Positions 1-38,067 of a DNA stretch of 38,067 nt are shown here, piece by piece. The position numbers and the translations under genes were made by a program. How positions within the stretch are numbered: the stretch's first letter is position 1; every line of letters starts with the position of its first letter. Source of the DNA: a virus (lineage: Duplodnaviria > Caudoviricetes); the IMG/VR virus record IMGVR_UViG_3300048579_000348, positions 1-38,067 of that record; one strand, given 5' to 3'. Under the pieces are notes generated by a model. That model was not told the DNA's origin, did no database searches, and saw only the letters and a program-made list of their open reading frames with translations.

Positions 1-1077
1 ATGGCACACTTAACAAGAAGAAAAAAAGGTGGAAATTTTTATGTACGATATCGAGATAATCTCGGTAGGGAACAATGGATTTCTACCAGGAGTAAAAAAC
101 TTGGAGGCGAAAACGGAGCAAATGCATTCTTCGAGGACTGGGTTAAGAACAGAAAAAAATATTCCAATACAAACATTATGCTTTCAGAGCTGATAGGTGA
201 AGTATTAAAATTCATTAAACTTAATCTTCCCCGGTCCTACGGTAATTATAGGGAATGTCTGAATAAATTTTTAATCATTACAAAAGACAAACCGGTTAAA
301 CTTGTTAACAATCAGGATATCGAATATTATAAGAATGCCCGGGTCGCTATAATATCACAAAGAAAAAAACCTTTATCCGTGCATACCATCAATAGAGAAG
401 TAAGAACCGTTAAATCAGCATTCAATAAGGCCGTTGATGAGCTGAGACTTATTAATGAGAATAACCTGGCTAAAGCCGCACAAATTAAAGTCAAAACATC
501 AAAGATAAGAAGACGCTTCACCCTCGAGGAAAAAACAATGATATTCGATAATATAAAGAATCCTGCAGTATTCAGGATCGCAACCATAGCCCGATATACC
601 GGAATGCGACTCTCTGAAGTGTTAAACCTGCAGATAAAAGACATTGATTTTAAAGATAGTAAGATATCGATATCAAACAAGCCCGATATCGGTTTTTATA
701 CGAAATCCGGAGAGGAAAGGAAAATAAGCATTAGTGATAAATTATTTGAATACTTCCGGGCCTGGCTGAATATCGATACCGAAAGCAATAACATTCATAC
801 TTTCATTAATCCGGATCTGTTTATAACTCACTATGAAGAAAATAAGCGATATTCAAAAAATTATATATCGAGGAAGTTTAGAGAAGTTTTAAAAAAAATA
901 GAAATCAAAGGTTATTTTCATTGCCTCAGGCACACGTTCGCTTCGGAACTCATCGAGTCAGGAGTCGATATAGAAACGCTCAGGGATCTCCTCGGGCATA
1001 CGAATATTAAAACAACATCGATATATCTGCAGAGCCTTGACGAGAACAAACAAAAAGCTGTGCAAAAAGCTATATAA
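1..1077 (+). CDS. int: Tyrosine recombinase / phage integrase
   Basis: Catalytic motifs YTGMRLSE (R), TKSG (K), FHCLRH (HxxR), LLGH, TTSIY (Y); N-terminal arm-binding-like segment. Confidence 0.95.
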   Translation: MAHLTRRKKGGNFYVRYRDNLGREQWISTRSKKLGGENGANAFFEDWVKNRKKYSNTNIMLSELIGEVLKFIKLNLPRSYGNYRECLNKFLIITKDKPVKLVNNQDIEYYKNARVAIISQRKKPLSVHTINREVRTVKSAFNKAVDELRLINENNLAKAAQIKVKTSKIRRRFTLEEKTMIFDNIKNPAVFRIATIARYTGMRLSEVLNLQIKDIDFKDSKISISNKPDIGFYTKSGEERKISISDKLFEYFRAWLNIDTESNNIHTFINPDLFITHYEENKRYSKNYISRKFREVLKKIEIKGYFHCLRHTFASELIESGVDIETLRDLLGHTNIKTTSIYLQSLDENKQKAVQKAI

Positions 1078-1133
1078 AAATATCTTATAAATTAATACAA
1101 TATTTGTTAATTTTAAATCAAACAATAATATTT

Positions 1134-1487
1134 ATGAAAAATTTATTTTTAGTTCTGATTCTCTTAATTCCCGTAATTCTACTCTCTCAAGATTTTAATA
1201 ATAGGCAAATTGAGGTTATCTCCGGATTGAGCAGCGAAATAATAAAAGATTCTGTTAAAGGAAAATATAATTCAACAACTTACTATTTTTACAACTGTGA
1301 AAAACGTAATTATGAACTTATCATGTCAATTTTAAACGACGCTTATGATATAAACGGAATTAATATAGATTATAATTATAGAACTTACAATAATAATGCT
1401 ACCGTTTTTAACGGTAAATATATCACAGCACAACTAATGAATTATGATGCCGAAATATTCTTTTTAATATTAACCTTTTGGGAGTAA
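1134..1487 (+). CDS. Hypothetical secreted protein (lysogenic accessory gene)
   Basis: ATG at 1134 gives MKNLFLVLILLIPVILLSQ, a Sec signal-like N-terminus; preferred over the TTG start at 1104. Confidence 0.65.
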   Translation: MKNLFLVLILLIPVILLSQDFNNRQIEVISGLSSEIIKDSVKGKYNSTTYYFYNCEKRNYELIMSILNDAYDINGINIDYNYRTYNNNATVFNGKYITAQLMNYDAEIFFLILTFWE

Positions 1488-1518
1488 CTTAATCTTTTAC
1501 AAATTAATAAATCTAATT

Positions 1519-1953
1519 ATGAAAAATTTATATTTATTTCTAATCCTTTCATTAATTTTATGTTCCTGCAGTAAGGATGATAATCCGGTTAATTCAAATA
1601 ATACAAATACAGGTACCAGTTGGAATTTAATTTATTCAAAGACAGACTCATTAAATTTCACGAACTCATTTTTTAGGATAAATGTGGGGTACGTTAATGC
1701 TGATTCTCATTCATATAAAAAGTTCAAAATAGAATATTTATATTGCGTGGATTCCGGTTTCACGGCATATTTGCGAAGTGGCTTTGGAGAATACCAATAC
1801 TGGAATTCTATATTTCAGGGAATAGATAATAAATGGCATGGTATTATTGATTCATCAACAATTACATCTTTGTTTCATTATGACTCTCTTTATTTTGGCA
1901 TAAGAACAAATAGAAATGTATATATTAAAAATATTTTGATTTCTGTGAAATAA
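1519..1953 (+). CDS. Putative lipoprotein (lysogenic accessory gene)
   Basis: MKNLYLFLILSLILCSC lipobox followed by an SKDDNPVNSNNTNT low-complexity tether. Confidence 0.8.
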   Translation: MKNLYLFLILSLILCSCSKDDNPVNSNNTNTGTSWNLIYSKTDSLNFTNSFFRINVGYVNADSHSYKKFKIEYLYCVDSGFTAYLRSGFGEYQYWNSIFQGIDNKWHGIIDSSTITSLFHYDSLYFGIRTNRNVYIKNILISVK

Positions 1954-1986
1954 AAAGCCGCTCACTTACCCAAGGTGAACGGCTTT
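1952..1986 (-). terminator. Intrinsic terminator between convergent units (possibly bidirectional)
   Basis: Stem AAAGCCG..TCAC / GTGA..CGGCTTT with a U5 tail on the minus strand, between the stops of 1519-1953(+) and 2016-2435(-). Confidence 0.75.
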
Positions 1987-2015
1987 ACTGTGCCTGACGA
2001 AAGGAGGAAAAATGC

Positions 2016-2435
2016 TTACTTTATTACTAAAATCTTGAGTAGTATTCCTAACGTAATCCCTGCCGTAGTATATACCGGAATCTCATACCAAGGGCGTTTC
2101 TCAACAATCGTTTGCGTGGGTTTGTTTTCGACTTCAATAATATGTTTCGATTGCATATCGATAAAATCATTCAGGCTAATAATCTTTTTATTTTTCTCGG
2201 CGTCCAGAGCTTTAAGGTCCTGAACGTATAATTTTAGTGTGTCAACTTTATTCTGCAAATCCTTATTCTGGTCTCTTAAATAATTTCTTTCATCTCTGAT
2301 TTTATCAGACTTCCTGACCTCAGCAGGCGTGAAACACATGCAAGTATCCGGATCATTGATTATGATTTGTGCCTGTAATCCGGAATGCATAAATAATGCA
2401 TAGAATATGCATAAAATAAAAATAATTTTACTCAT
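2016..2435 (-). CDS. Spanin-like protein: signal peptide, coiled coil, C-terminal TM helix
   Basis: Hydrophobic N-terminus ending LQA-Q, heptad-rich middle, C-terminal TTAGITLGILLKILVIK; last gene of the lysis cassette. Confidence 0.5.
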   Translation of the reverse strand: MSKIIFILCIFYALFMHSGLQAQIIINDPDTCMCFTPAEVRKSDKIRDERNYLRDQNKDLQNKVDTLKLYVQDLKALDAEKNKKIISLNDFIDMQSKHIIEVENKPTQTIVEKRPWYEIPVYTTAGITLGILLKILVIK

Positions 2436-2796
2436 CTTTCAAACCCTCCTTATACTGCCGGTAAATCTCATCGTTTGATAAATTCATTTTATATTTTTTC
2501 ATTTGCTCGTAAACCTGCCTGCGTACTTCCATCCGGATATCGGAATTCATTATAGTAGAGTCGTATAACTGAAACTTTTTATCGAAAGAACTGAACACAC
2601 TGTCAAAATGCTTGTTGTCAGCGGCTCTCAGGGAATCGAAGTATCTGTGATATGCTGAGTCATACCCGGGTACCGTTAATATTGTTTTAACTTTGTTCTT
2701 GCAGGACTGAATATTTACGGCTACAAAAATCCCGATTGTCAAAAGAAATAATGTCAACAGGATTCCGAACTTATATTTAATTAAGAATTCTTTCAT
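2428..2796 (-). CDS. Spanin-like membrane protein or lipoprotein
   Basis: N-terminal hydrophobic helix followed by IQSC (possible lipobox) and a helical body; overlaps the next gene by 8 nt; lysis cassette position. Confidence 0.5.
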   Translation of the reverse strand: MKEFLIKYKFGILLTLFLLTIGIFVAVNIQSCKNKVKTILTVPGYDSAYHRYFDSLRAADNKHFDSVFSSFDKKFQLYDSTIMNSDIRMEVRRQVYEQMKKYKMNLSNDEIYRQYKEGLKDE

Positions 2797-3170
2797 TAAG
2801 GTTTACTCCATTTTAAAGTTAATAAATAGAGGATTGCAATAACCAGGAAGGGGACTAATCCAAAAGCAAAAGCCCAGCATCCCTGGTATTGGATAAAATC
2901 TGTAACACTGTCTTTAATTTCTTCAGCTGTCCAGTTGCCTCTCAGCTGATGCAGTTCGCTCAGCAGAAAAAATAAAGATATTATACTGCAGGGAATAAGA
3001 AGCGGTACTGCAGGGAAAATCAGATTGAATATCCAGGCAAGAAGAAAGCTCGAGGCGAAGTGAACTAAATGCCACTGCCCGGCTATTAATTTTATATCAC
3101 CCGGTACCGGAATTACTTCCCGGGTGATTTTCAAATAAAAATATTCGAATACGAACTTAAGGAATTTCAT
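2796..3170 (-). CDS. Multi-pass membrane protein (VanZ-like motif pattern)
   Basis: 3-4 hydrophobic segments with HLVHF, SELHQ and DSVTD motifs. Confidence 0.45.
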   Translation of the reverse strand: MKFLKFVFEYFYLKITREVIPVPGDIKLIAGQWHLVHFASSFLLAWIFNLIFPAVPLLIPCSIISLFFLLSELHQLRGNWTAEEIKDSVTDFIQYQGCWAFAFGLVPFLVIAILYLLTLKWSKP

Positions 3171-3736
3171 TATTCATTATCTCCCCAGCTTTTTAAGCGG
3201 TCGACTACATCCATAATCAATTGTTCTTTATCCAGTTCACCCGGACATTTCTTAGGAGAGTAATCCCTGTGAAAATGTAAGCGGTCTCTTACTCCATATT
3301 CATCATATCCCCAGTCGCATTTATCGAACACGTAGCAAATGGTATCAACTAAAGCCTTGTATAACTCCGGTGTGATTTCGGCTTTATTGAATCCGTCGTG
3401 ATTAATACAGATTGCAACGCTGTCGGAATTTTGACCTGCACAATGAGAAGTTTTAATCTGCATCGATACAAGCTGAAATGATTCTCCTTTTTGATTTATA
3501 TAAAAATGATATGTTGCAGTTGCAAGCCCTGAGCGTGATATATGATTCGGTCCTAAATCATATTTAATACAAGTTTTCGGGTCTTCCCACGGCGGTGTCC
3601 CTGAGGCCGTGCAATGAATAATAACTTGCTCGAGTTCGGTAATATCCGGTCTAATCGCAATACTTTTATTGCCGTTTGAATATTTCGACAATTTAAAATT
3701 GCCCGGAGTTACCATAAAATCTTGATTTATTTCCAT
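3170..3736 (-). CDS. Endolysin, N-acetylmuramoyl-L-alanine amidase (Amidase_2 / T7 lysozyme-like)
   Basis: IIHCTA, YHFYI, HCAGQNSDSVAIC and HRDYSPKKCPG zinc-amidase motifs. Confidence 0.92.
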   Translation of the reverse strand: MEINQDFMVTPGNFKLSKYSNGNKSIAIRPDITELEQVIIHCTASGTPPWEDPKTCIKYDLGPNHISRSGLATATYHFYINQKGESFQLVSMQIKTSHCAGQNSDSVAICINHDGFNKAEITPELYKALVDTICYVFDKCDWGYDEYGVRDRLHFHRDYSPKKCPGELDKEQLIMDVVDRLKSWGDNE

Positions 3737-3758
3737 AGAATAAATTTAAAGTTTATAA

Positions 3759-4037
3759 TTATTGTGATTTAATTTCCTTCGATTCTACAGATATATCATC
3801 TTTGACCTGACCGGCTTCGAATCGTTTCTGGTATACCTTGGTGCCGAAATATAGACCCCCCAGGACAGTTATTGTTCCTGTAGCAGCATAGATGTAATTA
3901 ATATCTTTATTCCATATTACAACGTAGCATATGGCAATCACTAAGAGGAAAATATAAAACGTACCTGAGAGAAGATTAATCCTGATAGAGGAAATCTCTC
4001 CTTTTTCCGATAGAGCATTTTTAATAAAGTTTTTCAT
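3759..4037 (-). CDS. Putative holin (2 TM)
   Basis: Two TM helices, SSIR N-terminal motif, charged C-tail, immediately upstream of the endolysin. Confidence 0.7.
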   Translation of the reverse strand: MKNFIKNALSEKGEISSIRINLLSGTFYIFLLVIAICYVVIWNKDINYIYAATGTITVLGGLYFGTKVYQKRFEAGQVKDDISVESKEIKSQ

Positions 4038-4049
4038 AAATATTAATAA

Positions 4050-4250
4050 TTATTCTGTTTGACAAACCTTACAATTTTCGTGTTCAGTCTCAAGCTTGAT
4101 TAATCGTTTATCTTGCTCATTGAATTTCGTGTAAAGAGTTTTGATATCTGAGCGAATTCCATTTAATATAATGAGACAAAGCGTTCCGATAATGCTAAAC
4201 AAAATACCGAAAGCAAAAAGCAAAATTGTTATTATTCCCGTGTTATCCAT
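4050..4250 (-). CDS. Small TM + coiled-coil lysis-cassette protein (XhlA/holin-accessory-like)
   Basis: N-terminal TM followed by DKRLIKLETEH coiled coil; first gene of the lysis cassette. Confidence 0.55.
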   Translation of the reverse strand: MDNTGIITILLFAFGILFSIIGTLCLIILNGIRSDIKTLYTKFNEQDKRLIKLETEHENCKVCQTE

Positions 4251-4278
4251 CTTTAATAAAAGGGGTTTGATTTAAAAA

Positions 4279-5517
4279 TTATCGAGTTAATTTCAGCCAG
4301 TAATCCTGACCGTTTAAATTTACTTTTATCTTGACTGAATCAGTTACAGCATCGAAAGTTCTTGTTGTATCGATATTATTATACCTGAACTTTGTATTCG
4401 ACAAACTATAATTCGGTGTGATATAAGAAATAATATCCGCAAGAGCTGAACTGTGATAACGTCTTAATGAATGATTCAAGGTCGATGCATCAACCAAAGT
4501 AAACGTCTCATCTGCATATGATACAACCCCCTGGTACTCACCGTATAAATGTAAATTTACCTTACTTCCACTATCGAGAGTTAAAGTATGGATATCATAA
4601 GTAGTAAACGGAAATGTTCCTACAAGCCAAACTGAAGTAACTCCGTAGATTGTTGAAGTGCTCATCGTTAAACTTCCCTTGGATGCATCTACAGACATAC
4701 CTGAACCATATAAACCATTCCCGGTACTGGCGGCTCCTGAACCTCCGATAATTTTTATTTTATTCAGTGTAACGTGTCGCATCGGTCCCCAGTCGATTAG
4801 ATTTATTCCGATTGTAGTTATATTGCCTAAATAAAATTTTGCAATACCGCAGTCTCCAAAAGTTAAATCAGTTAAACCGAAGTTTCCCGGGTGGATTGTA
4901 AACAGATAATCGTGAGTACCATACCTGCCGTCAAATACCCACTTATTATCAAACGCAGTTGAATTGTCATAGTCATATCCACGGAAGGACCAGACAAATC
5001 CAGAAAAATCCTGGTCGTTATTAAGCTCTACGACTGAATTTCCTGTGAGTAAAGTATCGCAAACAACTATTGCTGAGTCATTTAAAATAGGAGTTGTAGA
5101 ACCTGCCCTTATCCAGGTATTCCATATACCGCTACCGGTGTTAGCGTATGTGCCTACCCACATTAAATTAACTCTTCCATTATGGAATCTATGACTCGGT
5201 TGCATACCGTTTATATACCTGCCTCCGTGAATTAGAATATTGCATTCATAAGACTTCATATCAGTTGGCAGCCAATTTAAAGCTCCTGTAATAGTTTTAA
5301 ACGGTCTTTGCCAGCTGAACCCATAAGAAGGGCTGTCATCCTTACCCCAGGGTGCTACCATAAGCCGGAATAGCTTTACATTCGCATCCCAGGGCGCTCC
5401 TACGAGCTTGTTTGCTTTTAAATTAAACTGGTCGATAGTGACCTGACCGTGTGACGGTCCGGAAAAAATTAAGATGCTGAAAAGCATCACAACGAGCATA
5501 AGAAATGTTTTTTTCAT
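4279..5517 (-). CDS. Tailspike / parallel beta-helix-like protein with an apparent signal peptide
   Basis: VAPWGKDD..GFSWQRPFKTITGAL motif typical of the N-cap of pectin-lyase-fold proteins; G/S/T-rich beta segments; last gene of the tail module. Confidence 0.55.
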   Translation of the reverse strand: MKKTFLMLVVMLFSILIFSGPSHGQVTIDQFNLKANKLVGAPWDANVKLFRLMVAPWGKDDSPSYGFSWQRPFKTITGALNWLPTDMKSYECNILIHGGRYINGMQPSHRFHNGRVNLMWVGTYANTGSGIWNTWIRAGSTTPILNDSAIVVCDTLLTGNSVVELNNDQDFSGFVWSFRGYDYDNSTAFDNKWVFDGRYGTHDYLFTIHPGNFGLTDLTFGDCGIAKFYLGNITTIGINLIDWGPMRHVTLNKIKIIGGSGAASTGNGLYGSGMSVDASKGSLTMSTSTIYGVTSVWLVGTFPFTTYDIHTLTLDSGSKVNLHLYGEYQGVVSYADETFTLVDASTLNHSLRRYHSSALADIISYITPNYSLSNTKFRYNNIDTTRTFDAVTDSVKIKVNLNGQDYWLKLTR

Positions 5518-5548
5518 AGATTAAATATTTAAAGTTTATAAAAAAGAA

Positions 5549-7606
5549 CTAAGTTAAATTTATTGTGAAAATTATTCCATCCCCCCTTTTAAAGGATAAA
5601 ATTCTACTATTTTGTTTGTTTAAGAAAATAGAATCATAGTCCGCTTCACCCTCTTCAATTGCCTCCGAAAATACGAATTGTTTTAAAGAGGCTTTTGGAG
5701 CAACAATTTTATTTGGGGTTTGATAAGATAATTTGTTATCGCCCGCAATTGTAATATCAACTTCAGAATAAATCGGATTGCCCGTGCAATTGTTAACCGT
5801 GAAAATACCTGCCGTGAAATGGTTCACGCCTAAAAACTGGCAGTCGGTAAAAGTTAATTGTCCTGAACACTCAAAATTACAATCCCTGAAAACAATATTT
5901 TTTATTTCTCCGGAAGCTTCCGGATCTGTAAAATAAAAATCTAAGTTCGACATTATAATATTTCCGATGGCTGACGCTTCGAACCTGTTTCCTTCAGAAC
6001 TAAAAACACCGTCCGCTGTTATTCTGAAGCCTCTTCCAATTCCTTTCCAATGTTGGAAATCTTTAACATAAGAAAATACACCCGGTTCTATTTCAAGAAT
6101 TTCCATTGGAATAGAATTTCCATTAGTCCCTGCACCGCATACAAGTACTGTCTGTTGTTTAGCCTCTTCGACATACCCATTACCATATGTTAAAGCAGTT
6201 AGCCAGCGTGTATAGACTTCTGAAACAACTTCGGTACCTCCGGGAATAAGCCTGATTAAATTCGGGGATTCCTGAGCTATGATATAATTCCCGTCAAGGT
6301 CTTTATATGTGAGCTTATCGTTATTATCTGCATCTAAAAATAATGTCCCGTTTGATGCGTTGGCTCTTGTTATCGGTTCTGAGAAATTATATTCTTTCGA
6401 TATCATTTTCGGATTATATTTTTTCAGCATAGTCTCGTATGGTGTAGCGGCTGAAATTTCACTTATCCCGTGCAAGAACCCATAACAGCTTGTAAATGTA
6501 AACTGATTCGGGCTTGTAGACTGGAACGTGTTTAATCCTTCAAACTGACAATTTATAAAATTAATATATCCGCCCCGGGATTGAAACTTACAGTTCTTAA
6601 AGATTATGTTTTCAATATCGCCGGTTTGAGTATCGTTATTGAAATCAAAATATAAATCTTCCATTATAACTCTACCAAGGGCGCCCGCTTTGAAATGCTG
6701 ACCGGGATAGCTGAAGTTTCCGTCCGATAAGATTTTGGAATTAGCATGCAAACCTCTGAAATGAACATAGTCAGTTACGCATCTGTAATAATGATTATTC
6801 TGGTCATATTCAAAAAAGTCTAAATTAACACCTCCGATTTCATCATTCATTCCTGCAACTAAAACTGTCAGGTGTTTATTTGCATTTACTAACCCATTAC
6901 CATATATTAAAGCTGATAGCCAGTTTAAATATACCTGTCCGGGGTTTTGAATTCCTTCAGGAACTATTCTTACAATATTAATTGATTCCTGATAGTTGCC
7001 TTCCTGAAGAGTCGCCAGGCGGTTGGTTATTTCCTGAGATACCCAGTTCTTTGTAGTTAAAGAATTTCCGTAAATCGGAGCTCCCATTGTTAAGGGTGAA
7101 CCGAATTCTGTACTACCGATAAAAACCTTTCCCGTATTAGTTCCGATATACATAAACGGGCCGGCATTGTCAAAATAAGTTCCTGCGACATGCCCCGTGA
7201 ATGTTCCCCCGGCTTTTGGCATTAGCAGTGCATCTGCATTCTGACGGGCCGCGGCTTCGAGCCCTACCAAATAATTAATAACTTCAGCCTCATCTCCAAT
7301 ATAAAATACTCCGTGTTTCCAATCATCTGTCCAGTTGCCTCCGATTTTTCTTTGAACTTTTACGTAATAATAATATCCGCCTCCAATCTCCGCTTTAAAG
7401 CTGGCATGATTGAAGTAACCTATTCCATACTGACCGTTTCCGAGATTTACAAACTGCGGATTATTCATATTGTCAGGGAATATGACAGAACCGTTATACT
7501 GACCAGCAACACAAACCAGACGAACTTTATCGATGGTTAAATCTGTAATGGGAACTTCATTCGGCGGAGCTCCATTCATGAATGTTAAAGTTGGATTTAT
7601 TTCCAT
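5549..7606 (-). CDS. Tail fibre / receptor-binding protein with a tandem ~239-aa duplication
   Basis: LMPKAGGTFTG fibre motif; IFKNCKF / VFRDCNF beta-helix rungs; two homologous halves. Confidence 0.7.
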   Translation of the reverse strand: MEINPTLTFMNGAPPNEVPITDLTIDKVRLVCVAGQYNGSVIFPDNMNNPQFVNLGNGQYGIGYFNHASFKAEIGGGYYYYVKVQRKIGGNWTDDWKHGVFYIGDEAEVINYLVGLEAAARQNADALLMPKAGGTFTGHVAGTYFDNAGPFMYIGTNTGKVFIGSTEFGSPLTMGAPIYGNSLTTKNWVSQEITNRLATLQEGNYQESINIVRIVPEGIQNPGQVYLNWLSALIYGNGLVNANKHLTVLVAGMNDEIGGVNLDFFEYDQNNHYYRCVTDYVHFRGLHANSKILSDGNFSYPGQHFKAGALGRVIMEDLYFDFNNDTQTGDIENIIFKNCKFQSRGGYINFINCQFEGLNTFQSTSPNQFTFTSCYGFLHGISEISAATPYETMLKKYNPKMISKEYNFSEPITRANASNGTLFLDADNNDKLTYKDLDGNYIIAQESPNLIRLIPGGTEVVSEVYTRWLTALTYGNGYVEEAKQQTVLVCGAGTNGNSIPMEILEIEPGVFSYVKDFQHWKGIGRGFRITADGVFSSEGNRFEASAIGNIIMSNLDFYFTDPEASGEIKNIVFRDCNFECSGQLTFTDCQFLGVNHFTAGIFTVNNCTGNPIYSEVDITIAGDNKLSYQTPNKIVAPKASLKQFVFSEAIEEGEADYDSIFLNKQNSRILSFKRGDGIIFTINLT

Positions 7607-7618
7607 AATATATTTTCC

Positions 7619-8131
7619 TTATGAATAACTGATAAATTTATAATTCCGTAAATTGAAAGTTGGTATTTCGTTTTTGTCAATCCAGTTTTCGTCAACATAA
7701 AATCTTGATATGAAACCGAATGTCATTCCAGTATTGCAAGAAGCGTCCTCGATTGCCGCATCGATACCAAGGCTTATCTTTTCTTTGTATAACAGTACAT
7801 CAAATACTCTTTGAGCAACGTCTATATTAGGCGTTAAATTAAAAAGATATTCAGGATTGTTTTTTCTGTAAGCTCTGAGCTTTTTCATAATCTTGGATAC
7901 CTCTAACCTTACACCCTCTTCGTATGGAATTGTCCAGACTAAATGCGTTCCCAAAACTTCCTGAAGTATTTCGCCATTATTAATTAACCGAATTTCATTA
8001 ACGTCATCCTGAATCTCTTCTCTTTTACCTGCAGGGTCCTCGAGTGGGAATATAAACAAATCTATAGTAGTCCCATTATGGAGCACCTCAAGTTTAGCGA
8101 CGTTATAACCGTTTATATAATTGTAACTCAT
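7619..8131 (-). CDS. Putative tail tip / distal tail-like protein
   Basis: Position after TMP and tail protein, 170 aa, beta-rich; positional call only. Confidence 0.4.
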   Translation of the reverse strand: MSYNYINGYNVAKLEVLHNGTTIDLFIFPLEDPAGKREEIQDDVNEIRLINNGEILQEVLGTHLVWTIPYEEGVRLEVSKIMKKLRAYRKNNPEYLFNLTPNIDVAQRVFDVLLYKEKISLGIDAAIEDASCNTGMTFGFISRFYVDENWIDKNEIPTFNLRNYKFISYS

Positions 8132-8136
8132 AATTT

Positions 8137-9801
8137 TTATTTTTCAACAGCTTCAATTGTTGCGGTTTTTTCCTGAATATTTATATCGGATATTTTCTCG
8201 ATATAATATTCAGTGTCCTTATAATTGAATCTATTGTAAATTGTATAGTCGAAAAAATTCGGAAAATAAATTTTTAATTTTTTTGTTTTCTTTAAGTTTG
8301 TTAATAAATAATCGTACTGCAGAGCTGATAGATTAATTAAATTGTTATCCCAGTTCGCTCCGTTTTGTTTAGAGAATATCGATATCGGAGTGATTTTTTT
8401 GAATTTAATGTTATCATAGTAATACTGCAGATCACAATCATACATTGGAACGTCTATCCATAAGACATTCTCATCAGGATAATACCAATTTGGAAACCAG
8501 TTACTAACCCAGTTCTTTATATTTCCTTGAAAGTGTCCCATATGAGCATTTACAAAATGGTCTGAAAATTGTGTGATGGGAAAACCATTATCTATTCCAC
8601 CTGCAGATATAGCAAAATTATAATTCTCTTTTACTTTATTAGGCTCATATCTTTCGAGATAACAATTTTTAATACCCCAGTACTGATACTTTAAATCGAT
8701 TCCTTTATTACCTTCATTTTCCGAGATGACTTTTACATCCTGAATCAAATTTCCGTCTGACTTAAAAAATAACTTCAGTGTCATTTTATCATAAGTGTTA
8801 ATGTGCAAGTTATCAGTCGTAACTTTGAACATTATACCGAGCTGTTTAAATAACCCACAGAAGAAATCCCAGAGCTTTTCTTCCTTCATTACATTAAGTA
8901 AATCATAATACGCTTTAGGTACTTCGCCCGGGTACCATGCTGAGTATTTCTGCTGAATGTTTGTGACATCGTTCAAATTGCAATTTATGGTAGTAGCAAA
9001 CTTCTGTAAAAACTCGTTGTATGTTTCATTATAAGACCCTGCATTTATTGTATACCCCATTTGAAACAAGACAAGATTCTTCATAAAATCTGCAAGTTCT
9101 TTCTCCGCGCTGAATACGTTAAAAGTTATAATTTTTCCTTCGCCCGGAGTCAGGTTTTTATCCATACTTGAATAATCTATAAAACCGACCCGCTCATCCT
9201 GCCCGTCTTTATTGAATATCACACGGTAGATATACGCATCATCATTCTCAAAGAAATCAAAAATATCATACCCCAGGTTACTTCTTTGTCTTGATAAATT
9301 TGTGAGCTTGATATTCCAATCACTGCAGACATATTTATTATCTTTGTTAAAACCCTCTTCATTGAGTCCGCTAATAAAATCGACAGGCAATTCCGTTAAA
9401 TTAATGTAATCGATTACCCCCTCGTTTGTGTCTATTGTTCCGGAAAGAGGCGAAGTGAAGGAAGCATTAGAATTATATAAAAGGCTTCCGGTAATATTAG
9501 AATAAAAAGTATTTGTTATAGGGATATGAATAAGGGAATTGAAAATTCCTAAGTTTGTAGATTGGACTCCGCTTGCCAGCATAAAATTATAACCGGGATC
9601 AACATATAATTCAAAATGAATAAATGTTCCCTGGATGTAAAGTTTATAATATAATTTATCGCCGTAATCAGCATTATTCAACTGCAGGCAATTAATTATT
9701 TGATTATCATTATTATCACCATTGCTTGAGAGATAATAAATATTTGAAAAATAATTATTGTCGTTAGTGTGTTTATATTTGGTAATTTTAAGTGAGTACA
9801 T
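8137..9801 (-). CDS. Putative tail tip / hub protein
   Basis: Directly downstream of TMP (TAATG overlap); C-terminal EYYIEKI..ATIEAVE beta-barrel-like end. Confidence 0.5.
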   Translation of the reverse strand: MYSLKITKYKHTNDNNYFSNIYYLSSNGDNNDNQIINCLQLNNADYGDKLYYKLYIQGTFIHFELYVDPGYNFMLASGVQSTNLGIFNSLIHIPITNTFYSNITGSLLYNSNASFTSPLSGTIDTNEGVIDYINLTELPVDFISGLNEEGFNKDNKYVCSDWNIKLTNLSRQRSNLGYDIFDFFENDDAYIYRVIFNKDGQDERVGFIDYSSMDKNLTPGEGKIITFNVFSAEKELADFMKNLVLFQMGYTINAGSYNETYNEFLQKFATTINCNLNDVTNIQQKYSAWYPGEVPKAYYDLLNVMKEEKLWDFFCGLFKQLGIMFKVTTDNLHINTYDKMTLKLFFKSDGNLIQDVKVISENEGNKGIDLKYQYWGIKNCYLERYEPNKVKENYNFAISAGGIDNGFPITQFSDHFVNAHMGHFQGNIKNWVSNWFPNWYYPDENVLWIDVPMYDCDLQYYYDNIKFKKITPISIFSKQNGANWDNNLINLSALQYDYLLTNLKKTKKLKIYFPNFFDYTIYNRFNYKDTEYYIEKISDINIQEKTATIEAVEK

Positions 9802-12506
9802 TACCCCATAACTTTTTTATTTGCGTAAATGTTTGAGTTGATATTTTCATTATATATAACCTTGGTAATTTTATGCTTTTCAAGTTCAGACTGAACAATA
9901 GTTGTTAGATTTATTACAGGTCTTTCAGCTCTTACAGAATTGTATTTTGTAATATCTGTTTTAGAAACTGTTCCATTATACAGTGCAGGCATTTTATCAT
10001 ATCCAAGCCAGCTTAATAAATCTCTCGATTTTTTATTTCCAATAACCTTACTACCAGGTGCAAGATAAGCAACTTCACTATACGGGGTTGGTCTTCCCCC
10101 ATCATCACCGACAAGAGCCCATCCTCCCGGCCATTCGTTTGTTCCTTCGGATAATCCGAGTAAACTAAAGAAACCTCCTGAGCCCCCGCTTCCGATATTA
10201 AAAACCATCGATAAAAACGAAGCAAAGGAATTTGCAAGACTTAAACCTTGCGATATTCCATTCAAGAATTTACCAACAAACGAATCCGCTCCGATACCCA
10301 GTACATCGCTTACCTGCTGTGCAACCCCCACGCCCTGACTCATTGTATCAACTACTTTCTGAGCTGATGCCTCCTGTTTATTTCTTTCCTGCTCTTCAAT
10401 TTTTCTTTTAGTATCCCCTTGCTCAAATGAATAATCGGGCAAATCTCTTTTTTCCGGAGTGATATCTCCCTGAAACGTTTTGGTAACAGGTAATTCCCTT
10501 AAAGGATTTCCATACTCCTTTACAAGTTTGTTATAAGTTTCAATTAAATCATTTTTTAATTTCAACTGCTTAATGTCAGATGAATTAGAATCAATTGAAT
10601 CGGCCTTTGCTAACAACTGTTGTTTATCGAGCTCAATTTGTTCCCGGGTATAGTTGTTAAGATTTTTACTTAATGAAATTCGTGTTTCGATTTGCTCGAT
10701 TAAATTTCTTTCTTCAGAAATCTCCTCTTTTTTGTCTTTGCCCGATCCTGGCATTTTAACAGTCTCTCCGGATTCTTTTTTCTGAGCCATTAGTACGGCA
10801 TCCCGGATAGAAAGCTTAGGATTTTCTTTTCTTAGTTTAATGGCTTCCTGCTCGATGCGTAAGGATTTTTCCTGTTCGATTCTACGGTCCTGAACTACCT
10901 TATTAATTTCAGCTTCTTTTTTCGGGTCGATTGATTCGGTTTTGTATTTATCGATATCGCCAGGTTTATCCATAATACCGAAATACTGCAGGGAAGATTT
11001 TAAATTGTTCCAGGCTTTAAGTGCAAGAATAAACGGAGCGGAAATGACATTTGCGTATGTATTAAACCAGGTTGAAACATTAATCATTATACCCGTTAAA
11101 GTCCCGAGCTGGTCTCCTAACGTCTTAACGTCCTTAGTTGTACTTCCTATAACCTTGCCTCCGACAACCATCTCAGACATTGATTTTCCGAAATACTTTG
11201 TAAAATTATCGTACGCTACGGTTAAAGAGGTTAATTTATCTGCGTTATCCTGCTGTTTATTTTTAATCTCTTCTAAACTCTTCCCGTACAGTTCCATAGT
11301 GAACCGGGCTCTAAGCTGTGCCGTCGCTTCAGCTCCCAGATTTTCTGTCGTTGTACCGATTGACTTAGCATAATCATCGACGGCTTTATTTACTTTCCTT
11401 GTATCAATACCTATCTGTCCTAATACTCTTCCCTTATCCCTGCCGGTTTCGAAATAAGTTGTAAGCTTTGAAATTCCCTCTTCGATTGAGATGTTAAATG
11501 CATCTGAGGCATCCTCAGCAAAATTAAACATTTGTGCCTGTTGCAATGTACCATATTCAAGCTCCTGGAAGCTGTTGGACATTCTCATTATTTTATCATC
11601 GGAACGATTTCCTGCAAGGGCTTTATCGAAGAGTTCTAAATTTCTACGGGCTTTATCTTCGCTTCCGGCAATTCTTTCAAAACTATTTTCTAATACTCCG
11701 AAGTCTGCACCCTCGAGCATTATTTGATAAGCTTGCTTTACTTTGTCTACTACTAACCGGTATCCTTCAACAAATCCCGCAATAGCAATAGTCATATCCC
11801 TTAAAAAGCCAAGTTTATTGCCTCCACCTTGCAAACTTTTTAACTGAGCTTCAAGCTCTCGAAGTTTCGCGCTGTATTTTGTATACTCATCAGAACCAAT
11901 AGCAACGCTGTGTTTAAGCTCTTTGAAATATTTAATTTGTTCTTTTAAAGCATCGACACTACCCAGCGTAGTAGATTGCCCGGTAAGTTTTGAATCAGGT
12001 TTTTGACCGAACAAATTATTATACATTCTTTGCTGTTCGATACGTGAACGTTCAGCATCTCTTTTTGCTATTTCGTTTTGTTGCTTTTCAAAATCCTTGT
12101 TTTCCCTGGTAAGCTGTTTTTCTTTTTCCTTTTCTTTTTTCAAAAAGTTCTGATACTCTTTTTCAACATTTTTCTTTTCAGCAGATTTTTGCTTTTCAAG
12201 ATTAATAACTTCTTGCTTTGCTTTTTCTTCCTGCTTTACAAATTCGTCATGCTGTTGAGAGAGTGAGCGCTGAAGAGAATCAAGTATTTGTTTACGGTCT
12301 TTTGCTTCCTGCTGATTTATCTGTTTTATCTTATCAGATTTTTGCTTTTCAAGATTAATATTATCCTGAGCTAAATATTTTTCATATTCAGCATAAGCTT
12401 TATCCTGTTCGACAAGAGAACGGATGGTTTGCCTGAGTATACGCTCTTTTTCTACAACCTGTTTGTCATCAATCCGAAATATAATATTTAATTCATTAGC
12501 GTTCAT
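9801..12506 (-). CDS. Tail tape measure protein
   Basis: 901 aa, long helical/coiled-coil with amphipathic stretches; C-terminal EGT..WPGGWALVG..EV..L.PGSKV motif. Confidence 0.88.
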   Translation of the reverse strand: MNANELNIIFRIDDKQVVEKERILRQTIRSLVEQDKAYAEYEKYLAQDNINLEKQKSDKIKQINQQEAKDRKQILDSLQRSLSQQHDEFVKQEEKAKQEVINLEKQKSAEKKNVEKEYQNFLKKEKEKEKQLTRENKDFEKQQNEIAKRDAERSRIEQQRMYNNLFGQKPDSKLTGQSTTLGSVDALKEQIKYFKELKHSVAIGSDEYTKYSAKLRELEAQLKSLQGGGNKLGFLRDMTIAIAGFVEGYRLVVDKVKQAYQIMLEGADFGVLENSFERIAGSEDKARRNLELFDKALAGNRSDDKIMRMSNSFQELEYGTLQQAQMFNFAEDASDAFNISIEEGISKLTTYFETGRDKGRVLGQIGIDTRKVNKAVDDYAKSIGTTTENLGAEATAQLRARFTMELYGKSLEEIKNKQQDNADKLTSLTVAYDNFTKYFGKSMSEMVVGGKVIGSTTKDVKTLGDQLGTLTGIMINVSTWFNTYANVISAPFILALKAWNNLKSSLQYFGIMDKPGDIDKYKTESIDPKKEAEINKVVQDRRIEQEKSLRIEQEAIKLRKENPKLSIRDAVLMAQKKESGETVKMPGSGKDKKEEISEERNLIEQIETRISLSKNLNNYTREQIELDKQQLLAKADSIDSNSSDIKQLKLKNDLIETYNKLVKEYGNPLRELPVTKTFQGDITPEKRDLPDYSFEQGDTKRKIEEQERNKQEASAQKVVDTMSQGVGVAQQVSDVLGIGADSFVGKFLNGISQGLSLANSFASFLSMVFNIGSGGSGGFFSLLGLSEGTNEWPGGWALVGDDGGRPTPYSEVAYLAPGSKVIGNKKSRDLLSWLGYDKMPALYNGTVSKTDITKYNSVRAERPVINLTTIVQSELEKHKITKVIYNENINSNIYANKKVMG

Positions 12507-12940
12507 TATTCATTATAGGCTGTTAAAAGATTATTAATTTTATCTTTCATCTCTGAAGTAATTTGAAAGAAATGTGTTGGCGTTATACCTTTTACAATAT
12601 GACCTTTCGAAAAGAATCTTTTCCCATCCTGCACCCATGATAGGGCTTTACCGGGCGGCATCATTCCACCAAGGGGAACCGGGTGTGACCTTGTTCCTGA
12701 ATGAAGCCATGAGAAAAGTTTCAATTTATCATCTGAAGGGATAATAGAGACTTGATTATCTGACAGGAGGAAATGAATATTGTTACCAATAGTTTTCCAG
12801 TTTTTATCTGAAGCAAATTTTCTAATACAGTCAAAAGCAATATCCTTAACCTTAATTAAAATCTCCTTTTTTAAATTATTTTCAAGGTTATGGAGACTGA
12901 CAAAAATACCTTCATTTTCTATTATTTTAAACTGAATCAT
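12506..12940 (-). CDS. HK97 gp10-like neck / tail-completion protein
   Basis: LHSGTRSHPV...ALSW..GKRFF...VKGITPTHFF pattern. Confidence 0.6.
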   Translation of the reverse strand: MIQFKIIENEGIFVSLHNLENNLKKEILIKVKDIAFDCIRKFASDKNWKTIGNNIHFLLSDNQVSIIPSDDKLKLFSWLHSGTRSHPVPLGGMMPPGKALSWVQDGKRFFSKGHIVKGITPTHFFQITSEMKDKINNLLTAYNE

Positions 12941-13706
12941 TTCTTTGGCTGTGATTGAAAAATTTCATTTGCTTTTTTATTTGTATCTCTACAGTACCAT
13001 TCCCAGTACTGAAGTTCTGTTATTTTGTCTGCAACCTCTTCCGGGTGCATACCGAAAGCCGCAGCATAATCTATTATCATATTATCGTATATAAAGCAAT
13101 ATGGGTCATTTAGCGATTCAGGAACTGGCTTGAAATTTGAGTGTTTTTTCAACCACGTAAAAGTACCGGCATAACATAATAAAGTATTCTCTATAAGGTT
13201 AATTTCCGCCAGTTCTCGAAAAAAAAATCATTTAGTACTTGATTGGCTATTGTAGAAAGCTTCCAATAATCTTTTTCAAAATCGAATGCAATTGAGTCTA
13301 AATCGTATTTTACGTCTTTTCTCTCGATGAAATGATTGAAGATTTCAGGAAGTATTTCTTTTTTTTCTGCAATAAGTACTAAAGAAAGTTGTATATCTGT
13401 TGAAGAAATTTTAAGCTCCCGGATTTTTGTAAAATCAAAAGGTTTAATATACTCTTTATCGAGAGCTTTGTTTTCATCTTCAATAATTTTTTTGAAATCC
13501 TTATGTAAAAGCCAAAACGTTGCTCTTTTTACTCCGAGATTGTTTCTTACAAGTTTTAATTTATTGCCTTTATACTTGTAGACTCCGTAGTTTCTACTTT
13601 TTATTTTTTTAACTATAAAAAGAAAAACTGCAGTAAAAATAAAAGCAACTACAACAAAGGCATAAACTATAAATAAATATCGGGCAATATCATTAATAAA
13701 ATTCAT
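12937..13706 (-). CDS. Tail assembly chaperone, extended GT form produced by -1 frameshift at 13219-13227
   Basis: The frame of ORF 12937-13152 is the -1 frame of 13191-13706 and is open from the T9 run (FRELAEINLIENTLLCYAGTFTWLKKH...). Confidence 0.8.
13191..13706 (-). CDS. Tail assembly chaperone (G form) with N-terminal TM helix
   Basis: Follows the major tail gene; ends DFFF at the slippery GAT TTT TTT TTC. Confidence 0.8.
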   Translation of the reverse strand: MNFINDIARYLFIVYAFVVVAFIFTAVFLFIVKKIKSRNYGVYKYKGNKLKLVRNNLGVKRATFWLLHKDFKKIIEDENKALDKEYIKPFDFTKIRELKISSTDIQLSLVLIAEKKEILPEIFNHFIERKDVKYDLDSIAFDFEKDYWKLSTIANQVLNDFFFENWRKLTL

Positions 13707-13715
13707 ATCATTTAA

Positions 13716-14354
13716 TTAAAAAGTTTTTTCAACTGCTTTTACATCGAACGGTCTTTCGTCCGGATTAACTGTGAAGCTGAGAGCGTGATAACCTGTATCC
13801 GACAGTTCCAGTTTCGCCTGCATATCTTCAGGGAACGGGTCAACTACCGGAGGACCTGCATCGTACTCTCTTTCCACAACTACCGGAGGTTTGAAGCACT
13901 GTAAAACGAGATTAGATTCCTTTTCAGGAGCCTTATCTGTTATTGCTTCAGGAAACTCAACGTTTGGAACGTAACGGATTTGTTCCTGATTCTTGCCTCC
14001 AGCTGATAAATCACCATCCGGACCGAACGGGACTATGATTTCAAAACGCTTTCCGACTGCGAGCTTAGTCAAGAAATCAATCATCTTCGTTGTATACTGA
14101 ATAGATTTTATCTTGATTGTGAAATCAAGCTCACCTCGCTTTGTGAATGCAGGTTTCTTATCAGCGGCATTCTGCACTGTTTTCTTTGGGTCATAATTCC
14201 ATTCGTTCTCAAGAACGATAGGAAGATTTAACCATATCTCGTCCGCTGTCTGACCGTTATCGTCCTCATCAACAAGATGAGCCCATAGCCAACGGCTTCC
14301 TGCAGATTCGTTGTTATCAGGGACAAGGTCATTTGCTATTGTAGGAGCTGGCAT
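13716..14354 (-). CDS. Major tail tube protein
   Basis: 212 aa, acidic and Pro-rich; between the neck genes and the frameshifted chaperone. Confidence 0.7.
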   Translation of the reverse strand: MPAPTIANDLVPDNNESAGSRWLWAHLVDEDDNGQTADEIWLNLPIVLENEWNYDPKKTVQNAADKKPAFTKRGELDFTIKIKSIQYTTKMIDFLTKLAVGKRFEIIVPFGPDGDLSAGGKNQEQIRYVPNVEFPEAITDKAPEKESNLVLQCFKPPVVVEREYDAGPPVVDPFPEDMQAKLELSDTGYHALSFTVNPDERPFDVKAVEKTF

Positions 14355-14392
14355 TTTAAATTTTCCTTTCTAAATAAATTTATAAAAATGAA

Positions 14393-14872
14393 TTAAATAT
14401 TTTTTTGTCTTACTGTTACTTTAAAATCACTGAATTGAACTTCGACATATTCCTCAGTATCAACATTAAATATCTTCACATCACTAAAAGTATGACTAAC
14501 GTAACTCATATCTGAAGCTGAAACTTTACGAAAATTATTCTTACTGGTTAAATAGAGATTTAAAGAATTCCAGATATTTAATATATCTGTAGTAGAATTT
14601 TCCCTTGAAACCTCGTCTGCAATTCCGATATAAAAATATAATTCCCATTCAAAAGGCTTTCCTGATGCATCCTTACGGGCGACTTTTGTGTTATAGATTA
14701 TCGCAAAAGCGGCCGGGTATTCATAACTTGCCAGCTTAGTCTTATCAGGAATAAAGGGATAAAAAGAATTCACGTTAACGAAATAACCATTCCCTATGGA
14801 CATTTCCTTAAACTCCTTGTCAAGAAGTGCAAAAAATTCTATATTAAAATATTTTTTTTCCTCGTCAGACAT
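14393..14872 (-). CDS. Putative tail terminator
   Basis: MSIGNGY..V and YPAAFAI motifs; size and position before the tube gene. Confidence 0.55.
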   Translation of the reverse strand: MSDEEKKYFNIEFFALLDKEFKEMSIGNGYFVNVNSFYPFIPDKTKLASYEYPAAFAIIYNTKVARKDASGKPFEWELYFYIGIADEVSRENSTTDILNIWNSLNLYLTSKNNFRKVSASDMSYVSHTFSDVKIFNVDTEEYVEVQFSDFKVTVRQKNI

Positions 14873-15740
14873 TTACAAATTCATAAGATTTAAGTTCAAG
14901 ATTAATGTATTCGGATAGTTCCTTATCGCTACGAAATACCTTGCCGCTACTACCTGAGGCATTCATATTCGTTGACGCAAGTCCAAAGCGTGAATCCCTA
15001 AGCGAAGAGTTATTGTAAATTTGTGTTGCAATGAGTTTGATGCATTTTTTCAATTTCTTTGGAATCGATAAATCACTATTGACTTCATATTCTACGGTCC
15101 CGCCTGCGGTGTAATCACCATCGCCTAAGTCAAACTGAATTGTAATTGTTGTATCATCTTTAGCAATAATTCTAAAGATTCCCTTCGGATTGTTCTCAAA
15201 ATCAACTATACCATCGATTCTAATTACATCGCCGTTATTCCTGGTATGACTTCCGATTGTAAATATTGCAGTTGCTCCTTGTTCGTTTTCTCCTGAGGCA
15301 ACTGCAGTGATAGCCTTCGAAACAAAATTGTCTTTATAACCGTGATATAATTCGATGACGTTAACTGCATTCCTGAAGTAATATCCCTGCAGAAGCTTTA
15401 AGAGTCCTGATTTACTATCGATATAAATCCCTGATGTGATTCCTGAATTATTCGAAGATATGATATCGGTTAATCCATTACTGGGATCTACATATTGAAT
15501 CTTTGTTATGATATCGACAGGAAAGTATAAGTAAAGAGATTTTCTATGCCCGCAGGTTTTATCATAGCTGTAATCAACCGTAAAAGTATTTTTACAGTAA
15601 GCTAATTTTTGATTACAGATTTCTTCTGCAGTATCGACAGCCTCATCGATGCAGTCCTGAATGAATTCATCTAATTCCTCCTGCCCGGTGTTCGCAGGTT
15701 TAATCTGAAGCCAATATTTTAAGTCATCGATTGTAATCAT
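14865..15740 (-). CDS. Head-tail connector (HK97 gp6 / SPP1 gp15-like) with an inserted beta domain
   Basis: MITIDDLKYWL..AEEICNQ N-terminus, IELYHGY, and IPKKLKKCIKLIATQIY C-terminus. Confidence 0.8.
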   Translation of the reverse strand: MITIDDLKYWLQIKPANTGQEELDEFIQDCIDEAVDTAEEICNQKLAYCKNTFTVDYSYDKTCGHRKSLYLYFPVDIITKIQYVDPSNGLTDIISSNNSGITSGIYIDSKSGLLKLLQGYYFRNAVNVIELYHGYKDNFVSKAITAVASGENEQGATAIFTIGSHTRNNGDVIRIDGIVDFENNPKGIFRIIAKDDTTITIQFDLGDGDYTAGGTVEYEVNSDLSIPKKLKKCIKLIATQIYNNSSLRDSRFGLASTNMNASGSSGKVFRSDKELSEYINLELKSYEFVNV

Positions 15741-16045
15741 TATTTCGCGGGTTCAATTTTCTTTCCGATTTGCTTTGCTCTTTCTTCAGTAAGTTCTACA
15801 ACCATTCCTACATGGTAGGTTGCATGACCTTCGACAATAGCGCCTGAGACAACCTTGTATAACTTGGTTTTATTGCCTTTATTACCCTTACCGCTTTTAT
15901 TATCAGGAGGATTTTTTTTATCATCCTGTTTTTTCTCTTCCGGAGCCTGATTGTTTTCAGTGCCTTTATTACCCTCTTGGGATTTACCGTCCTTGTTCGG
16001 ATTCGGAGCCTGAGGGTCGGTGTCTTTGTCTTTATTTTTTGCCAT
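15740..16045 (-). CDS. Small head-associated protein (disordered N-terminus, short folded C-terminus)
   Basis: K/N/D-rich N-half, then YHVGMVVELTEERAKQI, typical of small ORFs after capsid genes. Confidence 0.55.
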   Translation of the reverse strand: MAKNKDKDTDPQAPNPNKDGKSQEGNKGTENNQAPEEKKQDDKKNPPDNKSGKGNKGNKTKLYKVVSGAIVEGHATYHVGMVVELTEERAKQIGKKIEPAK

Positions 16046-16080
16046 TTGAAAATTAATTAAATTTTAAAATGATTTTTTAA

Positions 16081-16110
16081 TTAAAGGGAAGTAACTTAAT
16101 ACTTCCCTTC
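16081..16110 (-). terminator. Hairpin / weak terminator after the major capsid gene
   Basis: AAGGGAAGTA-(7 nt)-TACTTCCCTT perfect 10-bp stem. Confidence 0.65.
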
Positions 16111-16131
16111 TTTAATTTTATAAAATGAATT

Positions 16132-17547
16132 TTATTCGTGTGCAGTTTTCCACTGTAATATTCTTATTGGGAATGGAATCTTAATATCTGCACGGTGTCT
16201 TATTCTTATTCCCCACATATCCTGTTGCCATAGGTTTATTGTCTTTGCCGGCTCGACTGATTCATCAATAATTGTAGCCTGATTAGATACATCGATTAAC
16301 AGATTGTTTTTATATCCGCCATAAATCTTTTTGAAATTACCGAACGAAAGAACAGGTTTATCTGCAACGTTCGTTAATTCTGCGGTGGACAGACAAGAAT
16401 CGGAAATGTTAACCGGATAACCGCGGAGCATTTTATTTTTAACATCGAGCTCGGAAAGCAGCATCGGGGAATTATCAAGGTCCGGATTTAAAGGAACTGT
16501 CTGCAGATAACCCCACACATCGTTCGACATATACCATTCAGCATTAACCATGTCAATTGCCCTTAAACCATGCATACCTGCAATGATTTCAGGACCGGTT
16601 AAAGAACTGTATGTTTTGGTTGTAAGATGCTTAACGGTTACATCGTGACCGGGAATACCTAAAATGAACTCATCCCCTCTGAAAAGTGCATTATCGTATA
16701 CGATACCGAAATAGGTATTTGCATTCATTCTGATAACGGATTCCAAATCAACTGAGGAGTCCTGCATAAACTCATCTGTCCAGGGAATAATAAATCCGTA
16801 TTTCTGGAGTTCGAATTTAACCTGTTTCCATATCAATTTAAGAACTGAGATATTTTCAGATTCACCGACCCTTTTCGGTACCGGCGCATACTGAGCATCA
16901 AGGGCAGGATACTTCAAAGTATTTGAAATCATCTGAACCAGTGATAACTTATTCCAGAAAATTCCCTGTTCCCTTAAGTCATCAAATATTGCTTTTGCTG
17001 TTGGTTCAGGAATAAGAAATCCGCCTTCTGCAGGTGTAGTTTCATTTGCATACCCAATTGTATTTCTCAATCCCAAAAGGATTGTAGCATCTTCGGGCTT
17101 TATAATACCCCTTGCATGCTGGTACAAAAGACGTCCGTACCTGTTAAATCCAAGGCGATTTTTTTCCGTATCATCTGCAGTTTTTTCTACATCCGACAGT
17201 AAAGAGTCATACCATTTTTTGTTGACTGCGTTCTGCTGTTCGGGGATTTTTATTTTATCTGCAATTGCCTGAATTTTCTCCAGTACCGGTTCTATAAAAC
17301 CATTTTTGAAACCTTCTGTTATTTGATTCTTCAGCTCGGTCAGCAGTTCAGGTTTGAAGAGAACAACCTTATTCATAGATTCCGTAATCTTATTAATTGT
17401 TTCCTCATCCAAAGCAATAGGAGTTGTTGCCAGTGTGATAAGCGGAAGGAACTGTGGAGCTGAAAGAAAAGCGAATACCCCTGCAAGCAGGAATATAAAT
17501 GCAAGTATCATTCTGACTCGCATTGATTTTAAAATTTTTCTTTTCAT
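16132..17547 (-). CDS. Major capsid protein, HK97 fold, with hydrophobic N-terminal extension
   Basis: EGGFLIPE, LRGYPV, FGNFK and INLWQQDMWGIR motifs. Confidence 0.93.
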   Translation of the reverse strand: MKRKILKSMRVRMILAFIFLLAGVFAFLSAPQFLPLITLATTPIALDEETINKITESMNKVVLFKPELLTELKNQITEGFKNGFIEPVLEKIQAIADKIKIPEQQNAVNKKWYDSLLSDVEKTADDTEKNRLGFNRYGRLLYQHARGIIKPEDATILLGLRNTIGYANETTPAEGGFLIPEPTAKAIFDDLREQGIFWNKLSLVQMISNTLKYPALDAQYAPVPKRVGESENISVLKLIWKQVKFELQKYGFIIPWTDEFMQDSSVDLESVIRMNANTYFGIVYDNALFRGDEFILGIPGHDVTVKHLTTKTYSSLTGPEIIAGMHGLRAIDMVNAEWYMSNDVWGYLQTVPLNPDLDNSPMLLSELDVKNKMLRGYPVNISDSCLSTAELTNVADKPVLSFGNFKKIYGGYKNNLLIDVSNQATIIDESVEPAKTINLWQQDMWGIRIRHRADIKIPFPIRILQWKTAHE

Positions 17548-17577
17548 ATTTTGTTATTTAAAGATTAATAAAAGAGT

Positions 17578-18441
17578 TTAATCAAGTTTGCCTTGAGCTT
17601 TCCTAATTGCTCCAGCAATGTTGTTTATTAATAGCTGTGGCATATCTTTCACTGTTTCTGCCAGGCTGTTAACACTGCCTACAATCTCCAGAAATTTCTT
17701 AGACATAATTTGATTATATTGATTTATTGCATTTTTAATTGCTTCGTTTTTTTCCTTCTCAGCATTTGTTTTGTACTGGGAGAACTCATTTTTGAAACTA
17801 TCAAAGGCTTCATTCAAAGTCTTTAATTCATTCATAAATTTCAAAGTCTCGGGATCTGTCTCGATAGAATTTTTTAAAAGCATTTTTCCTAATGCGTTTT
17901 TTAAATAAGGATTCTTGACAGAGTTATACATAACCTCGATTGACGTTGATATTGTTGTTGCATTGGTATCGACGGGAATAACACAAGCAGAATACTCATA
18001 CATACCCCATTTATCATAATAGACGTTTCCGTCCCTTTCTACGGGTTGCGAAATGGGATAAAAATGTTTACTCCAACTATCAAGTTGTTTGCTTTCGTAT
18101 AAGTCAAATAATTCACCTGCCAAACTCGAATCCCGCATTTCGGTTTTTGCCTTTAATAAATTATTTTCTGCAATTATCCATTCGTTTCGTGCAATTACAA
18201 AATCAAGTACATTCCATGCTCCTAAAGTGCCAAGAAAATCACTATCGCCATGATTGAATAGAACACGTGGGTTTTTTCTGAATTCTGTATCATCATAACC
18301 GGCAATATTAACAACTTGATGATAACGATTAGGTTCTCCGCCAGTTATGTAATGTGTGATTGTTTTTTTTGCTTTATCAACTTCGATATAAGCGTGACGG
18401 AAAGCATCTCTGAACGGACTGGTTAATAATTTATTTTTCAT
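17578..18441 (-). CDS. Prohead maturation protease (HK97 gp4 / S78-like) with coiled-coil C-terminus
   Basis: KNPRVLFNH and YEYSACVIPVD motifs; ATG at 18441 avoids overlap with the portal gene. Confidence 0.82.
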   Translation of the reverse strand: MKNKLLTSPFRDAFRHAYIEVDKAKKTITHYITGGEPNRYHQVVNIAGYDDTEFRKNPRVLFNHGDSDFLGTLGAWNVLDFVIARNEWIIAENNLLKAKTEMRDSSLAGELFDLYESKQLDSWSKHFYPISQPVERDGNVYYDKWGMYEYSACVIPVDTNATTISTSIEVMYNSVKNPYLKNALGKMLLKNSIETDPETLKFMNELKTLNEAFDSFKNEFSQYKTNAEKEKNEAIKNAINQYNQIMSKKFLEIVGSVNSLAETVKDMPQLLINNIAGAIRKAQGKLD

Positions 18442-18451
18442 TTTATAAAAT

Positions 18452-19759
18452 TTAATTATTTGTAATATCCTCTTGTTTAATATCCTCAATAGCTACATCA
18501 GGATTTGCAGAAGCACTTGAACCACTACCATTAAGTGGAGCAAAAAGGTCATCAGCTCTCGGGTCCGTTGATGGCTCATCACCCTCCAGCTCCCTGATTT
18601 GATTTATAGTCTTAAGCGAATATTTACGTGCATTCTCATAAGACTTCAATTGCATTTCTCTATCGGTAGCAAATTCATAATCGAATTCACAAATCAGACG
18701 TTTATCATAATTGTCCTTAAGAAACTGTGTGAGAGGCGGAGCAAACACTAAACCCATAAAAGGCGAAATGTTATTTTCTATCCAGTTACGAAGTGCAGAT
18801 TTAGAATTGTTATAGTTGACATCATCGGAAATATTCATTACCGTTTTATCAGTGTCAAGTATAACACAAATCTCATCTCTTATTGCCTGGCGGGATTTCA
18901 CATAATCCATTTCTCGGTTATTCTCTGAAGTCTTTGCAACTTTAAGCCCGGCAGACAGAACCATCCCTTTGTGTGCATTATGAGAGCCTGCATATTGAGA
19001 CTGTAACTGATTATCTAACTTCTCTCTTGTCCTTTCAGAAGTACCTGCAGGTGTTTCAATGACAGTTCCAAGATTTGCGTAATTATCAAAGAATTTTCTT
19101 TGGGTACGGTTCATCAGGAAATCTATATCGAGCGTGAAGTTAAATGCACTAACCGGGGCATGTCCTAAAATATTAGATTCAGGATTCGGAATTTTAAAGC
19201 GGATCATATTTTCCGGAAGTATTTTAATGCTCTTTCCGTTTATAACACACTCATAAAACTCAATTGATGTGTTTTGAGAATTTAAATGAATTGTAACATA
19301 CTTGGCTGGTATCGGTGTTAAATTAACCGGAAGACTGGATCCTAAGAAATCTACCTTATCGACAGCAACATAACCATTACCTTTCAGGTCGCAATTGCAT
19401 GAGGAGAGGAATAATATTTCTTTAAAACTTTGCCCAAAAGAATTATTACGATTTATAAGCTGAAAGAACGGATGGTCTGCTTTTACTTCATTACGCTTTG
19501 ATTTAAACTCTTTGTAGAGATAAATATTCCCCTTGGTAATATTCATTGCACGTTTCTTAATGCAGGCATAAGCGAAGGATTTATAATGACTCTTTGTTTC
19601 TATTGAATCATAAAACCCGAAGCCCTTAATTGGCTGCCATACCTCCACTGAATCTGAATAGTCCTGCGTACTGGGGTTGTCTGAATTCCTCAGCTTTGCT
19701 CTCTCGAGCATCTCTTTGTGAATCTGTGATTTGAAATTATATGTTTCCTCAAGTGACAT
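18452..19759 (-). CDS. Portal protein, HK97 family
   Basis: AYACI, LKGNGY, IRFK.PNP...GHAPV, NYNNS and TINQIRELEGDEP motifs. Confidence 0.93.
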   Translation of the reverse strand: MSLEETYNFKSQIHKEMLERAKLRNSDNPSTQDYSDSVEVWQPIKGFGFYDSIETKSHYKSFAYACIKKRAMNITKGNIYLYKEFKSKRNEVKADHPFFQLINRNNSFGQSFKEILFLSSCNCDLKGNGYVAVDKVDFLGSSLPVNLTPIPAKYVTIHLNSQNTSIEFYECVINGKSIKILPENMIRFKIPNPESNILGHAPVSAFNFTLDIDFLMNRTQRKFFDNYANLGTVIETPAGTSERTREKLDNQLQSQYAGSHNAHKGMVLSAGLKVAKTSENNREMDYVKSRQAIRDEICVILDTDKTVMNISDDVNYNNSKSALRNWIENNISPFMGLVFAPPLTQFLKDNYDKRLICEFDYEFATDREMQLKSYENARKYSLKTINQIRELEGDEPSTDPRADDLFAPLNGSGSSASANPDVAIEDIKQEDITNN

Positions 19760-19771
19760 TCGCTATAAAAT

Positions 19772-19834
19772 AAAAAAGGCAGTATTTCAAAAGTCCGTAA
19801 ACTTTCAAAATACTGCCTCAGTATTCCTGCCGGC
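19772..19834 (-). terminator. Leader terminator with conserved upstream box (copy 1)
   Basis: GCCGGCAGGAATACTGA-GGCAGTATTTTGAAAGT-TTACGG-ACTTTTGAAATACTGCC-TTTTTT; long stem with G.U pairs, ending just before the portal ATG. Confidence 0.85.
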
Positions 19835-19874
19835 AGCAGGGTAAAAAAAACTTATGTATAGAACAAATTCTCTA

Positions 19875-19905
19875 CAAAATTATAAACTTTAATTTTTAAT
19901 TGCAA
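19875..19905 (-). promoter_or_regulatory. Putative promoter between terL and portal
   Basis: TTGCAA-N17-TAATTTTG (TAnnTTTG type). Confidence 0.6.
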
Positions 19906-19914
19906 TAGTTAATT

Positions 19915-21171
19915 TTAAAAGAACGTTATTGAGGGCTGTACTGTCATTTTAAAAGCAATAAGAGAAAGCATAAAAGCAACGGCATCATCTCCGTGTCCGT
20001 CCTTATCCCGCTCAATTCTGAATACAATCTTATTCGATGGTAGTATTACTTTCTTTACCCTGTGAAAACTATTCAGCAAATGCCTGTCATCATTGAATTT
20101 CAACTTACCGTCTTCCATTAGTTTTTTAGCGAATGTAACCATCTCAGCAAAGAAATCAACATTGTTAGTAAACACGCCATCGCAATTACTAAGCTCCTCT
20201 TCCAATTCTTCAGCCAGTTGATATCCAATAGATCCTTTATCGATAAGAATTTTTTCAACATCGTTTAAATAATAGTTGTCTCTTATCTTTTGCTTTTGAA
20301 CTCCAAACCTTTCGTTTTTCATTTCCTCTTTATGTTTCAAATAAAAAGTCCCGTCGATTTCAGTAGAACAAACCATACAGGAACTATCCTTGGTACGTCC
20401 GATATCAACACCGGCATTTACCAATCCTTTTTTTTCTGCTGGATTGTAATCTTCAACGCAGGTTTTTAAAAGCGAATAAGGAAAGAATGAATTAAGCTCG
20501 TCTACAAACTCACACATATATTCCTGCCTGAAGGATTCTGAATCCATAGAATCTTTAATCTCCTGAATGTCACACTGAAATCCTTTTGTCATAGCTTCGT
20601 AGATATCTATTTTATACGGTACATAATTCTTATACTTTTTCCTTTCTTCAAATGGCTTTAAAGCTTCGTGATAGATTTCCGAAAAAAGATTCTCAAGTCC
20701 GAGCGGAGTTGAATTTATAATGACTGAATAATTTATTCCGTCTTTACGTTTACGGGTTATCGATGGCATTACAGCTTCATATACCTTATGGTCTTCATTA
20801 TACAAAGCAAACTCATCAAGCAGGATGTCTCCGGAGAAACTTCTAATCGTATCAGGATTAGGAGGCAAGCAAACAATCGCTTTATTGTTACTAAATCTTT
20901 TCTCGGTTTGTGTATCGACAATTAATTTTAAATCTATGAGCGATGGAAGTTTTTTAAACGCTGTTATAAATTGCTCGATAAAAAACATTACTCTTTTTGT
21001 TTGCCTGAGGGAATTAGATACAATCAGCTGGTCTCTGTTTTCAAAGATGCACCGCTTAAGCATTTTATATGCGAATGCAAATGAGTAACCAATCTGACGG
21101 GCTTTAACGTTTATTTCAAAGCGGTTGGTTCGTTGAATAATTTCCTTCTGATATGGATAGAGAATTCCCAT
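19915..21171 (-). CDS. terL: Terminase large subunit
   Basis: LYPYQ, KARQIGYS (Walker A variant), LLDEFA (Walker B), STP, AGVDIG and HGDDAVA nuclease motifs. Confidence 0.95.
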   Translation of the reverse strand: MGILYPYQKEIIQRTNRFEINVKARQIGYSFAFAYKMLKRCIFENRDQLIVSNSLRQTKRVMFFIEQFITAFKKLPSLIDLKLIVDTQTEKRFSNNKAIVCLPPNPDTIRSFSGDILLDEFALYNEDHKVYEAVMPSITRKRKDGINYSVIINSTPLGLENLFSEIYHEALKPFEERKKYKNYVPYKIDIYEAMTKGFQCDIQEIKDSMDSESFRQEYMCEFVDELNSFFPYSLLKTCVEDYNPAEKKGLVNAGVDIGRTKDSSCMVCSTEIDGTFYLKHKEEMKNERFGVQKQKIRDNYYLNDVEKILIDKGSIGYQLAEELEEELSNCDGVFTNNVDFFAEMVTFAKKLMEDGKLKFNDDRHLLNSFHRVKKVILPSNKIVFRIERDKDGHGDDAVAFMLSLIAFKMTVQPSITFF

Positions 21172-21632
21172 TACTCGAACATTTCTTGAATTTCTTTTTT
21201 CGCCTGTTCTTTGTCTACAACCCTTAAATCAACTTCCTGTCTTTCCTTATACTTTGTAGGACGTCTGTTTTTAAGTAAAAATATTCCGGCGGTTGGATTC
21301 GGAGGCTCTGATTTCTTTATTTTCTTTACTACTTTGACTTCCGTCTTTCCATCAGCTCCACCCGGGATATATTCTAAATGCTCTTCGACATACTCATAAC
21401 CGACTGCACGTTTTTGCATAGCATTTTCAACTTCGACGTTTGCAACTACCTTCTGCCTTTTTATAGCCTCCGCTTTTTCCGTATTTTCGCTTAAATATTT
21501 GTAATACGTTGTTTTACCAATTCCGATATATTCGCATATTTCCTCATCGAGATATCCGAATTTTGCAAGCTCTAAAATCTTAGCCCAGTTATCCTCAATT
21601 ACAAAATATTTACTTTTCCGTCCCTTTTTCAT
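21171..21632 (-). CDS. terS: Terminase small subunit
   Basis: N-terminal HTH (DEEICEYIGIGKTTYYKY), KRAVGYEY, PPNPTAGIFLLKNR; abuts terL. Confidence 0.85.
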   Translation of the reverse strand: MKKGRKSKYFVIEDNWAKILELAKFGYLDEEICEYIGIGKTTYYKYLSENTEKAEAIKRQKVVANVEVENAMQKRAVGYEYVEEHLEYIPGGADGKTEVKVVKKIKKSEPPNPTAGIFLLKNRRPTKYKERQEVDLRVVDKEQAKKEIQEMFE

Positions 21633-22999
21633 ATTTCGTATTTTTTAATGTTCAAAGGCTTGCCGTTTAATTTTATATCGATGGACTTTTTATTTTCCCT
21701 GCAGAACTTTATATAACGCTTTACAATCACATCGCAGTACTTTGGATCCAGTTCCATCAGGAAAGCCCTTCTACTCATCTGGTCACATCCCAGGAGCGTA
21801 CTTCCTGAGCCTCCGAAGAAATCTAAAACAATGTCATTTTCCTTTGAATTTTTATTTATTGCCCGTTCCGGCAGCCTGACGGGTTTCTGTGTTGGATGAA
21901 CGTAATTTTGAGTTGCGTCTCTTTTTACATACCATACATCGAATAGCTCCTGAAAGTCCTTATAATCGAGATTAAAAGCGTCCTGCAGGTTATTTATGAA
22001 TTTATTACTGAAATGTGTCTTTCCTTTCTTCCATCCAAACAAACACGGTTCATAGCATCTATGATAATCCTGACCGCGTGAAAGTACAAATCCGTTTTTA
22101 ATCCAAATTATTGTTTGAGAAATATACCAATTAGCCTTTAAAAATGCCTGTCTGTTGATGTGTTGATTTCTGCCGGCGAACCACCAGTAAATACAAACCG
22201 AGTCTTTCGAAAACTTATAGAGATTCTCCAGGGCGGCCGTATAAAACTCAATGCAATCCTTATCCGATTTGTTATCGTTAAAAATCTTTCCTCCGGACTC
22301 ACCATATTTTTTTGAATCATAGCTTAAACCTCCAGGAGATTTATAATCCACGTTGTATGGCGGATCCGTGAAAATCAAATCAGCGAGTTCTTTATTCATT
22401 AGCTTTTTTACATCCTCCTCGAGGGTGCAATCTCCGTTCATGAGTCTATGCGGTCCCAGCTGATAGATATCTCCTTTTTTCGATATCGGTTTTTTGATAG
22501 ATTCATAAACCTCGTCTGAATTGAAATCGTCCTCTTTTACTTCCAGGGTGAAATTTTTCAGTTCGAAATACTCAAGATTAAAGTCCGGGATATCGATAAC
22601 GGATTTCACCTCCTCGAAAGTGAGTTTGTTTTCTTCCAGGTACTTCAGAAATCCCTCTTCTGTTACCTGAGCATAAATGCTTGAGTAAATCAGAACCAAT
22701 CTACTGGCTTCCTTGCGGTCCTTGCAGTTTATAAAATCTGCCCGAAACTTATCAGGGACCTTATACCCCTCGCTGATGAGATCCTTTAAAACAAGTATTC
22801 TGTGATATCCATCCAGGCAATAAAGCTTCTTACCGGACCTCCACAGCTTGAACGATTCTATGAAGTTATTTTTTATGATAGATTCTTTCAGTTTTGAATA
22901 TGCCTCCTGAGAGAGTTTTTTAAAAGAATCCGATTGAATGAACTCAAACTTTTTCCAGCTTACGAGTTCCGATTTAATGATGCGATTTTTTATGTCCAT
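21629..22999 (-). CDS. ParB-like N-terminal domain fused to an N6A/N4C DNA methyltransferase (beta class)
   Basis: LDGYHR (ParB-like), TDPPY, HPTQKP and DFFGGSGST motifs. Confidence 0.92.
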   Translation of the reverse strand: MDIKNRIIKSELVSWKKFEFIQSDSFKKLSQEAYSKLKESIIKNNFIESFKLWRSGKKLYCLDGYHRILVLKDLISEGYKVPDKFRADFINCKDRKEASRLVLIYSSIYAQVTEEGFLKYLEENKLTFEEVKSVIDIPDFNLEYFELKNFTLEVKEDDFNSDEVYESIKKPISKKGDIYQLGPHRLMNGDCTLEEDVKKLMNKELADLIFTDPPYNVDYKSPGGLSYDSKKYGESGGKIFNDNKSDKDCIEFYTAALENLYKFSKDSVCIYWWFAGRNQHINRQAFLKANWYISQTIIWIKNGFVLSRGQDYHRCYEPCLFGWKKGKTHFSNKFINNLQDAFNLDYKDFQELFDVWYVKRDATQNYVHPTQKPVRLPERAINKNSKENDIVLDFFGGSGSTLLGCDQMSRRAFLMELDPKYCDVIVKRYIKFCRENKKSIDIKLNGKPLNIKKYEI

Positions 23000-23010
23000 A
23001 TTAATAAATT

Positions 23011-23076
23011 AAAAAAGGCGAAACCTGAAAACCAATATCATTGATTCTCAAATTTCGCCTCAGTATTCCTGCCAGC
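23011..23076 (-). terminator. Leader terminator with conserved upstream box (copy 2)
   Basis: GCTGGCAGGAATACTGA-GGCGAAATTTGAGAATCAA-TGATA-TTGGTTTTCAGGTTTCGCC-TTTTTT; ends just before the methyltransferase ATG. Confidence 0.85.
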
Positions 23077-23116
23077 GATTTATTATTACAAAATTTCCTT
23101 AAGAACTATTTTAAAA

Positions 23117-23329
23117 TTAAGTTATCGTTGATTCCAAAATTAATATAGCTTTTTCTAAAGAGGAAATAGTTTTCACGATATCAACCTTTCTCATAACTTC
23201 TGTTGTTGATGGTTTCATTGCCTCCGGATAACTATCAACTTCAAGTGCGGTGTTTCTTTTTTCTGACTCTTCCTTTAGCTTTTCCAACCGGTACAACTCG
23301 TTTTTTAATATCTGTATTGCATAATTCAT
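23117..23329 (-). CDS. Hypothetical helical-hairpin protein (paralog of 30621-30803)
   Basis: MNYAIQIL...LEKAILIL. Confidence 0.7.
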   Translation of the reverse strand: MNYAIQILKNELYRLEKLKEESEKRNTALEVDSYPEAMKPSTTEVMRKVDIVKTISSLEKAILILESTIT

Positions 23330-23344
23330 TATTGTTCCTTTTTA

Positions 23345-23375
23345 CAAAATTATATAAACTTTTTTTTAATTACAA
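23345..23375 (-). promoter_or_regulatory. Putative late promoter
   Basis: TTGTAA-N17-TAATTTTG; spacer closely resembles that of the promoter at 19875-19905. Confidence 0.6.
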
Positions 23376-23603
23376 TTTGTTTAATGCTTTTTTCTTATCG
23401 GTCGCTTTTAATATCTGGTTAATTTTTGTCCTTTCGACCTTCCCGTCTTTGATTATGATTCCGACCTCACCGAAAGCGTATAGAGATTTTTTTATACGTT
23501 TGATTTCATTAAAAGCTAAATAAAGGTTGTCAATCTCATCCTTTTCGAATTCAAACTCTTCTCCACAGATTTTTATTTTGTCTTTTACAGTTAATCCAGC
23601 CAT
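23370..23603 (-). CDS. DUF2292/YezD-like small protein; candidate late-gene regulator
   Basis: FGEVGIIIKDGKVERTKI matches the remembered (F/Y)G-x-V-x-I-x-(I/V)-x-DG-x-V pattern; last early gene before the late promoter. Confidence 0.6.
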   Translation of the reverse strand: MAGLTVKDKIKICGEEFEFEKDEIDNLYLAFNEIKRIKKSLYAFGEVGIIIKDGKVERTKINQILKATDKKKALNKL

Positions 23604-23848
23604 TGTATAAATATAATCTCCGCTTTAAAGTTATTGTTTTTATAGAATCGAATACTTGTAATTAAATATTTTGCAGGCTTACCGTCTTTATTAAATATTA
23701 TATATTCCTCTCTTTTCGGTTTTTTAGGACCATAACCCCTGACGTGGATGCATAACAAATACGGTTTATCTCTTTCTTCAACCTCGATATGGTGTTTTCC
23801 TTCCTTTGAATAATCGTGAATAACTTCTGAATCACTTTTCTTTTCCAT
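23591..23848 (-). CDS. Hypothetical protein
   Basis: 85-aa ORF in operon orientation, overlapping the next gene. Confidence 0.6.
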   Translation of the reverse strand: MEKKSDSEVIHDYSKEGKHHIEVEERDKPYLLCIHVRGYGPKKPKREEYIIFNKDGKPAKYLITSIRFYKNNNFKAEIIFIQWLD

Positions 23849-23877
23849 AACTCCCGATTTAAACTTAATAAAATATT

Positions 23878-24138
23878 TTAATAAATCAAACGTTGCAATT
23901 CCCTTTTCTCCAGTAAAAACTTTTCTGCAATTTTAAGTATTGGCATCTCCGCGGCGGAATAACATTGCTGATAGAATTCCTTATCCTGCGGATTATTCTC
24001 AATCAGCTTTTCGACTTCCCGGGTTAATTTATTCACTGCTATATCGTAGCTCTCAAATGCATCAAGCAAATCAGTAAACCTGGTACAAAACCGATTAATA
24101 ACATCCTGTCTTTTTTTCTTGCGTTCAGCTCTGGTCAT
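23878..24138 (-). CDS. Hypothetical protein
   Basis: 86-aa ORF with 4-nt overlap to the upstream gene. Confidence 0.6.
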   Translation of the reverse strand: MTRAERKKKRQDVINRFCTRFTDLLDAFESYDIAVNKLTREVEKLIENNPQDKEFYQQCYSAAEMPILKIAEKFLLEKRELQRLIY

Positions 24139-24542
24139 TTATTATAACTGTATTTACAAAAATTTAATAAATCGTTATCGGTAATATTTAATATCTGGAA
24201 CCGTACTACCCAAACAATTTCCCTCGAGGCTTTCCATGCTCTCCAATAAGCAGGGGTTGGAATAAACTTTCCACACTTGATATTATTTGCGGCCATAAAT
24301 TCAAATCCCTCGAGGATGTAATCCGAATCCGGAGCATTAATCATATTTTGCTGATATGGTTGCTCTACCAGCTGGATCTCTCCGAACTTCTTTCCTCCGT
24401 ACCTTGGAGACTTATCCCAGGCCTGCAGTACTTCACCCTTATAAAACGTTTTTGCATACTTCGAATCCCACGTCCTCCGGGTGACCGATTTAACTTTCAT
24501 TACAACTGCAGGCGTAGTCCACGCAAAAGAAATTATTCGCAT
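24135..24542 (-). CDS. ASCH/PUA-like domain protein
   Basis: ISF...VKSVTRR, GEVLQAW, FGEIQL, LEGF and VWVVRF motifs. Confidence 0.7.
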   Translation of the reverse strand: MRIISFAWTTPAVVMKVKSVTRRTWDSKYAKTFYKGEVLQAWDKSPRYGGKKFGEIQLVEQPYQQNMINAPDSDYILEGFEFMAANNIKCGKFIPTPAYWRAWKASREIVWVVRFQILNITDNDLLNFCKYSYNK

Positions 24543-24856
24543 TTAATATTCTCCCGTGTAAAATTTTCAATTATCCCTCTTTTAATAATGGGACCTGGCG
24601 CATTTGGAATATATCCCCCGGGCTGTAAAGTATTAAAGAAATTTTTGCCTGTATCTTTCATACCGGTAATATGTTTTGCAAGAACGTCCAATGACTGTGT
24701 GAATGCTTTTGCTCGTTCGGAAAACTCCGCGCAAAAAGAAAATAAAGCCGCAATCTCAATATTATTCAATCGAAATTCCCTCGATAGACTAACCATTTTA
24801 ATTAATTTTTTGCGTGGAATCTTCGGAAATTTATTATATAGATATTTCGTTCTCAA
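24533..24856 (-). CDS. Hypothetical protein
   Basis: ORF fills the gap in the operon (TTG start, uncertain). Confidence 0.45.
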   Translation of the reverse strand: MRTKYLYNKFPKIPRKKLIKMVSLSREFRLNNIEIAALFSFCAEFSERAKAFTQSLDVLAKHITGMKDTGKNFFNTLQPGGYIPNAPGPIIKRGIIENFTRENIKCE

Positions 24857-24859
24857 AGT

Positions 24860-25264
24860 TTAAATTACCTCCGTTTCTATCATAGTTATTGTTGCATCGA
24901 GTTGAACCTCTAATTTCCTACAATGTTTCAGCATATTAACGGAGTGATTTTTAAAGAATTCTTTTTGTGCCGTTCGTAAATCCTTTGCAAGCGAAAGAAG
25001 TAAGTTTAATTTTTTATCCGAATCCGTAAGCGGTTTAATTTTTACGTTTAAAATATCAAAGCCAGATTTATTCAATTCGTTTATGATATTATCTGCATCC
25101 TCATAAACTTCCTTTTTAAATTCATCAGGAAGTAAGTCCATAACATTTTTAATAGTCGGGACTCCGTTTCGCCATCCCCTTGCGTTTGCAATAGTAGTTG
25201 CAATCAATTCCCTGATTTTATTTTTATCGGTGTTACGGTTTTTCATATCCGTTGGGTTTCCCAT
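24860..25264 (-). CDS. Hypothetical phage protein
   Basis: 134-aa ORF with TAATG coupling; LRTAQKEFFK..CRKLE C-terminal motif. Confidence 0.65.
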   Translation of the reverse strand: MGNPTDMKNRNTDKNKIRELIATTIANARGWRNGVPTIKNVMDLLPDEFKKEVYEDADNIINELNKSGFDILNVKIKPLTDSDKKLNLLLSLAKDLRTAQKEFFKNHSVNMLKHCRKLEVQLDATITMIETEVI

Positions 25265-25629
25265 TACTCCGATCCCTCCTCAACTCTTGGTAAATTTTTT
25301 AAACGTTCACGCTCTTTTTTTGAAAGAACACAAGCGCATCCGTTATTTTCTTCCCATTCTTTAGCGTGGTCGATTAACTGTTTTGCAATACCTTTATAAA
25401 AATTCCGAACATCGGGTCCCATCATACGATAGAATGTTAATGCCCCGGCTTTACCGTGTTGGCGTGCTAATTTTTCAGCAAGATTTTGTAAATGGAAAGT
25501 ACCTTCGTAAAGAGCCTCAGCCAGCTCATCGATACTTAGCTTATCTTCTTTACCTTTTAGCATAACTGAATTCAGATTGCGACTTGCGAATAGTTCTTCT
25601 AAGCCTTTGATTTTGTCTTTATCTTCCAT
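25264..25629 (-). CDS. Hypothetical phage protein
   Basis: 121-aa ORF in operon. Confidence 0.65.
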   Translation of the reverse strand: MEDKDKIKGLEELFASRNLNSVMLKGKEDKLSIDELAEALYEGTFHLQNLAEKLARQHGKAGALTFYRMMGPDVRNFYKGIAKQLIDHAKEWEENNGCACVLSKKERERLKNLPRVEEGSE

Positions 25630-25645
25630 TTTTTTCCTTCCGTTT

Positions 25646-25834
25646 TTATTTAATTTGAATTTGAGAATAACATTTTTCTAACCATTTTTTAAAATTTTCT
25701 TTTCTCTCCGGATTAAACTCTTTTGGAATTGGCATATGAGTATTGACCGGGTTCATTGCTAAATTTTTAATCGTTTCCTCTCTTATTCGCTCACACCACT
25801 CCGGAAAGGTTTCACGCTTATTATTTCCCATCAC
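25646..25834 (-). CDS. Hypothetical protein
   Basis: 62-aa ORF overlapping the upstream gene. Confidence 0.5.
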   Translation of the reverse strand: MMGNNKRETFPEWCERIREETIKNLAMNPVNTHMPIPKEFNPERKENFKKWLEKCYSQIQIK

Positions 25835-26291
25835 CCTCTCCCAGCAATAAAGGCATATTGATTTTATTATCTTCTACCAGTTCAAAGAAAGTTTTATCCT
25901 CTTTAAAATTGTATAGATACGGCAGAAATATTTCCTGCGGCTTTGCCTGGTCAATTTCAATCAGGCTGACGTTAATATGAACCCAGTCAAGCAATATCTT
26001 CCATGCGGTTCTTTCAGCCTGCTCACGGATGGTTCTCTTACGTGCGTCGATATCACGAACCCGGTGAAACGAAACTCCTTTAAGCATCCTGTTGTAAACA
26101 GCGTCTACCTTTGCCGGAAGTTTAAAAGAAAGCGGTTTATCGTTAACCGGGAGCTGGAAGACAAACCCATCAACGGATTTATCTTTGTAGCTTTTAGAAA
26201 TGTGTGTTGCACCTGCAGATACTAAAAGCAGTTCTATTTTTTCTACGCTCCTGGATGCAGGAATTGTCGAGCTGTAATTTTTTAAATTCAT
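25821..26291 (-). CDS. Conserved-looking hypothetical phage protein
   Basis: NYSSTIPASRS..IE.LL...GA and QAERTAWKILLDWV..EIFLPY motifs recalled from uncharacterised phage early proteins. Confidence 0.7.
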   Translation of the reverse strand: MNLKNYSSTIPASRSVEKIELLLVSAGATHISKSYKDKSVDGFVFQLPVNDKPLSFKLPAKVDAVYNRMLKGVSFHRVRDIDARKRTIREQAERTAWKILLDWVHINVSLIEIDQAKPQEIFLPYLYNFKEDKTFFELVEDNKINMPLLLGEGDGK

Positions 26292-26338
26292 TTTATTTGG
26301 GTTTGATTTAAAATATATTAGTTAAATTATTATAAAAT

Positions 26339-26755
26339 ATGAGCTATAAATACTACGACTGGTCAACTTTAATGATAAGCGAGCTGTTATATTCCTTCTC
26401 CCCATCAGAAAAAAACAAGTTCCAGGAAGAAATGTCTGTAACTGATTTTGTGGAAATAGTAAATAATAACAAGCCTGATAAAAAAGAGCTATACAGCTTT
26501 TTAAAATCAACACCTGATGCAAGATTAAAAAAGAAATCCTGGTACTCATCATTTGAAAAAAAGCTATCAATGATATTTTACTCGCTCTTATATTTAAAAT
26601 GCGCTCGGAGTATGATGGAATCTTTTCCGTTGAATTTAAACGGTCCTTACCGAACAGTGATAGCGCAAATATCCTGCAATGCATATAATACTCTTGATTC
26701 AGAGAAGAAAAAAGAATTAATAAAAATCGTATACAAAGAATTAATAAATTCATAA
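26339..26755 (+). CDS. Hypothetical protein, counter-oriented accessory gene
   Basis: 138-aa ATG ORF filling the gap between minus-strand genes; the antisense ORF 26322-26753 looks like its shadow. Confidence 0.65.
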   Translation: MSYKYYDWSTLMISELLYSFSPSEKNKFQEEMSVTDFVEIVNNNKPDKKELYSFLKSTPDARLKKKSWYSSFEKKLSMIFYSLLYLKCARSMMESFPLNLNGPYRTVIAQISCNAYNTLDSEKKKELIKIVYKELINS

Positions 26756-27742
26756 ATTTGTTTTTAAATTTTCGTTTGTAATTAATTTTACAAGTTTTTC
26801 TTTGAGTTCTGAATTTAAGCCGTCGTAATTCAGATTATTTCTTTCAATTATTTTTTCTGCCATAAAATCAATAATGCTGTTATCGTTTTTACAGTCGAAT
26901 TCCTGAACCTCCTTTGTCCTACAGAAAGCGACTGCCTTCATTATGCCATCCTGATATTTTATTTTTATCAGCTGTCGCAAATCAAGTTTTTTCGTTTTCT
27001 CGAATCCGGGGTTTCCGTAAGTGTAATTAAAATAAAAGTCTGTCTCTGGTTTTTGTATTTCCGGTTTAACCGGTTTATTCGAATATTCTTGCATATTACG
27101 AATCCAGTTCCGAATGGCAGCCTTCCAGTCTTTCATTTTTGATTTACCTACAAACCAATTCTTGGACTGGTAATAATCAAAAAATCTTTCGTACTCGTTT
27201 GAATTTACATCCTTTTCAGAAAAATAGATTTTCACGTCTTCAAGATTCGGAGGGATTTTTTTCGAAATTTTTTCGCCGCTCTTTTCTTTACTTTCATTTT
27301 CAATTTCATTTTCAATTTCATTTTCAGTGTTTGCTTTACCATTTGCTTTACTTTTGCTTGGTTTTTGGTTAAGCAAATGAGGATTACCCCCTTGTTTTCC
27401 TGCAGTTTTACGCTTTTCTGAAAGCTCTACAATTTTCACTATCTTCCTGCTGTAGATTGCACCGTCACTTTCACGCCTGCTAAACAAACCAAGTTGTTCA
27501 AAGTAGGTTAAGCATTTGCTTAAGTTTTGGTTATCCAAAGCTAAAGCAATTCCGAGCATTTTATCTGTCATCGGGATACCGTTAACAGTTAAAAATCCTC
27601 TCTCCTTTGATTCCCACATCAGGAATATCATATCAAGCCATATCATTTTTTCTTCCCTGCTAAGCGATTGAACCGCAGGATCCTTTTTCCAGTCTCCAAT
27701 ATAAAATGGCATTGCTGGTAAATCTTTCTTCTTATCTGACAT
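26750..27742 (-). CDS. Phage replication initiator (YdaU/DUF1376-like N-terminus)
   Basis: PAMPFYIGDW N-terminus, AGKQGGNP, low-complexity linker, and FFDYYQSKNW..GKSKMKDWKAAIRNW C-domain. Confidence 0.8.
   Translation of the reverse strand: MSDKKKDLPAMPFYIGDWKKDPAVQSLSREEKMIWLDMIFLMWESKERGFLTVNGIPMTDKMLGIALALDNQNLSKCLTYFEQLGLFSRRESDGAIYSRKIVKIVELSEKRKTAGKQGGNPHLLNQKPSKSKANGKANTENEIENEIENESKEKSGEKISKKIPPNLEDVKIYFSEKDVNSNEYERFFDYYQSKNWFVGKSKMKDWKAAIRNWIRNMQEYSNKPVKPEIQKPETDFYFNYTYGNPGFEKTKKLDLRQLIKIKYQDGIMKAVAFCRTKEVQEFDCKNDNSIIDFMAEKIIERNNLNYDGLNSELKEKLVKLITNENLKTNL
27296..27549. repeat. Iteron-like repeats, putative replication origin inside the initiator gene
   Basis: TTTGCTT at 27330, 27342 and 27353, GGTTAAGCA at 27367 and 27506, adjacent tandem CATTTTCAATTT. 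Confidence 0.5.
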
Positions 27743-27752
27743 TTTTCGACAG

Positions 27753-28067
27753 TTAAAATAATTTTAAAATATCCGATTTTCTTCTTTCTATAATTTGCCG
27801 TCTTACTTTTTTCGGCTGTTCTATTTTGTAGACCCTTTCGTATTCCTCTCTCAAATCATCATCATAAATATAAGCGTATGAAAATAGCTCCTTAACTTCA
27901 TAAAGAAGTTCCTTATCAAATACCCAGCCTTCAAGTTCAGGACTCCAGTTTATTTTCTTTTTGCCAAACCGTGTTCTTAAATCCTGAAGCTTCTGAACTG
28001 AAGGCTTATGGTATTGAAATTGTAAATAAAGCGTTTTACCATCCGGCTCTATTTTATGAATTATCAT
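27753..28067 (-). CDS. Hypothetical protein, HARP-like domain
   Basis: LQFQY...V.KL...WSPELEGWVF pattern. Confidence 0.5.
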   Translation of the reverse strand: MIIHKIEPDGKTLYLQFQYHKPSVQKLQDLRTRFGKKKINWSPELEGWVFDKELLYEVKELFSYAYIYDDDLREEYERVYKIEQPKKVRRQIIERRKSDILKLF

Positions 28068-28680
28068 CCTTAGCTAAATTTATATTTAAAGGCTTACTGA
28101 TATCCGTATCGACACCCTTTAGCTTGTAATAAATCTGCCTGCAGACCTCGACATCATAAATTGCATCGTGGAGTTTAGACTGGTCGATTACAATACCGAG
28201 ATGCTCAGCAACCGTACCCTGCTGAAAGTTTTTCATATACGGTCTTTTCTCAATCATCTTTTCGGTTGCCAGTACCAGGGCATCGAGAGAGTTTGGCCAG
28301 AACCAGGAACCAAAATAATTATCACCTGCATCATTGAAAAACCGCCTTAAGAACCCATCATCGAAAGACCTGTTATTGAATCCGCACAAATAGAACTTGT
28401 CAGTCTTATCGAATTTCGAAACATACCGGCTGAGCTTTGAAGTTAATGTGCTATGGTTTGCCGAAACAGAATCATAAGCCATTATTTGCTCCTGGGTGAC
28501 TCCTGAGACCTTTAAAGCCTCAGGAGTGATAATTGCATCGGCAGGCGGACGGATATTAAGAGAGAACCGCTCCTTTATCTCACCGTTGATATCGATAATA
28601 CAACCCAGCTGATGCAGGCAGTGTTGCTTTGAATCCAGTCCGGTAGTTTCACCGTCAAAGAATAAAATTTTTACGTCCAT
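28054..28680 (-). CDS. DEDDh 3'-5' exonuclease (DnaQ-like)
   Basis: FFDGETTGLD (ExoI), GFNNRSFD (ExoII), HDAIYDV (ExoIII). Confidence 0.92.
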   Translation of the reverse strand: MDVKILFFDGETTGLDSKQHCLHQLGCIIDINGEIKERFSLNIRPPADAIITPEALKVSGVTQEQIMAYDSVSANHSTLTSKLSRYVSKFDKTDKFYLCGFNNRSFDDGFLRRFFNDAGDNYFGSWFWPNSLDALVLATEKMIEKRPYMKNFQQGTVAEHLGIVIDQSKLHDAIYDVEVCRQIYYKLKGVDTDISKPLNINLAKDDNS

Positions 28681-30602
28681 TATTTTTTAGTTCCCTTCTT
28701 AGCGGAACTTTTAGTTTTGGAATCCTTTTTCTTTGCCGCGGGTTTCTTTGCCTTTAGCTTTTTTTCGGATTCTTTGTTCAATTCATTTACCCGGGCTTGT
28801 AAATCGAGATTGAATAATTCCGCAGCGGTAGCTATGAAATCAATCCTGATACCATCGTTTTCCTTTTTAAACTTGTTGTCCCAGTGATTATAGTTATCCG
28901 GTCCAAGTAGTTGTAATGATAAAAGCCCGTGAATGAGTTCGGTGAAAAACTTCGTGTCATCGGATTTCTCGCTTATGAGTTGTATCCTGTCGAGGAAAAA
29001 TTTACCATAGTCATCTTCAGTACCACCCCAGCTGTTTTTTTTCTTTTGTAAGTCCCATTTGAAATGATTCCTGAATTTGATTTTTGCATCGTGGTCGAAT
29101 TTATAAAAGATAACCTGCAGTAATAATTTTTTAAGTTTGACAGGAATTCCTTTTTTATCTTTTAACAATGAATCAATATTCAATCTGATACTATCGAGCA
29201 TTTCAAAGCGTGCCTGTGTGTTATTTTTAATGCGGGCGTCGTTTATCTTATCCTGAATACTTTTACCCGGGCTCGAACTTGAAGAACCTGAGGAGCTTTT
29301 TGGCTTTTCCTTTGTGATGTAAACAACCTTACCGAGTTCTTTCTGGTCTGATTCGGTGTAATTATTCACATCAACAACAATAGCCTTGGTCGCTCCCTTG
29401 TCAGTCTTCTTACAGATATTATATTGACCGGTTCCGATTATGTTTTTATCATTCACGCTATGCTGAGTCGAAACCTTAATATACTCTTCCTTACCGTCCT
29501 GCAGTTTCTTTTCAGATTGCGAAACGAAAGTACTAACCTTTTCGTTGTAGCATTTCGGGTCCGTGCAGAACTTATCCTTTGTGTATTCAGGAAAAAGCTG
29601 TCCTACGCACGCTGTATTGCTTTTGCAAGTGTTACAGGGCTTGTCTTTGATAAGGATTTTATCCGATAAATCAAACGGAGCATACTTGAGATTTTTGTAA
29701 AGATTATCTTTTACAAATTCCTCAACCTGGGATGGAAGGATAGATTTAATTTCCTCTTCGCTCGCATCCTTAATGCCGCCGTAAATATTATCGTTTTCAA
29801 ATTCCTCATAAATCTTTTCCTGAAATTCTTTCGTGTGCCTGCAGATGACTCTAACCACTGCATAGGAAATCCATTCCTTTTCAAAGAGTTTCTGAAATTT
29901 GTCAATGAGGTGATTCAGTCTGAGGCGTGAATAAATATACGTTGTAGATTTACCCAGCTTCTCAGCCAGTGCCTCTACGGTATATTTACCTGAGTTAAGC
30001 AAGTTCTGATATCCTATAGCCTCTTCCATCGGACGGATGTCATCCCTTTGCAGGTTTTCTATCATTTGAATTTCTGCAACCTGGGCATCCGTTAGAACTC
30101 TAACACTGCAGGGGATTTCCGTTTTACCGGCAAGTATGGATGCCCGGTACCTGCGTGTACCTGCAACAATTTCGTAAACGTTCAAAAAAGAGACAAATGA
30201 AGATGCCTGCTTACGTACTATGATAGGCTGGAGTACTCCGTATTGCTTAATCGAATCTGCAAGCTCCTGAAGCTTCTTTTTATCCCAGTGAGTACGGGGA
30301 TTGGTAGAAGATTCTTCAAGGAATTCCGTATTGATTAATACTACCGTATGGTTTTCCTGAATCGGCATTTCTTCACTGCCGGTGACGGGTGCTTTCGGCT
30401 GTGCAACCTTACATTTTTCAATAAGCTCTTTTGTCTTTTTGGTTGGAATAACCTCAATAAAATTTTGCTTATTGAACCTTGACCCCTCTATGCCGCAAAC
30501 TTCACACGTGTAGAGGGTTTCGTGCTTATTTATTTCTTTAGTCTCTTTAAGTTTGTGAGGACTTTCACCTTCAATCAAAGAGACAAATACGGGTTTTGCC
30601 AT
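28680..30602 (-). CDS. ParB/RepB/Spo0J family protein, long form with Cys clusters
   Basis: NPR, LADSIKQYGVLQPIIVR, IVAGTRRYRA, ENLQR, HTH; CEVC and CNTC..CTDPKC clusters. Confidence 0.9.
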   Translation of the reverse strand: MAKPVFVSLIEGESPHKLKETKEINKHETLYTCEVCGIEGSRFNKQNFIEVIPTKKTKELIEKCKVAQPKAPVTGSEEMPIQENHTVVLINTEFLEESSTNPRTHWDKKKLQELADSIKQYGVLQPIIVRKQASSFVSFLNVYEIVAGTRRYRASILAGKTEIPCSVRVLTDAQVAEIQMIENLQRDDIRPMEEAIGYQNLLNSGKYTVEALAEKLGKSTTYIYSRLRLNHLIDKFQKLFEKEWISYAVVRVICRHTKEFQEKIYEEFENDNIYGGIKDASEEEIKSILPSQVEEFVKDNLYKNLKYAPFDLSDKILIKDKPCNTCKSNTACVGQLFPEYTKDKFCTDPKCYNEKVSTFVSQSEKKLQDGKEEYIKVSTQHSVNDKNIIGTGQYNICKKTDKGATKAIVVDVNNYTESDQKELGKVVYITKEKPKSSSGSSSSSPGKSIQDKINDARIKNNTQARFEMLDSIRLNIDSLLKDKKGIPVKLKKLLLQVIFYKFDHDAKIKFRNHFKWDLQKKKNSWGGTEDDYGKFFLDRIQLISEKSDDTKFFTELIHGLLSLQLLGPDNYNHWDNKFKKENDGIRIDFIATAAELFNLDLQARVNELNKESEKKLKAKKPAAKKKDSKTKSSAKKGTKK

Positions 30603-30620
30603 TTCTTTCTCCTTTCGGTT

Positions 30621-30803
30621 TTATTTAATTGCTTTTAAGATTTTTACTGCTTTTTCTAATTCTTCTATTTTTCGATTTAAACTTTGAGTTTTTTCCTTTT
30701 TCGTTTTTCCGTAGTTTGTAAACGGTGTATGGTATTTCACGTGAACTTTATCCGCCTCAAGTCTTGCAATATTCCATTCTAATATTTCAATAGCATATTT
30801 CAT
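30621..30803 (-). CDS. Hypothetical helical-hairpin protein (paralog of 23117-23329)
   Basis: MKYAIEIL...LEKAVKIL. Confidence 0.7.
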   Translation of the reverse strand: MKYAIEILEWNIARLEADKVHVKYHTPFTNYGKTKKEKTQSLNRKIEELEKAVKILKAIK

Positions 30804-30814
30804 TTCGGATTTTA

Positions 30815-31021
30815 TTATTTCTTTAATATTTTTTCTTTGTAAAATTCTCTTCCGAGGTTGGTAATTTCGAGCGAATCAACTTTATTGCCGGAAAAACTTC
30901 GCTTTGTTTCTATGAACCCCGATTTCTCGAGCTGTCGGATAGAATGGAATAAATCCTGAATCAAAACTTCGATTCCGATTGATTTATTTTTATTCAATCT
31001 TTTTAAAATGCTTTTTTTCAT
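30815..31021 (-). CDS. Small winged-helix-like protein
   Basis: IRQLEKSGFIE...LEITNLGREF. Confidence 0.5.
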   Translation of the reverse strand: MKKSILKRLNKNKSIGIEVLIQDLFHSIRQLEKSGFIETKRSFSGNKVDSLEITNLGREFYKEKILKK

Positions 31022-31140
31022 TACGGTATAAAAATTATGATTAACAAAAAGATTACTGCAACGACAGCAAAACTTACTGCAAGCGTCTTTAAATCAAATG
31101 AGGGTATTTCCCTGTAAGGTGGAAGAAAATTATTCAGCAT
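31021..31140 (-). CDS. Small membrane peptide (39 aa; not in the ORF track)
   Basis: MLNNFLPPYREIPSFDLKTLAVSFAVVAVIFLLIIIFIP; overlaps both neighbours (TAATG coupling). Confidence 0.55.
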   Translation of the reverse strand: MLNNFLPPYREIPSFDLKTLAVSFAVVAVIFLLIIIFIP

Positions 31141-31348
31141 TTTTCTTTTCTCCTCGTTTTTTTCTTAAATCATTTAGAAAAGATTCATAGTTCTTTTTTG
31201 ACTTGCGGTCATTTTCGGCACTGTTGAAACTTTTTGATTGTAACGAATTGTCAGATGAGTTAAACTGACCATACCATTTGAACCCTTTGTATAATGGATT
31301 TTTACCTCGCATTGGGATCCTCCTTATATTCAAGACAGGCATTACCAA
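31130..31348 (-). CDS. Hypothetical basic protein (true start probably further downstream, at MRGKNP)
   Basis: ORF in operon orientation. Confidence 0.45.
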   Translation of the reverse strand: MVMPVLNIRRIPMRGKNPLYKGFKWYGQFNSSDNSLQSKSFNSAENDRKSKKNYESFLNDLRKKRGEKKNAE

Positions 31349-31514
31349 TTGCTATGAACACCCCTGCAAGATTACCCGGTGCATCTTCTTTGAGATTAAA
31401 TGACCAGCCTAAGCTCAGCAAGGTCTCTTTTAAATGACAGATTGGGAAGTTCTCGCATCTGTAGCAAGTCCGTGAAACTTCGTAATAAAACTTTTTTTCT
31501 TTTGCCATAATCAA
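31302..31514 (-). CDS. Small Cys-motif protein (paralog of 33796-34008)
   Basis: CYRCENFPIC...IGNAC. Confidence 0.65.
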   Translation of the reverse strand: MIMAKEKKFYYEVSRTCYRCENFPICHLKETLLSLGWSFNLKEDAPGNLAGVFIAIGNACLEYKEDPNAR

Positions 31515-31664
31515 TTAAGATGAATTTTTAAAAAGAAATGTTCAAAAGCGTAAACCTCAATATGCCCGAACTTTGCGTACAAAGGCATACAGAGGTATCA
31601 TTTTTTGTTAGTTCAAAATCTTTTATTCCGAAACGTAAAAGAAAAATTGAGTTTGTCATTTGTT

Positions 31665-31838
31665 TTAATTAAAAATTATAAATAAAATCATTCCTGCGAA
31701 AAATAGGGCAAGAATTATTAATAAAGGAAGTATCGGCAATGGGTTTTTAATTACCCTGTCGCAATTATCCCAAAGGATACAACTTACACATGCTTTTGCA
31801 TTTGGAATAATTCCTGCTTTGCATTGTGATTCTTTCAT
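31665..31838 (-). CDS. Small Cys-rich protein with C-terminal TM (57 aa; not in the ORF track)
   Basis: MKESQCKAGIIPNAKACVSCILWDNCDRVIKNPLPILPLLIILALFFAGMILFIIFN; ATGA overlap with the DUF1064-like stop. Confidence 0.6.
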   Translation of the reverse strand: MKESQCKAGIIPNAKACVSCILWDNCDRVIKNPLPILPLLIILALFFAGMILFIIFN

Positions 31839-32197
31839 ACTTCTTTAATTTGAATTTTGAAAGTGTGATACATTAATTTTTTCTTGAGTTTATATACTTC
31901 CGTCCGAAAGCCTTTGCAGTCTTCGACTATCAGCTTACCCGAATTTACGTCCAGATATACAAAGTCTGCTATATAAGAAATACCTCTTTGTACTCCTTTA
32001 TATGAAGGAATTAAATCATAAGGGCATTGCCTTTTTAAAAAACTTATAAATCCTTTAGACTGCAATATCTGTAACGTTTGCCAGCGTTCGTATTCTTTTT
32101 TGGAATCGAATTTATTACCTTCTGAATCTGTAATTTTTTTATTCCGGTACTTCGATTGCTTTTTCCTTAAATATTTATTTGAGAAGTTGAAAGACAT
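31835..32197 (-). CDS. DUF1064-like PD-(D/E)xK nuclease (candidate resolvase)
   Basis: SKYRNKK, FDSKKE, YIADFVY and VEDCKG motifs. Confidence 0.85.
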   Translation of the reverse strand: MSFNFSNKYLRKKQSKYRNKKITDSEGNKFDSKKEYERWQTLQILQSKGFISFLKRQCPYDLIPSYKGVQRGISYIADFVYLDVNSGKLIVEDCKGFRTEVYKLKKKLMYHTFKIQIKEV

Positions 32198-32203
32198 AAT
32201 TAA

Positions 32204-32527
32204 TTAGTTATTGTTTCTTAAAAATAATTTGTCAACATCGGTTTTTAAGCTGTCCAGCTTTGCAAAAAATTCTTTCGATACAATTTCAATTTCTTCGGGT
32301 AAAATTGCTTGTATAATTTCCTTTGGAATATCGGACTCAATAGACCAAAAAGCCGAACGCATGCTATCACCCTTGTCGGTTGTTTTGCTTTTTACTGAGA
32401 TATTGACTAAATAATTACTTATTTGTATATCCTCGTTAAGGACATCGATTATTTTTTGAACTCTTTCTTCTGCTCTTTTAGTAGCTTTTTCGTTAATGAT
32501 TTTCTATAAAGAGTTTATATTTTCCAT
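32204..32527 (-). pseudogene. 107-codon ORF interrupted by an in-frame TAG at codon 8
   Basis: MENINSL*KIINEKATKRAEERVQKII...LFLRNNN; TAG at 32504-32506, otherwise open and filling the intergenic gap. Confidence 0.65.
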
Positions 32528-32555
32528 AATGATTTATTTTCATATAGCGGTACAA

Positions 32556-32813
32556 CTAAGTACCGCTATGATTTTTTGATAAAATAGATTTTAATTTTAA
32601 AAAAATATTGCGAGTGCTAACTTTATATAAATAATTTTTTAGTTGTTTTAATCTCGAATTACAGCAAGTGGATTCTGTAAATCCACGCATCGAGACTCTG
32701 CCGGCAGATGCAGAGATGCTTCTTTTACGCTCGTAGTAATCGTATAAACCGATTACGATAAAAGAGTAAAAGAAAAACCCTAAAATTATGCTAAAGAAAA
32801 TTATATTATTCAT
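32556..32813 (-). CDS. Hypothetical membrane-anchored protein
   Basis: N-terminal hydrophobic helix; TAATG coupling to the YqaJ-like gene. Confidence 0.5.
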   Translation of the reverse strand: MNNIIFFSIILGFFFYSFIVIGLYDYYERKRSISASAGRVSMRGFTESTCCNSRLKQLKNYLYKVSTRNIFLKLKSILSKNHSGT

Positions 32814-33799
32814 TAGTCTAAAATTTTAACGTAATTATTAAATACTTTAGTACCTTTGGAATTAGCTTTGTAAGTAATCGTCCCGGACGCCCCGAAATCA
32901 ACCGTATCAGCTTCACGCATAAAAGCAATGATTTTATTCTTGTGTTTCTGATACTCAGTTTCGATTTTCTTCTTATCATCATTGAGACTTACCATTGACT
33001 TGGCAGTATTAAGTATATCCTGAGTACCTTCCAGTTTGATTGGTTTTGAAACATACCTTTTTTCCATAAACTTTTCGTATGCCTCTGTATCGTCCGGCTC
33101 CGGCTCGAGATGTTCAAACGGCTTTCCCGCAGCATCAAGTTTTCTTGCCTCTTCAATCCTTGCGTAGAAGTCATTGCACCTGTCAATAATACCCCCGATA
33201 ATCTCATCGTTTCTTTTAACCGGGAATATTTCAAAGTTGCGTCCATCTTTCAACACTGCAATCTCTCCATATTCAAGCCCGGCAATAAGCATATAAGTCT
33301 GAAGCTGAATCAGATAATAAGGCGGCAAGCCTGCTTCCCATTTCTTTAAAGCGAAACTGCCTGCAGTCTTAATTTCCAGTACTCCTTCATCACCGTTCTC
33401 ATCTACGATTAAACGGTCGATGTTTGCGAAAAAATAAGGATAGTCAGGGTTTCTAATGATGCTATAGATTTCCCTTGATTCCCTTTTAATCCTGCCTGCT
33501 TTGAAGTTTTCGCTCATGGATTGGAAATCAAGCTTATCCTTTTCGTAGTACTGCCAAACTGTAGCAACTTTATCCTCGAGCATTTTACCCCAGAACATTG
33601 GTTCGTTTTCAATATTCTCCGGAGTCTTTTCGATTTTCTGATAGAATACTTCGATTGCAGAACTGTAAGGATTTAATCCGAGGATGGCTCCGACTTCGGA
33701 CCCTCCTATGCCTGAGTGCCTACGTTTAAGCCATTCTTCCCTTGGCATATCCTTTGTATCGATTAAAACTAATTTTTTATTATCTGATAATTTTTTCAT
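32813..33799 (-). CDS. YqaJ-like viral recombination exonuclease (lambda-exonuclease family)
   Basis: WLKRR..GIGGSE.GAILGLNPY, ANIDRL, LEIKT and QLQTYM motifs. Confidence 0.93.
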   Translation of the reverse strand: MKKLSDNKKLVLIDTKDMPREEWLKRRHSGIGGSEVGAILGLNPYSSAIEVFYQKIEKTPENIENEPMFWGKMLEDKVATVWQYYEKDKLDFQSMSENFKAGRIKRESREIYSIIRNPDYPYFFANIDRLIVDENGDEGVLEIKTAGSFALKKWEAGLPPYYLIQLQTYMLIAGLEYGEIAVLKDGRNFEIFPVKRNDEIIGGIIDRCNDFYARIEEARKLDAAGKPFEHLEPEPDDTEAYEKFMEKRYVSKPIKLEGTQDILNTAKSMVSLNDDKKKIETEYQKHKNKIIAFMREADTVDFGASGTITYKANSKGTKVFNNYVKILD

Positions 33800-34008
33800 T
33801 TTGTTTTTTGATTTTGATTTTGAAATTTAGTACAGCAATTACCCAGGGAAACGTATATATAAGTATATGGTAGCGGTCTGACATCTCCATCGATATTAAG
33901 CATATTATTTGAACTTGCGATTAGCTTTTTCATTCCAACCCTTAAATAGCATAGCTCAAAATGAATGCACGTAAAACAAGATTCGGTTTCTTTAATCTGC
34001 CTGACCAT
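33796..34008 (-). CDS. Small Cys-motif protein (paralog of 31302-31514)
   Basis: CFTCIHFELC...LGNCC. Confidence 0.65.
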   Translation of the reverse strand: MVRQIKETESCFTCIHFELCYLRVGMKKLIASSNNMLNIDGDVRPLPYTYIYVSLGNCCTKFQNQNQKTK

Positions 34009-35468
34009 TATTCGGTATCCTCTTCGATTAAGAATCCGATTTCTTTGTCATCGGAAACCTTTTCAATAAACAACTGGTAATCGTTTTCTTTGCAGGCTTT
34101 TCTTATGATATCGAGCATTTCAGAATCGAGCAAACTTCCGTCTTTGATTCTCATAATTCTCAAGGTCGGATTTAAAGCCATTTGAATTTTAACTCCGATT
34201 TCAATTAGTTTTGCTTTTGAAATCTGCTCTTCAGTCAACTCCATACCTTCATATGACAGTCCCTCATCAGTGAAAGCAAGACCGTCAACCGGCATTTTAA
34301 CGGAATTTATCAGTTGAATCTTTTCCTTTTCGATATCATTTATTGCATCAAGTTTCTCACGTTTATTCGATTCAACTTCTTTCAGCTCTGAAATTAATCC
34401 CTGCCTGGTATTCTCTGTGTCGACCAGGGCATTATGCTCTTCGATTTCCTTAAGAAGTGCATCACCGTTGAATTCCGGAACTGTGATTTTATTAAACTCA
34501 TCGAGCAAGGAATTAATTTTAGCCGTATTCTCTTCCTGAAGATTTACGAAATTCGAGATTTCATTCTCTTTGAGTTTGATATTATTTTCAAAAACAGTAA
34601 TGTCAGATTTTATATCCTTTATTTTCTGCTCGGATTTTGTTTTGTATTCTTCGGCTTCCTTTTTTAACTGTTTAATTTTTTCTTCAACATTCTGTAAATA
34701 ATTCGAGCAGTCAGACTCCGTTTGTGCAATCCCGTCATAAGAGTTTTGAATTGACGTCCTGTTATTCCCCTGGTCGGTCTTCAGCTTATCTATTTCCTTT
34801 GAATGATTTTCGTTCTCTTTGTAAATGAGCTCGACTTTTGATTTGATTGCATCCTTGCCATTCTGAATGTCATTGATTTCCTTCTGACGCTTTAAGATAT
34901 CGGATGCGTCTTTCTTTGCGGCTCCGGTACTGCCGAAATTATGAATCGGAATTTTATCGATGGATTTCTGAATGCGAATCTCATCCTTGAAAATCTCGTC
35001 TTTCTCATCGAGCAATTTTCTTTTTCTGTTATCGATTTCAGTAAAATCCAAACCCAGTAGCTTCATAAGAAATCGTTTCTGTTCGATTGGAGCAAGCTCT
35101 ATGAACTCAAACGGGTCGAAAGTAATATTACCAATCGTATCATTAAGGAATTTCTGTGGAGATGGGTATTTCTGTCCGGACTCGGTTTTAACAATTAAAG
35201 TCGTTGTATTCTTTTTAAATACCTTTTCGACCGTGATTATAGCTCCATCATCTTTTTTAATTTTAACAATATTCCTGGCTGAATCTTTGCCTTTCTGAAT
35301 CGGGTCTGTTGGCAGGTCCTTGCCTGTGAGCGTTGTAAATAGCGCATCGATTAAAGAGGATTTACCGACTCCGTTCTTACCGGTGATAATTACACCTTTG
35401 CCGTCCAGTGTCAGCTGGACGGCAGTCAGCTTTTTAAAGTTCTCGGTTTTGATTTCATATATATTCAT
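34008..35468 (-). CDS. AAA / SMC-Rad50-like ATPase with long coiled coil
   Basis: ENFK, ITGKNGVGKSS (Walker A), central coiled coil, RIKDGSLLD. Confidence 0.88.
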   Translation of the reverse strand: MNIYEIKTENFKKLTAVQLTLDGKGVIITGKNGVGKSSLIDALFTTLTGKDLPTDPIQKGKDSARNIVKIKKDDGAIITVEKVFKKNTTTLIVKTESGQKYPSPQKFLNDTIGNITFDPFEFIELAPIEQKRFLMKLLGLDFTEIDNRKRKLLDEKDEIFKDEIRIQKSIDKIPIHNFGSTGAAKKDASDILKRQKEINDIQNGKDAIKSKVELIYKENENHSKEIDKLKTDQGNNRTSIQNSYDGIAQTESDCSNYLQNVEEKIKQLKKEAEEYKTKSEQKIKDIKSDITVFENNIKLKENEISNFVNLQEENTAKINSLLDEFNKITVPEFNGDALLKEIEEHNALVDTENTRQGLISELKEVESNKREKLDAINDIEKEKIQLINSVKMPVDGLAFTDEGLSYEGMELTEEQISKAKLIEIGVKIQMALNPTLRIMRIKDGSLLDSEMLDIIRKACKENDYQLFIEKVSDDKEIGFLIEEDTE

Positions 35469-36415
35469 TATTGCTTACCTGCCTTCCTGTCACCGTTTAA
35501 CTTATCGAAAATACTGGCTTCGGTATTATTCACCTTATCCGTTTTGACTTCCATATTTTTGTCGATTTTCTCCTGGTCATCATATTCTTGTTCTGATTTC
35601 ATTCCGGAAAGAATTTCTTCTTTAAGTTCGCTCGATACATTTTTGTCAAGCAGATTCAAATCGAGCTTTTGAGAATATCCCAGGTCTGAATATTCGTCAA
35701 GTGTTATGGCAGCCTGAACCTCGGGAGATATCGGTGCGAGCTTACCAAGACGCCTGACAACTGTTTTCATTCCCATTGCTTCGTAGTGCGTATCCCAGGG
35801 ATTGGGAAACTTGAAGATTTTAGATGCCTTATAATTTTGCGATGTATCTCTTACGAAATTGACCTCGTCGACAGTCATCACGTCAAACATCTTACCGCCG
35901 TTCTGGAACTCCAGGACGCAATAAAAATGTGTAGGCGTACCTCCCTTACCGCTTGGTTTATGAATGAGCTTCTCAGTCAAGCCGTATTCGAATTCGAAAT
36001 TATCAGTATCGAGTACTACCCGGGGTTGGAATCTACGGACCTGACCTGAGCGCATAGCCAGTGATACTATACCCCTGTAACCGATTATGAACTGGCATTC
36101 CATAACACGCTTTTTCTTATTCTCAAATGGAATAAGATAAGCTTCACCTGTAACACCATCAGGAATAAGCCCGAGCTGTGCTGATTGGAATAAACAGGCT
36201 ACGACTGATACCGGTGTGCATTCAAGTAATTTCGGTGTGCGATTAAATGATGTTAAAATTATCCTGATAAATTTTTCAGGCGGGATGAACCGGGGAAGTG
36301 CATTTTTAAATTCATCTTTTAAGGAGTATAAAAGGTCTTTCATTTTTTGACCTTTCGCTCCGATAGTCATTGCCTGTGATTGGGTTTCAGGCAATTGATT
36401 TTTTCCGTCAGACAT
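35468..36415 (-). CDS. recT: RecT-family single-strand annealing recombinase
   Basis: SAQLGL.P, EAYLIPF, QFIIGYRG and PWDTHYEAMGMKTVVRR motifs; start at 36415 or 36436. Confidence 0.93.
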   Translation of the reverse strand: MSDGKNQLPETQSQAMTIGAKGQKMKDLLYSLKDEFKNALPRFIPPEKFIRIILTSFNRTPKLLECTPVSVVACLFQSAQLGLIPDGVTGEAYLIPFENKKKRVMECQFIIGYRGIVSLAMRSGQVRRFQPRVVLDTDNFEFEYGLTEKLIHKPSGKGGTPTHFYCVLEFQNGGKMFDVMTVDEVNFVRDTSQNYKASKIFKFPNPWDTHYEAMGMKTVVRRLGKLAPISPEVQAAITLDEYSDLGYSQKLDLNLLDKNVSSELKEEILSGMKSEQEYDDQEKIDKNMEVKTDKVNNTEASIFDKLNGDRKAGKQ

Positions 36416-36448
36416 ATTATTTACCTTTCTCCGCATTTGCGGAATTAA

Positions 36449-36562
36449 TTATAAATTATAAATTAATATTGCTATTAAAATTATTGCTATGACTGCGACT
36501 ACAATTATCGGTCTGGGTGAAGTGAGCCGCGTTCTGGGTGTTATTCTTTTGAAATTTTTCAT
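36449..36562 (-). CDS. Small membrane peptide (37 aa; not in the ORF track)
   Basis: MKNFKRITPRTRLTSPRPIIVVAVIAIILIAILIYNL; fills the gap before recT. Confidence 0.5.
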   Translation of the reverse strand: MKNFKRITPRTRLTSPRPIIVVAVIAIILIAILIYNL

Positions 36563-36563
36563 A

Positions 36564-36776
36564 TTATCTATTGACAAAATTTACATTAATATCAATTAAT
36601 GCCTGCTTTACTCTGAGTAAATCTTCGGATTCAGTTATCACAATATCCTTTTCGATATCGAGTAAATCTTTGAATTTCTTTCTTAAGAATGGAGCTTTCC
36701 AATCTGTGACTTCGGCTAATTTGTATAAGTCATCTGTGTTTACAAAAATATTAAGCGGTTTGGGTTTGCCTGCCAT
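36564..36776 (-). CDS. Hypothetical early protein
   Basis: 70-aa ORF with AAGGAG upstream. Confidence 0.6.
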   Translation of the reverse strand: MAGKPKPLNIFVNTDDLYKLAEVTDWKAPFLRKKFKDLLDIEKDIVITESEDLLRVKQALIDINVNFVNR

Positions 36777-36871
36777 TTTATTTTTTCTCCTTTGCTAATT
36801 TTAAATAGTATAGATTTCCTATTTTGTAACGGATTATTTTCCTACCTCTGTAGTAAAAAGTTTTCATTTTA

Positions 36872-37054
36872 TTAATTTTGATTGTTTGAATTTTTTTCGG
36901 CTTTGATTCTGTCTGCCTCTTTCCTGAATAAGAATCTTGTCATTGAGGAGTTTTCTTCGTGACCGTAATAATCCTTGCATGTCTTCAGATTATCAATGTC
37001 ATCCTTCTTTAATTCTGCTGTTAAAATAATTCTTTTAGGTTTTTTGTTTGCCAT
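36872..37054 (-). CDS. Possible ribbon-helix-helix regulator in the Cro position
   Basis: KRIILTAEL strand followed by two helices (..NSSMTRFLFRKE). Confidence 0.45.
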   Translation of the reverse strand: MANKKPKRIILTAELKKDDIDNLKTCKDYYGHEENSSMTRFLFRKEADRIKAEKNSNNQN

Positions 37055-37088
37055 TTTATTAATATTATTTGAATGAAAAATTTGTTTA

Positions 37089-37286
37089 TTATTTTCCGAA
37101 AAACTGATTTAACTCTTTTAATTGTTCGTGAATATGAGCCAGGCTTCCGACTACACCCCAGTCCGTTTTTTTATTTTGCTTATTATATTCTCTTAGATTT
37201 GCTTTTAATAATTCAATCTGAATGTTGATTTTATTGCTGTATTCAGTTCTTTTTACTTTTACCTGAATTTCATTGTAGTTTTCCAT
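37089..37286 (-). CDS. Hypothetical first early gene
   Basis: 65 aa with DWGVVGSLAHI..L motif; immediately downstream of the early promoter. Confidence 0.65.
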   Translation of the reverse strand: MENYNEIQVKVKRTEYSNKINIQIELLKANLREYNKQNKKTDWGVVGSLAHIHEQLKELNQFFGK

Positions 37287-37305
37287 TGCTTTTTGTTTTT
37301 AATTG

Positions 37306-37387
37306 TAATACAATTGTATAGTATTGTATTTCTAAACTATACAAATATAATACAATCATATTATTTTGTCAAGAGAAATAATACAAT
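37306..37387. promoter_or_regulatory. Lysis/lysogeny switch: candidate operators and early promoter
   Basis: TAATACAAT at 37306, 37348 and 37379; AATACAAT-N8-ATTGTATT palindrome at 37307-37330; leftward TTGACA-N17-TATATTTG at 37372-37342. Confidence 0.7.
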
Positions 37388-37407
37388 TTTATTAATTTAT
37401 TTATGCT

Positions 37408-38067
37408 ATGGAAAAAACACCCTGGAGACAACAATTCGGGGAGAGATTAAGGAAAGCAGCCGAAGAACTCTTGGGAGGAGTTGACGGGCTTGCGCAAATG
37501 TGGGGCTCAAAAACAGGAGCCGGTTTATATGGTTATTTTCGTGGGGACAGGATTCCCGGCGGAGAGCTGCTTGAAAAGCTCGTTAACAAAGTAAATATTG
37601 AATGGCTTCTCACCGGAGAAGGATCTATGAATATTCCATTACCGATTACAAAATCAGAAAGAACTTTTAAAGTACCTGTTTTTGGTTCTGTCCTTTGCGG
37701 ATCACCGGCGCCGCTCTGGGATAAGGAAGAAATAAAAGAATACATTGATTTGCCTGATTTAATTAAGTACAAATATTCTTTCGGTTTAATAGCTAAAGGA
37801 AATTCTATGATACCGTATATTAATCCTGGGGATTATCTTATTTGCGTTGACAATCCGGAATTAATAAAAGACGGTCGCGCAGTCGTTACAATTTTTAAAG
37901 GGACTATAGATAATAATGAAGTTAACGCTAAATTGATAACAAGAGACGTTAATAAAGGTATTGTTACTTTATATTCGATTAACACAAAATATCCCCCGGT
38001 TAACTATAACGAAGATGAGATTTTGAAAATTTATAAATTAATTAAAATAATAAGGGACGTTAAATGA
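37408..38067 (+). CDS. cI: CI-like repressor (XRE HTH + S24 autopeptidase)
   Basis: HTH ending VNIEWLLTGEG, VLCG cleavage site, GNSM catalytic Ser, NAKL catalytic Lys; divergent from the early operon. Confidence 0.93.
   Translation: MEKTPWRQQFGERLRKAAEELLGGVDGLAQMWGSKTGAGLYGYFRGDRIPGGELLEKLVNKVNIEWLLTGEGSMNIPLPITKSERTFKVPVFGSVLCGSPAPLWDKEEIKEYIDLPDLIKYKYSFGLIAKGNSMIPYINPGDYLICVDNPELIKDGRAVVTIFKGTIDNNEVNAKLITRDVNKGIVTLYSINTKYPPVNYNEDEILKIYKLIKIIRDVK

Follow-up and report, generated by a model that had tools for sequence, protein, structure and literature searches.

A putative RNA hairpin switch and a DUF2292-like protein at two late-gene boundaries of a tailed-phage genome

The analyzed window, a prophage, is the full 38,067-nt stretch of IMG/VR virus record IMGVR_UViG_3300048579_000348 (Duplodnaviria; Caudoviricetes). 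On its minus strand, two intergenic elements, here termed gate 1 and gate 2, precede the portal gene and a DNA methyltransferase-terS-terL cluster, respectively (Table 1). In phage lambda, Q is the last early gene and lies beside the late promoter. The 77-aa ORF had been assigned to this position, and ORF order places it there, at the end of the early genes and next to a late promoter (23375-23345) and a terminator. The early operon, of which this ORF is the last gene, probably starts at the promoter-like site adjoining the cI-like repressor gene. Both gate promoters are Bacteroidota-type in pattern, a pattern that alone is not rarer than chance (four found versus 2.9 expected), and a sigma-70 consensus scan (15 sites versus 20 expected) is uninformative for promoters of this type. 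The gate 1 site matches a promoter-like site in another phage record, L243, at 88% over 34 nt. A similar promoter had been annotated upstream of each element; both sites exist, but that of gate 2 is parted from its box by 268 nt holding an overlooked 70-aa ORF, which has no counterpart at the same place in a further record, L244. In keeping with the earlier reading, no match to Q, RinA/ArpU, sigma, or NusG was detected among 58 ORFs compared with Pfam and PHROGs or among 20 small ORFs compared with NCBIfam; many small ORFs have no family.

Table 1. Features of the two gates and of the associated genes
Feature	Position	Strand	Description
Promoter-like site, same type as gate promoters	37342..37372	-	Adjoins cI-like repressor gene
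77-aa DUF2292-like ORF	23370..23603	-	Last gene of early operon; proposed antiterminator
Promoter-like site TTG-N20-TAATTTTG	23345..23375	-	Overlaps stop codon of 77-aa ORF; same motif after homologous gene in L244
70-aa ORF	23117..23329	-	Within the leader that separates the promoter from gate 2; weak paralogy to ORF 30621-30803
Gate 2 antiterminator hairpin (predicted)	23055..23078	-	5-bp lower stem, GG/A internal loop, 3-bp upper stem, 5-nt loop; contains box 23057-23073; -8.9 kcal/mol
Gate 2 terminator-like hairpin	23011..23060	-	21 pairs, U6; first 6 nt also in antiterminator hairpin
Genes behind gate 2	19915..22999	-	DNA methyltransferase 21629-22999, terS 21171-21632, terL 19915-21171 (Pfam/PHROGs)
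Promoter-like site TTG-N20-TAATTTTG	19875..19905	-	40 nt ahead of gate 1
Gate 1 antiterminator hairpin (predicted)	19811..19838	-	7-bp lower stem, GG/A internal loop, 3-bp upper stem; contains box 19815-19831; -13.8 kcal/mol
Gate 1 terminator-like hairpin	19772..19818	-	19 pairs, UACG loop, U6; first 8 nt also in antiterminator hairpin
Portal gene	18452..19759	-	First head-tail-lysis gene behind gate 1 (Pfam/PHROGs)

A 17-nt box, GGCAGGAATACTGAGGC, occurs in exactly two copies in the whole window, both on the minus strand (19815-19831 and 23057-23073), compared to 0.05 expected in shuffled sequences, and no third copy was found in the window within three mismatches. Two within-gene repeats aside, the box is the longest dispersed exact repeat of the window; none of 40 Markov shuffles contained a repeat of at least 17 nt with a GC content of at least 50%. 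The terminator stems start at the AGGC of the box and finish in a U6 tract, which ends 12 nt (gate 1, portal) or 11 nt (gate 2, methyltransferase) before the ATG. The minus-strand fold energies of -33.2 (gate 1) and -28.8 kcal/mol (gate 2) correspond to z-scores of -7.9 and -7.2, whereas the plus-strand folds are weaker (-24.9 and -13.7 kcal/mol), with internal loops in place of the minus-strand G.U pairs. Only three sites in the window combine a hairpin below -16 kcal/mol with a U-tract, and the gates are the two strongest; an Rfam search of 19600-23700 gave four chance-level matches, none approaching the gathering score. The stems of the two gates have diverged, with the box and the three-way pairing kept. 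These results confirm what the initial annotation had reported: the box is present twice, is joined each time through its AGGC to a long terminator-like hairpin, and is conserved along with structure while stem sequence is not, as borne out by comparison of the gates and by the covariation given below. Since the U-tracts finish 11-12 nt ahead of start codons, the hairpin might instead act on the following gene by controlling its translation or the stability of its RNA; an SD-like word is present at only 13 of 43 gene starts, so local structure could tune initiation. Such a role in place of termination is nevertheless very unlikely, given the U6 tract on both stems, the variable distance from stem to next ATG among copies (6 to 94 nt), and the overlap of U-tailed hairpins by 11 of 15 cellular copies as well.

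The box had also been described as folding into a mini-hairpin, CAG-GAATA-CTG. It does fold as a hairpin top, but the conserved structure is larger, spanning 24-28 nt (24 and 28 nt in the window) and including a lower stem, and the base of this hairpin overlaps the 5′ arm of the terminator by 6-8 nt. As computed, the antiterminator and terminator folds are mutually exclusive at both gates. In all five copies of the GG-type, the antiterminator hairpin is the free minimum-energy structure of its own stretch (-8.9 to -13.8 kcal/mol), and the terminator state lies 5-9 kcal/mol below it (7.1 and 6.4 kcal/mol at the gates). Across these five copies, 92% of cells are paired and three of 10 pairs have changed on both sides; one of 500 shuffles was as high, and slid controls were 24-51% paired. 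This amends the mechanism first proposed: a larger antiterminator hairpin, which would sequester the start of the terminator 5′ arm, forms the predicted switch.

The only Pfam match of the 77-aa ORF is DUF2292 (PF10055), the YezD family, to which Pseudomonas OscA presumably belongs; at an E-value of 0.048 and 13.7 bits (13.4 in another run), it falls below the gathering cut-off of 22 bits, and none of four relatives matched the Pfam model. An hhalign comparison with Pfam-positive DUF2292 proteins returned a probability of 88 and a P-value of 3e-6 over only 19-20 columns, and the profile score of 31.0 compares with a maximum of 16.9 in 60 column shuffles and 9.9 for the reversed profile. Of 593 window segments searched with a DUF2292 profile, the 77-aa ORF came first (E 0.003); with a profile built from 10 element-adjacent ORFs alone, it came third (E 0.41). 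AlphaFold models of the 77-aa protein (helix 21-39, strands 43-52 and 55-65; pLDDT 71) and of DUF2292 (helix 14-33, strands 37-44 and 47-55; pLDDT 83) have in common a helix, a conserved Gly, and a beta-hairpin, a likeness of topology between predicted, non-superposed models. The DUF2292-like motif of the initial annotation is upheld by the profile P-value and the matching topology, but not by the Pfam cut-off: the protein is a remote DUF2292-like protein rather than a member by that standard, with a similarity that, judged from sequence, is real though remote. In ESM Atlas, DUF2292 clusters appeared at a feature score of 0.80 and a TM of 0.50, as leads only.

The 77-aa protein is also predicted to form a homodimer (score 0.56, best control 0.00; pLDDT at least 72), and contacts recur between runs at 96% or more; among controls of known state, 20 solved pairs out of 30 and one of 23 single chains attain the score mark. 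Fold searches yielded no standout match for either the 77-aa model (best Z 3.6 against 48,161 chains) or the DUF2292 model (best Z 3.1), with no Foldseek E-value below 0.1 for either. Weak matches of the DUF2292 model include four MADS-box DNA-binding chains (Z 2.3-2.7), which reflect a common arrangement only. These chains, and the lambda-Q position of a gene with a promoter across its stop codon, would suit a protein that targets DNA or RNA polymerase, by Q-like processive antitermination or promoter activation, with the box as a DNA or loading site. That is unlikely for several reasons. Covariation of the pairing, and G.U pairs confined to a single strand, point to an element that acts as RNA. 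The box lies downstream of the promoter at a distance that varies among copies (16, 25, 40, and 268 nt) while the box-terminator register is constant, which argues against loading in the manner of Q, a promoter-proximal process. Finally, a processive factor would need no box at each terminator.

Independent scans of IMG/VR with the exact box and with the protein returned one contig each, and the same one, L243. Only the 77-aa ORF (49%) and the portal (23.5%) of the window match ORFs in L243; the 77-aa gene is thus the sole non-structural window ORF in common between two otherwise different phages carrying this element. The L243 element, 3.2 kb from the homologue, is 94% identical over 67 nt to gate 1, and a further L243 promoter, before terS/terL, carries no box. 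In L244, the homologue (59%), promoter, hairpin (with U-A replacing U-G), and terminator follow in direct succession. Among 14 records selected by DNA for hairpin and terminator, eight contain a clearly similar small gene, and the other six contain weak (four) or unranked (two) candidates, with E-values of a kind also seen in four of 20 background loci. Pfam DUF2292 was found in only two of 12 element- or terminator-bearing phage records, and no 77-aa homologue was returned by a single-protein scan of IMG/VR, an alignment scan of GTDB contigs (0 of 170), or tblastn of INPHARED. The terL relatives are only 22-30% identical. A variant in which gate 2 and its promoter are unaltered occurs in one DNA sequencing run; this run may be the source sample and was left out of the counts. 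No RNA run was among the sequencing runs listed as containing the sequence, and one RNA run that was compared gave no match, an uninformative result.

Duplication can produce two copies in one genome, and recent exchange could account for the identity between gate 1 and the L243 element; both would fit plain leaky terminators whose box merely survives from the duplication of an intergenic cassette and does not work as a switch. This is highly improbable, because the window stems have diverged with box and three-way pairing preserved. Moreover, a loosened box alone, used as a negative control, gave 119 loci that are chance matches, one of which had a hairpin under -8 kcal/mol, and 20 distant terL loci (250 kb) lack the element.

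The association extends to cellular genes. A related hairpin lies within 200 nt downstream of 15 of 45 Pfam-DUF2292 genes, compared to none of 47 in either of two controls; the other 30 genes have no strict motif nearby. The gene-hairpin link recurs across phyla, and 11 of the 15 cellular copies overlap a U-tailed terminator. The co-occurrence of box and gene proposed for checking was thus found in L243, in L244, in the eight DNA-selected records, and, with a related hairpin in place of the box, at these 15 genes; it shows, as far as sequence comparison goes, that gene and element belong to a shared module, which does not imply direct binding. Cellular copies are mostly of GA/A type with a 4-bp upper stem, as opposed to GG/A and 3 bp in the window. 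The descriptor GYYGR - C stem-loop G - ARGY over a U-tailed terminator was composed with knowledge of the window's box; in the window it picks out the two gates alone, and it also recovers 11 of the 15 cellular copies. Built from 14 canonical DUF2292 hairpins, a covariance model scored gate 2 at 10.8 bits (E 0.62, not significant), did not place gate 1 among its six matches at E-values up to 5, and did not list the elements of L243, L244, or a third record, L265. The hairpin after cellular DUF2292 genes is not an Rfam family.

The lack of significant recognition of the window copies by the canonical model leaves some room for a switch that is real but opened by another factor, either a host RNA-binding protein or an unassigned phage ORF, with the 77-aa gene accompanying the cassette for some other reason or serving only as a cofactor. 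Several small early ORFs have no family, and all five GG-type boxes contain CAGGA, which presumably resembles a CsrA site. Such a factor seems improbable, since the 77-aa gene is the sole non-structural ORF in common with L243, the DUF2292 gene-hairpin link recurs across phyla, and GGA is not retained across the wider hairpin family.

Taken together, the locus probably encodes a LicT/RAT-like protein-RNA antitermination switch that does the job of lambda Q, in which the DUF2292-like protein likely binds the hairpin and likely permits read-through. Both gate promoters would be read by the host housekeeping sigma factor, in the lysogen as well. In the nascent RNA, the antiterminator hairpin would form first and then be displaced by the terminator 3′ arm, making termination the default. 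Upon induction, transcription of the early operon from the promoter beside cI would yield the 77-aa protein from its last gene. The protein, as a predicted homodimer, would clamp the hairpin at the GG/A internal loop and the apical loop, depriving the terminator of its base and severing it from the U-tract. Each gate would open locally, so that two operons need two boxes. With the larger hairpin as an amendment, the interpretation given in the initial annotation is supported; as in that reading, we infer that the 77-aa protein binds the box RNA and that read-through results.

There is perhaps an even chance that DUF2292-like proteins more broadly constitute a widespread and undescribed class of antiterminators, stand-alone dimers that bind RNA and are much more numerous than the Pfam model shows, which replace Q, RinA, or a late sigma factor in temperate phages of several phyla and whose protein and hairpin subtypes have co-diverged; the window would then contain a pair of the Ignavibacteria/Bacteroidota type, with separate control of each of the two late operons. 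No published description of a hairpin-DUF2292 late-gene switch was found in a search of the openly accessible literature, and DUF2292, YezD, and OscA do not occur in a 2025 review of RNA-binding antiterminators. If correct, the proposal would assign a function to DUF2292/YezD, a family still listed as unknown, and would define an RNA-level route of late-gene control in temperate phages without a recognizable Q, RinA/ArpU, or sigma gene. The minimal switch would consist of one 77-aa protein and one 25-nt hairpin, testable in a reporter. With two natural gates that differ in their stems and the variant series L243, L244, and L265, which suits compensatory and specificity tests, the locus is a good test case.

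Several known systems offer comparisons. As with lambda Q, the last early gene lies next to a promoter of host type and to a terminator, which would keep the late genes silent until synthesis of the protein. Lambda Q loads on polymerase paused close to the promoter, next to a DNA element, and acts processively, whereas the conserved element here is an RNA structure that lies downstream and recurs at every terminator. The 77-aa protein has no match to Q in Pfam, PHROGs, or NCBIfam, and nothing stood out in the structural comparison with Q (best Z 3.6 against the 48,161 chains). HutP of Bacillus subtilis (PMC12591593) is a stand-alone RNA-binding antiterminator encoded just upstream of its own terminator, and acts as a histidine/Mg-activated hexamer that destabilizes the terminator at NAG repeats. 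The 77-aa protein is likewise a candidate stand-alone antiterminator encoded upstream of the terminator it would control, but it differs in size and fold, and HutP has no competing hairpin of the gate type. With DUF2292/YezD, the 77-aa protein shares profile similarity, the helix-Gly-beta-hairpin arrangement, and the related hairpin-terminator found after many family genes; it differs in having an additional beta-hairpin at the N terminus, in which the motif KxCG-EFEF is conserved, and in a C-terminal QxxK where the family has ExxEKxR. The functions of yezD and oscA are listed as unknown in PMC6385201 and PMC2996968, respectively.

The BglG/SacY/LicT systems are described in PMC5393181. There, the 3′ end of the RAT hairpin overlaps an intrinsic terminator by 6-10 nt, the terminator is thermodynamically favored, and a small dimeric protein is required to hold the hairpin, which it stabilizes on binding, with read-through as the outcome. 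Similarly, the window hairpins overlap their terminators by 6 and 8 nt and are less stable by 7.1 and 6.4 kcal/mol, and the 77-aa protein is predicted to be dimeric. RAT hairpins of BglG/SacY measure 29-33 nt with two conserved internal loops, and their proteins combine a CAT RNA-binding domain with two PRD domains under PTS phosphorylation control (PMC5393181). In contrast, the window hairpins measure 24 and 28 nt with one internal loop, the 77-aa protein has no CAT or PRD domain by Pfam or NCBIfam, and control in the phage would lie in the timing of synthesis rather than in PTS phosphorylation.

The element before the portal gene (gate 1) and its counterpart before the methyltransferase/terS/terL genes (gate 2) are regarded here as real and, with reasonable confidence, as a protein-RNA antitermination switch for the late genes, which is the most likely reading of their sequence. 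The 17-nt box reported in the initial annotation is present in exactly two copies, against 0.05 expected at ≤3 mismatches. The copies run into stems of 19 and 21 pairs whose U6 tails end 12 and 11 nt before an ATG, and folding is strand-biased (minus-strand z of -7.9 and -7.2 versus shuffles; plus strand weaker). Of the three sites in the window that combine a hairpin with a U-tract, these boxed terminators are the two strongest. UNCG tetraloops (UACG, UUCG) cap the terminators of gate 1 (window 19793-19800, minus strand) and of L243, an IMG/VR contig.

The box had been proposed as the RNA element itself; it is present, but the conserved structure is larger and extends upstream, where bases pair with the start of the terminator 5′ arm. 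The antiterminator hairpin consists of a lower stem of 5-7 bp, a GG/A internal loop, an upper stem of 3 bp and a loop of 5 nt, and was compared in five copies: two in the window and one each in L243, L244 (a metagenome phage contig) and L265 (an Elusimicrobia contig). In all five, the minimum-energy structure of the stretch by itself is this hairpin (-8.9 to -13.8 kcal/mol), and the whole-leader terminator state lies 5-9 kcal/mol below the antiterminator hairpin state. Pairing is kept in 92% of cells, with both-side changes in three of ten pairs and a score matched by 1 of 500 shuffles (slid controls pair 24-51%), in a set of five sequences, two nearly identical, from which the structure was itself proposed. 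Changes in the lower-stem 5′ strand go with changes in the shared strand and the terminator 3′ arm, and box-to-terminator register is constant at promoter-to-box distances of 16, 25, 40 and 268 nt. On these predicted folds, the anatomy is that of a terminator/antiterminator switch.

The initial annotation mentioned similar boxes next to DUF2292 genes elsewhere, and a homologue of the 77-aa ORF does occur together with the element in L243 and L244. In IMG/VR, the exact-box scan returned one contig, L243, and the protein-family scan, with one of 108 candidates, returned the same contig. Over the 11.3 kb compared, L243 matches only the 77-aa ORF (49%) and portal (23.5%) among window ORFs, with no match to the window terminase genes; its element, before portal and 3.2 kb from the gene, is 94% identical to that of the window over 67 nt, and its promoter before terS has no box. 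The single metagenome match among 264 candidates, L244, is a phage closer to the window, in which gene, promoter, hairpin (U-A replacing U-G) and terminator are consecutive.

A related hairpin lies ≤200 nt downstream of 15 of 45 cellular DUF2292 genes (controls: 0/47 on the reverse strand, 0/47 upstream), the strict motif being absent nearby for the other 30. A U-tailed hairpin overlaps 11 of these 15, and 14 aligned hairpins keep 93% of pairs with nine both-side changes, a level reached by none of 500 shuffles. From the DNA side, pattern scans followed by structure filters yielded 14 distinct records with hairpin and terminator. Eight (L152, L172, L184, L223, L243, L265, L337, L339) carry a clearly similar small same-strand upstream gene (E ≤2e-3 or direct homology); four (L123, L205, L209, L333) have a top-ranked weak candidate (E 0.03-0.25), and these count little because E <0.05 arises in 1/80 chance and 4/20 background loci; in two (L148, L398) the adjacent ORF was not ranked first. 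Adjacent ORFs widening the profile were chosen partly by eye. Three terminator-only matches lacking the upper stem had no candidate gene, and Pfam DUF2292 was found in two of the 12 records bearing an element or terminator versus none of 36 chance records (48 of 120 loci searched).

The 77-aa ORF represents a genuine gene family, with four relatives at 31-58% identity. DUF2292, whose motif the initial annotation saw in it, is its only Pfam match, but at E 0.048 it falls below the cut-off, and none of the four relatives is DUF2292 by Pfam. A DUF2292 profile built on 45 Pfam-positive proteins, sampled in Bacillota, Bacteroidota, Elusimicrobiota and a single Pseudomonas genome and excluding five second-repeat loci, ranked the 77-aa ORF first against 593 six-frame window segments, and then three of its four relatives. 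Profile-profile comparison of the two families gave a score of 31.0, against ≤16.9 in 60 column shuffles, at P 3e-6 over 19-20 columns, and AlphaFold models of both proteins comprise helix, Gly and beta-hairpin, with an extra N-terminal hairpin in the 77-aa protein. The protein is therefore best described as DUF2292-like, and not a member by cut-off. A homodimer is predicted via residues 45-51, with a score of 0.56 (best control 0.00), contact agreement ≥96% and pLDDT ≥72; 20 of 30 solved pairs reached the mark, as did 1 of 23 single chains. Some Bacillota proteins (L357-L361) have two DUF2292 repeats per chain, without the strict downstream motif, an arrangement that fits a dimeric working unit. 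At L339:4534-4680 (+), an element-adjacent 49-aa ORF has two sub-cut-off matches, to PBSX XtrA at E 0.006 and to DUF2292 at E 0.03; XtrA is a possible member of this broader family. OscA is presumably a member of DUF2292. The function of yezD is called unknown in PMC6385201, and that of oscA in PMC2996968.

A covariance model built on the hairpins of cellular DUF2292 genes (canonical hairpins) matched gate 2 only at E 0.62 and left gate 1 unlisted among its matches (E up to 5). Among eight related loci the model found five elements with a GA/A internal loop (GA-type; E 1e-6 to 0.11) and had no match in L243, L244 or L265. The window pair is thus a divergent subtype. The L265 ORF beside a DNA-found GG-type box is the top match of the window-family profile among 199 segments (E 7.5e-4) and not of the canonical DUF2292 profile, a hint that protein and hairpin subtypes go together. 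Such pairing is not established, because L398 (GG) is ranked by neither profile and L148 (GG) and L205 (GA) have one protein family, phrog_23283, in common. This family, of unknown function, lies upstream of the element at L148:6061-6219 (-) and L399:6759-6926 (-) and is a candidate further subfamily. At L265:5001-5298 (-), GG-type hairpin-terminator and small ORF directly precede a primase-like gene of 810 aa; an excisionase-like ORF and a type I restriction-modification locus are close by (labels by eye). This is a candidate for the switch controlling replication, rather than capsid genes, on an element resembling a satellite. In L374-L387, from a Bacteroidota sample, inspection by eye shows a variant hairpin with a terminal AGGA after several DUF2292 genes; a start codon comes shortly after it and no terminator is evident, possibly a translation-level version.

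Features of the proposed switch in the window
Feature	Position	Strand	Placement
Box, gate 1	19815-19831	(-)	before portal gene
Box, gate 2	23057-23073	(-)	before methyltransferase/terS/terL
77-aa ORF	23370-23603	(-)	
Promoter-like site	37372	coding strand	beside cI
Promoter-like site	23375	coding strand	over stop codon of 77-aa ORF
Promoter-like site	19905	coding strand	before gate 1
70-aa ORF	23117-23329	(-)	between promoter and gate 2

The Bacteroidetes RpoD consensus, TTG-N19-21-TAnnTTTG in 10.1101/172254 and PMC9723704, has four matches in the window versus 2.9 by chance, an unremarkable count; three lie at intergenic starts in the coding orientation. Both predicted promoters previously placed before the elements are present, but a 70-aa ORF, missed earlier, separates the second from gate 2; given this position it would be transcribed ahead of the terminator, possibly in the lysogen too. 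It is 34% identical (E 3e-5) to the early ORF 30621-30803, and L244 lacks it at the corresponding place. About 13 nt before gate 2, AAATTTTG (window 23091-23110, minus strand) matches the -7 promoter element with one mismatch, with spacing resembling L244 and no TTG 19-21 nt upstream, perhaps a promoter remnant predating entry of the 70-aa ORF.

The window, a provirus record of 38,067 nt, encodes an integrase, a cI-like repressor and functions for lysis, tail, head, packaging, replication and recombination; nearly all its genes are on the minus strand. CheckV completeness is 54%, yet all modules are present. Repressor relatives named by organism (4 among 39 matches) are from Ignavibacteria and Bacteroidetes, making a Bacteroidota host likely. 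Integrase (1-1077) and repressor (37408-38067), each on the plus strand, lie at opposite provirus ends, which would put the attachment site between the two. Two ORFs at 1104-1953 (+), between integrase and lysis genes and opposite to the main direction, have N-termini resembling signal peptides, with a lipobox-like Cys in one of them, a 34-nt repeat common to their starts and no family matches; they are candidate lysogen-expressed surface proteins. A third hairpin with a T-run (1949-2006, minus strand; -16.9 kcal/mol), without a box, is located where lysis genes meet plus-strand genes and probably ends the late transcript.

In the lysogen, host-type promoters before late genes would need a brake, which the terminators would supply. 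After induction, the early transcript would reach its last gene and the 77-aa protein would accumulate, capturing the hairpin ahead of invasion by the terminator 3′ arm; the residual terminator stem would then stop 6-8 nt short of the U-tract. Positive feedback would be lacking, because the 77-aa gene is upstream of both gated promoters, and control would come from cI. No Rfam family matches the window element, and no description of the switch was found in the main texts of the mostly open-access literature searched. Kinetic competition of hairpin and terminator, as proposed for the window gates, is described for LicT/RAT in PMC5393181. Unlike BglG/LicT-RAT, the window protein has neither CAT nor PRD, and the hairpin is different; the gene is positioned like lambda Q, but the protein is not Q. 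By analogy, the window switch would thus work like BglG/LicT-RAT without being a member, and it sits like Q without being Q.
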